The position numbers were made by a program, and so were the translations under genes. A model generated the notes under the pieces. It did not search any database. It was not told where the DNA came from and worked only from the letters and a program-made list of their open reading frames with translations. DNA of 64,000 bases from an uncultured Gemmatimonadales bacterium (lineage in GTDB: Bacteria; Gemmatimonadota; Gemmatimonadetes; Gemmatimonadales; GWC2-71-9), in the NCBI GenBank assembly GCA_963771275.1, contig CAVYSW010000003.1, positions 1,811,864 through 1,875,863 of the forward strand, in the 5' to 3' direction. Numbering within the stretch: the stretch's first letter is position 1; each line of letters opens with the position of its first letter. This document shows positions 1 to 64,000 of this stretch, one piece after another.

Positions 1-197
1 CCGTGGACGTGGGGTTCGTGGAGCAGTTCGACGTCGTCGTGAGCCTCGCGGAGCTCAAGGCCCATCCCGTGCTGCGCGACATGATGGTGACCAAGCGTGG
101 CATGCGGCTCTCGGTCCAGCCGGTGACGCCGCTGGAGTTCGAGACGGTGCGCGCGATGGGACGCGCCACGCGCCGACCTCAGGGAGGAAGTCGATGA
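1..197 (+). CDS. EVE domain protein, C-terminal part (5' end outside window)
   Basis: VDV..F...VSLAELK...L.DM....RG.RLSVQPVT..EF pattern typical of the EVE C-terminus; stop overlaps the corA start. Confidence 0.75.
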   Translation, partial: VDVGFVEQFDVVVSLAELKAHPVLRDMMVTKRGMRLSVQPVTPLEFETVRAMGRATRRPQGGSR

Positions 198-1282
198 CGA
201 ACGCCCCCTCAGCCGCCCCGCACCGACCGGGGCGCCCCTCGCTCAAGATCGGCATGTCTCCCGGCACGCTGATCCACGTGGGCCGACCGCCGGACCAGGC
301 CGTGACCGTCGAGGTGTGCCACTTCGAGAGCGAGCGTCCGCTCGAGCAGTGCGTCCTGGGGCGGGCGGACGAGGCCGCGCCGTACCGGGGCGCGGCCGGC
401 GTCACCTGGATCGACGTGAACGGCGTGCACGACGTGGGCGTGATCGAGCAACTCGGTCAGGTGTTCGGGCTGCACCCGCTGCTGCTCGAGGACATCGTCA
501 ATACGCATCAGCGCCCCAAGCTCGAGCTCCACGGGGAGCATCTGTTCCTGGTGCTGAAGATGCTGCTCGACGATCCCGAGGCGGACGGCTTCGAGATGGA
601 GCAGGTGAGCGTCGTGATCGGCCCGCGCTACGTGCTGACGTTCCAGGAACGGGAGCGTGACACGTTCGATACTATCCGCCGGCGCCTGCAGGATCCCGCG
701 ACGCGCATCCGGCAGCACGGCGCCGATTTCCTGGCATACGCGCTCGTGGACACGATCGTCGACAACTACTTCGCGGTGCTCGAGCGCGTCGGCGACCGGA
801 TCGCGGAGCTGGAGGACGAGGTCCTGGAGTCGCCGGGCCGCGAGGCGCTCCAGCAGATCTTCAGCATCAAGGGGAGCCTCGTCGAGCTGCGCCGCGCGGC
901 GTGGCCGCTGCGCGACGCCCTCTCGGCGATGAGCCGTGGCGACACGCCGCTGATCCAGCCGGCCACGCTGCCCTACCTGCGCGACGTGCAGGATCACGCG
1001 CTGCGCGTGATCGACACGATCGAGACCTACCGCGACATGGCGACCACGATGGTCGAGATGTACATGTCGAGCGTCAGCAACCGGCTGAACGAGGTCATGC
1101 GGGTCCTCACCGTGATCGCGACGATCTTCATCCCGCTCACCTTCGTCGCCGGCGTGTACGGCATGAACTTCCGGTTCATGCCCGAGCTGGCGTGGCATTG
1201 GGGCTATCCCCTGATCTGGGGCGTGATGATCGCGATCGCGCTGGGCCTGCTGGTGTTCTTCCGCCGGCGCGGCTGGACGTGA
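194..1282 (+). CDS. corA: Magnesium/cobalt transporter CorA
   Basis: HPLLLEDI..THQRPK, GVYGMNF signature, MPEL, two C-terminal TM helices. Confidence 0.95.
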   Translation: MTNAPSAAPHRPGRPSLKIGMSPGTLIHVGRPPDQAVTVEVCHFESERPLEQCVLGRADEAAPYRGAAGVTWIDVNGVHDVGVIEQLGQVFGLHPLLLEDIVNTHQRPKLELHGEHLFLVLKMLLDDPEADGFEMEQVSVVIGPRYVLTFQERERDTFDTIRRRLQDPATRIRQHGADFLAYALVDTIVDNYFAVLERVGDRIAELEDEVLESPGREALQQIFSIKGSLVELRRAAWPLRDALSAMSRGDTPLIQPATLPYLRDVQDHALRVIDTIETYRDMATTMVEMYMSSVSNRLNEVMRVLTVIATIFIPLTFVAGVYGMNFRFMPELAWHWGYPLIWGVMIAIALGLLVFFRRRGWT

Positions 1283-1375
1283 CGTTGCGGGGGCCGGGAG
1301 CGATGTGTAGCTTCCGGCGTCCAATCTCTCCGGCGGTTACAGCGCCCCTAAGCTCCAGTCATCCAAGAGGTTACG

Positions 1376-2128
1376 GTGAAGACAGCCGTCTGCGTGAAGC
1401 GGGTACCGGACTCGGAAGCCCGCATCAAGATTGCCGCTGATGGCCGGTCGATCGACGAGGCCGGCGTCAAGTTCGTGCTCAATCCCTATGACGAGTTCGC
1501 GGTCGAGGAAGCGCTCAAGCTGAAGGGGGCCACGGGGGCGGGCGAGGTCGTGGTGGTGTCCGTGGGCGGCGACGCGTCACAGGAGACCATTCGCACCGCG
1601 CTCGCGATGGGCGCCGACCGCGGCGTGCTGCTCAAGACCGACCGTCGGCCGCTCGACCCGCTGCCGGTGGCGCGCGCGCTGGCGGACGAGCTCAAGTCGG
1701 GCGGATACGATCTCGTGCTGTTCGGGAAGATCGCCGCCGACGACTGCAGCCACGCGACCGGCGCCATGGTGGCGGAGCTGCTGGCCGTGCCGTCGGTGAC
1801 CGCCGTCTCGAAACTCCAGGTCGCGGAGGGAAGACTGTCCGCGGAGCGGGAGATCGAGGGGGGCGTGGAAGTCGTCGAGTGCGCCCTGCCGGCCGTGGTG
1901 ACGGCGGAAAAGGGACTCAACGAGCCCCGCTATCCGGCGCTCAAGGGGATCATGGCGGCGAAGAAGAAGCCGCTCGAGGTAAAGCCGGTGACGCTGCCGG
2001 ACCCGGGTCTCGAGGTCCTGCAGCTCGCGTACCCGCCCGAGCGCAAGGCGGGGCGGATCGTGGGCGAGGGGGCGGATGGCGTGCCGGCGCTGGTCGAGGC
2101 CCTCAGGCTGGAAGCGAAGGTGCTCTGA
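1376..2128 (+). CDS. etfB: Electron transfer flavoprotein beta subunit
   Basis: VCVKRVPD, NPYDEFAVEEAL, ALAMGAD, NEPRYP. Confidence 0.95.
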   Translation: MKTAVCVKRVPDSEARIKIAADGRSIDEAGVKFVLNPYDEFAVEEALKLKGATGAGEVVVVSVGGDASQETIRTALAMGADRGVLLKTDRRPLDPLPVARALADELKSGGYDLVLFGKIAADDCSHATGAMVAELLAVPSVTAVSKLQVAEGRLSAEREIEGGVEVVECALPAVVTAEKGLNEPRYPALKGIMAAKKKPLEVKPVTLPDPGLEVLQLAYPPERKAGRIVGEGADGVPALVEALRLEAKVL

Positions 2129-3102
2129 TGGCAAACGTTCTGGCGTACCTCGAGCAGCGCGACGGCGGCATCAAGCGCGTCGCCCAGGAAGCGCTCACGG
2201 CGGGCCGCGTGCTGGCGGACGGCCTCGGTGGAGAGCTGCATGCCATCGTCGTCGGGCCTCCCGGTCTCTCAGTGGACGTGGCGGGCGCGTACGGGGCGGA
2301 CAAGGTGTTCGTCGCGGCGGACGAAGCGGCCCGGCTCTACCAGTCGGGACTGTACGCCGCGGCGGTCGCGAACCAGGCCCGCGCGGGCGGCTACGCAGCG
2401 GTGCTGCTGGGCGCCACGGCGATGGGAAAGGATCTGGGGCCGCGGATCGCCGCGCGCCTCGGCTGTCCGATCGCCGCCGACGTCACCGCGATCGCGGTCG
2501 AAGGCGGGATCGTGGTTACCCGGCCGGTGTATGGCGGCAAGGCGCTCTACCGGCTCAAGGTCACGGCCCCGTGCTGTGTGATCTCGCTCAGGCCGAACAA
2601 CTTCACGGCCGCCGCCGCGCCGCGGACCGGAACCGCGGAGCCGGTGACGCTGCCCGCGGACGCGGGCGCGTCTGCGCGGACCGCGCAGGTGAAGGAGCCG
2701 GAACGCGCCGCGCTCGACGTGACCGAAGCCGCGATCGTCGTCGCCGGGGGGCGCGGTCTCAAGGAGCCGCAGCACTTCAAGCTGCTGGAGGATCTGGCGG
2801 CGGCGCTCGGCGGCCAGGCCGCGGTCGGCGCATCCCGCGCGGTGGTGGACGCGGGGTGGCGCCCCCACGCCGAGCAGGTGGGCCAGACCGGCAAAACGGT
2901 GAGCCCCAATCTGTACGTGGCGGTCGGCGTCTCGGGTGCGATCCAGCATCTGGCCGGGATGCGCACCTCGAAGGTGATCGTGGCGATCAACAAGGACAAG
3001 GACGCGCCGATCTTCAAGGTCGCCGACTACGGCGTCGTGGGAGACCTGTTCGAGATCGTCCCGCGCCTGATCGACGAGATCAAGAAAGTCCGGGGGAACT
3101 GA
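2128..3102 (+). CDS. etfA: Electron transfer flavoprotein alpha subunit
   Basis: ATG overlaps etfB stop (TGATG); [32 protein letters not shown]. Confidence 0.95.
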
Positions 3103-3103
3103 C

Positions 3104-3754
3104 ATGCTCCGTTCCGGTGTGCTCGCCTGCGCCGCGCTGCTCGCGACTGGGGTCGCGCGAGGACAGGAAATCCGTCGTGTCCAACCCACGGCGTTTCCCG
3201 CCGCCGTGGCGCTGTCGTTCGGGCTCGGCTTTGGCGGAGGGCGGGCCGACGCCGCGGCCGGGCAGGGCCTGTGCACCGGCGGCGGTGCCTGCCGGTTCAA
3301 GCTCGGATCGGGCCCGACGCTCGGGTTCGATGTGCAGCTGCCGGTGACCAGCACCCTGGGGGTCGGATTGAGTGGCGCCGTGGGGCGCCCGCCACGCGTG
3401 ACCTGCGGGGCGGAGTGCACCAGCTCGGACAACGCGACCGCGATCCACGTGTCGGCGCTGCTGCTGTGGCGCTTCAAGGCGCGCGCCCCGATCTACTTCG
3501 GCGTGGGCCCGACGTTGAGCTGGATCAACCCCGGGCCGGTCCTGCAGTGGGACACAACGGCCGTGAAGGAGCCGGGCGGCGTGCTGGTGATCGGCTACGA
3601 CTTCGGCATCACACCGACGGTCGGTGGCCGGCTCGCCTGGTGGAACTACCTGACCAAGCCGGACGACTCCAGCCTGCCGAGCGTGCTCACCCCGGCCGGC
3701 CTGGCGTGGGACAAGATCTTCACGCTCGGCGTGCGGCTCGGGTTGCACAAGTGA
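3104..3754 (+). CDS. Putative outer-membrane beta-barrel protein
   Basis: Signal peptide (ARG-Q), alternating hydrophobic beta strands, in operon context. Confidence 0.55.
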   Translation: MLRSGVLACAALLATGVARGQEIRRVQPTAFPAAVALSFGLGFGGGRADAAAGQGLCTGGGACRFKLGSGPTLGFDVQLPVTSTLGVGLSGAVGRPPRVTCGAECTSSDNATAIHVSALLLWRFKARAPIYFGVGPTLSWINPGPVLQWDTTAVKEPGGVLVIGYDFGITPTVGGRLAWWNYLTKPDDSSLPSVLTPAGLAWDKIFTLGVRLGLHK

Positions 3755-5409
3755 GCGCGAGGACGATCGTCCCGGCGGCGAGCCAGCCCGCGCTGCCGAT
3801 CGAACGGCTCATGCTCGAAGAGGCACCGCAAGACGAGCGCATCGATCTGGACGTCGTGTTCGTCGGAGGCGGGCCCGCCGGGCTCGCCGGCGCGATCGAG
3901 CTGGCACGCCTGGTGCGGCGGGACAACGAGGCGGGAGGCGGGCTTGGGCCGGTCGAGATCGGCGTGATGGAGAAGGCCGCGACGCTGGGGGAGCACTGCC
4001 TTTCGGGCGCGGTGCTGAACCCGCGGGCGGTGCGGGAGCTGTTCCCCGACGCGGAGCCCGCCGCCCTGCCGTTCCACACGCCCGTCACGCGCGAAGCCGT
4101 CTACCTGCTCACGCCGCGCGGGGCGCGCCGCCTCCCCACCCCGCCCACCATGCGCAATCACGGCAACTACGTGGTCTCGATCTGCGAGCTGGTGCGATGG
4201 CTCGGCGCGCGCGCGGAGGAAGCCGGGATCAACGTGTTCGCGGGATTCCCCGCGGCGTCCCTGCTGATGAGCGGCGCCCGCGTGATCGGGGTGCGGACCT
4301 CGCCCGCGGGGCTGGGCCGCGACGGCGCGCCGCAGGCGAGCTTCCAGCCGGCGACCGACATCGCGGCGCAGGTCACGGTGCTGGCGGAAGGCACGCGGGG
4401 GCCGCTGGCGCAGGCGTGGTTCGCCCGCCAGGGCCTGCAGGGTGCGAATCCCCAGGTCTACGCGCTCGGCGTCAAGGAGCTGTGGGAGACCAAGCGCCCG
4501 CTGAACCGCGTCATCCACACCATGGGGTGGCCGCTGCCGCGGGACGCGTTCGGCGGCAGCTGGCTCTATCCGCTGGAGCCGAATCTGGTGTCGCTCGGGC
4601 TCGTCGTGGGGCTCGACTACCGCGACGCCGCGCTCGACGTGCACGACCTGCTCCAACGCCTCAAGCTGCATCCGCTGGTGCGGCCGATCCTCGAGGGCGG
4701 CGAGCTGCTCGAGTGGGGCGCCAAGACGATCCCGGAAGGCGGCTACTACGCGGTCCCGCCACGCCGCTCGGGCGACGGGGCCCTCGTCGTGGGCGACGCC
4801 GTGGGATTCGTGGACGTGCCGTCGCTCAAGGGCATCCACTACGCCATGCAGTCGGGGATCTACGCCGCGCGGGCCGCGTTTGCCGCGCTCAAGGCCGGGG
4901 ACACCTCGGCGGCCGGCCTGGCCGCGTACGACCGGATGGTGGACGACTCCTACATCATGCGGGACCTCTACCGCACGCGGAACATGCGGCTGGCCTTCAA
5001 GGACGGCTTCTTCCGCGGGGCGCTCAAGGCGGGGCTGATGACCCTCACCGGCGGGCGGTTTCCCGGCTCCCGGATCGCCATGGAGCCCGACGCCGCGGCC
5101 CCGAAGCGGGTGGGCCCCGCGACGCCGTTCACGCCCGACGCCGCGCTCACGATCTCCAAGCTCGACGCGGTGTTCAAGGCCGGGAACGCGACACGTGACG
5201 ACATTCCGTCTCACCTGATCGTCCCGCAGGCGGCCGATCGGGACACGGCGGAGCTGTACGCCCATATGTGCCCGGCCGGTGTCTACGAGTGGGTGGACGG
5301 CCTGCGCGTGAATGCGCCGAACTGCGTCGACTGCAAGGCCACGGACGTGCTCGGGCCGCGGTGGACCCCGCGCGAGGGCGGGAGCGGGCCGGCCTACAAG
5401 CGGATGTGA
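3751..5409 (+). CDS. Electron transfer flavoprotein-ubiquinone oxidoreductase
   Basis: GTG at 3751 overlaps upstream stop; GGGPAG, HCLSGA, GVKELW, GAKTIPEGG, KGIHYAM, C-terminal CPAGVYE Fe-S region. Confidence 0.93.
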   Translation: MSARTIVPAASQPALPIERLMLEEAPQDERIDLDVVFVGGGPAGLAGAIELARLVRRDNEAGGGLGPVEIGVMEKAATLGEHCLSGAVLNPRAVRELFPDAEPAALPFHTPVTREAVYLLTPRGARRLPTPPTMRNHGNYVVSICELVRWLGARAEEAGINVFAGFPAASLLMSGARVIGVRTSPAGLGRDGAPQASFQPATDIAAQVTVLAEGTRGPLAQAWFARQGLQGANPQVYALGVKELWETKRPLNRVIHTMGWPLPRDAFGGSWLYPLEPNLVSLGLVVGLDYRDAALDVHDLLQRLKLHPLVRPILEGGELLEWGAKTIPEGGYYAVPPRRSGDGALVVGDAVGFVDVPSLKGIHYAMQSGIYAARAAFAALKAGDTSAAGLAAYDRMVDDSYIMRDLYRTRNMRLAFKDGFFRGALKAGLMTLTGGRFPGSRIAMEPDAAAPKRVGPATPFTPDAALTISKLDAVFKAGNATRDDIPSHLIVPQAADRDTAELYAHMCPAGVYEWVDGLRVNAPNCVDCKATDVLGPRWTPREGGSGPAYKRM

Positions 5410-5417
5410 TCGGGCGG

Positions 5418-6677
5418 TTACTCGAACGGCGGGTCCGCCACGTGGACGGGCTCGTCCAGCAGGATCGCGCTCAGCCTTTCGCCAACCGTCACCGCGTCGC
5501 GCGCGGCGGGAAGCACCAGCAGCGCGTTCGCCCGCGCCATCGACGTCAGAATCCCTGAGCCCTGGGGTCCGGTGAGCCGCGCGACGCGCTCGCCATCCTC
5601 TTCGACGACGACAGCGCGCAGGAAATGCGTCAGCCTCGCCGGGAAATGGAGTGGCTCGGCAAGGCGTACCGGCACCGTCCGCCGGAAGAACGTGCGGTAG
5701 CCGAGCAGCTTGCGCACGGCCGGTCGCACGAACAGCTCGAACGTCACCATGGTGCTCACGGGGTTGCCGGGGAGGCCGATCCACCGCACGCCGCCCAGGC
5801 GGCCGTACCCCACCGGCGCCCCCGGGCGCATGCTGATGCGCCAGAACGTCAGGCTGCCGCCGGTCTCCTCGAGCACGCGCCGCATGTGGTCGTGCTCGCC
5901 GACGCTGATGCCCGCCGTGGTCACCAGCAGGTCCGCGTCGCGCGCGGCCCGCACTCGGCTGGTGATGTCCGCCGGGTCGTCGCGGGCGATCCCGAGGCTG
6001 ACGGCGGTGGCCCCCGCCTGCCGGAGGCCGGCGAGCAGCGTGTAGGTGTTCGAGGACGCGATCTTGCGGCCCGCGCGGATCGCCGCGACCTCGTCGAGCT
6101 CGGCGATCTCGTCGCCCGAGCCGAGGATGGCGACCCGGGGCCGGCGATGCACCGCGACCTCCGCCATGCCGAGCGACGCCAGCACGCCGAGCTGGGCGGG
6201 TCCCAACGGCGTGCCCCGCTCGAGCGGCACGCTGTCCCGGCGGATGTCCTCCCCGCGGCGGCGGACGTTGTGCCCCACATCGCGCGGGTCGTCGATCCGG
6301 ACCCGATCCCCGTCGAGCGGGGTCGCGTCCTCCTGGCGAATCACGCCGTCCGCCCCCACGGGGAGCGGGGCGCCCGTGAAGATGCGCGCGCACTCGCCGG
6401 GTCCGAGCGGACGGGTGGGAAATCCGCCGGCCGGGATGGTCTCCCCCACGCGCAGCTCCACGGCGCCCGGCAGGGCGCCGGCGTCGCCGCTCCGGAAATC
6501 GGCGCCTCGGACGGCGTAGCCGTCCATGGCGGAGTTGTCCCACGGGGGCAGGTCGAGCGGGCTCCGCGCGTCCTCGGCGAGCACGCACCCGAGGGCGTCG
6601 GGCAGCGCGACCTGCTCCGCGGCGAGCGGTCGGAGGTCCTGCAGGATGGTCCGGGCGGCCTCTCCCGGCGATCGCAC
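5418..6677 (-). CDS. moeA: Molybdopterin molybdotransferase MoeA
   Basis: NSAMDGYA, IFTGAPLP.GAD.VI.QE, SGDE, GLPGNPVS. Confidence 0.95.
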   Translation of the reverse strand: MRSPGEAARTILQDLRPLAAEQVALPDALGCVLAEDARSPLDLPPWDNSAMDGYAVRGADFRSGDAGALPGAVELRVGETIPAGGFPTRPLGPGECARIFTGAPLPVGADGVIRQEDATPLDGDRVRIDDPRDVGHNVRRRGEDIRRDSVPLERGTPLGPAQLGVLASLGMAEVAVHRRPRVAILGSGDEIAELDEVAAIRAGRKIASSNTYTLLAGLRQAGATAVSLGIARDDPADITSRVRAARDADLLVTTAGISVGEHDHMRRVLEETGGSLTFWRISMRPGAPVGYGRLGGVRWIGLPGNPVSTMVTFELFVRPAVRKLLGYRTFFRRTVPVRLAEPLHFPARLTHFLRAVVVEEDGERVARLTGPQGSGILTSMARANALLVLPAARDAVTVGERLSAILLDEPVHVADPPFE

Positions 6678-6679
6678 GC

Positions 6680-7213
6680 CTAGCCCTCGACCACCAGCGC
6701 CCGTTCCCAGGCGAGATGCGCGAGACTGGTGAACCAGGCGGTGTCGGTGAAATTGAAGACGGGGCAGGGCAGCCGCAGCGTGCGGTCGTCCGTCACCATC
6801 GCGATCCAGTCACCGGGCTCCGTGCGCGACAGGTCGAACAGCGGCGTGGAGTGTTCGCTCTTGCGGTGCACTTCGATCTTCGGCAGGGGGTAGCGCTTGA
6901 ATCCCTCGACCACCACCATGTCGGTGTCGAGAAAATGGGCGCGCACGAGGGCCAGCGGGTCGGCCGTCTCCGCAATCCGCTCGAACAGCACGCGCTGTCC
7001 CGGGGATTCGAGCATCGTCTTCACGACGCCCCCCTCGTGGAAATGGCGCCAGGTGTCCTTCCCCTCCTGGTCCACGATGGCGGGGTGATGGCCGTGCTTG
7101 ATGGTGCCGACGCGCCGGCCGCGTCGCACGTACTCCTGGGCGAGCGCCACGACGAGCGTCGTCTTGCCCGCATTCTTCTTGCCGATCACCGAGATCACGC
7201 GCGTTGCCGCCAC
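6680..7213 (-). CDS. mobB: Molybdopterin-guanine dinucleotide biosynthesis protein MobB
   Basis: GKKNAGKTTL, IKHGHH, GKDTWRH, VEGFK..PLPKIEV; GTG start inferred. Confidence 0.9.
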   Translation of the reverse strand: MAATRVISVIGKKNAGKTTLVVALAQEYVRRGRRVGTIKHGHHPAIVDQEGKDTWRHFHEGGVVKTMLESPGQRVLFERIAETADPLALVRAHFLDTDMVVVEGFKRYPLPKIEVHRKSEHSTPLFDLSRTEPGDWIAMVTDDRTLRLPCPVFNFTDTAWFTSLAHLAWERALVVEG

Positions 7214-7812
7214 AGCTCCTCCGCCCGCACCAGGTCCTCTGCGGTATTGACGTTGAAGAAGAGGCGCTCCGGATCCCCGAACTGCGCCACCTGCTCGAGG
7301 GGCAGCGTGCCGACGCGCACGTCCGCGTGAAACCCGATGGCGCGGTAGTCCTCGTCGTCCAACCGCCGCCGAATGGCCGGCTCGCACGCCGGACCATAGA
7401 TCGCGCAGAGTGGCTCCACGGCGCGCCGGCCCGGACTTTGGGGGAGAAAGACGTCGTAGCCCTCCGCCTGCCGGATCAGCGCGGTCAGCAGCTCCTCCGA
7501 CACGAACGGCATGTCCCAGGCGACGACCAGAGCGGGACCCTCGCCGGCCGTGACCGCCGTGTAGATCCCGCCCAGGCTGCCGCACCCGGGCCTGACGTCC
7601 GGCACGGTGGTGAGATCGGGTCGCCACGCGTGGGCGTCGGCGGCGTTCGCGACGAGCAGCGGTGGTGCGCCGACCGCCGAGTGCACGGCGGCCGCGACTG
7701 TATCGAGGATCCGTTCGCCGCCGACGCGCTCGAGCCCCTTGGGCGCACCGCCGAACCGGCTCGCGGCACCGCCCGCGAGCACGACCGCGCGCACCTTAGT
7801 AGCGCCGTCCAC
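7195..7812 (-). CDS. mobA: Molybdenum cofactor guanylyltransferase MobA
   Basis: VLAGG.ASRFG..K, DMPF, EPL.A.Y, FFNVNT.ED. Confidence 0.93.
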   Translation of the reverse strand: MDGATKVRAVVLAGGAASRFGGAPKGLERVGGERILDTVAAAVHSAVGAPPLLVANAADAHAWRPDLTTVPDVRPGCGSLGGIYTAVTAGEGPALVVAWDMPFVSEELLTALIRQAEGYDVFLPQSPGRRAVEPLCAIYGPACEPAIRRRLDDEDYRAIGFHADVRVGTLPLEQVAQFGDPERLFFNVNTAEDLVRAEELWRQRA

Positions 7813-8599
7813 GTTTCCGCTCCAGGACGATGTCGAACCGTGCCACCAGGGAGAAGCTGTGCCTCGTGGCGGTGCCGGTCGGGGCTTCCGCGAGACTGCT
7901 CGCCGGCCCGGTCACCGTGGGGAAGAACAGCACGTTGTCGCGGATTTCGAGGCCCACCTGGTAGCCCGGACTGACGGGCACCAGCACCCCGAGCCCGACG
8001 GCGAGGGTCGGATGCAGGGCACTGTGGCCGGCGTCCCCGATGACGAGACGGGTCTGCGTTATCCCGTCCACATCCGTGAACCGGCCGACGAGCTCGACGG
8101 TGCTCGCGTTGCGCGTGGTGAACCCGCCCTGCGCGCGGAGATACGGTGACGCGAACCCCCCCGGCGCGAACCGATAGGTCCCGCCGATGGCGAACGCGAT
8201 CGTGGAGGCCGCCCCCCCACGCTCCGTGATGTCGTCGCAAATCTGGAGGTTGACTGTGTCGGCGGGCGGAGCCCGATACGTGAGCTCGCAGCGGTCGTCC
8301 AGGCCGAACCCCATGAAGAAGATCTCGCCCGTAATGCCGAAATGCGGCGAGGAGAAGTAGGTGGCGCTTGCCCCGAGCGAGACGCCGGGTTCGAGGCTGC
8401 GAGACAGCCGCAGCGTGTCCGACATCGTGGGCTCTCCGAGCAGGGACAGCGGCTGTTTGCCGATCTGCCAGAGCGACGAGCCGGTCGTCACCCCCCCGAA
8501 GATCGTCACGAGCAGGTTCGGCTCCGCACGACGCTGGGCGGCGGCCGGGGCCGGCAGCAACGGCAGGAGCAGGGTCCAGCACAGCGCGATACGTGGCAT
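7796..8599 (-). CDS. Putative outer-membrane beta-barrel protein
   Basis: MPRIALCWTLLL...AAAQ signal peptide; amphipathic beta strands (e.g. SPYLRAQGGF). Confidence 0.55.
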   Translation of the reverse strand: MPRIALCWTLLLPLLPAPAAAQRRAEPNLLVTIFGGVTTGSSLWQIGKQPLSLLGEPTMSDTLRLSRSLEPGVSLGASATYFSSPHFGITGEIFFMGFGLDDRCELTYRAPPADTVNLQICDDITERGGAASTIAFAIGGTYRFAPGGFASPYLRAQGGFTTRNASTVELVGRFTDVDGITQTRLVIGDAGHSALHPTLAVGLGVLVPVSPGYQVGLEIRDNVLFFPTVTGPASSLAEAPTGTATRHSFSLVARFDIVLERKRGRRY

Positions 8600-8607
8600 C
8601 GCCCGTC

Positions 8608-9363
8608 TCACGGATGATGGGTCTGCGGGGCGCCGCTCACCGCTCGCCCCACGAGGGTCATGCCGGCGCGCTGGGCGATCGTCCCCGCGAGGGTCGACGG
8701 CACGGAGGGGGTGGCGATCCAGGCCAGACGGGCACGCGCCGCCTTGAAGGCCAGTTCCGCGGAGATCCGCCCCGTCACCAGCAGCGCGCGATCGGCCACC
8801 GGTCGGCGCGCCAGCAGGGCCCCGCCGATCACCTTGTCCACGGCGTTGTGGCGGCCGATGTCCTCGGCATGGTGCAACAGCGTCGCGCCGTCGGTCAAGG
8901 CGGCGGCGTGAATGCCGCCGGTCGTCTGATAGCGCGTCCCGCGGGCGAACAGCTCCTTGAACAACCCGCGCAGCACGTCCGGCGGCGGCGGGTCCCCCCG
9001 TGGCGTACCGCGCGGGGTGGTGCTGGGATCCGCCAGGAACACCGATACCGCGCCGCAGCCGGAGGCCAGCACGGGTGAGCGATGCTCGGCCCGCACCGCA
9101 GCGAGCCGGTCGTCCGGAATCTCGGCCCAGAACCCGAGATCGGTGGCGCACGGGCGCAGCGACGTGAGGTCGCCCAACGACGCGATGTACCCCTCGCCGT
9201 GCAGCCACCCTACCGCGAGCTCCTCGAGCGCCTCGGGCGTGCACATCCACGTGACGGTCGGGCGGCCATTCACCTCGAGCCAGACCGCCACCTCCTCCAC
9301 GAGCGCGGGCTCGGGCCCGCGACCCCGCCGCATCGCGACCACGGCCCGCTCAGGCTTCGCCAC
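8608..9363 (-). CDS. fdhD: Formate dehydrogenase accessory sulfurtransferase FdhD
   Basis: TP..LEELAVG.L..EG, SGCG, TGG.HAAAL, EDIGRHNAVDK, GRIS.E; start inferred. Confidence 0.92.
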   Translation of the reverse strand: MAKPERAVVAMRRGRGPEPALVEEVAVWLEVNGRPTVTWMCTPEALEELAVGWLHGEGYIASLGDLTSLRPCATDLGFWAEIPDDRLAAVRAEHRSPVLASGCGAVSVFLADPSTTPRGTPRGDPPPPDVLRGLFKELFARGTRYQTTGGIHAAALTDGATLLHHAEDIGRHNAVDKVIGGALLARRPVADRALLVTGRISAELAFKAARARLAWIATPSVPSTLAGTIAQRAGMTLVGRAVSGAPQTHHP

Positions 9364-9775
9364 GGTACTCGGCGGAGAGGTCGTCGTCCTCCGCGATCCG
9401 CACCGCCTCGAGCCGGACCCCCGCCGGCAGGCGTGGTTGCACGCGCCGCCAGACGTACACGGCCAGCGCCTCGGCGGTGGGGATCTGGCGTCCGAAGGCG
9501 AACTCCGGAACGTCGTGGTTGAGATGCCGGTGATCGAGCGGCTGCCGGACCTGCTCATCCAGCAGGCGGTCGAGCAGCACGAGATCCACGAGCATCCCCG
9601 TCTCCTCGGAAACCGATCCCGCCACGGTCACCGCGCAACGGTAGTTGTGGCCGTGGCCGTGCTCCCGCGCGCAGGCACCGAACACCGCGGCGTTGCGCTC
9701 CTCCGGCCACTCGGGGCGGTGGTAGCGGTGGGCCGCGCTGAAGCGGACCGTGCGGGTGAGTCGGGCCGTGGCCAT
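9350..9775 (-). CDS. 6-pyruvoyl/6-carboxy-tetrahydropterin synthase family protein
   Basis: FSAAHR, C...HGHGHNY, GM.VD, LDHR.LN, PTAE. Confidence 0.9.
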   Translation of the reverse strand: MATARLTRTVRFSAAHRYHRPEWPEERNAAVFGACAREHGHGHNYRCAVTVAGSVSEETGMLVDLVLLDRLLDEQVRQPLDHRHLNHDVPEFAFGRQIPTAEALAVYVWRRVQPRLPAGVRLEAVRIAEDDDLSAEYRGEA

Positions 9776-9796
9776 GCTCGGGAATCTACCGCTCGA

Positions 9797-10795
9797 TCAG
9801 AACAGCCGCACGGCCATTGCCTTGATGCTGAACACGACCGGCGAGCCGATCGAGATTCCCAGCTCGGCGAGCGCGACCGGGGTGATCTGGGCCACCAGCT
9901 CCACGCCCACATCCGCCGTGAGCCGCACGTGCCCGCGCCCGTCGTCGCTGATCCTCACGACCCGGCCGGGGAAGCTGTTCCGGACGCTCGAGTGGAGCGG
10001 CGCCGCGCTCACCACGATGTCGTCCGGCGGAATCGCCAGCGTGGCCGGCCCGGCGCGATCGGTCACCACCGTGAGCACCAGCGGGCCTGCATGGACCTGG
10101 CGGGGACCCGAGCCCGGCGGGAGGTCGACGCGAAACAGGTTCTCGGGGGTGACCGGCGTGAGGCGCCCGTCCGCCAGCGCCAGCACCCGGGATGACCAGC
10201 GGTACGCGTCCTCGAGCTGATGCGACGCCAGACACGTTGTGATGTCCTGCGCCTCGAGGTAGGCGAGCACCTCCCCCAAGGCGCTGCGCGCCGCAGGATC
10301 ACCGGCGCTCGCCGGCTCGTCGAGCAGCAGCACGCGCGGGGCGAGCAGCAACGCGCGGGCGATCGCGACCCGCTGGACCTGACCCACGCTGAGCGTCCGC
10401 GCCCGGCGGTCGGCGAGGTCACCTGCGCCGACCCGCTCCAGCGCCTGCCGCAGCTGCTGCCGCTCGGCGGCGCGCGTGCGGCGTCCCGCCAGCGTGAGTC
10501 CGTACACGAGGTTCTCGCCGACCGTCATGTCGAACAGCAGGGGCTGTTGCTCGACCAGGGTGACGAGCCGCCGGGCGCGCCGTCGCTCGCGTGCCGTCAC
10601 CACCGGGCGTCCGTCGAGCGCGATCTCCCCGCGCGTCGGGCGCTCGACGAAGCTCATCAGCCGGAGCAGCGTGCTCTTGCCCGAGCCGTTCGGGCCGACG
10701 AGCCCCGTGACCGTCCCGGGCTCGAGCGCTGCGGCCTCGATCGCGAGCACCAGCCGGCTCCCGTAGCGGTGCTCGAGGCGCTGGACGCTAAGCAT
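9797..10795 (-). CDS. Tungstate/molybdate ABC transporter ATPase with C-terminal TOBE domain
   Basis: GPNGSGKS, LSVGQVQRVAIARAL, LLDEP; SSVRN...A.IT..AL.ELG..F.IKA TOBE. Confidence 0.88.
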   Translation of the reverse strand: MLSVQRLEHRYGSRLVLAIEAAALEPGTVTGLVGPNGSGKSTLLRLMSFVERPTRGEIALDGRPVVTARERRRARRLVTLVEQQPLLFDMTVGENLVYGLTLAGRRTRAAERQQLRQALERVGAGDLADRRARTLSVGQVQRVAIARALLLAPRVLLLDEPASAGDPAARSALGEVLAYLEAQDITTCLASHQLEDAYRWSSRVLALADGRLTPVTPENLFRVDLPPGSGPRQVHAGPLVLTVVTDRAGPATLAIPPDDIVVSAAPLHSSVRNSFPGRVVRISDDGRGHVRLTADVGVELVAQITPVALAELGISIGSPVVFSIKAMAVRLF

Positions 10796-11477
10796 CGCCG
10801 CGACCCTGCAGCATGTGCAGCAGCACGTTCACCGTGAGGGCGAGTCCCAGCAGCAGCAGCCCGAGCGCGATCGCCAGCGCGAAGTCCCCCTGCGAGGTCG
10901 CGAGGGTCACGGCGGTCGTCAGGGTACGCGTGCTGTAGCGGATGTTGCCACCGACGATCAGTGCCGCCCCGACCTCCGCCAGGACCCGCCCGAACGAGAC
11001 CACCAGGGCCGTGAGCAGGGCGAATCGGGCCTCCCGCGCCACGGTCCAGTGGACGCGCCATCCGCGACCGCCGAGCGTGAGCGCGGTGCGACGGACCCGC
11101 GGGTCGACGCCCTGAACGGCGGCCGCCGTGAGCGCGGCCGCGATCGGCGCCGCGAGCAGCACCTCGGCGATGACGATGGCCCACCAGGTGTACAGCAGGC
11201 CGAGCCCGCCGAGTGGGCCGCTCCGGGCGAACAGGCCCCACACGAGCACGCCGATCACGACGGACGGGAACGCCAGCATGGTGTTGAGCGCGGTGATCAA
11301 GGCGCGACGACCCCAGAACCGCGTCGTCCCGACCCAGAAGCCGAGGGGAATGCCGACGAGCGAGGCGAGGAGGGTGGCGGCGAGGGCGACGCGGAGCGAC
11401 AGGGCCGCGATGCTGAAGATCTCCGGGTCGCCACCCACCAGCAGTGCGACCCCGCGTCGCAGGCCGTCAGCGAACAC
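10788..11477 (-). CDS. tupB: Tungstate ABC transporter permease (TupB-like)
   Basis: RSGPLG..GLLYT, FGR..AEVGA..IVGGNI...TRTLTTA. Confidence 0.85.
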   Translation of the reverse strand: MFADGLRRGVALLVGGDPEIFSIAALSLRVALAATLLASLVGIPLGFWVGTTRFWGRRALITALNTMLAFPSVVIGVLVWGLFARSGPLGGLGLLYTWWAIVIAEVLLAAPIAAALTAAAVQGVDPRVRRTALTLGGRGWRVHWTVAREARFALLTALVVSFGRVLAEVGAALIVGGNIRYSTRTLTTAVTLATSQGDFALAIALGLLLLGLALTVNVLLHMLQGRGDA

Positions 11478-11486
11478 AGGGCCCGA

Positions 11487-12194
11487 TCAGAGTCTGAACG
11501 CGAACCCCAGGCCGATCTGCAGACTCGGATGCGCCGTCCACTCGGACGTGGAATTGACCGCCGGGTCGAGCAGCGGCGCGGCGTCCGGCACGCCCGTCGG
11601 CGTTTCGAAGAAGCTGGTCGGGTACTTGAGCTGCCAGAACAGCAGCCGTCCTTCCAGCCGCACGAACACCGATTGGCTGGCGTAGAACCGCAGCCCGAGG
11701 TGCGGCCCGCTGAGAAACTTGGTCTTGATGCGGAAGCCGGAGGAGTCGGCCGGCACCGTCTGGCCGAAGGCCAGCCCGAGCGTGGCGCCGAGGTACGGCG
11801 CGAGCCCCTTCCACGTCTTGTCGCCCGTGAGCAGAATCGAGAGGCCACTCTCGACGATCACCACCGACTGGCGCACCGGGCCCGTCAGCTGTGCGTCCGG
11901 TGCGGCGGAGGGATGGGGTACCATCCGCTGCAGGCGGTTCCAGGTCAGGCCGAGCGTGAGATCCGTCGGGCCGGTCAGGCGCATGTCGTAGCGCACGCCC
12001 GCCAGGTAGCCGTCGGCCGGCCCGACCCCGACCTTGCCGCCCGACCCGGCGAGGTAGCCGCCGACCACGGTGACCCCGCTGCGGATGGTGATTGGATGGA
12101 ACGGCGAATGCGCGGGATCGTGCCCGACCTGCCCCGCTGCCGTGGCCGGCAGGAGCAACGCGGTGAGCGCGAGTGCAGCGTGGCCCTTTGACAT
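11487..12194 (-). CDS. Putative outer-membrane beta-barrel protein
   Basis: Signal peptide; APYLG.TLG strand; C-terminal IGLGFAFRL. Confidence 0.55.
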   Translation of the reverse strand: MSKGHAALALTALLLPATAAGQVGHDPAHSPFHPITIRSGVTVVGGYLAGSGGKVGVGPADGYLAGVRYDMRLTGPTDLTLGLTWNRLQRMVPHPSAAPDAQLTGPVRQSVVIVESGLSILLTGDKTWKGLAPYLGATLGLAFGQTVPADSSGFRIKTKFLSGPHLGLRFYASQSVFVRLEGRLLFWQLKYPTSFFETPTGVPDAAPLLDPAVNSTSEWTAHPSLQIGLGFAFRL

Positions 12195-12216
12195 CCCCGT
12201 CGGGCGCTCCTAAAAT
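12188..12216 (+). promoter_or_regulatory. Near-consensus sigma70 promoter
   Basis: TTGACA (12188-12193), 17 bp, TAAAAT (12211-12216), then 7 nt to GTG at 12224. Confidence 0.75.
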
Positions 12217-12223
12217 GGTCTAA

Positions 12224-13255
12224 GTGTCGGCAACGAAACAATGTAGCCACGGTCTTCCGGTGCGACCAGCCTGCTGGGCGGTTTCGATGGCGCTGGTGGC
12301 GTGGGCGGGGCTCACTGCGCCGCTCGCGGCGCAGACCCGTTACCGTGTCGCGAGCGAGGAGAATCTCCGCCAGGAGCCGGGCTCCCAGGGGCGCCTGCTC
12401 GGGCGCGTGAACGAAGGGACGGAGCTCGCCGGCGGCCAGGCGCGCGACGGGTTCGTCGAGGTGACGCTCGATGGCTGGATCTGGGGGCGTTCCGTGCGGG
12501 CGTCCACGACGGCGGGCTTCGACCTCGCGGTGAGCAATGCGCGCGGCGAGAATCTGCGAGCCGAGCCCAACGGCGACGTGATCGCGCGCCTGCTCCAGGG
12601 CGCCCTCCTCACGGAGGTCGAGCGCGACGGAGGATGGGTTCGCGTGCGCCGCGTGGGGTGGATGTGGGCGCGTTCGCTCGCCGCGCAGAACGCGCCCCCG
12701 GCAGGAGGAGGGCGGAGCGGCACGACGCCACCAGCCGCCGCCAGCCTCGATTGGATGACGCTCGCGGCCGGCGTGCCGCTGCTGGTCGCCCCCGAGGGGG
12801 ACACGCTGGGTGCCGTGCGCCGCTCCGCGTCGGCGCGCGTGATCGCCCGGGCCAACGGATGGGCCCGCGTGCAGCTCGAGGGCTGGGTGCGCGAGTCCGA
12901 CCTGCAGCCGGCCGCCGGGGGCGTGCTCACCGGCGTGAGCGGCGCCGAGGTGCGCAGCGGCGGTCGCGCCTTCGAGGGGAAGGCCCTGCAGTGGGCCGTG
13001 CAGTACATCGCGGTGCAGACCGCCGACGCGCTGCGCCGGGACATGCCGGCCGGGCAGTCCTACATGCTGGCCCGAGGACCGCTCCCGGAAGCCGGATTCG
13101 TCTACCTGCTGCTGTCCGCGGAACAGGCGCGCGCGATCGCGGAGCTGACCCCGCTGACCTACCTGACGATCGTGGGGCGCGTGCGCACGGCCCGCTCCCA
13201 GTACCTCGGCAACCCCATTCTGACGCTGGAGGACTTCCGCGTCGTCGAGCGTTGA
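12224..13255 (+). CDS. Secreted protein with tandem bacterial SH3-like domains
   Basis: Signal peptide; repeated ENLR.EP...L..G....GW..V...GW units. Confidence 0.7.
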
Positions 13256-13270
13256 GACCGGACGGATGTC

Positions 13271-13663
13271 ATGAACGAGCTGCTGCTGAAGCGTATCGAG
13301 CGTCGCCTGGCCAATCTCGCCGACGCACAGGGCTACCAGGTGCTGGACTACGTCGAGTTCCTGGAGACGAAGTACGCCGTCGCGCCGCGCGACGAGTCGG
13401 TGATGCAGCGGATCGCCAGCGGTGTCGAGGACACGCTCCGCGCGGGCCGGATCCCGGTGGCGGCGATCCGGGGCACCATGAAGGCGATGGACTCGGCCTC
13501 GCGGCTGATGGAGCAGCTGGCCCAAGCCGGTCGCGCGGCCGTAGACGAGCTCGGGAAGTCGGTGAATGCGGCCGGGCAGGCGGGCCGCCCGCGGACGCCG
13601 CCCGGCGCGGACGAGGCGTCGTCCGCGCCGCGCGATCCGCCGGCCCCCCCCGACTCCGCTTGA
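13271..13663 (+). CDS. Hypothetical protein
   Basis: Typical codon usage; [13 protein letters not shown] helical N-terminus. Confidence 0.65.
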
Positions 13664-13693
13664 TTCCGATTCCCGGGCAGAGTACCTTCTGCC

Positions 13694-13777
13694 ATGGAAC
13701 CCCGGAACCTCTTTCCCACGACCCGCAAGACCGCCTCGGCCCTGCGGGCCGTCGTGTTTTTGGAGTCCGTCTCGTGA
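13694..13777 (+). CDS. Candidate 27-aa leader ORF upstream of guaB
   Basis: TACCTT -10 box 5 nt before ATG; TGA overlaps the guaB GTG (GTGA). Confidence 0.4.
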
Positions 13778-15231
13778 GTCGCATTCGCGCCGGCTACGCC
13801 CTGACCTTCGACGACGTCCTGCTCGTTCCGCGGCATTCGACCGTCCACCCCGGGGACGTCAACGTCGCGACCCGCTTCGCGCGGGGCATCCCGCTCAATA
13901 TTCCGCTGGTGTCGGCCGCGATGGACACGGTCACCGAGGCGGCGATGGCGATCGCCATGGCGCGTGCCGGTGGCATCGGGGTGCTCCACAAGAACATGAC
14001 GATCGACCGGCAGGCCGCCGAAGTGGATCGCGTCAAGCGGTCGGAAAGCGGGATGATCCTCAATCCGATCACGCTTGGACCCGACCGCCCGATCCGCGAA
14101 GCGGCGCAGCTCATGCAGCGGTTCCGCATCTCGGGCGTGCCGATCGTGGACGATCGCGGGAAGCTCGTCGGCATCATCACGAACCGCGATCTCCAGTTCG
14201 AGCGGCGGATGGACCGGCCGGTCCGCCAGGCGATGACGAAGGAGCACCTCGTCACGGCGCCGGTCGGGACGACGCTGGAGGAGGCGGAGCGGATCCTCGG
14301 CGAGCACCGGATCGAGAAGCTGCCCGTGGTGGATGGGGACGGCATCCTGCGCGGGCTCATCACGGTCAAGGACATCTTCAAGCGGCGGGACTACCCCGAC
14401 GCCAACAAGGACGCGCACGGGCGGCTGCGCGTGGCGGCCGCGATCGGCGTCGGGCACGAGACGGTGGCCCGCGCGAAGGCGCTGCTCGACGCGGGCGCGG
14501 ACGCCCTGGTCGTGGACTCGGCGCACGGACACTCCGAAGGCGTGCTGCACACGGTCGCCGAGCTGCGGACCGCGTTTCCCGATGCGCAGCTCGTCGGCGG
14601 CAACATCGCCACCGTCGAGGGGGCGCGGGCGCTTGTCGAGCGGGGTGTGGACGCCGTGAAGGTCGGCATCGGGCCGGGCTCGATCTGCACGACGCGGGTG
14701 GTCACCGGCGTCGGTGTCCCGCAGATCACCGCGATCACCGACGCCGTGCGCGGCGCCGGAGACGTCCCGATCATCGCCGACGGTGGCGTGAAGTACTCCG
14801 GGGACGCGGTCAAGGCGCTGGCGGCCGGTGCCGCCAGCGTGATGATGGGGTCCATGCTGGCCGGCACCGAGGAGAGCCCCGGCGAGAGCTTTCTGCTCGA
14901 AGGACGTCGCTTCAAGATGATCCGCGGCATGGGGTCGCTCTCGGCGATGCAGGACGGCTCGGCCGACCGGTACTTCCAGGAGGGCGAGATCTCGCTCCAG
15001 AAGCTCGTGCCCGAGGGCATCGAGGGACGCGTGCCCTACCGCGGACCCGTGGGTGACGTGCTGTACCAGATGGTGGGCGGCATCCGCAGCGGGATGGGGT
15101 ACTGCGGCGTCGCCACGGTCGGCCAGCTCCAGGCCGAAACCGAATTCACGCAGATCACCGCCGCGGGCCTGCGCGAGTCGCACCCGCACGACGTGGTGGT
15201 GACGCGAGAGGCGCCGAACTACAGCCTCTGA
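13774..15231 (+). CDS. guaB: IMP dehydrogenase
   Basis: [21 protein letters not shown] pair, [11 protein letters not shown] catalytic motif, ESHPHD. Confidence 0.97.
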
Positions 15232-15264
15232 TTGACGGTGCGAGCGACGGAGCGTGGGAGGAGA

Positions 15265-15374
15265 GTGAAAAGGGAAAAGGGAGAAGTGAAGAGCACGTCC
15301 GCGCGTGTGCCGGCGCAGGCGCCCCACCTGCAGGCAGGTTCTCTCGTTTCACTTTTCACTTTTCACCTTTCACT
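15265..15374. repeat. Inverted arrays of heptamer repeats (GTGAAAA-like x4 ... TTTCACT-like x4)
   Basis: GTGAAAA GGGAAAA GGGAGAA GTGAAGA at 15265-15292; TTTCACT TTTCACT TTTCACC TTTCACT at 15347-15374. Confidence 0.75.
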
Positions 15375-15442
15375 TCTTCCGGTCGGAGCCCGCCGCCCGC
15401 CCCGACTACGCATCCCGCCCTGTCCCCCTTAAGTTCCGCCCC

Positions 15443-16483
15443 ATGAACGGGCACCCCGAGAACGGTTCGGCACGGCGCGGCATCGGCGTTCCGGCGGCGC
15501 GACGCCGGGCGGCGCGGGCCGTCGTGTCCGCCGTCACGCCCGGGATGCGCGTGCTGCTCACCACCCACGTGAACGCCGATGGCGACGGTGTGGGCAGCGA
15601 AGTCGCGTTGTGGCACCTGCTCACCGAGATCGGCGCGAAGCCGGTCATCGCCAATCCGACGCCGTTCCCGGACCGCTTTCGGTTTCTGCTGGCCGAGGCA
15701 TCCGGCGCGGACCGGACGGAGCGCGCGGTACGCGAGATCGAGCGGGCCGACCTGATCCTCGTCCTCGACATCTCGGATCTCGGCCGCCTTGGGCACCTCA
15801 CCCCGTTCATTGCCGCGCGCCACGTACCGGTGGCCTGCATCGATCATCACGCGAGCAACGGCTCGCTGCCGGACGGCCCGCGTCTCGTCGATCCGGCGGC
15901 GTGCGCCACGGGCGAATTGGTCTACGATCTGGCGCGCGCGGCCGGGTGGCTCCTGCCGCTGCCGGCGGCACGCGCCCTGTACGTCGCGTTGCTGACCGAC
16001 ACCGGCGGGTTCCGCTTCAGCAACACGTCACCGCGCGCGCTCCAGGTCGCCGCCCACCTGCTGACCCACGGACTCGACCCGGAAGCGATCTACGGCGAGG
16101 TGTACGCCGACGTTCCCGAAGGACGCGTGCGGCTGTTGGCCGAAGCCCTCGATACGCTGGTCGTCGAAGTCCCGCCGGGGCTCGCCTGGGTCACCGTGCC
16201 GCCCGGCGCGCTCGAGCGGCACGGCGTGAGCCCCGACGAGCTCGACGGGGTGGTGGAGTTCCCGCGCTCGATCGCCGGCGTCCGGCTCGCGCTGCTGTTC
16301 CGCCAGCTCGCGGGCGGCCGCATCAAGGTCTCGTTCCGCTCGGTAGGCGCCGTCGACGTCGCCCGGCTGGCGGAGCAGTTCGGCGGCGGCGGGCACCGTA
16401 AGGCGGCGGGCGCATCGCTCGAGGGAACGCTCGCGGAGGTCCAGGCGCACGTGCTCGCGGAGGCCCGGCGCACGCTGGGCTGA
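15443..16483 (+). CDS. nrnA: DHH/DHHA1 phosphoesterase (NrnA-like oligoribonuclease/pAp phosphatase)
   Basis: H.N.DGD, IDHH, TDTG.FRF, S.RS, GGGH..AAG. Confidence 0.88.
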   Translation: MNGHPENGSARRGIGVPAARRRAARAVVSAVTPGMRVLLTTHVNADGDGVGSEVALWHLLTEIGAKPVIANPTPFPDRFRFLLAEASGADRTERAVREIERADLILVLDISDLGRLGHLTPFIAARHVPVACIDHHASNGSLPDGPRLVDPAACATGELVYDLARAAGWLLPLPAARALYVALLTDTGGFRFSNTSPRALQVAAHLLTHGLDPEAIYGEVYADVPEGRVRLLAEALDTLVVEVPPGLAWVTVPPGALERHGVSPDELDGVVEFPRSIAGVRLALLFRQLAGGRIKVSFRSVGAVDVARLAEQFGGGGHRKAAGASLEGTLAEVQAHVLAEARRTLG

Positions 16484-16528
16484 TCAGGCGTTGCTCGGCC
16501 CCCGGGCCGTGTCTACATTCCCAATCCC

Positions 16529-17632
16529 ATGGCTCACAATCCCCTGCAGGCTCGCATCGCAGGCGCGCTCACCAACGTCCGCAGCGCCCGGCTCGGCACC
16601 GACGTGATCTCCGGCGGTCTGGTGCGGGATCTGGCGGTCGGTGACGACGGCAAGGTCTCGCTCACGTTCGTGCTGTCCCGCGAGGATCCCGCCTCGCTGG
16701 TGCGGGAGGCGCGCCAGGCCGTCCGGGAGGTCGAGGGCGTCACCGACGTCCGGATCAACGTCGTGGAGCCGGCCGGCGCCCCCGGGGCCGCGCCGGCTCA
16801 CGCCCCCGCGCCGGGCGCGGGGCAGCCCCCCATGCCGGAGGCGCCGGAATCGGGCGCGCTGGGCAAGGTGATCGCGATCTCCAGCGGCAAGGGTGGGGTG
16901 GGGAAGTCCACCGTGGCGGCCAACGTCGCGGTCGCGCTCGCCGGCCAGGGCCGGCGCGTCGGACTGATGGACGCCGATGTGTACGGCCCCAACATCCCGC
17001 GGATGTTCGGCGTGACGCAGCGCCCGGCGGTGCGCGGCAGCAGGATCCTCCCGCTGGAGGCCCATGGAGTGAAGCTCATCTCGCTCGGCCTCCTGATCGA
17101 GCGCGACCAGCCGGCCATCTGGCGCGGCCCGATCATCACCAAGGTGATCGGCCAGTTCCTGCGGGACGTCGAGTGGGGGACGCTGGACTACCTGATCGTG
17201 GACATGCCCCCGGGCACCGGCGATGCGCAGCTCTCGCTGACCCAGGCGGTCCAGCTGGCCGGTGCGGTGATCGTGACGACGCCGCAGGAGGTCGCGATCG
17301 GCGACGCGCTTCGCAGCGCCAAGATGTTCGAGCGGGTCGGCGTCCCGGTGCTCGGCGTGGTCGAGAACATGAGCTACTTCGCCTGCCCGCATTGCGGCGA
17401 GCGGACCGAGATCTTCCTGTCGGGCGGCGGCCAGCGGCTGGCGGACGAGGTCGGCGTGCCCCTGCTCGGGCAGGTGCCGCTCCAGGCGCGGGTCCCGGAC
17501 CTGGGCGACAGCGGGACGCCCGTCGTCATCGCGGAACCGGACTCTCCCGCCGCCCTGGCCCTGCTCGGTGTGGCCGAGGCCCTGCGCAAGCGCACCGGGC
17601 GCACCGTGTCGCTGCCGATCATTTCCGGCTAG
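16529..17632 (+). CDS. Mrp/NBP35 (ApbC) Fe-S carrier ATPase
   Basis: SGKGGVGKST, DADVYGP, WRGP, DMPPGTGD, ENMS...CPHC. Confidence 0.95.
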   Translation: MAHNPLQARIAGALTNVRSARLGTDVISGGLVRDLAVGDDGKVSLTFVLSREDPASLVREARQAVREVEGVTDVRINVVEPAGAPGAAPAHAPAPGAGQPPMPEAPESGALGKVIAISSGKGGVGKSTVAANVAVALAGQGRRVGLMDADVYGPNIPRMFGVTQRPAVRGSRILPLEAHGVKLISLGLLIERDQPAIWRGPIITKVIGQFLRDVEWGTLDYLIVDMPPGTGDAQLSLTQAVQLAGAVIVTTPQEVAIGDALRSAKMFERVGVPVLGVVENMSYFACPHCGERTEIFLSGGGQRLADEVGVPLLGQVPLQARVPDLGDSGTPVVIAEPDSPAALALLGVAEALRKRTGRTVSLPIISG

Positions 17633-17637
17633 CGCCC

Positions 17638-18402
17638 GTGAGCGGCGGCCGGATCATCACGCTGCTTACCGATTTCGGAACCCGGGACAGCTACGTTGCC
17701 GAGATGAAGGGGGTCCTGCTCACGCGGACCCCTGATGCCGTGCTCGTGGACGTCACGCATGAGATCCCGCCCGGGGACGTGCTCGCCGGCCAGTACGTGC
17801 TGGCGCGCACCTGGTCGCGGTTCCCGTCGGGCACCGTGCACCTTGCCGTGGTGGATCCCGGCGTCGGGGGCGAGCGCCGCGCCCTCGCGGCGGCGGTCCA
17901 GGGACACGGCTTCATCGCGCCGGACAACGGGCTGTTGACGCCGGTGCTGGTCGGTGCCACGGTGGTCGCCCTCCCGGAGCCCGCCGGCGCCGCGCCCACG
18001 TTCCACGGGCGAGACCTGTTCGCGCCGGCCGCGGCGGCCCTGGCGTCGGGGACGGCGATCGAGACGCTCGGCGCCACGATCCACGACCCCGTGCGCCGCT
18101 CGCCGCCCGAGCCGACCGAGCGGGATGGCGCCATGATCGGCCACGTGGTCTACGTGGATCGCTTCGGCACCTTGGTCACGAACCTGCCGGGCGCGGCCGC
18201 CGCCCGCGCCCGCGTCGTGTGGATTGGGGCGCACACGATCGGACCCGTGCGACACTCGTTCAGCGCCGTGCGCCCAGGGGTCCCGCTCGCGCTGGTGGGC
18301 TCGGGTGGCGCCCTCGAGATCGCGGTCCGCGATGGCTCGGCCGCCGACACGCTGGCCGCGCAGGTCGGCATGGAGGTCCGGATCCCGCTCAGCGATTCCT
18401 GA
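17638..18402 (+). CDS. SAM hydrolase / SAM-dependent halogenase family (DUF62)
   Basis: ITLLTDFG, VVDPGVG, PDNG, TFHGRD.FAP, D.FG..VTN. Confidence 0.9.
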   Translation: MSGGRIITLLTDFGTRDSYVAEMKGVLLTRTPDAVLVDVTHEIPPGDVLAGQYVLARTWSRFPSGTVHLAVVDPGVGGERRALAAAVQGHGFIAPDNGLLTPVLVGATVVALPEPAGAAPTFHGRDLFAPAAAALASGTAIETLGATIHDPVRRSPPEPTERDGAMIGHVVYVDRFGTLVTNLPGAAAARARVVWIGAHTIGPVRHSFSAVRPGVPLALVGSGGALEIAVRDGSAADTLAAQVGMEVRIPLSDS

Positions 18403-18420
18403 GGGGCCGAACCCGAGGTC

Positions 18421-18879
18421 CTACCCCTTGATCTCGGACGTGCAGTTGGGACAGCGCACCGCCTTGATCGGAATGCTCGTGTGGCAGTACGGGCAGTCCT
18501 TCGTGGTCGGCGCGGTCGCGGCAACGGGTTCCGGCCGCTGCAGCTTCATCATCGCCCGGATGATGAGGAACACCGAGAACGCGACGATCAGGAAGCTCAC
18601 CACGCTGTTGACGAACAGACCGTAGTTGACCGTCACCGCGCCCGCGGCCTTCGCGGCGGCCACCGACGCGTACGGCCCGGCCTGGGCCCCTTCCCTGATG
18701 GTAACGAACAGGTTCGAGAAGTCCACGTTCCCCAGCAGTACGCCGATCGGCGGCATGATGACATCGTCCACCAGCGACTTCACGATCGTGCCGAACGCGC
18801 CGCCGATGATGATCCCGACCGCCATGTCCACGACGTTGCCGCGCATGGCGAATGCCTTGAAGTCCTTGATGAAGCTCAC
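18421..18879 (-). CDS. mscL: Large-conductance mechanosensitive channel with C-terminal CxxC-CxxC tail
   Basis: FK.FAMRGNVVDMAVGIIIG.AF; CPYC...RCPNCT. Confidence 0.93.
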   Translation of the reverse strand: MSFIKDFKAFAMRGNVVDMAVGIIIGGAFGTIVKSLVDDVIMPPIGVLLGNVDFSNLFVTIREGAQAGPYASVAAAKAAGAVTVNYGLFVNSVVSFLIVAFSVFLIIRAMMKLQRPEPVAATAPTTKDCPYCHTSIPIKAVRCPNCTSEIKG

Positions 18880-19009
18880 GATGCCCTCCGTCGAGCCGGG
18901 TGGCGAAACGCGGAAGCCGGCACGCAGCCGGCCTCCAGGGGACTGAATGGGGTGAGTATGCGCCGCGCGCGCCGGGGCTGTCCAGGGGCCCCCGGAGCGC
19001 GCGGCACCG

Positions 19010-19456
19010 TCAGCCGGCGCTGAGCGCTGCTGCCACTCGCTGCAGCCGGGTCCGCGCGTCGGCGGCGACCTCGGCGAAGACCGGATCGTTCTGGAAGCCG
19101 CCGCTCGCGAGCATCGCCTTGGGATCTGCGATGCGGGCGATGCTCCCGCCGCCCGCCGGATCCGCCTCCACCGTCACGTTGCAGGGAAGCATCAGGCCGG
19201 CCTCGGCGTCGTGGGCCAGGGCCCGATGCGCCAGCGGCGGGTTGCACGCGCCGAGAATCGCGTACGGCCGGAACTCGACGCCGAGCTTCTCCTTGAGAGT
19301 CGTATGCACGTCGATGCGGGTCAGGATGCCGAACCCTTCGGCCTTGAGGGCCGCCGTCACCTTCCCGATGGCGCCGTCGAACCCGTCCCGCAGACGCGCC
19401 TCAAATGCGATCGCTGAAGGCACCGCTTGCCTCCGTGTTTTGGGGTCTATCGACAA
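19010..19456 (-). CDS. DUF302 domain protein
   Basis: GFGILT.ID, Y.ILGACNP..A..AL, LMLPCNV. Confidence 0.85.
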   Translation of the reverse strand: MSIDPKTRRQAVPSAIAFEARLRDGFDGAIGKVTAALKAEGFGILTRIDVHTTLKEKLGVEFRPYAILGACNPPLAHRALAHDAEAGLMLPCNVTVEADPAGGGSIARIADPKAMLASGGFQNDPVFAEVAADARTRLQRVAAALSAG

Positions 19457-19492
19457 TTTAGCGCCGTTCCTCTCCGGTCCGCATTCTGCCTT

Positions 19493-20011
19493 CTAGAGGT
19501 AGCGCTCGCGCAGCACCCGCACGTGGTGGCGCTCGTGGCCGGCGACGATGTAGGCGATGGCGCGCACCGTGAACTCCCTGCCGTTGGCCGTGCCGCGGCG
19601 GAGCAGCGCCTCGTCGCTCAAGCCGCGGAACAGGGTGAGTGTGGCCGCGCGCACCGTCTCCAGCTCGCGCGCCAGCTCGCCCAAGGGTCGCGTGTCGAAC
19701 CCCGCCGCGGCCACGTAGTCGTCCTCCTCGAAGCCCGGGAGCGGCGCGCGCTCGCTGCGGGAGAAGCAGAGCGCGCGGTAGGTGAAGATCCGCTCGGTAT
19801 CGCTCAGGTGCCCAACGACCTGCTTGATGCTCCACTTGCCCGGCGCGTATCGGTGCATGGCGCGGGACGCCGGGAGATCGCGGAGCAGGCCCTGGGTCTC
19901 CCCCATCTGTCGCTCGAGGATCGCGAGCACGTCTCCGGCTGGGACTGCTCCGACGTACCCGCCGAAATACGGCGCGTACTCGTCAGCAGCAGGGCGCGGG
20001 ATGCCGGGCAT
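19493..20011 (-). CDS. DinB family protein
   Basis: RYAPGKWSIKQVVGH..DTER.F.YRAL, AGHE.HH. Confidence 0.88.
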   Translation of the reverse strand: MPGIPRPAADEYAPYFGGYVGAVPAGDVLAILERQMGETQGLLRDLPASRAMHRYAPGKWSIKQVVGHLSDTERIFTYRALCFSRSERAPLPGFEEDDYVAAAGFDTRPLGELARELETVRAATLTLFRGLSDEALLRRGTANGREFTVRAIAYIVAGHERHHVRVLRERYL

Positions 20012-20103
20012 GGGGGAGGTCCTTTCGGAGGAGCGAGATGCGGATCGGGGGCGGTCCCCTCGGAATCCTGAATAGTATCAGCTATCGGCCTTGGGCGAAT
20101 GGG

Positions 20104-20592
20104 CTATCCGCCAACGGCCATCGGCCACTGCCCCTCGTTCCCCCCGCAACCGCCTGATCTCCTCCAGCACCTCGATATCGGCCGCGTCCTGCAGCATCCG
20201 GTTCGTTTCGAGGCGATCAGGTGATCAATGGAAGCTGCGGGAATCTCCACCCCTTCCACCGTGAAGACCGTCGCATCTCGCCGGACCTCGGGGTAGTGCA
20301 CGCGCCAGGCCACGGTGAGGATGTCCACTCGGGGACTGTCCCCGATGATCGTCACCGGCTTGGCGACGATCTCTTGCGCCAGCCATTCGCGCGCGAGGCC
20401 GAACCCGACCTCCCCTAGGGCCGCGAGCACGCGCCGGGCATTCTCCTCCGTCTTCTCGATCAGGATGTCGATGTCGCGGGTCGCGCGAGCGTGGCCCCAG
20501 AGTTGGAGCGCCGCCGCGCCCACGAGCACGTAGTGCGCCTCGTGGCGATTGAGGCGGGAGCAGAGGTCTGCGAGCCGCGTCGCGTAGGTCAT
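20104..20592 (-). CDS. Minimal nucleotidyltransferase (frameshift near 20196, likely sequence error or pseudogene)
   Basis: Y.LVG..A...G..RAT.DIDIL; the expected C-terminal LQDAADIEVLEEI continues in another frame after LIASKRTG. Confidence 0.7.
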   Translation of the reverse strand: MTYATRLADLCSRLNRHEAHYVLVGAAALQLWGHARATRDIDILIEKTEENARRVLAALGEVGFGLAREWLAQEIVAKPVTIIGDSPRVDILTVAWRVHYPEVRRDATVFTVEGVEIPAASIDHLIASKRTGCCRTRPISRCWRRSGGCGGNEGQWPMAVGG

Positions 20593-20808
20593 CCGCCCGC
20601 CGCCTCTCGCCGCTTCCATGCGAGGTAGTCTTCGAAGCGATCGAACGTCAGGACACCGGTCCAGCGCGCGGGCGGCGTTGCCGCGGCCTGCGCCGTGTGT
20701 TCGGGGCGCCGTGGCAAGGCCGGGCCGGCCGCCATCCGGTTCCCCGCGGCTCGGCCCGCGGGGCCCCAACGCACGACGGCCCGCCGGAAGGCGGGCCGTG
20801 GTCACCAT
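20589..20808 (-). CDS. Small hypothetical protein preceding the nucleotidyltransferase (start uncertain, possibly frameshifted)
   Basis: ...WTGVLTFDRFEDYLAWKRRE; stop overlaps the next ATG (ATGA). Confidence 0.4.
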
Positions 20809-20823
20809 GGGGGCGGAGCCTCG

Positions 20824-21678
20824 TCACCGCACCCAGGTCACCTCGATGTTGCCCAACACCGCCTTGATATCGAGCGCGACCTTCACTGGCGCCGCGTCGT
20901 AGTCCGGGGTGAAGTAGGCGGAGCCGCGCTTCACGAATCCCGCGCGGTCGACGGCCGCGAGGAAGTGATCCACGTCGAGCCGCACGCCGAGACCCTTGGG
21001 GATGTGCAGCTGGATCTCGCCCAGGGCGACGCTCATGGTAACGTGCGTGTCCTGACCCGCCGGCCAATCGCCCGTGAAATCGAGCACCATCTGCCCCACG
21101 CCGCCCTCGAGACTGATCGCCCTGCACCGGCTGTTCCCGAGGTGCTCGACCTCGAACTGGGCCGCACCCACCTTGAAAGAGAGGTCGCTGCAGGCCACCC
21201 GGTTGGGCGTGCTGAACGCGACCGTCGTCTGGCTGGCGCCCGTCTCGATGTGGGCGCTGCGCAGCGACAGCCCGCCGAGCTCGAGCTCCGCCTGGGCGGC
21301 GCCGAACTTGAGCGCGAGATCCACCGGCGCGTCGGGGCTCACGGCCAGGTCAAGGCGCTGCTGGGAGGGATCGAAGTCCTTCCGGTTGACGTGTCCGCGA
21401 CCCGAGAGGTTGACGTCCAGGGCGTGCGCCTCCGCCCGATAGGCGATCGTCGGATCGAATCGGTCCTCGTCGTACGTCACGGAGACGCGGTAGAGCTGCT
21501 TCGCGTTTCCTGGGGCGAAGCGGAACTGCCCGGCGGCGTACACCACGTTCACCGCGAGCGGTGCGCTGCCCTCGAGCCGACGCGCCTCGGTCCTCGTCTG
21601 ATAGGACTGGGCCGCCAGTCCGGCCGGCCCGACCGCCAGCACCAGCAACGCGGCGGCCAGGCCGCGCGGGCGGGTCAC
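20824..21678 (-). CDS. Secreted beta-solenoid protein (LiaF/DUF2154 toast-rack-like)
   Basis: Signal peptide; repeated GA..../GVG.M.LD/LGEI.L.IP units; GTG overlaps upstream stop. Confidence 0.6.
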   Translation of the reverse strand: MTRPRGLAAALLVLAVGPAGLAAQSYQTRTEARRLEGSAPLAVNVVYAAGQFRFAPGNAKQLYRVSVTYDEDRFDPTIAYRAEAHALDVNLSGRGHVNRKDFDPSQQRLDLAVSPDAPVDLALKFGAAQAELELGGLSLRSAHIETGASQTTVAFSTPNRVACSDLSFKVGAAQFEVEHLGNSRCRAISLEGGVGQMVLDFTGDWPAGQDTHVTMSVALGEIQLHIPKGLGVRLDVDHFLAAVDRAGFVKRGSAYFTPDYDAAPVKVALDIKAVLGNIEVTWVR

Positions 21679-22928
21679 TGCTTCCTCCCCCCAAGCCACT
21701 CGGCTGTCGAGATCTCGGGGCCCGGCTGCTCGTACAGCGTGGCGGGCGGAAGCGCGGGCGGCACGAACCGCCGTCCGAAGGTGGTGCGAACCCCGCCGCG
21801 GGTGAGCAGCGCGGCGCCGAAGCCGGTGGTCGCGAAGGCCCATGTGGTCACCGCGGCGGTCCAGGTCATCACCGGCCCCGCGACCGGCACCCAGCCGAAC
21901 ACGGCGGCCGGGAGCCACACGGCGAGCACGATGCCCAGGCCGGTCGCCACCGACCGCAGAATGCCGAATCCCTCGGTCCCATGGTCGCCGTGCCGGCGCA
22001 GCATCCACGCGGAACCGGCGACCCGGGCCACCGCGAGATAGCCGCCGAGCGCGGCGGCGAGCAGGGCCGCCAGGAACGCCACGATCGCCACCGGGATCAC
22101 GAGCACTCCCACGACCGTCACCGCCAGGGCGACGAGCATGGCCGCAAACGCCGGGAGGATGAGCGGCTGGGCGAACAGCCCCACGAAGAACGAGCGCGCA
22201 AACGAGGTGTGCACGGCGTCCGCGATCACGTCGAGCTGCCGTCCGGCGAAGAAGCTGGTGCCGAAGGCGATGGCGCACAGCGCCACGAACGTGCCGAGCA
22301 ACCCGAACATGGCGTTGGCGGCGCCGGCGAATGGAGCCAGGGCACGAGTCTGCATGCCGGGCTCGGGCAGCTCGCGCAGGCGGATCCGCGGCTCCACGCG
22401 AATGCGCGAGACGGCGTCCCGGACCCGCTCGGCAACCACCAGCGCGCTGTCGCGGGCCGCGGCGATCGCCTCGTCGGCGCCGGCCAACGCCGGCGCCACG
22501 TCTGCAGGTGGTGCGGGCGGAACGGGCACGACCTCGGCCGCCTGCAGTCCGGCAAGGTGCCGGCCGATCACGCCAAGGGCCCGGGCGTCGTCGCCACCGA
22601 GACCGCGCACCTGCCACTGGTGGAGCAGCGCTACCGCCTGATCCGTCGTCAGGCTGGCCGTTCGGCCGAGCACCTCGCGCCACTGCCGATCCAGCGCGCC
22701 ACCCGGCTGATACCGGCCTGTCTGCACGCCGTCCACCAGCACGGCGCCGTTCCGAAGCGCGATCCGGAGTGAGCTGCCGTCGGCGAGATCGAAGCCGGCG
22801 GTCGCTTCCCGTGAAGACGTCGTGACCGAGTATCCCACGACGTGCTTGTCCTGGCCGGCCGCCACCCGGGGCGGCAGCCCAGCCGCGATCGCCAGGCCCA
22901 CGAGGGCCACAAGGTCACTGCGTCGCAT
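21675..22928 (-). CDS. Membrane protein (signal peptide plus several C-terminal TM helices) in ECF operon
   Basis: Hydrophobic segments LA.TVVG..VIP, GFGAALLTRGG. Confidence 0.7.
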   Translation of the reverse strand: MRRSDLVALVGLAIAAGLPPRVAAGQDKHVVGYSVTTSSREATAGFDLADGSSLRIALRNGAVLVDGVQTGRYQPGGALDRQWREVLGRTASLTTDQAVALLHQWQVRGLGGDDARALGVIGRHLAGLQAAEVVPVPPAPPADVAPALAGADEAIAAARDSALVVAERVRDAVSRIRVEPRIRLRELPEPGMQTRALAPFAGAANAMFGLLGTFVALCAIAFGTSFFAGRQLDVIADAVHTSFARSFFVGLFAQPLILPAFAAMLVALAVTVVGVLVIPVAIVAFLAALLAAALGGYLAVARVAGSAWMLRRHGDHGTEGFGILRSVATGLGIVLAVWLPAAVFGWVPVAGPVMTWTAAVTTWAFATTGFGAALLTRGGVRTTFGRRFVPPALPPATLYEQPGPEISTAEWLGGRKQ

Positions 22929-23442
22929 CGATTGTACCCTTCGACTTTGCGGGTTCCGCCATCAGCCACCACATGACGATGGCGCTCACCATCACCACGA
23001 TTGCGTAGGCGATTACCAGACCGCGTACCGGAAGGCCAGACGCCGCGAGCCACTCCCGTGCGGCGGCCAGGTCTTGCCCGGCCGGGAGCAGGACGGCGTC
23101 GGTCAGCCACCGCTGCCCGGCGTCGAGCACCTCGCGCAGCGACCAGCCTGTGCCACGGCTCACCACTCCACGGTAGCGGATGCCGGCGGCGATCACGGAT
23201 CCCCACGCGGCCGCCGTCACCACGGAGAACGTGGCGAGGATCGTCCAGCCTGTGACGCCGCTCACCAGTCCGCGGGCGCGATCCCGCAGCGCCTTGAGCC
23301 AGCGCGGCAGCGGGACCCGGACCCGACCGATGATGCGGTCCTCGAAATCCCGTCGCGGACTGAAACGCCCCAGCCCCCCCAGCCAACGGTCGACTGCGGG
23401 GTCTTCTTCGAGGGGCACGGGTACCTGTGGTTCGTTTCTCAT
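22915..23442 (-). CDS. Putative transmembrane anti-sigma factor
   Basis: Directly downstream of the ECF sigma gene; P.RDFEDRII.RV motif followed by TM helices. Confidence 0.55.
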   Translation of the reverse strand: MRNEPQVPVPLEEDPAVDRWLGGLGRFSPRRDFEDRIIGRVRVPLPRWLKALRDRARGLVSGVTGWTILATFSVVTAAAWGSVIAAGIRYRGVVSRGTGWSLREVLDAGQRWLTDAVLLPAGQDLAAAREWLAASGLPVRGLVIAYAIVVMVSAIVMWWLMAEPAKSKGTIDATQ

Positions 23443-23453
23443 ACCTGCCCACC

Positions 23454-23480
23454 TTACGGGGCCGATGCGATCAGGTTTCA
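23454..23480 (-). promoter_or_regulatory. ECF (SigW-type) promoter TGAAAC-N16-CGTAA
   Basis: Exact match to the B. subtilis sigmaW consensus, located between the sigma and anti-sigma genes. Confidence 0.7.
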
Positions 23481-23505
23481 GCGGGCGCGGGCCCCCGCGC
23501 CATGT

Positions 23506-24108
23506 TCAATCCCGCAACGGACCGAGTGCGGCGCGCAGCTCCGCACGCGCCCGGTGGATGTACGTCTTCACAGTTCCCAGCGGCAGACCGAGGATCTCGG
23601 CGATCTCTTCGTACGCCCGGCCTTCCACGTGGCGCAGCATGATGCAGGAGCGATACTCGGGGCGCAGGCGGGCGATCGCCCGCTCGATGTGCGAGCCGAG
23701 TTCCCGCGCTTCCAGCTCGTCGAGCGGCGACTCGGTCCGATCGCGCACCTGGAGTGCGGTGGCCTCCTGACGCGACGTCGTGAGGGCGTCGGGCGCGCCA
23801 TCCAGCGAGAGCGTGTCCAGCTCGCGCCGGCGCAGGTGATCGATGGCGGCGTTGTTCGCGATCTTGAAGATCCAGGACGAGAACTTGTGCTCGGGGCGAT
23901 ACGAGTCGATCGCGTTGAGCACCTTGATGAACGTCTCCTGCGCGAGGTCCTCGGCCAGCTCCCGGTCGCCGACCATGCGGTAGATGATCGAGAAGATCGG
24001 GCGCTGATAGCGGCGGATCAGCTCGCGGAACGCGGTCTCGTCGCCATCCTGCGCCCACGCGACGACCTGCTGGTCCGCCGCGAGCGAGAGGTTCCAGGGG
24101 GCCGTCAC
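23506..24108 (-). CDS. ECF sigma-70 factor (SigW/RpoE-like)
   Basis: GDETAF.ELI.RY, AEDLAQETF, FSSWIFKIA.N, YEEIAEIL..PLGTVKT.IHRAR. Confidence 0.93.
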   Translation of the reverse strand: MTAPWNLSLAADQQVVAWAQDGDETAFRELIRRYQRPIFSIIYRMVGDRELAEDLAQETFIKVLNAIDSYRPEHKFSSWIFKIANNAAIDHLRRRELDTLSLDGAPDALTTSRQEATALQVRDRTESPLDELEARELGSHIERAIARLRPEYRSCIMLRHVEGRAYEEIAEILGLPLGTVKTYIHRARAELRAALGPLRD

Positions 24109-24214
24109 GGGGCGCGGCCCTCACGGCCGCCGTCGCGCGCCGTTCGTCCGGGGCGCACGACGCGCCCGCGATCTGCTTGCGGCACGTTCAAACCGGCCGG
24201 TATCTTTGGCTCCT

Positions 24215-24943
24215 ATGCCGGAAGCGCCGCTGGGCACACGCCTCGTGGCCGGCGACGCGAAGCGGTCGTACGTGCGGGACATGTTCACGGCCATCGCGCC
24301 GCGCTACGACCTGCTGAACCATCTGCTCTCCCTCAACATCGACAGGGGATGGCGGCGCCGGGCGGTGCGCCGGCTTGCCTGGGAACGGCGGGCGGACGGC
24401 ACGTTCCTGGACGTGTGCGCCGGCACGCTCGACCTCGCGGCCGAGCTGGCACACCAGGCGTCGTTTCACGGTCGGGTGGTCGGCGCCGACTTCGTCGTGC
24501 CCATGCTCAAGCTGGGTCGCGACAAGGCCCGCGCGCTGCGTCCCGTCGGGGCGGACGCGCTGCGGCTGCCGTTCCCGGACGCCGCGTTCGACGGGGCGAC
24601 GGTCGGGTTCGGCGTGCGCAACCTCGCCGACCTCGACGCCGGCCTGCGGGAGCTGCGACGCGTCCTGCGGCCCGGCGGTCGCCTGGTCATTCTCGAGTTC
24701 ACGCTCCCACCTGCCTGGCCGGTTCGGGCGGTCTATCTCGCGTACTTCCGGCACCTGCTGCCGTTCGTCGGCCGACTCGTGTCCAAACATAGGGACGCCT
24801 ACACCTATCTGCCAGATTCCGTGCTGCGGTTCCCGACTCCGGAGGGGCTCGCCGAGCGGATGGGGCACGCGGGGTTCAGCGAGGTGGGCTTCGAGCGTCT
24901 CACGTTCGGCATCGCCGGACTGCATTGGGGAGCGGCCCGGTGA
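24215..24943 (+). CDS. ubiE: UbiE/MenG quinone biosynthesis methyltransferase
   Basis: MF..IAPRYDLLN..LS, LDVC.GT.D, GFGVRN, RVLRPGG, Y.YLPDSV. Confidence 0.9.
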   Translation: MPEAPLGTRLVAGDAKRSYVRDMFTAIAPRYDLLNHLLSLNIDRGWRRRAVRRLAWERRADGTFLDVCAGTLDLAAELAHQASFHGRVVGADFVVPMLKLGRDKARALRPVGADALRLPFPDAAFDGATVGFGVRNLADLDAGLRELRRVLRPGGRLVILEFTLPPAWPVRAVYLAYFRHLLPFVGRLVSKHRDAYTYLPDSVLRFPTPEGLAERMGHAGFSEVGFERLTFGIAGLHWGAAR

Positions 24944-25068
24944 AGCGGCCCAAGCCGCCGGTCAAGCCGCCGCGCCGGCCGGGGCGTCCGGGCAAGCGCG
25001 GGCCCCCGCCTCCGGGGCCGCCGCGCCATCCGGTGCGCTCCCCCACGCCCAACCGGCGGGGGCGCTGA
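24940..25068 (+). CDS. Candidate 42-aa Pro/Arg/Lys-rich small protein
   Basis: GTG overlaps the ubiE stop (GTGA) and its TGA overlaps the next ATG (TGATG). Confidence 0.5.
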   Translation: MKRPKPPVKPPRRPGRPGKRGPPPPGPPRHPVRSPTPNRRGR

Positions 25069-25547
25069 TGCGGATCGGCGTGATCGCGGACACGCACGGC
25101 CTGCTGCGCGACGCGGTGTTCGAGGTGTTCGCCGAGGTCGATCACATTCTCCACGCGGGCGACGTGGGACCGGCCGATCTGCTCACCGAGCTCGCAGCCC
25201 TGGCGCCGGTCACGGCGGTTTTCGGCAACACGGACGGACCGGCGATCCGCCGGCGGTGCTCCCAGGTGGCCCGGCTCGAGCTCGACGGTCTGTCCGTGGC
25301 CGTGACGCACGGCGACCAGTTCGGCTCGCCGACCCCCGCCATGCTGCACCGGGCCTTCCCCGACGCCGACGTGATCATCTATGGCCACACGCATCGCCCG
25401 CTGCTCGAGCTGGTGGATCGTACCGTGACCGTGATGAACCCGGGTGCCGCCGGCCCGCGGCGATTCGACGTCATTCCCTCCGTCGGCATCATGGAAACCG
25501 AGGCGGGCCTCCCGCCCCGCGCCCGACTGGTCCCACTCGACGAGTGA
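25068..25547 (+). CDS. YfcE/MJ0936-type metallophosphoesterase
   Basis: DTHG, HAGD, GNTD, THG, GHTH, NPG. Confidence 0.9.
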   Translation: MRIGVIADTHGLLRDAVFEVFAEVDHILHAGDVGPADLLTELAALAPVTAVFGNTDGPAIRRRCSQVARLELDGLSVAVTHGDQFGSPTPAMLHRAFPDADVIIYGHTHRPLLELVDRTVTVMNPGAAGPRRFDVIPSVGIMETEAGLPPRARLVPLDE

Positions 25548-25554
25548 TCTGCCC

Positions 25555-28500
25555 ATGCTGGCACAGGCTGCGGTCGTCTTCGTCCTCTTTGCCGAGCCCG
25601 GCTTCCCCGTGGTGGATGCGCCTCTGCCGCTCCCCGACTTCCCCGGGGCGGCGACCGTCCAGTCGGTAGCCGGCCTCGACAGCGCGCTCGCCGTTCCGGG
25701 AACCGTGCTGGTGTGGCGTCATGGATCCGCCTTCCCGGCCGACGCGTGGCCCGCGCTCGAGCGGTTCCTGCGGCGCGGCGGCAACCTGCTCTACGTCGGC
25801 GGCGAGCCCTTCACCCGGCCGGTCGCGGGAGTGCCCGGCGCCCGCATCGTGCAGCCGCGCACGATCGCGTACCTGCGGGCGTTGCGCCTGAACCAGTCGT
25901 ACCGCATCGCGGTCGGAGGAGCGGCGCTCGCGTTTCGGGCGCCGCACGACGGCGTGCCCGAGCAGCTCCTGCCGGCCGATGCGTCAGCCTGGGAGCTCGA
26001 GCCGCGCCTCGCCGAGACGGTGACCTTCCCGGGGGAGGACGGCTCCCCCGGGGCGCGGGACGCGGTGGTGCGGCCGCTTGCCATGGTGCACCGCCCCGGG
26101 GCCGACCGCCGGTTCCCGGCGGCCGCGGGTATCTGGGCGCTCGACTGGCTGCGGGGGGGATTCAGGGGGGGCCGCTGGGTGCTTCGCCTCACCGACGCGC
26201 CGCTCGGCGCTGCGGAGCGCACCGTGCTGCTCGAGGAATCCGCGCGGCCGCCGGTCGATTTCCGGGTGGACCCCACGTTCGGGACGTTCCACGATGGCGA
26301 GACGCCGTCGGTGACGGTGCGGCTCACACGCCCCGATGCCGCCGCGGCCACGCGCTACGAGCTTGCCCTCGAGCTGCGGGCTCCCGATGGGACGGTTCGC
26401 GCCGCGCCGGCTGCAACGCTGGTGGCGGCAGACGCCGGGACGGTGCGTGTCTTCCTGCCCGGGGCCAACCGGCCCGGCTTGTACCGCGTGCGCGTGCGGG
26501 CGCGCGGGCTGCCCGACGCCACGACGGGCTTCTGGGTATTCGATCCCCAGCTGTTCGGGTCGGGCGACAGCCTCGCGTTCGACGGCTACACGCTGCGGCG
26601 GAACGGCGTCCCCGAGCCGGTCGTCGGCACGACCCTGATGTCGGCGACCGTCCACCGGAACTTCCTGTTCGAGCCCGACGCCGCGGTGTGGGACGACGAG
26701 TTCGCCGACCTCGCGAGCCTGGGCGTCAACCTCGTGCGCACCGGCGTGTGGGCCGGCTACAAGAGGATCTCCCCCGAGCCCCATGTGGTGGACGAGGCGT
26801 TCCTCCGCGCGCTGGAGGCGTACTACCTCACGGCCCGCAAGCACGGCATCCCCGTGCTGTTCACGTTCTTCGCGTTCGTCCCCGAGGCGTTCGGCGGCGT
26901 GAACCCCTACTTCGATCCGCGGGCGCTCGACGGGGAGAGCGCCTACGTCGGCGCGGTGGCCGCGAGGTTCGCGGGCGCCCGCGAGATGCTGTGGGACCTG
27001 ATCAACGAGCCCTCCTTCTCCTCGCCCGCGAAGCTGTGGCTCGCCCGGCCCAACGGCGACGCCTTCGAGCGAGCGGCGTTTCTCGCCTGGCTGCGGCAGA
27101 CGTACCAACCGGCGGGCCGGACCGGTGACGGCGCGGACACGTCCTGGGCGGAGAGCGTGCGCGCCCGCTGGCGGCTCCTGCCGGATGAGCCGATCGGCCT
27201 CCCGGCCGACCAGGATTTCGAGGATCGCAACTTGTTCGGATCGGCGCGGCCGTACCGCGCGCGCGACTACGTGCGCTTCTCCCAGGACGCGTTCGCCGCC
27301 TGGGTGGGGACGCTGCGGCAGGCGATCCGCGGGGCGGGCTCGCTCGGCGCCATCAACGTGGGACAGGACGAGGGCGGGATCCAGGATCGTCCCAACCCGT
27401 TGTTCCATCACCGCGCCGTGGACTTCACGGCGATGCACACCTGGTGGTCCAACGACGCGCTGCTGTGGGACGGGGTCATGGCGAAGGGTCGGGGCACCCC
27501 GCTGCTGGTGAGCGAGACCGGCATGATGCAGCGCGAGCTGCTCTCCGGCACGGCGCTCCGCGACCCCGACATGTTCGCGCGCCTGCTGGCCCGCAAGATC
27601 GCCTACGCGTTCGCCGCGGGCGCGTTCGGGGCGGTGCAGTGGATCTGGGACGTCAACCCGTACATGAACATCGACAACGAAGCGGCAATCGGCATCCGGC
27701 GGGTGGACGGGAGTTACAAGGGCGAGCTCGACGTGCTCCGCGCGTTCGCCGGGTTCGTGGCCCGGAATCGTGCCCGGTTCGAGTCGCCGCCCGAGCCCGA
27801 CGTGGTGCTGCTTGTTCCGTCCGCCGAGATGTTCGGCCCACGCGCCACGCAGGTGCGCGCCACGCGCCGCGCGGTGGACCTGCTGTACGGCGACCTCGGC
27901 GTCGCGGCACAGGTCGTCTCGGAATACCGGGTGCGGCAGGACCTGGGGACCCCGCGGCTCATCATCCTGCCCGCGGCGCGCGGCCTGTCCGACGAGGCCT
28001 GGCAGGCCGTGCATGCCGCGGTGGAGCGCGGCGCCGTGCTCCAGGCGTCGGGGTTCTTCGAGGCGGACGACGCCGGGCTGCCGGCCGAGCGCCTCGGCGC
28101 CACGCCGCGGCCACTCGCCCTGGTCGAGGCGCTGGACCTGCCCGGTGACACGGCGCCGGCTACCCTGCGGTTCGAGCTCAACGACACCCAGTCGTGGTAT
28201 GCGGCCGCCGGGTCAGCGCCGACCCGGCGGACGGTCGGGCGGGGCACGGTGATCCACTACCCGGTGCCGCTGGAATGGGCGCTGGCCGATGACGCCCAGC
28301 GGCGGGTGTACGCGGCCAGCCTCGCGCAGGCGCGCGTCGCGCCGCCCCGCGTGCGGGCCGTCACGCCGCTCGCCGGCGTGCTGGTGCGGGCGATCGACTT
28401 TCGGGACGCCACGCTCGTGGTCCTCGTCAACGAGCGCTCGAGCGACGCGGTCGTGACCCTTCAGACCAGCAGCGCCCCACTCGGCGTGCGCGTGCCCGCC

Positions 28501-28584
28501 GGCGATGCGCGGATGCTGCTCGTAGACTTGGGGGGGCGGGTGCTCGACGGCACCGCTCCGCTGGAGCGACGCGGCGGCTCGTAG
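25555..28584 (+). CDS. Large clan GH-A glycoside hydrolase (GH5/GH42-like TIM barrel with accessory domains)
   Basis: G.NLVRTG.W, WDLINEP acid/base motif, LVSETG putative nucleophile, GH42-like C-terminal region. Confidence 0.75.
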   Translation: MLAQAAVVFVLFAEPGFPVVDAPLPLPDFPGAATVQSVAGLDSALAVPGTVLVWRHGSAFPADAWPALERFLRRGGNLLYVGGEPFTRPVAGVPGARIVQPRTIAYLRALRLNQSYRIAVGGAALAFRAPHDGVPEQLLPADASAWELEPRLAETVTFPGEDGSPGARDAVVRPLAMVHRPGADRRFPAAAGIWALDWLRGGFRGGRWVLRLTDAPLGAAERTVLLEESARPPVDFRVDPTFGTFHDGETPSVTVRLTRPDAAAATRYELALELRAPDGTVRAAPAATLVAADAGTVRVFLPGANRPGLYRVRVRARGLPDATTGFWVFDPQLFGSGDSLAFDGYTLRRNGVPEPVVGTTLMSATVHRNFLFEPDAAVWDDEFADLASLGVNLVRTGVWAGYKRISPEPHVVDEAFLRALEAYYLTARKHGIPVLFTFFAFVPEAFGGVNPYFDPRALDGESAYVGAVAARFAGAREMLWDLINEPSFSSPAKLWLARPNGDAFERAAFLAWLRQTYQPAGRTGDGADTSWAESVRARWRLLPDEPIGLPADQDFEDRNLFGSARPYRARDYVRFSQDAFAAWVGTLRQAIRGAGSLGAINVGQDEGGIQDRPNPLFHHRAVDFTAMHTWWSNDALLWDGVMAKGRGTPLLVSETGMMQRELLSGTALRDPDMFARLLARKIAYAFAAGAFGAVQWIWDVNPYMNIDNEAAIGIRRVDGSYKGELDVLRAFAGFVARNRARFESPPEPDVVLLVPSAEMFGPRATQVRATRRAVDLLYGDLGVAAQVVSEYRVRQDLGTPRLIILPAARGLSDEAWQAVHAAVERGAVLQASGFFEADDAGLPAERLGATPRPLALVEALDLPGDTAPATLRFELNDTQSWYAAAGSAPTRRTVGRGTVIHYPVPLEWALADDAQRRVYAASLAQARVAPPRVRAVTPLAGVLVRAIDFRDATLVVLVNERSSDAVVTLQTSSAPLGVRVPAGDARMLLVDLGGRVLDGTAPLERRGGS

Positions 28585-28598
28585 GGCCGGCCGGGGCC

Positions 28599-28877
28599 TT
28601 GGCCTGGAAGCGGGAGAACGGGCTGTCCACCAGCGACCCGCCCCTCGGTTTCCGGCCGAACGGGAAGCGCCACCACATGATCCCGGTCCCGGAGGAACTC
28701 GCCATCGTCCGGCGGATCCTCGACCTCTCACGGGCGGGCGAGCGCAGCCATGCGATCGCGGCGAAACTCAACCAGGCAGGGGTGCCGTCGAAGCACAGCG
28801 CCCGCTGGCATCACACCACAGTCGGGAAGGTCATAGGGCGGCGGGCCTGGTACGCGGCCCGTCTGAGCGCTTCCTAG
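28599..28877 (+). pseudogene. C-terminal remnant of a serine recombinase (recombinase DNA-binding domain)
   Basis: PPLGF....PEE..IV.RI......S..IA..LN..GVP.K....W....V..I; no catalytic N-terminus. Confidence 0.6.
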
Positions 28878-28885
28878 GAACTCGC

Positions 28886-28911
28886 TGGACACGTCCGGAC
28901 GGACGTGTCCA
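28886..28911. repeat. Perfect 11-bp inverted repeat
   Basis: TGGACACGTCC-GGAC-GGACGTGTCCA. Confidence 0.7.
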
Positions 28912-29047
28912 CAGGGCCCTCTGTCGCTGCCGCTGCTTTTCTTCTTAGCCGCTGAGCCCCATCAGGTTTCGATCGTAATATGCACGTCGAAGCCCCGACG
29001 TGCATTTTCGAGGGGATGTCAGAGTCACGACAGCACCGCGACCGCCG

Positions 29048-29347
29048 TCAGGCCACGCGCGTGCCGCGCGCGGTAGCGAAGTGCACCTTCACGCCGGCCC
29101 GCGCGAGCATCTCGACGAGCGCGTCGATGCTGAAGCGGTGGAACCGTCCGCGAACAAGGTCGCTCACGCGCGGCTGGCTCACGCGCAGCAGCTTCGCCGC
29201 TTGTGCCTGAGTGAGCCGGCGGCGCCGGATCAGCCGATCCAGCGCCAACATGAGTTCCGCCCGGACGCGCAGATGCTCGGCCTCCGCAGCGGAGTAGCCC
29301 AGGTCACGGAACACGTTCCCGGAACTCCGGGTGAACTTGACGGCCAT
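29048..29347 (-). CDS. XRE-family HTH antitoxin (HigA-like)
   Basis: SSGNVF.DLG, LTQ.QAA..L.VSQPRVSDL.RG. Confidence 0.88.
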   Translation of the reverse strand: MAVKFTRSSGNVFRDLGYSAAEAEHLRVRAELMLALDRLIRRRRLTQAQAAKLLRVSQPRVSDLVRGRFHRFSIDALVEMLARAGVKVHFATARGTRVA

Positions 29348-29355
29348 GGTGCCTC

Positions 29356-29691
29356 CTAGCTCTGCTTGCGCTGCCGCAGCAGGTCCGTGAGCCGTGCCCG
29401 CGCCAGCTCGATATCCAGCTTGCGCGTGCGCTGAGTCTTCTTCGCAAACGCGTGCAGCACGTAGACCGCCTCTGGCAGGGTCGCGAGGTAGAGGACCCGA
29501 TGCTCACCATCCGCGTGGACCCGGATCTCACGGACTCCGGCCCCGACTTCGCCGAAGGGTCTCCAGTCGCTCGGCTCGTCCCCGAGCTGCACCCGGTACA
29601 GCTCATACCCCGCATCGTGGCGGGCATTCGGCGCGAACGCCCGGACGGCTCTCTGCGAGTTCTCAAGCCAGGGGAGCGGCTGCAGCGCCAT
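29356..29691 (-). CDS. RelE/HigB-like toxin (Gp49 type)
   Basis: AG..L..VQ.G.EP.DW.P...VG.GVREIR, VYVLHAF.KKT. Confidence 0.88.
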   Translation of the reverse strand: MALQPLPWLENSQRAVRAFAPNARHDAGYELYRVQLGDEPSDWRPFGEVGAGVREIRVHADGEHRVLYLATLPEAVYVLHAFAKKTQRTRKLDIELARARLTDLLRQRKQS

Positions 29692-29696
29692 GGAGC

Positions 29697-29715
29697 AATA
29701 TATCCGATTGGATAT
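29697..29715 (-). promoter_or_regulatory. TA promoter -10 box with overlapping palindromic operator
   Basis: TATATT 5 nt before the toxin ATG; palindrome ATATCC-GATT-GGATAT (29700-29715). Confidence 0.6.
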
Positions 29716-29773
29716 GGGCGCGCCAGGTTGCCCGGCGGGGCCCGCGGCCCAGTTAGCATAACCCTCGGTGATG

Positions 29774-30157
29774 TTAACCCTTCAGGGCGAGCGGCCGGGC
29801 GCCGAGGGCCCTTCCGCATAGTGGGCGCCCGTTCCGCCGCCGCCGCGTGCGGTGCGCCGGAGCGGTGCCAATGGCCATCCCCCACTCGACATTGAAGTAG
29901 TTCGTGCGATTCACTCCGTTGACCGTGAACTGAAAGGAGCTGGGGTCGGACCCACCATACCCGATGCATTGCGGGTCCGTCTCGATGTCCCCGTACACGA
30001 CGGTGATGTCGGCTGTGGTGCCGTAGTAGTAAGGGCTCGGTGGATGCTCGGTGATGGCGATGTAGGTCTCGCAGAACTGGAGCTGGGCGTGCGTCGTGGC
30101 CGGGAGCAGGCCGAGCACCACCAGGAGCGCCAGACTCGGACGGATGAGGCAACGCAT
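29774..30157 (-). pseudogene. Secreted protein N-terminal fragment, probably truncated
   Basis: Signal peptide (THA-Q) and beta-rich Tyr/Thr region that degrades abruptly into low-complexity sequence. Confidence 0.4.
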
Positions 30158-30476
30158 GGACCGCCTCGCGGATGCGGGTTGCCTCCGGTAAGGAGCATAT
30201 TTCCTGCCCGCCCGGGCTCGCGGGCTAACCGACAGCAAGCCAAGCGGTTCGCGCCGATCGGGCGTGCGGAACGGTGTTCGCCGCGAACACTTCACGAACA
30301 CCCGAGTGTTCGCCGCCGAACACTCAGCCTGGGAGCGAGGCGAGTCCCCTGACCGTCAACCCAAGGCAGGGTCAGCGGCCAGTTTCGAGGGATCGAATGA
30401 GGATAGGATGCGACGCTCTTCCGGCCCTGCCGAGCACCGCTCATCGTGGGGACCGCTCTCGGAGAGCCGGGAGGGG

Positions 30477-31559
30477 CTACGCCCGCCACTCCCCGAGCGG
30501 CACCGTGCGGCGCATCGCCGCCGGATGACGCCGGAACCAGCCCAGCAGCAGCACGGTCTCGTCGATCGCCTCGACCGGGAGCGGCCCGTCGGCGATCTCC
30601 GGCCCGGCGTGCTCGGCGACGAGCGCGCGGAACGCCTCCCGCTCGATGGGCGTGCGCGGGGCCGGCGCGGAGGCGCGCACCGTGGCTCGCTTGATCACGT
30701 AGGCGCGGTCGTCGCCGAACGCCCCGGGGTCGACGTACACGAAGCTCAGCGCGTCGATCGCGGCGCGGATCCGGTTGCCCGCCGCGAACAGCCACTCGAG
30801 CGCTTCGTAGCGGTCGCGCCAGCGGGCTGCCACCTCGAACGCGGACTGCTCGCTGAACCGGGTCATCGCGTCGATGACCCGGTCGATCGGCGCGAGCCCG
30901 CGTCCCTCGAGAAACGCCAGGCCGACCTCGAGCCGCGCCCGATAGTCCTGCGCGGTGACGAAGCCGCCGCAGGGTCCGGCGCACGTGCCGAGCTCGTGGC
31001 GGATGCAGGCCGCGCGCCGCCCGGCGCCGAATAGGTCGCCCTGCTCGGCGTAGACGATCGGCATGCTCAACGCGCAGTCGCGCAGCCCGAGCTCGAGATT
31101 GAGGATCCGCACGGCCTCGCGCAGCCGCTCGCCGCCCCGGTACGGGCCATAGTGCCGCACGTCGCCCTCTGAGCGCCCGGTGCCGACGTAGAGCTTCGGC
31201 GCGAGCCCCGCCGAGACCTTCACGAACGCGACACGTCCCGGGCGGTTCATCGTGACGTTGAACGCCGGCCGGTAGCGCTGAATGTGGCGCAGCTCGGTGA
31301 GGTAGGCGGAGAACTCCGACGGCGTGTAGTCCCAGAAGATCTGCTGCGTCGCGCTCAAGATGCGGGCCGCCTTGTCCTCGGGGTACTGCGCCCGGAAGTA
31401 CGAGAGCAGCCGCGTGCGGACCCGCTTCGCCTTCCCCACGTAGATCACCTGGCCGGCCCAGTCGAGCATGCGATAGACACCCGGCCGGTTCTCCGCCAGG
31501 GCCGCGACCTGGCGGCGCAACCGGTCGGTGGCCGCGAACGGCAGGGCGAGCCCGCTCAT
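30477..31559 (-). CDS. GIY-YIG excinuclease, UvrC N-terminal/Cho-like
   Basis: PGVY.M.....VIYVGKAK.V..RL.SYF, LRDC..C..C.GPC, FE.AA.WRD; lacks the UvrC C-terminal nuclease and HhH. Confidence 0.85.
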   Translation of the reverse strand: MSGLALPFAATDRLRRQVAALAENRPGVYRMLDWAGQVIYVGKAKRVRTRLLSYFRAQYPEDKAARILSATQQIFWDYTPSEFSAYLTELRHIQRYRPAFNVTMNRPGRVAFVKVSAGLAPKLYVGTGRSEGDVRHYGPYRGGERLREAVRILNLELGLRDCALSMPIVYAEQGDLFGAGRRAACIRHELGTCAGPCGGFVTAQDYRARLEVGLAFLEGRGLAPIDRVIDAMTRFSEQSAFEVAARWRDRYEALEWLFAAGNRIRAAIDALSFVYVDPGAFGDDRAYVIKRATVRASAPAPRTPIEREAFRALVAEHAGPEIADGPLPVEAIDETVLLLGWFRRHPAAMRRTVPLGEWRA

Positions 31560-32629
31560 CGCCCTCCGCTCCGCAAGCCGCGCAGGAAGCGGTGCAGCTC
31601 GAGGAACTTCTCGAACACGACGACTTCCTTCCGCTTCTGGCCCATCTCCGCCAGCAGCTCGCGCATCCGGCCCCGGCGCGTCACGTAGAACCGGAACGTC
31701 TCCGCGAAGTCCTCCTGGGGATGGTTCGCCGCGTAGGCGGTGACGTGCTCGGCGTGCGTCAGCGTCACGCGCCGACGCTGGAAGTCGACCCACGAGTCGT
31801 CGCGCACCCGGTACGCCTTGTCCACCTCGCCGAACGCTTCGATGAAGTGCGGCGTGCGGGTCCAGCGCCAATGGTGGTAGAGCAAGCTGTGGCCCAGCTC
31901 GTGACAGATCAGGCCGACCAGCACCGACCACGAGATCTCGTCGCGCTTGCGCCGCCCCACCACGTGGCTCTGATCGATCTCGACGATCTTGGGGTAGCGC
32001 GGATCCACCCCCGAAAGGCCCGGGCGCAGCAGGACGCGAAAGCCCCAGGGTTTGATCCGCGAGACCAGCAACAGGCGGCGCACGCGCCTGAGGGCGCGCG
32101 GGATCAGGTTCTGGCCGGTGGCGTCCTGCCCGCACCACGGGCACGCGTCCATCCAGTCGTCCACGCCGCGGCCGCAGTGGGGGCAGCTCCCCTCGTAGGT
32201 CTCGTCCCGCCACTCCTGCTCGGCGCCGCACCACGGGCAGAACGCCATCGGGTACTGCACGCCGCCGCCGCAGCCGGCGTCGCACTTGGCGCTGAACCGG
32301 AACCCGGCGGGCGCCTTGAGCGGCTCGTCGCTCGAGACGCCCTCCTCGTAGATCTCCGAGCCGCACCACGGGCAATACGACGAGTAGTCGGACACCATCC
32401 AGCCGCAGTAGTAGCACTCGGCGCCGGTCTCGTGGTGGACGTCGCGCCAGACCTGGTCGCGGCCGCAGCGGGGGCAGAAGGCCCAGAAGGGCCGCAGCTC
32501 TGCCCCGCACTGGCAGCGGGGCTCGGGTCGCGGCGCGGGCTGGCGTCGGCGCCTAGGCGTCGGCGGTGCCCCGCCCGGGTGTCGCGGGGCCTCCCTGGCA
32601 ACGCCAGCAGAACGTGGTCTGGCGGCCAT
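31556..32629 (-). CDS. Zinc-ribbon repeat protein fused to a putative zinc metallopeptidase (start uncertain)
   Basis: Four Cys-pair ribbons ending CPxCG; HELGH; AYA..HP.EDFAETF. Confidence 0.8.
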   Translation of the reverse strand: MAARPRSAGVAREAPRHPGGAPPTPRRRRQPAPRPEPRCQCGAELRPFWAFCPRCGRDQVWRDVHHETGAECYYCGWMVSDYSSYCPWCGSEIYEEGVSSDEPLKAPAGFRFSAKCDAGCGGGVQYPMAFCPWCGAEQEWRDETYEGSCPHCGRGVDDWMDACPWCGQDATGQNLIPRALRRVRRLLLVSRIKPWGFRVLLRPGLSGVDPRYPKIVEIDQSHVVGRRKRDEISWSVLVGLICHELGHSLLYHHWRWTRTPHFIEAFGEVDKAYRVRDDSWVDFQRRRVTLTHAEHVTAYAANHPQEDFAETFRFYVTRRGRMRELLAEMGQKRKEVVVFEKFLELHRFLRGLRSGGR

Positions 32630-33422
32630 CGATGGCGTGGGTGGTGGCGAGCGGCGTGCCGCAGCGCACGCACGGCTCACCCGCCCGATCGTACACGTGC
32701 AGGGCAGCCTGGTAGCCCCCCGGCTGGCCGGTGCCGGTCCGGTAGTCCCGCACGGTGGTGCCCCGAGCCTCGATCGCGCCGTGGAGCACCGTCCGCACCG
32801 CGTCGAACAGCCGGGCGGTCGCATCGGCGTCGAGCCGGTCGGCCGGCCGCGACGGGTCGACCCCCGCCAGGAACAGGGCTTCGTTGGCGTAGATGTTCCC
32901 CACGCCGGCCAGTCTCCGCTGGTCCATGAGCACCTTCTTGATCGCCTGGGTCGTGCCCCCGAGCGCCGTCCGGAACCGGGCGAGATCGAAGTCGGCGTCG
33001 AGTGGCTCCCCTCCGATGCGATCAGTATAGGCGCGCCAGGCCCGTTCATCCAAGAGGTGGATCGTGCCGAGCCGCCGCACGTCACGGAACACCAGGCGTT
33101 CGCCGCCCCCGCCCGCCAGGCCAACCTCGAGGACCGCGTAGCGGCGCTCCGCCGCGCGGAGCGGCCGGCGGTGCACCAGCAGGGAGCCGGTCATGCGCAG
33201 CTGGATCACCATGCGGTGCCCCGACGCCAGCAGGAACACCACGTGCTTGGCCCGGCGGGTGAGCCGCTCCACGCGATTGCCGTCCAGCGTCAGCAGCAGG
33301 CGGCGTCGGGAGACACCGCGCAGGACGTCGCTCTTGTGGAGCTGGGGTTGACGGAGGGTGCGGCCGGCGAGGAGGGGCGCGAGGTCGCGGACGATTGTCT
33401 CGACCTCAGGCAGCTCCGGCAC
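32553..33422 (-). CDS. mutM: Formamidopyrimidine-DNA glycosylase
   Basis: N-terminal PELPEVE, LRMTG, D.RR.G, GVGNIYA.E.LF, C-terminal zinc finger. Confidence 0.96.
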   Translation of the reverse strand: MPELPEVETIVRDLAPLLAGRTLRQPQLHKSDVLRGVSRRRLLLTLDGNRVERLTRRAKHVVFLLASGHRMVIQLRMTGSLLVHRRPLRAAERRYAVLEVGLAGGGGERLVFRDVRRLGTIHLLDERAWRAYTDRIGGEPLDADFDLARFRTALGGTTQAIKKVLMDQRRLAGVGNIYANEALFLAGVDPSRPADRLDADATARLFDAVRTVLHGAIEARGTTVRDYRTGTGQPGGYQAALHVYDRAGEPCVRCGTPLATTHAIDGRQTTFCWRCQGGPATPGRGTADA

Positions 33423-34683
33423 GCGCGACCTCCCGCCACGCAATGTCGCGCCGCAGGACCTTCCCCTGGAACGTCACCTGATCCGCCAGGCGGCGGCTGG
33501 CACGGGCGGCCGCGGCCACGTCGGGCCCGAACCCGGTGGCGCACAGCACACGGCCGCCCGAAACCCGGAGGGTTCCATCGGCATCGCGCGCGGTGCCGGC
33601 ATGGAACAGGACGGACTCGGCGGCGTCGCCGGAGGGCAGACTGATCGCCGCGCCCTTCTCGGGGGCCTCGGGGTAGCCCGGGGCCGCCAGCACCGTGGTG
33701 ACCGCCGCCTGGCGGGCCCCGATCCGACTCACGGGCGGTTGCCAACGCTCGTGGGCGCCGATGGCCGCGAGGTGGGCCAGCAGATCGCCGTCCGCCACCG
33801 GGAGCACCACCTGCGCTTCCGGATCGCCGAACCGGCAGTTGAACTCGACGACGGCCGGGCTGCCGTCGGGCTGGATCATGATGCCGGCGTACAGCACACC
33901 TCGGTAGGGGGCCCCCACCTCGGCCATCGCCCGCAGCGTGGGCAGGATCACCTCGCGTTCGGCGCGGTCGAGCAGGGCCGGGGTGGCGATCGACACGGGC
34001 GTGTAGGCTCCCATGCCCCCCGTGTTCGGGCCGGTGTCCCCCTCGCCCAGCCGCTTGTGGTCCTGCGCCGAGGGCAGCAGCACCGCCCGCTCGCCGTCGG
34101 TGAGCGCGAAGACCGACAGCTCCTCCCCTTCGAGAAACGACTCGACCACGACCTCCTCTCCGGCCGCGCCGAATCGGCCGCCGAACATCGCCCGGGCGGC
34201 GTCCGCGGCCTCGCGCCGGGTGGCGCACACGACGGCGCCCTTTCCGGCGGCGAGCCCCGACGCCTTCACGACCAGCGGCTCGGCATGGGTGTCGATGTAC
34301 CGCAGGGCATTTGCCGGGTTGGTGAACGACCGCGCGGTGGCGGTGGGGATGCCGGCGCCCTGCATCAGCGCCTTGGCGAACGCCTTGGACGCCTCGATCC
34401 GCGCCGCCGCCGCCAACGGGCCGAACACCGGGTGGCCCGCCGCCGCGAGCCGGTCCGCCAGCCCCGCGGCGAGCGGCGCCTCGGGCCCCACCACCGTCAG
34501 GTCGATGTGATGCGTGCGGACGGCCTCGAGCAGCGCCGCCTGGTCGTCGGGAGAGACCGGCAGGTTGGTCGCGGTGGCGGCGGTGCCCGGGTTCCCGGGG
34601 GCGCAGAACACCTGCGCCGACCGTGCGAGGACCCAGCAGAGCGCGTGCTCCCGGCCCCCGCCGCCGACCACCAGGACCCTCAC
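33406..34683 (-). CDS. purD: Phosphoribosylamine-glycine ligase
   Basis: GGGGREHAL, VVGPE.PL, GLAAGKG, QDHKR..EGD.GPNTGGMG, EFNCRFGDPE. Confidence 0.96.
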   Translation of the reverse strand: MRVLVVGGGGREHALCWVLARSAQVFCAPGNPGTAATATNLPVSPDDQAALLEAVRTHHIDLTVVGPEAPLAAGLADRLAAAGHPVFGPLAAAARIEASKAFAKALMQGAGIPTATARSFTNPANALRYIDTHAEPLVVKASGLAAGKGAVVCATRREAADAARAMFGGRFGAAGEEVVVESFLEGEELSVFALTDGERAVLLPSAQDHKRLGEGDTGPNTGGMGAYTPVSIATPALLDRAEREVILPTLRAMAEVGAPYRGVLYAGIMIQPDGSPAVVEFNCRFGDPEAQVVLPVADGDLLAHLAAIGAHERWQPPVSRIGARQAAVTTVLAAPGYPEAPEKGAAISLPSGDAAESVLFHAGTARDADGTLRVSGGRVLCATGFGPDVAAAARASRRLADQVTFQGKVLRRDIAWREVARAGAA

Positions 34684-35663
34684 TTCGGCTTGTTCTCCTT
34701 GAAGGCGGCGGCAAACGCGCTGGCCGCGCGCTTGGCGGCCTCCGCCACCTCGACCGCTACGTCGCGCGCCTCCTTCACATAGTGGCTGGCCGCGTCGCCC
34801 AGGTCGTCCGTGTAGGGCCGTTGCTGCTGCTCGGCGCCGCGGTGCGCGTAGTCACCGGCCAGCACTTTCGCGTAGGTACCGCCCTCGACCCAGCGCTTGA
34901 GCTCGGCCGCGCGCAGCGTGTTGAACGGGTGGGTCATGGAGAGCGTGTTGAGGATCTTGTAGATCGCGTCCAGCGGCCCGCCGCTCGCCTCGTATTCCTT
35001 GGCCTGCTCGAGGAACGCGGCGAGGTCCATGTCCTTCATCGAGCCGCCGCCCGCGAACTTGAGGAACAGCCGCGTGGATGCCACCTCGTCCTGGCTGGCC
35101 AGCAGGCCGGCGCGGTCGGCGGACAGCTCGCTCTTCCGGTACCACTCGAGCAGAGCGAGCTTGATCGGCAGCAGCGCGATGCCCGCGAGGAACGGCAGGT
35201 TCTGGAATCCCAGCTCCAGCAGCAGCACGGTGATGGTGCGGTACAGCGCGTGTCCGCTCATCACGTGACCCAGCTCGTGCCCGATCAGCACCCGCAGCTC
35301 GTCCTCGTCGAGCAGGGCGACGGCCCCCGAATTGAGCACGATGAACGGATGCTCGAAGCCCACGGCCCCGGCGTTCACCATGGGGGTCTGCGTGACGTAC
35401 AGCTCGGGCTGATCCGACCAGTCCATCGTGGTGCAGACCTCGCCGAGCAGCGTGTGCAACCGGGAGAACTGTTGCGGACCGCAACGCACGGCGTTCGCCT
35501 GGAACAGCAATCGGATGCCGCGCTCCCCGAAGAACCCGAAGATGCGCTTCACCGCCTCGTCGAAGCCGGGCACCTTGCGCAGGGCGTTCAAGGCCGCGCG
35601 GTCGGCCGGGTGTTCCCAGGCGTCCGGGGCGATCTGGGTGAGGACCACGCGTGACTCGCTCAT
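34680..35663 (-). CDS. M48 family metallopeptidase
   Basis: EHPAD, NA.A.G, GHELGH, ELSADRAG, THP...R. Confidence 0.88.
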   Translation of the reverse strand: MSESRVVLTQIAPDAWEHPADRAALNALRKVPGFDEAVKRIFGFFGERGIRLLFQANAVRCGPQQFSRLHTLLGEVCTTMDWSDQPELYVTQTPMVNAGAVGFEHPFIVLNSGAVALLDEDELRVLIGHELGHVMSGHALYRTITVLLLELGFQNLPFLAGIALLPIKLALLEWYRKSELSADRAGLLASQDEVASTRLFLKFAGGGSMKDMDLAAFLEQAKEYEASGGPLDAIYKILNTLSMTHPFNTLRAAELKRWVEGGTYAKVLAGDYAHRGAEQQQRPYTDDLGDAASHYVKEARDVAVEVAEAAKRAASAFAAAFKENKPK

Positions 35664-35716
35664 ACCTGCCTCCACATACCGTAGACGATCGACGCCAGGA
35701 GACTCTTACCCGACCG

Positions 35717-35742
35717 TACGGCCGGCCGCGATCCGGGTTTCA
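35717..35742 (-). promoter_or_regulatory. Second ECF (SigW-type) promoter TGAAAC-N16-CGTA
   Basis: Same boxes and spacing as the promoter at 23454-23480; lies upstream of the M48 peptidase. Confidence 0.65.
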
Positions 35743-36924
35743 CCGCCGCGCGCCGTCCGTGCGGGCGAGCGCCCGGTCGAGGTCCGCGAGCAGGTCGTCG
35801 GTGTCCTCGACGCCCACGGAAAGCCGCACGAGTCCGTCCGTGAGGCCCATGGCGTCGCGCATCTCGCGCGGGACGCTCGCGTGCGTCATCGACGCCGGAT
35901 GGCCGATCAGGCTCTCCACGCCACCCAGCGACTCCGCCAGGGAGAACAGCGTGACCGATTCGACGAAGCGCCGTGCCCGGTCGAGCGAGCCCAGCTCCAG
36001 GGAGATCATGCCGCCGAACCCGCGCATCTGGCGGCACGCCAGCGCGTACTGCTCGTGGGTCGGCAGCCCGGGGTAGTACACCTTCCGCACCACCGGGTGC
36101 TCGGCCAGGACTGCGGCGATCTTCCGGCCCGACGCGTCGTGCTGCCGCATGCGCAGCGCCAGGGTCTTGGTGCCGCGCAGCGTGAGCCAGCAGTCCATCG
36201 GGCCCGGGACGGCGCCGGCCGCGTTCTGCAGGAATCCCAGCTGCTCGGCCAGATCGTCGCGCGACGTGACCACGACTCCGCCGACCATGTCGCTGTGGCC
36301 GTTGAGGTACTTGGTCGTGGAGTGCACCACGAGATCGGCGCCGAACTCGATGGGGTTCTGGAAGTAGGGCGTCGCGAACGTGTTGTCGACCGCGAGCAGC
36401 AGCCCCCGCGCGCGGGTCCACGCGCCGACCGCGGCCAGATCCGTCAGCCGCATCATCGGGTTGGTCGGTGTCTCGATGAAGATGAGGCGGGTGCGGTCGG
36501 TGGCGGCGGCCTCGATCGCCGCGACGTCGCGCGTGTCCACGAATGTGAAGGTCAGGCCGAGGCGGGTGAACACCCGCTGCATCAGGCGGTGCGTGCCGCC
36601 ATAGACGTTCTCGCCGCAGATCACGTGATCGCCGGCCGAGAGCAGCTTGAGGACGGCGTCCGTCGCCGCCAGGCCCGAGGCCCACGCGAAGCCGTAGCGG
36701 GCGCCTTCCAGCGCGGCCAGGTTCCGCTCCAGGGCGTCCCGCGTGGGGTTGCGCGTGCGGGCGTACTCGAAGCCCTTGTGGCGCCCGAGACCGTCCTGCA
36801 CGTAGGTCGAGGTCTGGTAGATCGGCGTCATGATGGCGCCGGTCGTGGGATCGGGGGCCTGACCGGCGTGGATCGCTCGGGTGGCGAAGCCGTGCCGGAG
36901 ATCGTCGTCGGAGGCGCGGGCCAT
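35740..36924 (-). CDS. Cystathionine gamma-synthase/lyase (Cys/Met PLP enzyme)
   Basis: PIYQTST, Y.R..NPT, ETPTNP, DNTF, HSTTKYLNGHSD, AESLGG.ESL. Confidence 0.93.
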   Translation of the reverse strand: MARASDDDLRHGFATRAIHAGQAPDPTTGAIMTPIYQTSTYVQDGLGRHKGFEYARTRNPTRDALERNLAALEGARYGFAWASGLAATDAVLKLLSAGDHVICGENVYGGTHRLMQRVFTRLGLTFTFVDTRDVAAIEAAATDRTRLIFIETPTNPMMRLTDLAAVGAWTRARGLLLAVDNTFATPYFQNPIEFGADLVVHSTTKYLNGHSDMVGGVVVTSRDDLAEQLGFLQNAAGAVPGPMDCWLTLRGTKTLALRMRQHDASGRKIAAVLAEHPVVRKVYYPGLPTHEQYALACRQMRGFGGMISLELGSLDRARRFVESVTLFSLAESLGGVESLIGHPASMTHASVPREMRDAMGLTDGLVRLSVGVEDTDDLLADLDRALARTDGARR

Positions 36925-37024
36925 AGGGCTCGTGGGGTCGGGGCTCCGGGAACCTAGCTCCGCGGCGTCGCGAGCGGCAAGCGATCGCCTTGAAGCCGGT
37001 CAGGCGGACGGCTACGTTCCCGCG

Positions 37025-38128
37025 ATGCCTGTGGACGCCCGGGTGCGCTGTCTGGTGGTCGAGGACAGCGAGTCGCTGCGCACCGCCGTGGTGCGGGGCC
37101 TCACGCTGATGGGCTGCGAGTGCCGGCAGGCGGCGTCCGGGCGCGCGGCGCTCGCGTCGCTCGCGCGCGACCCCGACATCGACGTCCTGATCTCGGACAT
37201 CCGGATGCCGGAGCTCGACGGCGTCGAGCTGCTGGCGGCGGTGCGCGAGCGCTACCCCGACACGGCCGTCGTGATGCTGACCGGCGTGGCCGACGTCGAC
37301 ACGGCGGTCGAGTGCCTCCAGGCGGGCGCCTACGACTACATCGTCAAGCCGTTCCAGCTCGCGCAGCTCCACATGCGCATCCAGCACGCCCTCGAGAAGC
37401 GTCGCCTGACGCTGGAGAACCGGCGCTACCAGGCGCACCTGGCCGAGCTGGTGCAGCAGCAGGGCGCCCGCATCGAAGAGCTGTTTCTCGAAGGCATCCA
37501 GTCGATCGTCCACGCGCTCGAGGCGAAGGACGGCTACACCCAGGGCCACTCGGCGCGGGTGGCGGAGTACGCGGTGGCGACCGCCCGCCAGCTCGGGCTC
37601 GAGGCGGAGCTGATTCAGCTCATCGAGCTCGGCGCCGAGCTGCACGACGTCGGCAAGATCGGCGTCGACGACGCGATCCTCCATCGGGCCGGACCCCTCA
37701 CCCCCGACGAGTACGAGCACGTGCAGCAGCACACCGTGATCGGCGCCCGGATCCTGCAGCCGCTGCTCAAGCACGCGAAGCCGGCACTCGATATCGTGCG
37801 GTCGCATCACGAGCGCATCGACGGCGGCGGATTGCCCGACGGGCTGCGCGGCGAGGCCATTCCGTTTCACGCGCGGCTCGTCGCCGTGGTCGACGCGTTC
37901 GACGCGATGACCACCGCCCGATCGTACCGGGCCGGCATGACGCCGGGGGAAGCGATGAGGGAGCTGCGGGCGAACGCCGGCCGGCAGTTCGACGCCCGCG
38001 CGATCGACGCGTTCGCGGCGGCCTACCCCGGCCTGGCCGGGCTGCCCATCGCGACGCCGCCGCCCCACCCGCGCGCGTTCTCGCGCCGCGTTTCGGGGGC
38101 CGTGCCGGTGCCCGGCGAGCCGCGATGA
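37025..38128 (+). CDS. REC-HD-GYP cyclic di-GMP phosphodiesterase (RpfG-like)
   Basis: SDIRMPELDG receiver; YT.GHS.RV, LHDVGK, HHERIDG.GLP. Confidence 0.9.
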   Translation: MPVDARVRCLVVEDSESLRTAVVRGLTLMGCECRQAASGRAALASLARDPDIDVLISDIRMPELDGVELLAAVRERYPDTAVVMLTGVADVDTAVECLQAGAYDYIVKPFQLAQLHMRIQHALEKRRLTLENRRYQAHLAELVQQQGARIEELFLEGIQSIVHALEAKDGYTQGHSARVAEYAVATARQLGLEAELIQLIELGAELHDVGKIGVDDAILHRAGPLTPDEYEHVQQHTVIGARILQPLLKHAKPALDIVRSHHERIDGGGLPDGLRGEAIPFHARLVAVVDAFDAMTTARSYRAGMTPGEAMRELRANAGRQFDARAIDAFAAAYPGLAGLPIATPPPHPRAFSRRVSGAVPVPGEPR

Positions 38129-39513
38129 CGGCGCCCGGGGGCGGCGCGACGCTCATGGTGTCCGTCTCGGGGGTGCGCGGCATCGTCGGCACGGACCTCA
38201 CGCCCGAGCTCGTGGCGCGGTACGCCGCGGCGTTCGGCGCGATCGCCCGCGCCGCGGGACGCCCGGTGGTGGTGCTCGGGCGCGACGCCCGCACGTCGGG
38301 TCCGATGCTCGCCGCCGCCGCCCGCGCGGGGCTGCAAGCGGCGGGCTGCCGGGTCATCGACTGCGGTCTGGTGCCCACGCCCACGGTGCAGCTCGCGGTC
38401 GAGCACCACGGTGCGGGCGGCGGCATCGTCATCACGGCGAGCCACAACCCGATCGAATGGAACGCGCTCAAGTTCGTGGGGTCGGATGGGCTGTTCCTCG
38501 ATGGGGAGGCCGCGGCGCGCTTGTGGGCGGCGGCGGCCGGCGCGATTCCCTACGCGGACTGGGCGGGGCTGGGCGGCCTGACGGAGGATCGCGACGCGGT
38601 GCGGCGGCACCTGGACCGGGTGCTGGACCTGTCCGTCGTCGACGTCGCGGCCATCCGGCGGCGGCGTTACACGGTGGCCCTGGACTGCGTGCGCGGCGCG
38701 GGCGGCACGGTCATGCCGCAGCTGCTCGAGGACCTGGGGTGCGCGGTCGTGGCGATGGACGTGGAGACCGACGGGCGGTTTCCCCGCCCGCCGGAGCCGG
38801 TGCCCGGGAATCTCGGGGGGCTGGGCGATCTCGTGCGGCGCTCGGGCGCCGCCCTCGGCGTGGCCGTCGACCCCGACGTCGATCGGCTGGCGATCGTGGA
38901 CGAGCACGGCACGGCGATCGGCGAGGATTACACGCTCGCGTTCGCCGTCGAGACCGTGCTGCGGCGCGTGCCCGGTCCCGTGGTCGTGAATCTCTCGACG
39001 TCGCTCGTGGTGGACGATGCCGCCCGGCCGTTCGGCGCGACGGTGCAGCGGGCTCCGGTGGGCGAGGCGAACGTCGCGCGGGCGATGCAGGCGGCCGGTG
39101 CGGTCGTGGGCGGTGAGGGGAACGGGGGGGTCATGCTCCCCGCGCTCCACCTCGGGCGCGACGCGCCGCTCGCCGCGGCGCTGGTCCTCGACCTCCTGGC
39201 GTCGGGGACGGCGCCGGTCTCGGGCCGCGTCGCGGCGCGTCCCCGGTACGCGATCGTCAAGGCGAAGGCGCCGCGCGGGTCGGACCTCGCGGGGGCGTAC
39301 GACGCGCTCGAGCGTCGCTTCGCCGATGCGGCCGTGGATCGTCAGGACGGGCTGCGGCTGGCGTGGCCCGACCGTTGGCTGCATGTGCGCCCGTCCGGGA
39401 CCGAGCCGATCGTGCGGCTGATCGCGGAGGCGCCGGGTGCGCGGGCCGCTGAGGACCTGATCGCCGCCGGTCGGGCGGTGTTGGGCCGGATGGCGGGGGA
39501 GGGTGGCGACTGA
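38125..39513 (+). CDS. glmM: Phosphoglucosamine mutase
   Basis: ITASHNP, DPDVDR, GGEGNGG, RPSGTEP; adjacent to glmS. Confidence 0.85.
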   Translation: MTAPGGGATLMVSVSGVRGIVGTDLTPELVARYAAAFGAIARAAGRPVVVLGRDARTSGPMLAAAARAGLQAAGCRVIDCGLVPTPTVQLAVEHHGAGGGIVITASHNPIEWNALKFVGSDGLFLDGEAAARLWAAAAGAIPYADWAGLGGLTEDRDAVRRHLDRVLDLSVVDVAAIRRRRYTVALDCVRGAGGTVMPQLLEDLGCAVVAMDVETDGRFPRPPEPVPGNLGGLGDLVRRSGAALGVAVDPDVDRLAIVDEHGTAIGEDYTLAFAVETVLRRVPGPVVVNLSTSLVVDDAARPFGATVQRAPVGEANVARAMQAAGAVVGGEGNGGVMLPALHLGRDAPLAAALVLDLLASGTAPVSGRVAARPRYAIVKAKAPRGSDLAGAYDALERRFADAAVDRQDGLRLAWPDRWLHVRPSGTEPIVRLIAEAPGARAAEDLIAAGRAVLGRMAGEGGD

Positions 39514-41339
39514 TGTGCGGCATCGTGGGATACGTCGGACCGCGGCAGGCGGGGCCCATCGTGCTCGAGGCGCTGAAGCGCCTGGAATACCGCGGCTACG
39601 ATTCGGCGGGCCTGGCCGTGGTGGACGGCGGGACCCTCACCGTCGAGAAGGCGGTGGGGCACATCGCGGCCCTGGAGCGGCGGCTCGCCGGTCGCGTCCC
39701 GGCCGGACATGTGGCGATCGCGCACACGCGGTGGGCCACGCACGGCGCGCCCAGCGAGGCGAACGCGCATCCCCATACGGACTGCGGCGGCACGATCGCC
39801 CTGGCGCACAACGGCATCATCGAGAACGCCGGCACCCTGCGCGCGCGCCTGGCGGAGCGCGGGCACCGGTTCCGGTCCGAGACCGACACGGAGGTCGTGG
39901 CGCACCTGATCGAGGAGCTGTACCGCGACTCGTTGGCGGACGCCGTGATCGCGGCGCTCCGCTCGATCGAAGGCACGTACGGCCTCGCCGTCGTGTCGAC
40001 GCGCGAGCCCGGGACCATCGTCGCGGCGCGCATGGGCTCGCCGATCCTCATCGGGATCGGCGACGGCGAGCACTTCGTGGCGTCCGACGCGGCGGCCGTG
40101 CTGGACCACACCCGCTCGGTGATCTACCTCGACGACGGTGAGGTCGCGGCCCTGCGCGCCGACGGCTACCGCATCCTCGATCGGGCGACGGCGCCGGTCG
40201 AGAAAGCGATCCGCACCATCGAGTGGGACCTCGGGGTGGTGGAGCGGAGCGGGCACGCGCACTTCATGCTCAAGGAGATCATGGAACAGCCCGAGAGCAT
40301 CGGGAATACGCTGCGCGGCCGCCTGCTCGAAGACTACGGCGGGGCCCACCTGGGCGGGCTCAACCTGTCCGAGGGCGAGCTGCTCGACGTCGATCGCATC
40401 GTGCTCACGGCGTGCGGGACCTCGTGGCACGCCGCGCTGATCGGCGAGTACCTGCTCGAGGAGCTGGCGCGCATCCCGTGCGAAGTCGAGTACGCGTCCG
40501 AGTTCCGCTACCGCAACCCGCTGGTGGACGAGAACACGCTGGTGATCGGCCTTTCGCAGAGCGGCGAGACCGCCGACACGCTGGCGGCCATCCGGGAGGC
40601 GCGGCAGCGGGGCGCGCGCACGGTCGGCATCGTGAACGTGGTCGGCTCGACGATCGCGCAGGAAGTCGACGGGGGCATCTACCTGCATGCCGGGCCCGAG
40701 ATCGGCGTCGCGAGCACCAAGGCGTTCACGTCGCAGGTCGTCGCGCTGGCGCTGCTCACGCTCTACATCGGCCGGCTGCGCGCCCTGTCGGTCCTGCAGG
40801 GCCGGGAGCTGGTCCGGGCGCTGCGGCGGCTGCCGGAGCAGGTCGCGCAGGTGCTGGCGCGGGCGCCCGAGGTGCAGGACATCGCCGAGCGGTTCGTGCG
40901 GGCGCCCAACGCGCTGTATCTCGGTCGCGGCTACAACTTCCCGGTCGCGCTCGAGGGCGCGCTGAAGCTGAAGGAGATCTCCTACATCCACGCGGAAGGC
41001 TACCCCGCCGCGGAGATGAAGCACGGCCCGATCGCGCTGATCGACGACATGATGCCGGTGGTGGTGGTGGCCCCGCGCGACGGCACCTACCAGAAGATCG
41101 TGTCCAACGTGCAGGAGGTGAAGGCGCGCGGCGGGCACGTGATCGCGGTGGTCACCGAAGGAGATGACGAGATCACCCGCCTGGCGGACCACGTGATCGC
41201 GATCCCCGAGACGCTCGATCCCCTGACCCCGATCCTGACCGTCCTGCCGCTGCAGATGCTGGCGTACGACATCGCCGTGCGGCGGGGCTGCAACGTGGAC
41301 AAGCCAAGAAACCTGGCGAAATCCGTCACCGTCGAATGA
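39513..41339 (+). CDS. glmS: Glutamine-fructose-6-phosphate transaminase
   Basis: [34 protein letters not shown]. Confidence 0.97.
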
Positions 41340-41773
41340 GGGTCGTGCTCCAGCGCGTCGCCCGCGCCGTTGTAAGGGTGGACGGGCGGGTCGTGGGCGA
41401 GATCGAGCGCGGCTTCCTCGTGCTGGCCGGCTTTACGGCCGGTGACACCGACGACACGGTGGCGTGGATGGCGGAGAAGATCGCCGGCCTCAGGGTGTTC
41501 CCGGACGACGAGGGCAAGATGAACCGCGCGCTGGACGAGATCGGCGGGGCCGCGCTCGTGGTCTCGCAGTTCACCCTCTACGGCGACGCCCGCAAGGGGC
41601 GGCGGCCCTCGTTCGTCGACGCCGCGCCGCCGGCCGTGGCCGAGCCGCTGTACGAGGGCCTCGCCGACGCGCTTACCGCGCGCGGCATCCCCGTGGCGCG
41701 CGGCGTGTTCGGCGCGGTGATGGCCGTCGAGCTGGTGAACGACGGGCCCGTCACGCTGATCCTCGAGCGATGA
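41336..41773 (+). CDS. dtd: D-aminoacyl-tRNA deacylase
   Basis: QRV, SQFTL, GRRPSF, NDGPVT. Confidence 0.95.
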
Positions 41774-42342
41774 TCGTGCTCGCGTCCGGCTCCCCGCGCC
41801 GGACTCAGCTCCTCACCATGCTGGGAATCGCCCACGAGGTGGATCCGGCGCACGTGGACGAGACGGCGTTGCCCGGCGAGGCCCCGGTGGCGATGGCCGC
41901 GCGGCTGGCACGGACCAAGGCGCTCGAGGTCGCGACCCGCCATCCGGGCCGCGACGTGCTCGCCGCCGACACCGTCGTCGTGCTCGACGGCAGGATCCTC
42001 GGCAAGCCGGCGTCGCCGGCGGACGCGGAGCGCATGCTCGGGCGGCTCGCGGGGCGGGAGCACCGGGTCGTCACGGCGGTGGCGGTCGCGCGCGACGGGC
42101 GCGTGTGGGAGCGGTACGACGAGACGAGCGTGTGGTTCCGACCGCTGGACGACGAGACGATCCGCACGTACGTGGCGACCGGCGAGCCGCTCGACAAGGC
42201 GGGCGCCTACGGGCTGCAGGGACTGGGCGCGGTCCTGGTGGAGCGGATCGCGGGGGACTGCTTCGGCGTGATCGGGCTGCCGCTCCGCCTGGTGGTGGAC
42301 CTGCTGGCGGAAGCGGGGCGTCCCTATCGCTTCACGCGGTAG
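41770..42342 (+). CDS. maf: Maf family nucleotide pyrophosphatase
   Basis: LAS.SPRR, ADTVV, GKP, DKAGAYG.QG. Confidence 0.92.
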
Positions 42343-43931
42343 ACCGGGACGGCCTTCGCCTTGCCCTTGAGCTCGATCGGGTCGAGGGCCTCGAGCGGCG
42401 GGAGCGTCCGCAGCGCCCGCATGAACGGCTCCGAGATCAGGATGTCGCCGGGGCCGGCCTTGGAGCAGAGGCGCGACGCGACGTTCACCGCGTCGCCGAT
42501 CACCGTGTACTCCAGCCGCTGCTCGCTCCCGATGTTGCCGGCGAACACCTCGCCGAAGTTGATCCCGATGCCGATCTCGACCCGCTCCCGCCCCTCGGTC
42601 TCCCACTTGGCGTTGAGCCGGCCGAGCAGCTGCTGCATCTCGAGCGCCGCGCGCATCGCCCGCTCGGCGTCGTCCTCGTGGGCGATCGGCGCGCCCCACA
42701 GCGCCATGATCGCGTCTCCCATGAACTTGTCGAGCGTCCCGCCGTGCTTGAACACGATCTCCACCATCTCGGTGAAGTACTCGGTGAGCAGGTGCGCGAT
42801 CTCGTCCGGCAGCATCCGCTCCGACATCGGCGTGAAGCCCCGGATGTCGCTGAAGAAGACCACCACCGGCCGCTTCGCGCCGCCGAGCTGCACGACGCCT
42901 TCCTGACTCGCGATCTGCTGGGCCACGTTCGGGGCGAAGTAGCGCTGGAAGTTGGACAGCACCACGGCCTCGCGCCGCACCCGCTCGGTGAGCTGGCCGT
43001 TCTCGATCGCCACGGCCGCGATCCCGGAGAACGCGATCAGGAAGTCGAGGTCCTCGTCGGTGAAGGAGTTCGTGGCGGACAGGTTGTCCACGTAGATGAT
43101 GCCGAGGACCTTCGCCTCGCGGCCCATCAGAGGTGCGCACATCGCGCTCCGCACGCTCTGCATCACGATCGACTTGCCCTTGAATCGCTCGTCGGTGGCC
43201 GCGTTGTCCGTGAGGATCGCGAGGCGCTCCTCGACGGCCTTCTGCGCGATGGAGCGGGGCACGTGCCGGCTGCCGCCGCCGGCGCCGCCGTCGGCGAGCC
43301 GCGTGCGCGACACCCGGGGGATCAGCTCGCGGGAGCTCGGCTCGACCATCAGGATCGAGACGCGGTCGACGTTCATCACCTGGAACGTGATGTCCACCAC
43401 CTTGTTGAGCAGCTTGTCCACGTCCTGGTGGCGGGACAGTTCCTTGGAGATGTCGAGCAGCACCGAGAGCCCGCGCGCGCGGCGCTCCTCGAGCGACGCG
43501 CCTGCGACCTTGAGCGGCGCGGCCCCGCTCGGTCGCTGGCCGGTGGCCAGCGGCGTGTCGGTGACCGGCACGCGGCGCACGATCGTGGCGCCCGGGGGCG
43601 CGGCGGTGAACGACGGCTCGATGGCGGGCTGCGCCGCGGCCGGCGTCACCTCCCGCACGTGGAACGCGACCTTCCCGAACGTGACGACGTCGCCGTCGAC
43701 GGCGAGGGCCTCGGTGATGCGCGAGCCGTTGAGGAACGTCCCGTTGCTGGAGCCGAGGTCCCGGATCTGCACACCGTTCGGCGCCAGAGCGATCTCGGCG
43801 TGCCGCCGCGAGATCGTCGGGTCGTAGATCGGGACGTCGCTGGTGGCGGCGCGGCCGACCAGGACCGCCACGCCGACGGACAGATCGACCGTCTGGGTGC
43901 CGGTCGTCGCGAACAGCTTGAAGGCTCTCAC
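42324..43931 (-). CDS. FHA-GAF-adenylate/guanylate cyclase
   Basis: GR...[14 protein letters not shown] (FHA); SAMCAPL (GAF); [26 protein letters not shown]. Confidence 0.9.
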
Positions 43932-45464
43932 GCGGGTCTCGCTCGGGCGGGGAATATATCCGCCGAGGGGCCGCCCTGCGACGCCATGGCGATCGCGGTC
44001 AGCACCGCCCGCGCCTTGCTCTCCGTTTCCGCGAGCTCGCGCTCCGGGTCGCTGTCGGCCACGATCCCGGCGCCGGCCTGGACGTGCGCCCGGCCGCCCC
44101 GCAGCACGGCGGTGCGGATCGTGATGGCCGCGTCCAGCGCCTCGGCCCCCCAGCCGAGGTACCCCACCGCGCCGGCGTAGGGACCGCGGCGGACGGGCTC
44201 GAGCGCGTCGAGCAGCTGCATCGCGCGGACCTTGGGCGCGCCGGTCACCGTGCCGGCGGGGAAGCACGCGCGAAGCGCGTGCTCGGCGTCGCAGCCGGGA
44301 CGCAGCCGCCCGCGCACCTCGCTCACCAGGTGCTGGACGTGCGAGTAACGCTCCAGCACGCGGTCGGCGGACAGCCGCACCGAGCCGAACTCGGCGACCC
44401 GGCCCACGTCGTTCCGGCCCAGGTCCACCAGCATGGCATGCTCGGCCAGCTCCTTGGGATCGGCCCGCAGCGCCGCGGCGAGCGTCGGCGTCCTCGGCCG
44501 GCGTCGCCCCGCGCGGCCGCGTCCCGGCAATCGGGCGGACCGTGATGTCGCGATCCTCGACCCGGACGAGCACCTCCGGCGAGCTGCCGACGATGGCGAG
44601 GTCCTCCAGCGCCAGGTGGTACAGGTACGGCGCCGGGTTCAGCAGGCGGAGCGCGCGGTACACCTCGAACGGCGCAGCCGGGCACGCGACGTCCTGGCGG
44701 CGCGACAGCACGCCCTGGAAGATGTCGCCGGCGCGGATGTGCCGCTGCACCGCGGCGACATCATGCAGGAACCGCTCCGCGGGATACGATGTGTCGGGGG
44801 TCGGCACCACCGGCGGGCGCAGCGCGAGCGGCGCGAGGCGGGTCGGCTCGTCCAAGCGCCGCAGCAGCGCCGCGATCCGCTCCGACGCGGCGTCGTAGGC
44901 GCGCCGGATCGCGGCCGCCGAGCCGTCGCGCGGCGGCGGGCAGCTCGACACGATGATCGCCCGCCCGAACGCGTTGTCGAAGATGACGACCGTGTCGGCC
45001 AGCATGAATACCGCGTCCGGCAGGCCGAGATCGTCGGGCGGGGGATCGGGCAGCCGCTCGATGGTGCGCACGACGTCGTAGGCGAGATAGCCCACCGCGC
45101 CGCCGGTGAAGCGGGGGAGGCCGGCGAGCGGGGTCGCCCGCCGGGCGCGGAGCTCGGTTGCGAGATGGCCGATCGGATCCGGCGCCGGCCCCGCCGGCTC
45201 CCATCCCGCTTCGCGCGTCCACCGCTCGACCCGCCCGGCGCGATAGCGCCACACCAGGCCGGGCTCCGTGCCGAGGAACGTGTAGCGCGCCCAGCGCTCG
45301 CCCCCCACCAGCGACTCGAGCAGGAACCCGAACGGCGGCCGGTGCAGCGCCGCGAAGGCCGCCACCGGCGTCAGCGCGTCGGCGCTGAACTCGCGGGCGA
45401 CCGCGGCGACCCGCCCCGCGCGCGCGGCGGCGCGGAACTCCTCGTACGACGTGTCGCGAATCAC
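43928..45464 (-). CDS. trpE: Anthranilate synthase component I (one-base frameshift near 44486)
   Basis: [62 protein letters not shown] continue in the shifted frame. Confidence 0.88.
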
Positions 45465-46060
45465 CGCGCGGCGGCGAGCACGAACTCCCCGGGCGCATCG
45501 ATCGCGGCGCCGATCTCGTCGACCCCGGCAGGAGACGAGCCGCGCGCGATCCGCCAGCGGCCGAGCGTGACCTCCTGCCAGACGTCGAGCGCGGCCAGAT
45601 AGGCCTGCCGGTCTGCGAAGCTCGCGATCGTATCGGCGACGCTCGGGTCGGCGTAGCGGGCGAACGAGAACGTCACGGACGGCGTGCCCCCGAGCGTGAA
45701 CACGAGGCCGCTCGGCGAGAGCGTGAACCCGTATCCGTCCGGCCTGGGCTCCACCGTGACGAGCAGCGAGTCGGTCACGCTGAGCGGGGTGCCGTTGAGC
45801 GACGACAGGCAGCCCGCCGGGAACTGCAGCTCGATGTACGGCGTGCTGAAGGCGTCCGCGTGGCGAATGGTCTGGAAGACGGGCTTGCCGTTGTAGGCGT
45901 AGAACGTCACAGGGAGCGGCGTGGGCGCGTTCGCCGCGAGCGGCAACACCACGAGGTCGCTCGTCGGCACGGTCGTATCGCCCGGCGGGCCCACCTCCTG
46001 GCAGGCGACGAGCGCCGCGACAGCGAGCGCGCTTGCTGCCGCGACCAGGCGCCGTGATAT
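45461..46060 (-). CDS. Putative lipoprotein (start codon not identifiable)
   Basis: SRRLVAAASALAVAALVA-C lipobox, beta-rich body; stop overlaps the trpE start. Confidence 0.55.
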   Translation of the reverse strand: MSRRLVAAASALAVAALVACQEVGPPGDTTVPTSDLVVLPLAANAPTPLPVTFYAYNGKPVFQTIRHADAFSTPYIELQFPAGCLSSLNGTPLSVTDSLLVTVEPRPDGYGFTLSPSGLVFTLGGTPSVTFSFARYADPSVADTIASFADRQAYLAALDVWQEVTLGRWRIARGSSPAGVDEIGAAIDAPGEFVLAAAR

Positions 46061-46069
46061 TCCGCCGCG

Positions 46070-48094
46070 ATGCCCCGTCCGCTCGCGCTCGCCGCGCTTC
46101 TGGTCCTCGCGCCCTGCGGTGCGCTCTCCGCCCAGACCTGGAACGACAGCGCGACGCGCGCGCTCGTGGCCCGCGGCATGATGCGGCGCAGCGAGGCGGC
46201 GAGCGGGCTCACGGACTACCGGGCGCGGGCACATGGGTTCGTGTTCTTCCTGGCGCAGCTCGGGGACGAGGGCCTCAGCGAGGCTCCGCGGCTGATCCGG
46301 TCGGATCAGCTCGAGCTGGAAGTCTACTGGAAGGCGCCGGGTGCCAGCAAGCAACGCATCATCGGCTGGCGCGACCGTGTCGATCTCCCCACCGACATTC
46401 AGTACCATCGCGATCACCTCGGCATCGTCCAGAACGGGTTCGGCGACCGGATCCGGCTGGGCGAGGGCGATGAAGTGCGGGACGTGCCCCACCCGCTGGC
46501 CCCGGACGGCTTCGCCAATTACGACTACGCGCTGGCCGATTCGCTCACCATCGGCCTGCCGGGGCGGTCGATTCGCGTCCACGAGGTCGCGTTCCGTCCC
46601 CGGGACTTCGCCCTGCCGCGCATCGTCGGCAGTCTCTACCTGGACGCCGACGGCGGCGAGCTGGTGCAGCTCCGGTTCAGCTTCACCCGCGCCGCCTACC
46701 GGGACGAGAGCCTGGAGGACATCACCATCTTCCTCGAAAACGGCCTGTGGGACGCGCGCTACTGGCTCCCCCGGCGCCAGGAGATCGAGATCCGGCGGCG
46801 CACGACCTGGCTCGACGTGCCCGCCCGCGGCATCATCCGCGGCCGCTGGGAGATCGACGACTACGCGCTCAATCAGGAGATCCCGGACCGCACGTTCCTC
46901 GGCCCGGAGATCATCGCGATCCCGACGGCCCGCGATTCGTTCCCCTGGAAGGAGCCGATCGGCGCGGCGATCGATGACGTCCTCGGGCCGCAGCGAGCCC
47001 TCCGCATGGACGAGCTGCGGGACGAGGTGCGCCACCTCGCCGCCGGCCGCTCGCTCTCGGGGCTCAGGACCGCGGGGCTGTCCCTCCGGTCGTTTTCCGA
47101 GCTGCTGCACGTGAACCGGGTGGAAGGGCTGGCGACCGGACTCGGCGGCTTCGTCCGGCCGGGCGGGGGTCGCCTGGCGCTCCGCGGCTGGCTGTCGTTC
47201 GGCTTCTCCGACGAGCGGCTGAAAGGAGGAATCCAGTGGCGGCACCAGGGGGACCGATGGTGGGTCGGCGGCGTCGCAGCCCGCGAAGTGCGTGACCTCG
47301 GCGATGAGCCGGTGATCTCTCCGATCGTGAACTCGGTGCTGGCGCAGGAGCTGGGGTACGATTTCGGCGACTACGTGCGGCTCGACCGGTTCGAGGTCGA
47401 GCTGGGGAGCCGCGCCGTGGCCCTGCGCGTCGGCTACCACCGCACGGCGGCGCTCCCGGTGACCGCCGCGCCGGCGGCCGGGTCGTATCGTCCCAATCCG
47501 CCCCTGGGCTCGGGCGGCTGGGTCGTTGGGGCGCTCGAGGTCCGGGATCGCGGGGCCGGCGCAGCGGTGGGTGCTCGGGCGCACGGCTCGCTGGCGCTCG
47601 AGACGGGCGTCCGGGCCGACAGCGCGTACGCCCGCGTGCGGGCAGCGGGGCAGATGGTCGTGCCGACCGGCGCGGGGGCGCTGGGACTCGACGCGTGGGC
47701 CGGCTGGGGGTCGCCCCGCCTCGCGCCCCACCGGGCCTTCGTGCTGGGCGGCCGCGGCACGCTCGTGGGCGAGCCGTTCCGCGCCTGGGGCGGGCGGGCC
47801 GCGGCATGGGCGCGCGTCGCCTGGCGGGTGCCGCTTCCGTTCCCCGCGATCCCGCTCGGTCCCTACGCGTCGACGGGCCAGCAGCTGGTCGTGGCGCCGT
47901 ACGTGGCGGCCGGGTGGGCCGGGATGCCGCTCGACGGCCTGCCGTGGCGCGCCAGCGACGGCGTGCGGCCCGAGATCGGTCTCGCGCTCGAGCTGTTCCA
48001 CCGCCTGCTGCGCGTTGACGCCGGCTGGGGGATCCGCGCGCGGCGCGTCGGCGTCTCGGTGGACCTGCGGCGGGAGCTGTGGCCGCTGCTGTAG
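46070..48094 (+). CDS. Secreted/outer-membrane protein with C-terminal beta-barrel-like region
   Basis: Signal peptide; NRVEGL.TG motif, aromatic beta strands. Confidence 0.6.
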   Translation: MPRPLALAALLVLAPCGALSAQTWNDSATRALVARGMMRRSEAASGLTDYRARAHGFVFFLAQLGDEGLSEAPRLIRSDQLELEVYWKAPGASKQRIIGWRDRVDLPTDIQYHRDHLGIVQNGFGDRIRLGEGDEVRDVPHPLAPDGFANYDYALADSLTIGLPGRSIRVHEVAFRPRDFALPRIVGSLYLDADGGELVQLRFSFTRAAYRDESLEDITIFLENGLWDARYWLPRRQEIEIRRRTTWLDVPARGIIRGRWEIDDYALNQEIPDRTFLGPEIIAIPTARDSFPWKEPIGAAIDDVLGPQRALRMDELRDEVRHLAAGRSLSGLRTAGLSLRSFSELLHVNRVEGLATGLGGFVRPGGGRLALRGWLSFGFSDERLKGGIQWRHQGDRWWVGGVAAREVRDLGDEPVISPIVNSVLAQELGYDFGDYVRLDRFEVELGSRAVALRVGYHRTAALPVTAAPAAGSYRPNPPLGSGGWVVGALEVRDRGAGAAVGARAHGSLALETGVRADSAYARVRAAGQMVVPTGAGALGLDAWAGWGSPRLAPHRAFVLGGRGTLVGEPFRAWGGRAAAWARVAWRVPLPFPAIPLGPYASTGQQLVVAPYVAAGWAGMPLDGLPWRASDGVRPEIGLALELFHRLLRVDAGWGIRARRVGVSVDLRRELWPLL

Positions 48095-48143
48095 CCGCCC
48101 GGTGGCTCCACGCATCCTCCGCCGTTATTATGGAGTGACACGC

Positions 48144-50495
48144 ATGCCGCCTACCAGCGAGCAGCCGGGCGAGGCCGGGAAGTCCTTCAAGGACGAGTGG
48201 ATCACGGGCACGATCGAAGAGCTGATCGGTCGTGAGAAGCTCGAAGCGCTGCGCGCGTCGAAGAGCGCCGGCGAGAATCTGTGGGAGACCGCCATCCAGG
48301 CGGCGGTGGCGAGCGACGAGCAGATTCTCGAGGCCCTGGCGACGCGGTTCCGCCTCAAGATCGCGGATCTAGGCCAGAGCGAGCGGGGCGCGCGCGACTT
48401 CGTGCCCGAGCAGGTCGCCCGCCGGTATCACGTCCTGCCGATACGGATCACCGACTCCTATCTCGAGGTCGCCACGGCTGCCCCGTTCGACCTCGACTGC
48501 GAGAAGATGCTGGCGTTCGCCACGGGCCGCGAGGTGCGGATGCAGCTGGCGAGCCCCCGCGCGATCCGCGACCGGATCGACGAGCTGTACCGCCCGGAGA
48601 ACGTGATCGGCAAGCTGCTCGAGGGGATGGACACGACGGAGGTCACGACCCTCGAGGACGAGCAGCTCACCGACGAGCTCACGGCGTCGGCGGAGCAGGC
48701 GTCGCAGCGACCGGTCGTGCGCCTCGTGGACCTGATCCTCTCGGAAGGCATTCTCTCGCGGGCAAGCGACATCCACATCGAGCCGGAGGAGGGCGGTGTG
48801 GCCGTCCGGTACCGGATCGACGGGGTGCTGCGCCAGGTCATGAAGGTGCCGCGCGCGGCGGGGCTGCCGCTCATCTCCCGTCTCAAGATCATCTCGTCGC
48901 TCGACATCGCCGACCGGCTGCGGCCGCAGGACGGGCGGGCCCGCGTCGCCGTCAACGGGACGCCGGTGGATCTCCGGGTCTCGACGCTGCCCGCCTCGCT
49001 CGGCGAGAAGGTCGTGATCCGGATCCTCGATTCGCGGCGCACGGTGCTGTCGCTCGACTCGCTGGGCCTCACCGAGCAAGAGTCCGGCGAGATCCGCGCC
49101 CTGCTCGAAAACCGCGACGGGATCATCCTCGTGACCGGCCCCACCGGCTCCGGCAAGACGACGACGCTCTACTCCGCGCTGCGCCACATCCAGAGCGAGG
49201 GCGTGAACATCGTGACGGTGGAGGACCCGGTCGAGTACCGCCTGGCGGGCATCGTCCAGGTGCAGGTGCACGAGAAGGCCGGTCTCACGTTCTCGTCCGC
49301 CCTGCGATCGATCCTGCGGCAGGACCCCGACGTCGTGCTGGTCGGAGAGATCCGTGACCGCGAGACCGCGCAGATCGCGGTGCAGGCGTCCCTGACGGGG
49401 CACCTCGTGCTCTCGACGCTCCATACCAACGACGCGCCCAACGCCGTCACCCGGCTGGTCGACATCGGGGTCGAGAGCTTCAAGATCGCGACGGCCGTGC
49501 GCGGCGTGGTGGCGCAGCGCTTGATGCGGCGCCTGTGCCCGTCCTGCAAGGAAGTCTGGGTCGAGTCGACCCCGCCCAAGATGCACCGCTGGATTCCGCG
49601 CGACACGCCGCTCTACCGGGCGGTGGGATGTCCCGAATGCGCGATGACCGGCTTTCGCGGCCGGTTCTCGATCATCGAGGTGCTGCGGGTGACGGCCGAG
49701 GTGGAGCGCCGGATCGGCCAGAACCTCACGGCGGACAAGATCGCCGAAGCCGCGCGGGCGGCCGGCATGCACACGATGTGGGAGAGCGGCCTGGAGCATG
49801 TGCTCCGGGGCGACTCGACGATCGACGAGCTGCTCCGCGTCGTCGATATGCCGCAGGAGGACGAGACCCTGGAGCGGCGGCGCTCCGGCTCGAAGCCCAA
49901 GGTCGAGGCGCCGGCAGGTGGGGCGGACGCCACGACCCGGCGCGACACGCCCCCGCCCGAGCCCAAGCCCGAGCGCGCCGCCGGCGAGCCCCACACGAGC
50001 TTCGACGGCGCGTTCGAGCTGCTCGAGGAGGAGCTGATGGCCGGGCTCGGCCAGCAGGCCGGGGGCACGCCGGCCCCCGCGCGCGCCTCGGTGCCCGTGG
50101 CCCCGCGTCCGGCTGCAGCCACGGTGCTTCTCGTCGACGACGAAGACCAGCTGCGCCGCGTGATGCGGGATCTGCTCGAGCGGGACGGCTACGACGTGAT
50201 CGAGGCGGGCGACGGTGTCGAGGCGCTGGACCAGGTGGACCGCCACGCGCCCGACATCATCGTGCTCGATCTCAACCTGCCGGGCCTCGACGGCTACGGC
50301 GTGCTGTCACACCTGCGCTCGCGCCGCGCGACGGAGCACATCCCCGTCGTGGTGCTCACGGCGCGCGGCGACGAGGAGAACGAGGTGCGGGTGTTCGAGT
50401 TCGGCGCGGACGACTTCCTGAGCAAGCCGTTCCGGGCCCGGGCGCTGTCGGCGCGGCTCGACGCGGTGCTGCGCCGCACCAAGCGCCCTCACTGA
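48144..50495 (+). CDS. GspE/PilB-family ATPase with C-terminal response-regulator receiver domain
   Basis: ASDIHIEP, PQDGR, GPTGSGKTT, EDPVE, LRQDPD..LVGEIRD, LHTND, CxxC..CxxC; then LVDDE..LDLNLPGLDG..KPF. Confidence 0.9.
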   Translation: MPPTSEQPGEAGKSFKDEWITGTIEELIGREKLEALRASKSAGENLWETAIQAAVASDEQILEALATRFRLKIADLGQSERGARDFVPEQVARRYHVLPIRITDSYLEVATAAPFDLDCEKMLAFATGREVRMQLASPRAIRDRIDELYRPENVIGKLLEGMDTTEVTTLEDEQLTDELTASAEQASQRPVVRLVDLILSEGILSRASDIHIEPEEGGVAVRYRIDGVLRQVMKVPRAAGLPLISRLKIISSLDIADRLRPQDGRARVAVNGTPVDLRVSTLPASLGEKVVIRILDSRRTVLSLDSLGLTEQESGEIRALLENRDGIILVTGPTGSGKTTTLYSALRHIQSEGVNIVTVEDPVEYRLAGIVQVQVHEKAGLTFSSALRSILRQDPDVVLVGEIRDRETAQIAVQASLTGHLVLSTLHTNDAPNAVTRLVDIGVESFKIATAVRGVVAQRLMRRLCPSCKEVWVESTPPKMHRWIPRDTPLYRAVGCPECAMTGFRGRFSIIEVLRVTAEVERRIGQNLTADKIAEAARAAGMHTMWESGLEHVLRGDSTIDELLRVVDMPQEDETLERRRSGSKPKVEAPAGGADATTRRDTPPPEPKPERAAGEPHTSFDGAFELLEEELMAGLGQQAGGTPAPARASVPVAPRPAAATVLLVDDEDQLRRVMRDLLERDGYDVIEAGDGVEALDQVDRHAPDIIVLDLNLPGLDGYGVLSHLRSRRATEHIPVVVLTARGDEENEVRVFEFGADDFLSKPFRARALSARLDAVLRRTKRPH

Positions 50496-52612
50496 CCCAC
50501 CAGCCGGCGGCGCCGCAGGATCTTCGCCGTCGCCGCTTTCAGCTCTCCCACCCGGAACGGCTTGAGGAAATAGGGGCACGCCAGCCCCTTGAGCCAGGTG
50601 TCCGTCTCGGGCCGGACGTCGGCCGTGAGGAAGATCGTCCGTTCCTTGAGGTCGGGCCAGCGGCGCAGCAGGTGGTCGGCCAGGCGCTCGCCCGCCGACA
50701 CGGGCGCCCGCGCGTCGGCGATGATCACGTCGAAGTCCCGCTCCTCGAGCTGGGCCACCGCCTGCGTGGCGTCCGAGGCCGTGGCGACCACGTTCGTGGG
50801 GCCCGACAGCAGGACGCTGATCATGCGGCGCACCGCCGGGTCTTCGTCCACGAGGAGGATGTCGTAGCGCGGCGCGGGCGTCACGATCTCGTGCTCCTCG
50901 GTGACGATCGCGGCGCGCGCCACCGACGGGCGCGGGGGGGCGATCGGTGAGCGGATCGGGAGGCGCATCACGAACACCGCGCCGCCCTCCACGGCCCGCT
51001 GGACCGTGAGCGAGCCGCCGTGCCCCTCGAGGATGCGGTAGGAGAGCGAGAGCCCGAGGCCGGTGCCCTGGCCGGGCGCCTTCGTGGTGAAGAACGGCGT
51101 GAAGATCTGCCCGACGACCTGCTCGGGGATGCCGGCCCCCGAGTCGCTCACCCGGAGCAGCACCTCGCGGTCCTCCACGGCGGTCACGAGGCCGATGTGC
51201 CGTGGCCGATCCGGCGGGTTGGCCTGCACGGCCTGAATGGCGTTCGTCACGAGGTTGACGACCACCTGCTGGATCTGGTAGCGATCGCCGAGCACGGTGG
51301 GGACCCCGGGATCGAGCGTCGTCTCCAGTCTGATGTCGCACAGCTTGACCTCGTAGCCCATCAGCATCGCCGTGCGCTGGACGATGTCGTTGAGGTCGAG
51401 TTCGGCGACGTCGGCCGGTCCCTTCCGCGCAAACGTCAGCAGGTTGCGCACGATCCGCCCCGCGCGGTCCGCCTGATCGCGCACGACGCGCAGGTGCTCG
51501 TGATCCCGCTCCGACAGGGTCGGCTGCTCGAGCAGGAACTCCGCGAGGCCGGCGATTGAGGTGAGCGGGTTGTTGAGCTCATGGGCGACGCCCGAGACCA
51601 GCTGCCCGACGGCCGCCAGCTTCTCGCTCTGGATCAGCTGGGCCTCGAGCTGCGCCTGCTCGGTGACGTCGTCGATCAGGACGACCGCCCAGGACGCGCC
51701 TGCCTCGCCGCGCATCGGCGCGGCGGTGAACCGCAGCAGGCGGTCGAGCTTGGCCGAGGGCTGGGTCAGGGGACTGGCCGTCTCCCCGCGGCGGGCCGCC
51801 GCCAGCAGCTCCGCCAGCTCCGGCGAGCCGCCCACCACGGTCTCGGCAAGCGGCCGCCCGGTGAGCGAGGGAATCGAGGTCCGGACCAGCGTCGCCAGCG
51901 CCCGGTTGGCGCGGCGGATGCGGCCCGTGTCATCGACCACCGCGAGCCCCTCGGCGAGCGCGTTGAACGTCGTCTCCCACTGGTCCCGGCCCGCCCGGAC
52001 GAGATCGAAGAACCGGGCGTTCGACAACACGATGGCGGCATGCGTCGCGACGGTCGACAGCAGGCGGAGCCCCTGCGGGTCGAACGCGCCGCCGAGCGGG
52101 TCCACGGCGCCGAGGGCGCCGACCGTGACGCCGTGGGCCCTGAGCGGCAGCACCGCGACGCGGCTTGCCGTTACCTCGGCCGCCATGACCGGTCGCCCCG
52201 CGGGTCCCTGCTCTCCCAGCACGAGCTGCTCCTGGCCCATCGCCTTGGCCAGCAGTCCGGGGTCGTCCTGCGGGATCTCCCGGCCGCGCAGGGCGGCCAG
52301 CGTGCCGGATGCGGCCGCGATCCGCACCCCCCGCCCGCCCTCCTCCGCGAGCGCGACGAGCGCGCCCTGTGTGTCCGAGAAGCGCGACAGATAGCTCGTC
52401 ACCTGGTCGGCGATCCGCTGGGGCTGGAGCGACCCCGACAGCACGAAGGACAGCTCCTGCAGCGCGAAAACCTCGTTGAGCCGCCGCGACAGCTCGGCCC
52501 GCGTCGTCTCCAGCTCGGCGGCCCGCGCGGCGGTGGCGCGCGCCGCGCCCAGCCACCAGCCCAGGAGCAGCGCCAGCAGTCCCAGCGCGACGACGGGAAG
52601 CCAGCCACTCAC
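50489..52612 (-). CDS. Hybrid sensor histidine kinase (TM-GAF-PAS-HisKA-HATPase-REC)
   Basis: AHELNNPL, NL.TNA, DSG.G, PFFTTK, GTGLGL, C-terminal receiver. Confidence 0.9.
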   Translation of the reverse strand: MSGWLPVVALGLLALLLGWWLGAARATAARAAELETTRAELSRRLNEVFALQELSFVLSGSLQPQRIADQVTSYLSRFSDTQGALVALAEEGGRGVRIAAASGTLAALRGREIPQDDPGLLAKAMGQEQLVLGEQGPAGRPVMAAEVTASRVAVLPLRAHGVTVGALGAVDPLGGAFDPQGLRLLSTVATHAAIVLSNARFFDLVRAGRDQWETTFNALAEGLAVVDDTGRIRRANRALATLVRTSIPSLTGRPLAETVVGGSPELAELLAAARRGETASPLTQPSAKLDRLLRFTAAPMRGEAGASWAVVLIDDVTEQAQLEAQLIQSEKLAAVGQLVSGVAHELNNPLTSIAGLAEFLLEQPTLSERDHEHLRVVRDQADRAGRIVRNLLTFARKGPADVAELDLNDIVQRTAMLMGYEVKLCDIRLETTLDPGVPTVLGDRYQIQQVVVNLVTNAIQAVQANPPDRPRHIGLVTAVEDREVLLRVSDSGAGIPEQVVGQIFTPFFTTKAPGQGTGLGLSLSYRILEGHGGSLTVQRAVEGGAVFVMRLPIRSPIAPPRPSVARAAIVTEEHEIVTPAPRYDILLVDEDPAVRRMISVLLSGPTNVVATASDATQAVAQLEERDFDVIIADARAPVSAGERLADHLLRRWPDLKERTIFLTADVRPETDTWLKGLACPYFLKPFRVGELKAATAKILRRRRLVGQ

Positions 52613-53433
52613 GGTGCCCCCTCATCCCCGCGCGCGGCCGGCGGCGCGTTGGGCTTGACCAGCTTGGGCACGGCGGGGATCCCGAGGTGCACGTGATACG
52701 GTCGTACCGGCTTCGTCGCCACGCCGAGCGCGCCCACCATTCCCTGCTCGCCAATGCCGGCCCCCTCGAGGATCGTCGCGTGGTACGTCACCCGCACGCC
52801 GTTCCCCAGCGACAGCGGGCTGGAGCTCACCTGCTCCGGATCGACGAGGTCGTGGGAGTGGGTGTACACGTTGGCATAGTCCGAGATGGACACGCGGTCC
52901 CCCAGCGCGAGCCGCTCCCGGTCGTCGAGCAGCACGTGGCGATGGATCACGACGTCGTCGCCGACGTCCATGTTGTAGCCGAACGAGAACTCGACGAACT
53001 GGAAGCACTTGAAGTTCCGCCCGCAGCGCCGGAACACGTGGCGGGCCAGGATCCGGCGGAACCGGACGCCCACGTCGACGTTGCCTCCCCCCAGCGGCGA
53101 TCGGTCGAAGCTCTGCCACAGCCACAACAGCGGCTTCACCCGCGCGTATCGCGCCGCGTCGATCTCGTGGTAGTACTCCGGCTCCAGCGTGACATTGCGC
53201 GGGTCGAGCGCGAGCAGCATCGCGCGCGTGGCGAGCCCCGTCTTGGGGCTGGCGAGCAGGGCGTCGTAGTCGTCGTGGCCGGGGCACCAGAGCGCGAACA
53301 GGATGTCGCGGCAGAGCCGGTCCCGGTCGCACGCGGGATCCGCCAGCCGCTCCTCGACCTCGCCGAGCCACGCATCGGCCACCCGACCCGCGTCAGCGGG
53401 CAGGGAGACTTTGCGGAGCGGTCGGTGGGGCAT
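52609..53433 (-). CDS. Hexapeptide-repeat (LbH) acyltransferase
   Basis: VGDDVVI, LGDRVSI, LGNGVRV repeats; GIPA. Confidence 0.8.
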   Translation of the reverse strand: MPHRPLRKVSLPADAGRVADAWLGEVEERLADPACDRDRLCRDILFALWCPGHDDYDALLASPKTGLATRAMLLALDPRNVTLEPEYYHEIDAARYARVKPLLWLWQSFDRSPLGGGNVDVGVRFRRILARHVFRRCGRNFKCFQFVEFSFGYNMDVGDDVVIHRHVLLDDRERLALGDRVSISDYANVYTHSHDLVDPEQVSSSPLSLGNGVRVTYHATILEGAGIGEQGMVGALGVATKPVRPYHVHLGIPAVPKLVKPNAPPAARGDEGAP

Positions 53434-53440
53434 GAACGGG

Positions 53441-54136
53441 CTACGGCCTGCCGGCCGCCGCGGCCCGTGACAGCACGGCGGCCCGCTCCCGGTCCAGCAC
53501 CCGCGCGACGGCCGTCCAGGCGTGGGTCGTGACGCTGCCGTAGGATACGACCAGCTGATCGTCGAACAGGGCGATCCCCGGCTCGTAGAGTGCCACGGCG
53601 ACCACCGACTCGCGCAGGTCGACCTGGCGCTCGCCCCAGCGCGGACTCATCGGAACGAACGCGACCGGGCGGTAGAACCGCCCGCGACTCTGCACGGTGA
53701 GGTCCTCCGGCGTGAACGGCGCGCGCTCCTTGAGTCCGAAGAACGACACCAGGAACAGGGTGGGCGTCGTGATGCCGAACCGGCGCGCGGCCGAGTCCAC
53801 GCCGGCCGCCTCGAGGCGCTTGAGGCCGCTGAGCGACTCGTACGAGTCGGGCGCGAGCAGGCGAATCACCCGCTCGTCGAGCGGGAGCACCCGTACCCGG
53901 ACGTCCTCGGTGGAGAACAGCAGGGCGATATCGTCCAGCTTGAGCGTGCCGAAGCCGCTGGGCGGCACGTCTTCGGCGCGCATCTCCTGCCCCGCCAGCG
54001 GGGCCGCGCGGAAGCCGGCGGCGCCCGCGGCAACGGCCGCGGCGAGGGCGATCAGCGTGCGGCGCGGACCAGCAAGTCCACCGACTCGCGCAGGTCCGCG
54101 ATCCCTTCCCTGGTCTGCGCGCTCGTGATCACGCAT
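53441..54136 (-). CDS. Hypothetical exported protein (start uncertain)
   Basis: RR..LIALAAA signal-like segment; typical codon usage. Confidence 0.6.
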
Positions 54137-54636
54137 TGATCCTCCCCCAGCTCGAGGGCGGCGAGAATGGCGTCCACATGGGTGCGGCGCTGCCCTCGCG
54201 GAATCTTGTCCGCTTTCGTCACCGCGGCCAGTACCGGGACGCCTTGATCGCCCAGCAGGACCGCCATGGCGTGGTCATCCCGGGAGGGCGGGTGGCGGAT
54301 GTCCAGGAGCCACAGCACGCCGGTGAGGGTTTCGCGCCGCGCCAGACAGTCGCGTACCAGCTGCCGGAACCCCGCGCGGTGCTGCCGCGAGGCCGCGGCG
54401 TAGCCGTATCCCGGCAGGTCCACGAGATAGAACCGCTCCTCCACCGCGAACACGTTGCACAGCCGGGTCTTGCCGGGTGTCCGGCTGGTCCGGGCCAGGG
54501 CCTTGCGCCCGACGAGCGCGTTGATCAGGGTGGATTTCCCCACGTTGGAGCGCCCGATCACGGCGATCTCCGGCAGTGGGGGCGTGAGACGGAAGTCGGC
54601 CGCGGGGAAACTGCCGACGAACCGGGTGGAGGTCAG
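54052..54636 (-). CDS. engB: Ribosome biogenesis GTPase YihA/EngB (start uncertain; CTG overlapping the clpX stop is possible)
   Basis: [23 protein letters not shown]. Confidence 0.9.
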
Positions 54637-55883
54637 GCTTCCTTCTTGGCCCGCGCGCGCTCCGTGACCAGCAGCGGCGTCCGTCCTTCGGTCACGCATT
54701 CCGTGGTGATGACGACTTCGCGGATGTCGCTCCGATCCGGCAGCTCGAACATGATGTCGGTCATCATGTCCTCGAGGATCGACCGCAGGCCCCGCGCCCC
54801 CGTGCCGCGCTTGATCGCCCGCTGCGCCACCGCCCGGAGCGCGTCGGGCTCGAACGTGAGACCGACGTTCTCCAGCTCGAAGAGCTTCTTGTACTGCTTC
54901 GTCAGGGCGTTCTTGGGCTCGAGCAGGATCTTGACGAGCGACTCCTCATCGAGCTCGTCGAGCGAGACGGCGACCGGCAGGCGGCCCACCAGCTCGGGGA
55001 TCAGGCCGAAGCGCAGCAGGTCGTCGGGCTCGACGTCGAGGTACGGGTTCCGGGCGAGCTGCTGCGCCCGGCCGGTTTCCAGCTCTTCCTTGGTGAACCC
55101 GATCTGCCGGCGGCCCGTCCGGGCCTCGATGATCTTGTCGAGGCCGTCGAACGCCCCGCCGCAGATGAACAGGATGTCCTTGGTGTTGATCTGGATGTAC
55201 TCCTGCTGCGGGTGCTTCCGTCCCCCCTGCGGCGGCACCGACGCGACGGTGCCCTCGAGAATCTTGAGCAGCGCCTGCTGCACGCCCTCGCCCGACACGT
55301 CGCGCGTGATGCTCGGGTTCTCGCTCTTCCTGGCGATCTTGTCGATCTCGTCGATGTAGACGATGCCGTGCTCGCACTCGGTGACGTTGAAGTCGCCGGC
55401 CTGGAGCAGCCGCACCAGGATGTTCTCGACGTCCTCGCCGACGTACCCGGCCTCGGTCAGCGTGGTGGCGTCCGCGATGGTGAAGGGGACGTCCAGGATC
55501 CGGGCCAGGGTCTGCGCCAGCAGCGTCTTGCCGACCCCGGTGGGTCCGAGCAGCAGGAGGTTGGACTTTTCCAGCTCGACGTCGTCATCCCGCCCCGAGT
55601 GGGAGTTGATCCGCTTGTAGTGGCTGTAGACCGCGACCGCCAGGACCCGCTTGGCCCGCTCCTGACCGACGACGTACTGGTCCAGCACGTCCTTGATCTC
55701 GGCCGGCGTGGGGATCTGGGTGATCGCCTCGGCGACCTCCCGTTCCTCGTCCTCGGCCAGGATCTCGTTGCACAGCGCGATGCACTCGTTGCAGATGTAG
55801 ACCGAAGGCCCGGAGATGAACTTCCGGACCGAGTCTTTCGACTTCCCGCAGAACGAGCAGCGTAGGTGCTTGTCGTTAGCCAT
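54633..55883 (-). CDS. clpX: ATP-dependent Clp protease ATP-binding subunit
   Basis: CSFCGK zinc finger, [27 protein letters not shown] loop. Confidence 0.97.
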
Positions 55884-55964
55884 TTTGCCTCGGGTCCCCC
55901 GGGTCCCAACGCCTTAAGATGCGTGGCCGCCGGTCAGCCCGTCAAGAACATGCGTCACCAAGCG

Positions 55965-56579
55965 TTACACGGGCTTCGGGTGCTCCACCTCGGACTTCTG
56001 CTGAATCACCTTGTCGATGATGCCGTAGCTCACCGCCTCGTCGGCGGACATGAACCGGTCCCGGTCGATGTCGCGCTCGATGACTTCCTTGGCCTGTCCC
56101 GTGTGGAGCGCGAACAGCTCGTTGAGCTGCTGGCGCAGGTAGAGGATCTCCTTGGCCTGGATCTCGATGTCCGCGGCACTGCCCTGGGCTCCGCCGGAGG
56201 GCTGGTGGACCATGATCCTGGCATGGGGCAGGGCGGACCGCTTGCCCTTGCGGCCCGAGGCCAGCAGGAAGGCGCCCATCGAGGCCGCCATCCCCATGCA
56301 GATCGTGTTCACCGGGGCCTTCATGAACTGGATCGTGTCGTAGATCGCCATGCCCGCCGAGACGATCCCGCCCGGGGAGTTGATGTAGAGGTAGACGTCG
56401 CGCTCCGGGTTGTCCGCCTCGAGAAACAGCAGCTGGGCGATGATGATGTTCGCGACGTCGTCGTTGATCGGGGCGCCGAGGAACACGATCCGGTCCATCA
56501 GGAGCCGCGAGAAGATGTCGTAGGTCCGCTCGCCCCGGCTGGAGCGCTCGATGATGTAGGGCGGGTAGATCGTCGCCAT
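55965..56579 (-). CDS. clpP: Clp protease proteolytic subunit
   Basis: [28 protein letters not shown]. Confidence 0.97.
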
Positions 56580-56584
56580 GGTGC

Positions 56585-57835
56585 TCAACTCTCGGTCACG
56601 GTGGATTGAGCGAGCAGGAACGCGAACACCTTCTCCTCGGTGATCGTCTGCTCCAACTCCTTGAGTCGCTTCGCTTTCTGCAGTTCCGCGTACGCCTGGC
56701 CCGGCTCCACGCCGCGCCGCTTGGCGATCTCCTCGACCCGCTGATCGAGGTCCGCTTCCGTGGCCTTCAGGCCGTTTGCCTTGGCGACGTGGTCCAGCAC
56801 GAGGTCGCGCCGGACCTGGGACTCGGCCAGGGTGCGGAACTCGTTGGCGAACGTCTCGAGCCGCTCGTCCGGGATGCTGTAGGCCTGGGCGTAGGCCCCG
56901 ATCAGCCGGTCGGTGAGCGCGCGCGGGGCGGGGACGCTGTTGGCCGTTACGATCTGCTCGATCAGCTGGCGCCGCACCCCAGCGTCCGCCTCGCGGCGCG
57001 CTTCCTGCTCGAGGTCGGCGCGCACCGCCCGGCGGGCGGCGTCGAGCGAGTCGAAGTCGCCGATCTGCCGAGCGAACGCGTCATCGAGAGGCGGGAGGTT
57101 CTGGCGCTTCACCTCCTGTACGGTGATCTGCACGTGGCGGGTCTGGCCGCGCTTGGTCTCGTCGGCGAAGTCGTCCGGGAATCTCACGTCGGCCTCGCCG
57201 GTCTGACCCGGGAGGAGCCGCATGATCTGGTCTTCGACGTCCGGGATGGCCTGGCCTTGCCCGAGCACCACGCGATACTGCTTGGCCTCCTGGGGCGTTC
57301 CGTCGGTCACGGTCGCCAGACTCACGGCCGCCAGGTCACCGGGCTTGGGCGCCTCCCCTTCGACCGGCACCCAGGCGGCCTGCTGGCGCCGCAGCTCGTC
57401 GAGCTGGCCTTCCACCATCTCGTCCGTCACCGGGCGCAGCGCCTGCGTGAGCTTGAAGCCCCCCAACCGGTCGAGGGTCAGCTCCGGCCTGAGCTCGACA
57501 TGCAGCTCGAACGTGAGCGGGGCCCCCGTCTCGAACTTGAGATCGTGCACGTGCGGGTCGGCGATGGGGTCGAGCTTTTCCTGCTCCAGGGTCGCCTTCC
57601 AACCCTCGCCGATCACTTCGCGCAGCACCTGCTCGCGAATCACGTCCTGGTACTTCTTGCGGACCACCGCGAGGGGCGCCTTGCCCTGACGGAAGCCGGG
57701 CAGCCGGGCGCGTCTGGCGAGATCTCGGGCCGCGTGCACCTCGGCCTGCTCCACCCGGTCGGGGGTGATCTCGATCCGGAAGCTCGCCTCGCCGGGCTGC
57801 TCCTTGGACTTGGTAACCTGAATGCCGTCAACCAT
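56585..57835 (-). CDS. tig: Trigger factor
   Basis: PGFRQGKAP ribosome-binding motif; upstream of clpP. Confidence 0.93.
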
Positions 57836-58053
57836 CTGGGTTCGTTAGACCTCCGAGCCGAGAAAGCTAATCCCGATTACCGGGTGGTGGCAGGATGCGG
57901 GGGGGTGGGGGGGCGCGGCCGAATGCCACCCCCACGCACTGAACTGGGTACGTCCCGTCCCCCCGACTGGTCCACCTTGGCCTCGCCAGCGGCACTCGCG
58001 TTGTTGGGTGTCGCGTCGCACCTCCGGTCCCGCCAGCGTGCCAGAACGTGGTA

Positions 58054-58137
58054 GCGGGTGTGGTGGAAGCGGCAGACACGAATCGCTCGCAACGGTTTGG
58101 GCGTGAGCCCGTGTGGGTTCGCATCCCACCACCCGCA
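58054..58137 (+). tRNA. tRNA with Leu-type (class II) body and CGC (Ala) anticodon
   Basis: Acceptor GCGGGTG/CACCCGC, D arm GTG-GAAGCGGCAGA-CAC, anticodon arm AATCG-CTCGCAA-CGGTT, variable arm GGGC-GTGA-GCCC, T arm GTGGG-TTCGCAT-CCCAC, A73. Confidence 0.85.
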
Positions 58138-58146
58138 CCCTGGCTG

Positions 58147-58176
58147 TTGCACGGGAAGCTCAGCCGAGGCTATACT
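58147..58176 (+). promoter_or_regulatory. Sigma70-like promoter with overlapping palindrome
   Basis: TTGCAC, 18 bp, TATACT; GCCGAG..CTCGGC inverted repeat straddles the -10 box. Confidence 0.5.
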
Positions 58177-58220
58177 CGGCGTACGTTGCGAGCGGTTCGC
58201 GTGGCACTTTCCGCCATGCC

Positions 58221-58251
58221 AAAGGTCGCGGGCCTGGAGCCCGCGACCTTT
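58221..58251. terminator. Perfect 13-bp hairpin, possibly a bidirectional terminator
   Basis: AAAGGTCGCGGGC-CTGGA-GCCCGCGACCTTT. Confidence 0.55.
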
Positions 58252-58570
58252 CCGTTGTGTGCCCCGTTGGATGCCGACGTCGAGGAAAAGTCGTCGGGGG
58301 CGTCAGCGGCGGTCAGGGCGCCGGCACCGGGCTCAACATCACCCCGGAGACGCCAGTGGCCGTCACGTTCTGGACGATCGTGCCGGGCTCAAACACGAGG
58401 CAGGCCGCGTTGGTCGTGCCATCCTCGTTGGCCGTGACCTCGAATGTCCGTCTTGAGACCGGTTTGCGCGCCGGGGTGAGTGCGACCGAAGGGACGCGAC
58501 GTGAAGCAGAGCGAGCGGCCTCAACCGCGCAGCTCAACCCTCACGTCACGGGCTGACCCACAGGATTAAG

Positions 58571-59310
58571 TCACGAATGGGTGAGTGGCGGCGGCGAAGC
58601 GTCAGGCCCGTCTTGCTTCTCCACCCGGCGGAGGACACGATGCGCAGCCTTGGCCACGAGCTTCTTCGCCGACTCGGCCTTCTCGCCTTCAAGAACGTCA
58701 CGCCGAAGCACCTCGGTGATTAGAACGCCGCGCACTTGGTCCTCGTCAATGCGCGTGTCAGGAGAGATACGGCGAAGCTCCCTGCGCAGGACGTCTGTGA
58801 CGGGCTCCGACATGATCAAAGCGCCGAGCGTGAAGCGACTGAGAGCCTGCCGTTGCTGGAAGTACTCTCCGAGGCGAGCCTTCTGCCACCCCTCCTTGCA
58901 GAGCAGCCAGACGATCTTCCAGATCGCCATCCTTTCGATGGCTGAGCTCGGACAGGTTGAACTCGACGACGAGTTCCTGCTCGATGGGCTTCGTGAAGTT
59001 GACTTTGTAAGCGCGCCAGACGAGTCCGTTGGTGAGGGCCACCCACTCGCATCCCTGGTTGCTCGCGTAATCGACCGCCTGCTTCACATGCTGGTCCTTA
59101 AGGTCGAGTCCGATGGCCTTCACCTCGATCAGCAGGGCGAGCGCGCCATCGATCTTGATTGCCAGGTCGCAGAACGTGCCGCGGATGGCATGTTCCGAGG
59201 TAATCTCGGTGTACTTGTCGTAGCCGAAGAGCTCGTGTAGCAGGTCCATCACGATGATGACTGTGTCGGACTCGTTGGCGTCCCGTGCACGAGCGGCGTC
59301 CAGGATCGGT
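58571..59310 (-). pseudogene. HsdR N-terminal-like PD-(D/E)xK nuclease protein, 5'-truncated and frameshifted near 58917
   Basis: NESDT, FGYD, CDLAI, IEVKA, QAVDYA, LTNG.VW; continues in a second frame; no start codon before PILDAARARD. Confidence 0.7.
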
Positions 59311-59438
59311 CGGGGCGCGCTAGCCCGAGCGCCCAGGCCCCTCCGGCGGTTGGTTCGACGCCGGAGGCTAGTGTGATGGGGCTCAACTGTGAGGGGGGCG
59401 CTTCGCCGGAGGCGTGGAAGGCGCCGCCCGTCCGAAGC

Positions 59439-61373
59439 TCAGTATCGCCAGTCCTGTGACGCTTCAGCGTTGGGGCATTGCGCGCCCAGTTCCGCCAGAA
59501 ACGGACTGGCAATGGTGCGAGCAACTCCCCTCCCTACCCACTTCCCAAGCGGGATGCCGGCCACCCTCGCATCAGCCACGTTGGAAGTCTGGTACTTGGA
59601 CAGCACCACGGTCTCCGTTGCACGTGTCAGTCCAACATACAAGACGCGTCGCTGCTCCTCGAAGTGCTCGCGGGCCGCTGCATCGGCAAGTTTCGTTCGA
59701 GGATGAACCGGGATCAGGCCGTCAACGAGTCCCGCAATCACCACCATCTTGACCGTGAGGCCCTTCGATTTGTGAAGGCTCATCAAACGCACGTATGGCG
59801 CGGTCAGCGGAACCTCGGGTGCGGCAACTTGCTTGCGGACTGATGCGACGAAATCACGCAGCGAGATCTCCACGCTCTCAAGCTCCAGGACTCTTTCAGC
59901 CGCCGCGCGCAATCCGGATAGGGCTGGAATGTCCGCCGGCAGGACGCGATCGATGATGCCCTCGAGTCCCTCCCCGTGCGCCTGGGCTTCGCCTAGGGCT
60001 TCCGTGAGTTCATCCCACTTAGCGGCAATGTCCCCAATCTGTCGCAGAGGTGTCCGCCCGTCCTTCAGACGCTCTAACACGTCCTTTACAGTTAGGCCGT
60101 CGTTCCTAGCCAAGGCCAAGATGCGTCGATAGGTTGGCCTGCGCTGTGTGCTGTGATCGAGGGCAAGCCATGCCCGCAGCGCCATCCGATCATCCGGATC
60201 GGCAAGGAGCGTCAGGAGGGTGATAGCCCGCTTCGCCTCATCGGTGTCAAATGCCTCTTCGGTGAAGTAGGAGTGCGCGTCGTAGCCATTCCGAACAAGG
60301 TGATCCCGCAGGCCATACGCGATCTTACGCCAGTTTGTCAGGACCAGAACATCACCCGGACTTACCCGGCCGGAATCCAGTCGAGATTGAATGAAGTCCG
60401 TCAGCCCCTCAGCTTCCGCCTCCATAGTCTGGAACATGACATTGTGTACTTCCCCCATCGGCCGTGTCGGATCAGGCGCCAGCGCGGGCTTCGCTCGTCC
60501 TGGATTCCGTTCAATCAACGCCTGCGCCATCGCAACGACCTGCTGGGGGCAACGATGGCAGGTGAGAAGTCGCGCATCCTCGTCCGCGGGGTAGTCCCTG
60601 ATCCCAGCGGGGTGAGCGTTTCGCAAACTGACGTAGATTGACTGGTCATCGTCTCCGATAATCGCAAGTTGCCCCCGGCCCTGTCGCAGGCTCTCACGAG
60701 CAAGGAGGGCTATCAGTTCCTGATCCGCTCTGTTGAGGTCCTGGTACTCGTCCACCAGGACGTGGTCGAACCGGGCAAGTTCTTCGACCAGAGGATTCTG
60801 TATAAGGAACTCGCGTGCGATGGGGACCAACTGCCCCAAGAACATGCACTGATGCCAACGCAGCGTCTCGAGAAGGGCATCTTGAAAGGCCTGTGGTAGG
60901 CCCGGCGCTGGTGCGCCGGGAGGGTCGCTAGCCAGTGTGGCCCAAGCGCACTCGTATTGGGTCCTCAATCGCCGACGCTCATAGAAGGTGCCGAAGTCAC
61001 CATCCAGGTCTTTGAGGAGTATGTCCAGCTCGAAGTTCGCGAGAATGCGCGGAACGTACCCCGTCAAACGAAACACCTCTTCCCGGGCTAGAAGCGAGAA
61101 GCAAAGTGCGTGGAGTGTTGTCGCTGTGAGTCGTTCCGCGTTCGGCACCTCTGGTCTTGCCAGGCTGCCTCTTAGATCGTCCGCAGCGGTCCGAGTCAGG
61201 GTCACAACGAGGAGTCGCTCAGGCGGGACTTGCTCGACTTCCAGAAGACGCTGAACCCGGCGCATCAGCGCGCGAGTCTTGCCTGTTCCGGGACCTGCCA
61301 AGCATCGAATGCGGGGTAGTGCCGAAGCGGCGAAGGTGTGGGCATCGCCCACGAGATCGTCATCCCAAGCCAC
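59439..61373 (-). CDS. UvrD/Rep-family SF1 helicase
   Basis: AGPGTGKT, TLHA, DEYQD, GDDDQSIY, HKSKGL, YVGLTRA; GTG start inferred. Confidence 0.9.
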   Translation of the reverse strand: MAWDDDLVGDAHTFAASALPRIRCLAGPGTGKTRALMRRVQRLLEVEQVPPERLLVVTLTRTAADDLRGSLARPEVPNAERLTATTLHALCFSLLAREEVFRLTGYVPRILANFELDILLKDLDGDFGTFYERRRLRTQYECAWATLASDPPGAPAPGLPQAFQDALLETLRWHQCMFLGQLVPIAREFLIQNPLVEELARFDHVLVDEYQDLNRADQELIALLARESLRQGRGQLAIIGDDDQSIYVSLRNAHPAGIRDYPADEDARLLTCHRCPQQVVAMAQALIERNPGRAKPALAPDPTRPMGEVHNVMFQTMEAEAEGLTDFIQSRLDSGRVSPGDVLVLTNWRKIAYGLRDHLVRNGYDAHSYFTEEAFDTDEAKRAITLLTLLADPDDRMALRAWLALDHSTQRRPTYRRILALARNDGLTVKDVLERLKDGRTPLRQIGDIAAKWDELTEALGEAQAHGEGLEGIIDRVLPADIPALSGLRAAAERVLELESVEISLRDFVASVRKQVAAPEVPLTAPYVRLMSLHKSKGLTVKMVVIAGLVDGLIPVHPRTKLADAAAREHFEEQRRVLYVGLTRATETVVLSKYQTSNVADARVAGIPLGKWVGRGVARTIASPFLAELGAQCPNAEASQDWRY

Positions 61374-61516
61374 CGCAGCTCCTCCCGTGCTTCGATGAAG
61401 TGGTCCATGTACCACCCACCACGAACGAAAGGGAGGGCACTTTGGGCACACAAGCCCGAGTCTGCGTCATGATTCCAAGATGCGGAAGGGCCCTAACTCG
61501 TTACATCGCTTTCCAG

Positions 61517-61566
61517 TGCGACCGGAGGGACTCGAACCCCCACGGGTTACCCCACAGGATCCTAAG
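61517..61566 (-). other. 3' half of tRNA-Leu(TAG): probable att site
   Basis: Minus strand CTTAGGA-TCCTG-TGGGGTAACCCGT-GGGGGTTCGAGTCCCTC-CGGTCGC-A; homology stops at the anticodon loop, no D arm or 5' acceptor strand. Confidence 0.85.
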
Positions 61567-62244
61567 GCGCGGCTCGCGGAGCGACTACGGTGATCAGGCG
61601 TTATCGGTGCTGAACTTAGCCGCGCGGCAGGTGATCAGAAGTGATCGGCGGTGATCACCGAAGGTGCACCCCAGGGAGCACCAAGGAGGTGCCTCCACGT
61701 GGCGCATGCGGAACTTGCCGTTGCCGCGTGGGACAACGTGCTCTAGCTTCGGGAAAGCGAAAGTTTCAGGAGGGAAAGTATGGGAGGGATATTCGAGACG
61801 ATTGAGGCGCCCACCATTACGGAGCTTCGGCGCCGGACGCAAGAATGGACTCGGAAGATCCGGGAGTCTGACTCCATGGAAGTTCACTGGGGATGGAATC
61901 GGGACCGGGTTGAGCAGACGGAGACCGGGTACCAGATCACCGTCCACGCGCACAGCTAGCTCGATGGAAACCGTGCGGAGCATTCTGGAAGTGGTGGTCA
62001 AGGAGCACCTCTCCAAAGCGCAGAGTGCCCTTGATCAAGCCACTGCGGGCAGTGTCCATCCGATCCCGGACCAGCGCACCCTGAGGGTCTCCACCGAGAG
62101 GCCCAGTGATTTGTACAACGCTATTCACATCGCTCGCGCCGAACTCCGGTCGCTAGCTGGGCTGCTGGACTTTTGTCCGCCAGCACGTCCGCGATTCGGA
62201 GTGATGCGGTGTGACTGCCCGCCCGCGAAGCCGTAGAACCCGAT

Positions 62245-62469
62245 TCACCCGATTGATCGAGTAGGGCCTCGGCTTAGGGGACCTTGTGACTCCTCCATCT
62301 TTTCGACGGAGAGGAACGCCCCCGGTGCGAGATAGAGGTCGGCGATCTTGCCTTCCCCGAGCGCCTTCGATACCTGGAGGGCGGTCTTGTAGTCGCTCTC
62401 GGGCAGTTCGACGTAGGCGTGGTGTGTCTCCTTGCGCGCGTCCTGGTACATTACGTGCCACCTGGCCAT
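62245..62469 (-). CDS. Small hypothetical protein
   Basis: MARWHVMYQD..., preceded by AAAGGTGG RBS-like sequence. Confidence 0.45.
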   Translation of the reverse strand: MARWHVMYQDARKETHHAYVELPESDYKTALQVSKALGEGKIADLYLAPGAFLSVEKMEESQGPLSRGPTRSIG

Positions 62470-62499
62470 TTGAGCCACCTTTGGACTGGTCGGATTTCT

Positions 62500-63284
62500 C
62501 TAAGGTAATTTTGTACAGCTCGCGTCGCTCCACGTCAGCGATTCCCGTCTGTGTGATGTAGTACCGTCCTTCGTCGCTGTGGACATACGCCTTCCCGTCC
62601 TCCAGACCCGTGAGGGTGCGTCCGAGGTTGGCGTGCATGCGCCCTGGCACCCCACGTCGCAAGCTCTTCTCGCGTTGCGCCTTCCCGGCCCCGATGGTAA
62701 AGCAGCAGCAGCAGGTAGTCGCCAGCCTTGAGGTTCGGATTCAGGACTTTGAGGAAGTTCCCGACCGTCTCCACGGCCGGTGCCTTCCGAGTAACCAGAT
62801 TCTCGACCATCCGCTGGGCTTCGTCTGCCGCGACGTTGTGGTAGAGTCTCACGAACTCGGCGAGCACCCAATCGAGGACCGTAGCGACCAGCGTGGCGTC
62901 TTGAAGGTTCGGATCAATCCCGTCCCCCAGGTGAGCCGCGTCGCGTTTATTACGAACGTCGTAGACTACCCTGAGGGCCCGAGGATTGTGCAGCCGCACG
63001 GAGTCGTTGGCATCGGCCGACTTGAGGTTGGCGAGCGCCGTGATGACGGCATCCGTCTCGAGCTTCTGCGAGAGTGGCGTGACTGGCAGCCCGCCGGCCT
63101 CTTGCAGGAGCCGAAAGGCTGCCTCACAGAATCGCCCACCCTCCACGGCGCTCAACCGTAGTTCGCCCGCGTAGAAGTTCTGCTTCGCCTCGGCGTATGC
63201 CTCCAGTAACTCATCCACAAGTTTGGGAATTAGTGAGGCGACCAGCCCCGCGCGAATCTGCGCGAAGGACGCACCGGCGGTCAC
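62500..63284 (-). CDS. HEPN/Abi_C-like protein with C-terminal winged helix (frameshifts near 62650 and probably 62508)
   Basis: GRFCEA..R.L, RNKRDAAH (R-x6-H); C-terminal LLLLY...T..EL..W...YYIT.TG continues in shifted frame. Confidence 0.7.
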
Positions 63285-63853
63285 TTAGCCAAGCGCTTCC
63301 GCCCCTTGGACCTCTTCCGCCGCTTGCCCTTACGGGCCTCGGCTATCACGGCGCGAACTGCGTCCCGATCTGGAAGGGCATCGACCAGTTCCTCGCCAAT
63401 CCGACTTATCGTCCGTTGGCCCCGGCCGCTCGTGGTCAGGTACTTAGCCTTAAGGGCATTGCCGATGTGCATCGATGCACTGGTGAACTTCGGCTCTTGC
63501 GCCTCGTCATTGAGAGCCGTCAGGTCCTTTGTCTCAAACGACGGCTGCTCCCGATGGTGCCTCAGGTAGTAGGCGAGCGTCGCGACCTTCTCGATCGCTT
63601 TATCGGGGCGCTTCGCCTTCATGAACTCCTTAGGGGTCAGGGTGGCGACATCGTCACGGCCCCCGTACTCATTAGCATCCGCCTTGGAGCGCGTCTTTCC
63701 GGTTGGCGCCTTGACGTTGAGGCGTACGGCCAGGAAATCAATCGCCTGCTGCTTCTCATCGGCCTTCAGTTCGGACATCGCAAGGAAAGCCGTGTTCGTT
63801 GCCTCCGGGACCGGGTCCAGTTTGATCCTGGCCTTACCCTTTCTGCTCGCCAT
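63281..63853 (-). CDS. Winged-helix-like protein with basic C-terminal tail
   Basis: PKEF...K.P....KVATLAYYL.....F..KDL; IS.IGEE.V; stop overlaps the next GTG. Confidence 0.7.
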   Translation of the reverse strand: MASRKGKARIKLDPVPEATNTAFLAMSELKADEKQQAIDFLAVRLNVKAPTGKTRSKADANEYGGRDDVATLTPKEFMKAKRPDKAIEKVATLAYYLRHHREQPSFETKDLTALNDEAQEPKFTSASMHIGNALKAKYLTTSGRGQRTISRIGEELVDALPDRDAVRAVIAEARKGKRRKRSKGRKRLAK

Positions 63854-63933
63854 CTACAGCCTCGTCTTTCTGTACCAGTTGTCTTAACCACAATTTCGTG
63901 CCACGCCATTTACCACCCATAAGCAATGAGATG

Positions 63934-63962
63934 TGTATAGCGAGAATTGCCCGTTAGCGCAA
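63934..63962 (-). promoter_or_regulatory. Possible sigma70 promoter for the wHTH-HEPN pair
   Basis: TTGCGC, 17 bp, TATACA on the minus strand. Confidence 0.35.
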
Positions 63963-64000
63963 GTGGTCTGGCAAGTCGATTGCAGCCGGTGGTCAGCAAT

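Follow-up and report, generated by a model that had tools for sequence, protein, structure and literature searches.

The window, by which we mean the whole stretch of 64,000 nucleotides from an uncultured Gemmatimonadales bacterium, contains a single tRNA according to ARAGORN, at 58054–58139 on the plus strand, with the anticodon CGC at 58088–58090. This leucine-type class II tRNA-like RNA consists of positions 1–73 (58054–58137) plus an encoded C74 and C75. The Rfam tRNA model RF00005 matched 58054–58137 with 44 bits, against a gathering score of 29 (E 2.8e-8; region search in E-value mode), and a gathering-mode run over the whole window gave no matches, presumably because of speed filters. 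A preliminary description had placed the gene on an island, but it is bordered by the genes for trigger factor, ClpP and ClpX to one side and for a UvrD-type helicase to the other. The locus is divergent from tig-clpP-clpX, and the next gene lies on the other strand.

The acceptor stem (GCGGGTG/CACCCGC, 7 bp) carries G3-C70, the D arm has a 3-bp stem and the bases A14, A15, G18, G19, A20a, G21 and A22, and the anticodon stem (AATCG/CGGTT, 5 bp, one of them a U-G pair) closes the loop CTCGCAA at 58086–58092. The variable region of 15 nt folds into a 4-bp stem (GGGC/GCCC) with the loop GTGA, and the T arm reads GTGGG-TTCGCAT-CCCAC, with C at position 58. Since A73 is followed by CC and then by T, CCA is not encoded. 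Thus, ARAGORN, the RF00005 match and our reading of the sequence bear out the 7/5 class II leucine-type cloverleaf with CGC that had been described, and the reported D-arm layout, A73, G3-C70, long variable arm, anticodon loop, C58 and unencoded CCA all agree with the sequence. The same anticodon loop occurs in a public contig (X1, 165 nt) that is identical to the window over 58075–58239, and a relative contig (X2, record 2; ~92% identical) is unchanged across 58083–58119. Only this genome has C at 58122 (position 58); A stands there in all other aligned contigs. Among public sequencing runs, matches to 57900–58300 came from DNA, and none from RNA.

We compared the gene with the five tRNA-Leu genes of this genome and with its Ser, Tyr and Sec genes. 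Overall sequence identity did not discriminate among the genome's own tRNAs, which form a GC-rich set. The D arm, variable arm and A73 are as in the genome's tRNA-Leu and unlike those of its Ser, Tyr, Sec and Ala genes, as expected from the leucine identity that had been proposed for the body, and in cloverleaf, D arm, long variable arm, T arm and A73 the gene resembles bacterial tRNA-Leu (RF00005, class II) and comes near the genome's tRNA-Leu(CAG). The AlaRS mark G3:U70, said to be missing, is indeed absent both here (G3-C70) and from all 49 relatives, in which pair 3:70 is GC in 21, UA in 14, CG in 13 and CA in 1. Nor does the gene have the short variable loop of tRNA-Ala; the three canonical tRNA-Ala genes here are 73–74 nt long. 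In contrast to tRNA-Leu, the family has no leucine anticodon (NAG or YAA), either in the window gene or in any of 45 model-found homologues; it often loses U33, has a private antisense RNA, and encodes C74 and C75 together with a complementary leader, whereas canonical tRNA genes here lack the CC. The genome has one LeuRS gene, with a weak match in another synthetase-sized open reading frame and no second LeuRS. GCG is as common a codon as had been claimed, being the third most used (52 per 1000 in five Pfam-supported genes).

With ARAGORN and nhmmer, we found five paralogous modules in this genome, and homologues in relatives. A module spans ~300 nt and runs from a leader through the tRNA-like gene and a promoter of the form TTGAC-N17/18-TAnnnT to a small RNA of ~75 nt with two hairpins. 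In the window, the small RNA (~75 nt; 58183–58259, plus strand; its start inferred to be the A of TAC) begins ~46 nt past the tRNA-like 3' end and comprises a seed (58186–58197, extended to 58202), hairpin 1 (58199–58219), a terminator-like hairpin (58221–58251) and a tail. Its putative promoter P2 (58147–58176, plus strand) consists of TTGCAC, an 18-nt spacer and TATACT, compared to the family consensus TTGAC(T)-N17/18-TAnnnT; across 50 modules, conservation is complete or reaches at least 90% at TTG in the -35 box and at the A in the -10 box. A promoter and terminator consensus scan of 57800–58400 returned no promoters, P2 of the window falling below threshold, and one unrelated terminator-like site on the minus strand. 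The predicted fold of the small RNA (-41.6 kcal/mol; z -3.87) was equalled by none of 200 shuffles, and its hairpins covary in the 50-module alignment, with 3 pairs changed on both sides in helix 6 and 11 of 13 in helix 7. We considered that the small RNA might be a coding sequence, and rejected this based on a 1-nt indel relative to the same-genus (G005) orthologue and on variable loop lengths. Rfam gave no match for the small RNA in E-value mode (besides tRNA, chance matches only) and, with E values up to 0.1 allowed, none for six loci that carry T-loop insertions; both the small-RNA family and its tRNA-like partner are absent from Rfam 15.

Upstream of the tRNA-like gene lies a 5' leader of ~70 nt (57985–58053, plus strand), which starts GCCAGCGG and is conserved across modules. 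The preliminary description saw no clear upstream promoter, and the consensus scan likewise finds none in the window copy, but the family alignment shows a conserved -10-like box ~75 nt upstream. This candidate -10 box of promoter P1 (CACCTT; 57973–57978, plus strand), from which the leader and tRNA-like gene would be transcribed, aligns with TACCGT, TATCAT, TAGAAT and other TAnnnT-like boxes 7–8 nt before the conserved leader start. Within the leader, a degenerate seed-like element is followed by GCGTC (58000–58018), and 36 of 58 modules have these elements at the same position, -55 to -45. The complementarity of the leader to the cognate anticodon arm is weak (mean 8.86, compared to 8.46 of 12 for non-cognate arms; permutation P 0.002), and we set aside leader-to-arm pairing as a second antisense interaction, since it is only weakly cognate-specific. 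Leader bases -3 to -1 (GGU) are able to pair with A73-C74-C75 in 37 of 50 modules; such pairing could hinder RNase P and leave charging without a free 3' end. A T-box-type leader was also rejected: the pairing described below spans 12–17 nt including stem strands, there is no conserved UGGN and no conserved downstream gene (the next gene is on the other strand), and Rfam gave no T-box match.

An alignment of 13 modules first showed that the seed of the small RNA is the reverse complement of the anticodon arm, such that the small RNA begins with 12–17 nt that are reverse-complementary to tRNA positions 22/23–38. In the window, this address region (positions 22–38; 58076–58092, plus strand) takes in the D-stem 3' strand, G26, the anticodon-stem 5' strand and the entire anticodon loop, and it forms 17 consecutive pairs with 58186–58202, allowing one U-G and one A-C opposition, the latter at position 24; across the family, the 12 core pairs and position 26 covary. 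In a global pattern scan, 33 of 70 matches with an intact T arm pair 12/12 and 10 more pair 11/12 at a fixed downstream distance, whereas the opposite-strand control peaked at 9 and reached 11 only twice. In the alignment of 50 modules, which is circular in this respect because its members were picked by at least 10/12 seed matches, both partners vary at 10 of the 12 pairs that make up the intermolecular helix, and 92.7% of its cells are paired. For the whole structure of these modules, slid controls had ~41% of cells paired and none of 500 shuffles scored as high, although shuffle tests are inflated by the relatedness of the sequences.

Bias-free evidence comes from the first 13 modules, from position 26 and from the model-found set. 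Position 26, which was not a selection criterion, is opposed to the base after the seed as GC in 21 modules, AU in 16, CG in 2, GU in 2, UA in 1 and other combinations in 8. In the model-found, loop-unbiased set (n = 45; the model was itself built from NGC loops), 36 modules pair 12/12 and 7 pair 11/12 (43 of 45 at 11/12 or better), and at least 16 of 17 pairs form over positions 22–38 in 26 of the 45. Moreover, non-Watson-Crick oppositions in the 12-nt core are far more often G-U (25) than A-C (5), which points to pairing between two RNAs from the same strand and not to a DNA inverted repeat. The pairing is also specific: the cognate small RNA pairs at a mean of 11.63/12, compared to 8.50 for non-cognate small RNAs, and is the best partner in 41 of 43 cases. 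For four of the five modules in this genome, predicted cognate duplexes have energies of -27 to -32 kcal/mol, compared to -8 to -20 kcal/mol for non-cognate ones, and cofolding of the window pair gains 19.5 kcal/mol. Since arm and seed change together across copies and genomes, each tRNA-like RNA has a private partner. We are therefore highly confident that the antisense pairing between the small RNA and the tRNA-like RNA is real. This separately promoted, covarying antisense RNA a short distance downstream is the decisive feature of the locus, and it had gone unnoticed in the preliminary description.

The anticodon itself varies widely. In the loop-unbiased set (n = 45), we found the triplets CGC (16), CAC (9), GGC (5), GTC (4), CTC (3), GAC (3), AGC (3), GGT (1) and GCG (1). 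Since the homologues also carry Val, Asp, Glu, Thr and Arg-type triplets, Ala-to-Leu decoding, which had been put forward for this tRNA, is not as such under selection. Homologues with covarying stems were found, as anticipated, but CGC, which they were also to retain, is kept in only 16 of the 45. Within the loop, C36 (43/45) and A37 (45/45) alone are fixed, to an extent that goes beyond what pairing alone accounts for; position 34 is free, and U33 is replaced by C in 14 of 45 modules. T-loop insertions of 37–80 nt are present in ~8 family members, and U55C variants also occur. The loss of U33 and the T-loop insertions argue against strong selection for ribosomal decoding; C33, the insertions and the C58 of the window copy likewise argue against efficient decoding. 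In contrast to the hypervariable arm, the universal tertiary bases and A73 show complete conservation or conservation of at least 90% (for A73, no variation among 50 relatives), and the cloverleaf covaries in 49–50 relatives, its acceptor, T and variable stems having 99% of their cells paired. The family comparison shows the "alanine anticodon" as part of a variable address with no conserved decoding specificity.

The modules are patchily distributed, in 22 of 151 genomes of the phylum and 15 of 82 genera, at one to six copies per genome, and tig adjoins a module elsewhere only in the same-genus genome G004. One of the five modules in this genome has decayed on both sides, in that the acceptor stem has a mismatch, the seed is broken and the leader contains an insertion. 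At three loci (in G004, in G061 and an orphan in this genome), the small RNA has been kept and the tRNA lost; the 18-nt seed of the orphan here is identical to that of a resident module, with the remainder 74% identical. The converse, a tRNA-like gene without a small RNA, occurs once (L065), and would be unexpected for a strong toxin. A further decayed module (L100) is from a MAG titled Gaiellaceae.

We found no conserved protein partner beside the modules. An all-against-all comparison of open reading frames lying up to 6 kb from the five copies here yielded one family, common to two copies. Around 65 modules, the sole recurring neighbours were Ser/Thr kinases (8 loci), which are abundant paralogues. 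Pfam matches for 44 flanking open reading frames at 23 loci were a mixture of housekeeping and unknown families, with one YafQ/ParE toxin, one Uma2 and no integrase or transposase. Plasmid records contained no module match, and viral contigs gave three pattern matches, none with a seed. In the housekeeping context of the window copy, the lack of plasmid modules and the seedless viral matches, the family is unlike many mobile toxin-antitoxin loci. Leucine-like NGC tRNAs of Chloroflexota, an alphaproteobacterial MAG and Obscuribacterales have no antisense partner within 1.5 kb, and for this reason we did not count them as members. On these sequence comparisons, the tRNA-like gene is one half of a two-RNA module belonging to a family in Gemmatimonadota, and not a lone oddity.

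We propose that the small RNA uses its single-stranded 5' end to dock on the anticodon loop, and that this end would then invade the anticodon stem and the D-stem 3' strand to form a duplex of 16–17 bp, which would destroy the L-shape and block whatever the tRNA-shaped RNA does. The tRNA body would be the constant part, keeping all marks for tRNA handling and probably for leucylation as well (A73, A14, A15, G18, G19 and the long arm), which suggests that the tRNA-like RNA acts as effector, with the small RNA as a specific off-switch for it. The contrast between conserved body and hypervariable arm, and the lack of any leucine triplet in 45 modules, are our argument for such an effector role. 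On balance, we lean slightly towards the view that the small RNA neutralises a tRNA-shaped effector. Its harmful activity, if it has any, might be the misreading of abundant G-starting codons as leucine, or titration of the tRNA machinery; the earlier idea of a conditionally harmful tRNA is compatible with the data. The patchy spread, the decayed module, the orphan small RNAs and the lack of a conserved protein partner are like features of selfish elements. The likeliest identity of the module, in our view, is a selfish or regulatory RNA-only pair resembling a toxin-antitoxin system, with the toxin-antitoxin-like character offered tentatively. A bolder version, which we consider somewhat unlikely, is an addiction module in which the toxin would be a leucine-chargeable tRNA set to one of the commonest G-starting codons of the cell (GCG here; GUG, GAC, GAG and GCC in sister copies) and the antitoxin a small RNA that recognises the same anticodon loop before unzipping the anticodon and D arms, with copies kept private by co-evolution of arm and seed.

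We considered several other explanations for these observations. If the tRNA-like RNA were a free-standing, leucine-charged tRNA selected to read GCG, with Ala-to-Leu mistranslation serving as toxin or the RNA acting as decoy or leucine donor, then its leucine-type body, A73, the missing G3:U70 and the high usage of GCG would all make sense. The fixed C36 and A37 beside a free position 34 are the pattern expected if codon reading matters, the family triplets read six of the twelve commonest codons, and natural mistranslating tRNAs can be without U33, according to a review (PMC11415595). The triplet is not an alanine one in 21 of 45 homologues, however; 14 have C33, the elbow is weakened by T-loop insertions, U55C variants and the C58 of the window copy, the single LeuRS leaves no dedicated partner enzyme, and the covarying antisense RNA is left out of account, making this reading quite improbable. 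The decayed copy in this genome and deletions or insertions in some relatives could also suggest functionless, decaying tRNA-Leu pseudogenes or leftovers of integration sites. We give this very little credence, because all helices are kept by compensatory changes in an order-wide family, the strong intermolecular covariation already contradicts decay, and the 44 flanking open reading frames at 23 loci include no integrase or transposase.

Two further explanations take the antisense pairing as given and assign the roles differently. In E. coli, spacers of tRNA precursors sponge small RNAs; in the same way, the small RNA here might be the effector, regulating mRNAs through its 5' seed, with the stable tRNA-shaped RNA as a sponge for it. 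In layout, the small RNA does resemble the classic regulators of this kind, its free 5' end being followed by a hairpin and then by a terminator hairpin, and it can persist as an orphan without a tRNA partner, sharing its seed with a resident module more closely than the rest of its sequence. Yet the seeds are hypervariable among paralogues and orthologues and track only the tRNA arm, which makes a conserved mRNA target impossible, and a pure sponge would not account for the strict conservation of the whole leucine-type body and A73. A genome-wide target search (at least 15/17 pairs, G-U allowed) gave 96–1785 sites per seed, which is background since the DNA is 70% GC, and its one useful yield was the orphan small RNA. 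We regard a sponge as unlikely. Alternatively, the seed and leader might act in cis on one precursor made by read-through from P1, timing folding, RNase P/Z processing or decay, with the tRNA shape mainly a processing signal. This would fit the lack of a terminator in the ~46-nt spacer between the tRNA-like gene and P2, the fixed seed-like element and GCGTC in the leader, and the ability of the leader GGU to pair with A73 and the CC that canonical tRNAs here do not encode. Against it, a strong conserved promoter immediately before the seed argues for a separate transcript, orphan small RNAs persist with their own promoter, the leader complementarity is barely cognate-specific, and nothing conserved lies downstream that would need release; action in cis thus seems improbable.

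The reading that we favour, a tRNA-shaped effector neutralised by its own small RNA, can be set beside known systems. Among tRNA-like RNAs, the phage P1/P7 C4 RNA, which is tRNA-like or processed by RNase P, also presents a loop for antisense pairing, but C4-type loops target mRNA ribosome-binding sites of the element's own genes. In contrast, the Gemmatimonadota family retains the full tRNA body, and its sole covarying target is a small non-coding RNA dedicated to it. In type I toxin-antitoxin systems, the target of the antitoxin is the mRNA for a small protein, and we know of no toxin that is tRNA-shaped. The modules nonetheless resemble type I and type VIII systems such as CreT-CreA (PMC10097628) in having an adjacent effector and RNA antidote that pair specifically (here over 12–17 covarying bp, with the cognate partner the best in 41 of 43), several orthogonal copies per genome, a patchy distribution and orphan antidotes (three loci that lost the tRNA and kept the small RNA, compared to one tRNA without a small RNA). 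CreA itself works through Cascade.

The closest tRNAs are the allo-tRNAs (Mukai et al. 2017, PMC5389517; review PMC7609411), which these papers describe as class II tRNAs of soil and sediment bacteria with diverse non-cognate anticodons. Both groups combine a class II body of one amino-acid identity with highly diverse non-cognate anticodons (nine triplets in our 45 modules), share soil and sediment hosts, and include copies with defects, some allo-tRNAs carrying stem-breaking changes. In contrast, allo-tRNAs have acceptor/T stems of 8/4 or 9/3 (PMC7609411) and serine or alanine identity, whereas the Gemmatimonadota family has covariation-backed 7/5 stems, A73 and a leucine-type D arm. The allo-tRNA authors raised a link to toxin-antitoxin systems, namely to neighbouring protein systems, and the accessible part of their paper (PMC5389517) describes no antisense or complementary partner RNA; a dedicated, covarying small RNA is the defining feature of the family studied here. 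In the openly accessible full texts that we searched, we could not find a description of a tRNA-like gene with its own covarying antisense small RNA.

Should the pairing operate in the way that the covariation suggests, bacteria possess dedicated "anti-tRNA" small RNAs, each of which would be a direct, sequence-addressed on/off switch for a tRNA-shaped RNA, outside textbook tRNA biology. Such a switch would answer how a cell can safely carry a potentially mistranslating tRNA, and would be relevant both to allo-tRNAs and to the mistranslating tRNAs described in Streptomyces. The modules would also constitute naturally orthogonal RNA-RNA pairs on a tRNA scaffold. Whether regulated mistranslation or titration of the tRNA machinery can serve as a toxin becomes directly testable by simple expression experiments; if the addiction reading were true, deliberate mistranslation or poisoning of the tRNA machinery would be a heritable, switchable weapon. 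Even without toxicity, the modules would add a new structured small-RNA family and its tRNA-like partner to a poorly studied phylum.

The window contained a single tRNA call, at 58054-58139 (+) with anticodon cgc (ARAGORN); the Rfam tRNA model gave this gene 44 bits (gathering score, 29) in a region search run in E-value mode, and a whole-window Rfam run at the gathering threshold listed nothing. We confirmed the observation in the preliminary description of a leucine-type cloverleaf with a CGC anticodon, all of whose structural statements proved correct on reading the sequence. The acceptor stem is GCGGGTG/CACCCGC with G3-C70 (the G3:U70 pair, reported as lacking, was never seen in relatives either), followed by U8 and G9, a D arm with a 3-bp stem and A14, A15, G18, G19, A20a, G21 and A22 in its loop, an anticodon stem AATCG/CGGTT with loop CTCGCAA (58086-58092, +), a 15-nt variable region (stem GGGC/GCCC, GTGA loop), a T arm GTGGG-TTCGCAT-CCCAC, and a 3' end of A73, CC and then T. 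The anticodon loop had the same sequence, with no difference, in one public contig. Position 58122 is A in all relatives' contigs compared, and thus C58 is private to the source genome.

This genome (G000; 3.86 Mb, 70% GC, 11 contigs, of which the window is C3:1811864-1875863) has a single LeuRS and a normal tRNA set (ARAGORN, whole genome), including five tRNA-Leu genes and three canonical tRNA-Ala genes of 73-74 nt, one with CGC; a tRNA-Sec call lies at C10:542960. In addition, ARAGORN found five leucine-like genes of 86-89 nt with odd anticodons: the window copy, C3:117492 and C3:143434 (all CGC, the last with a C3-A70 mismatch), C9:161273 (GGC, loop GCGGCAC) and C10:82432 (GGT, loop CCGGTAA). 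Seven further calls of 91-98 nt (C1:6508, C3:818716, C3:951562, C8:5074, C10:157418, C10:536400 and C10:841877) lack tRNA features and are likely false positives in GC-rich (70% GC) coding DNA.

The window copy had been described as island-borne, which its surroundings contradict, since the flanks are housekeeping DNA: trigger factor (56585-57835, -), ClpP and ClpX upstream, and a small HSDR_N_2-like ORF and then a UvrD-type helicase downstream, all on the minus strand. The small ORF (58758-59252, -; type I restriction HSDR_N_2-like domain) adjoins the helicase (59439-61451, -), and the two may be a defense-related pair, which is not conserved beside other modules. A G-run/C-run inverted repeat, GGGGGGGTGGGGGGGCGCGG...CCACCCCCAC, lies at 57896-57937, where tig and the module leader diverge.

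Similarity among the five copies spans ~340 nt, reaching well past the tRNA, and alignments of 13 and then 50 modules revealed a constant layout: 5' to 3', a -10-like box, a ~70-nt leader that starts GCCAG or GCGGC, the tRNA-like gene ending in A73-C74-C75, a spacer of ~10-25 nt, a candidate promoter and a predicted small RNA. The promoter consensus is TTGAC(T)-N17/18-TAnnnT, in which conservation of TTG and of the -10 A is complete or at least 90%. The small RNA would begin ~9-11 nt past it with a 12-nt seed of variable sequence, followed by two hairpins, one of 7 bp and one, terminator-like, of 13 bp, both of which covary. In the window, the candidate promoter is at 58147-58176 (+) and the predicted small RNA at ~58183-58259 (+), with a fold energy of -41.6 kcal/mol (z -3.87). 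The small RNA has no match in Rfam 15, and it is not coding: its terminator loop shows a 1-nt indel relative to the same-genus orthologue, and across the family the loops differ freely in length. C74-C75 is encoded in the module family and not by the canonical tRNAs of the source genome; the last bases of the leader (GGU) can pair with A73-C74-C75 in 37/50 modules, and the window copy has an additional A at -1 and none of these pairs. RNAalifold on leader-plus-tRNA alignments predicted the cloverleaf as the sole structure.

About eight members carry a structured 37-80-nt insertion in the T loop, between U55 and C56, with the matching seed retained; carriers include the same-genus orthologue in the relative G005 (L002, about 585-645) and the loci L029, L041, L055, L074, L083, L087 and L136. 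The inserts often start TGAGC, contain a hairpin and end ...GCGCG, those of different paralogue lineages look related, and no Rfam match to them was found; candidate identities are an additional arm, a small mobile insert and an intron-like element.

We found that reverse-complementing the seed gives tRNA positions 27-38, which span the entire anticodon loop and the 5' strand of its stem, and that both sequences change together. In the window, the arm AATCG-CTCGCAA pairs with the seed TTGCGAGCGGTT at 12/12 positions, one of them U-G. In a global pattern scan (one genome per species, at least 120 loci), 70 among the matches listed kept the T arm, and the seed match at the fixed downstream place was 12/12 in 33 of these, 11/12 in 10, 10/12 in 8, 9/12 in 15, 8/12 in two and 7/12 in two; the opposite-strand control, again among the matches listed, peaked at 9/12 and reached 11 in only two cases. 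In the 50-module alignment, 10 of the 12 pairs of the intermolecular helix changed on both sides, with 92.7% of cells paired; with the whole structure counted, 0/500 shuffles scored as high and slid controls had ~41% of cells paired.

Since these 50 modules had been picked for seed matches of at least 10/12, we sought tests free of that choice. Position 26, outside the selection, covaries with the nucleotide that follows the seed (GC 21, AU 16, CG 2, GU 2, UA 1, other 8; n=50), and the three positions beyond it show invariant pairing with GCG. We also ran a whole-module covariance model on 121 genomes of the order and re-examined the 46 matches of at least 93.9 bits, excluding an ordinary tRNA-Leu(UAA) that scored close to the threshold. 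The remaining 45 model-found modules had seed pairing of 12/12 in 36, 11/12 in 7, and 10 and 8 in one each, and the helix held at least 16/17 pairs over positions 22-38 in 26/45. The cognate small RNA was best over all non-cognate ones in 41/43 modules (mean 11.63 vs 8.50), and non-Watson-Crick oppositions in the core were 25 G-U against 5 A-C, which fits RNA-RNA pairing of two same-strand transcripts and not a DNA inverted repeat. In the 5x5 duplex-energy table for the source genome, four modules had cognate energies of -27 to -32 kcal/mol and non-cognate energies of -8 to -20, and in the fifth (C3:143434) both sides had decayed. For the window pair, cofolding gained 19.5 kcal/mol over the separate folds. 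These comparisons establish, at the level of sequence, covarying complementarity of 12-17 nt between two adjacent predicted RNA genes. At one locus, L036 (L067 is identical), the pairing register is shifted, such that the 5' end of the small RNA (ACGAA-GTGCCAA) is complementary to positions 32-43, the loop together with the 3' and not the 5' strand of the stem. A seed-like element with GCGTC also lies in the leader, at -55 to -45, in 36/58 modules; leader complementarity was 8.86 to the cognate arm and 8.46 to others (permutation p 0.002), a slight preference that relatedness could explain.

The modules are patchily distributed. BLAST with the window module found homologues in 17 of 40 relatives (18/41 genomes with the source genome); the eight other than ordinary tRNA-Leu genes had anticodon GGC or CGC (ARAGORN), and 46/80 titled loci among related records found by sequence were Gemmatimonadota, Gemmatimonadales or Gemmatimonadaceae. 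In the phylum survey (151 genomes, each at least 90% complete), 22 genomes had a model match at E <=1e-27, one being a tRNA-Leu(UAA) false positive: 14/73 genomes in family f1, 4/31 in f2, 2/3 in f3, 1/1 in f5 and 0/42 in the other eight families, or 15/82 genera. Carrier genomes have 1-6 copies each. These tallies take in genomes flagged unpublished, G084 (order and phylum counts) and G094 (order count only), and the full module is absent from both among the matches listed; none of their sequence entered the analysis. We found no conserved protein neighbor, no match in plasmid records and no member in viral contigs. One prophage-type viral contig (L190, 401-438) has a leucine-like tRNA fragment with loop CTCGCAA and without a matching acceptor 5' strand, which could be an attachment-site remnant of a module-type gene.

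The few losses observed are asymmetric. At the locus in G004 orthologous to the window copy, beside tig, the 5' part of the tRNA is lost and the small RNA is retained at 92% identity, and in G061 the tRNA core is deleted with promoter and small RNA intact. The source genome has a sixth, orphan small RNA (C5:15276-15383, -) with its own TTGACT promoter and without an upstream tRNA-like gene; its first 18 nt, the seed, are the same as in the C3:117492 module and the remainder is ~74% identical. The converse, a tRNA-like gene without small RNA, occurred in one case (L065). In G004, a genome of the same genus, the locus (L003, 1440-1640) retains promoter and leader start, which are joined to the 3' portion of a T-loop insert and then the final 25 nt of the tRNA, and a ~1.1-kb gene is inserted between tig and the module.

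The alanine anticodon, true of the window copy, failed as a family property: the 45 model-found modules have nine triplets (CGC 16, CAC 9, GGC 5, GTC 4, CTC 3, GAC 3, AGC 3, GGT 1, GCG 1), none a leucine anticodon, and thus alanine is the commonest reading and is not conserved. Position 36 is C in 43/45, position 37 is A in 45/45, and position 33 is divided between U (31) and C (14). In the 50-module alignment, U8, A14, A15, G18, G19, G53, C56, C61 and A73 are invariant, and U54, U55, G57 and A58 at least 90% conserved. We read this pattern as a tRNA body strongly selected for recognition by tRNA-handling proteins, with the anticodon arm serving as the address that the small RNA recognizes; selection for efficient ribosomal decoding would be weak at most. 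Pairing does not explain the fixed C36-A37; reading of G-starting codons would fit, as would a structural need of the contact between loop and small-RNA 5' end. G-starting codons are among the commonest (per 1000, GAG 60, GCG 52, GCC 49, GAC 48, GTG 36 and GTC 34, from 2416 codons in five genes).

We propose that the small RNA would meet the pre-stacked anticodon loop with its free 5' end and then displace one strand from each of two stems, the 3' strand in the anticodon stem and the 5' strand in the D stem, and that the resulting 16-17-bp duplex would abolish the L-shape. The effector would be the tRNA-like RNA, switched off by a small RNA private to it, because the hypervariable parts appear to recognize only each other and the tRNA body is the sole constant, protein-readable part. 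The rivals would make the tRNA-like RNA a sponge for a small-RNA regulator, make the pair a cis-acting maturation device, or leave a plain mistranslating tRNA. The last is closest to the preliminary interpretation, which is partly supported overall. Addiction-type modules are marked by private, orthogonal, multi-copy and patchily distributed pairs and by orphan antidotes, and we thus favor a toxin-antitoxin-like reading, tentatively and short of calling it probable. The harmful act might be leucine insertion at abundant G-starting codons, as first suggested, titration of tRNA enzymes (LeuRS or others), or uncharged tRNA entering the ribosome.

We know of no RNA-only toxin-antitoxin pair with a tRNA-shaped toxin; that RNA-only pairs exist is stated in the available text of PMC10097628. 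The nearest described natural RNAs, as far as the available text of PMC5389517 and PMC7609411 goes, are the allo-tRNAs, class II tRNAs of soil bacteria with one identity, many anticodons and a suspected toxin-antitoxin link. As described there, their geometry is 8/4 or 9/3 and their identity serine, in contrast to the leucine-type body of the module family, and that text makes no mention of an antisense partner. Other mismatched tRNAs turned up in the scans. Two alphaproteobacterial MAG records (L026, L139) contain 98-99-nt class II leucine-like tRNAs arranged in tandem, with long variable arms and CGC (Ala) and GCC (Gly) anticodons; no antisense partner was found nearby, and they are a different set from the module family. 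Leucine-like class II tRNAs with CGC, UGC or GGC, some with very long variable arms, also occur in Chloroflexota/Dehalococcoidia MAGs (L027, L053, L084) and Obscuribacterales (L064), with no complementary small RNA found within 1.5 kb. Literature searches found no published description of a tRNA-like gene with such an antisense small RNA. Judged from its sequence, then, the window copy belongs to a two-RNA module that had not been described before, and the "alanine anticodon" would be one setting of its variable address.
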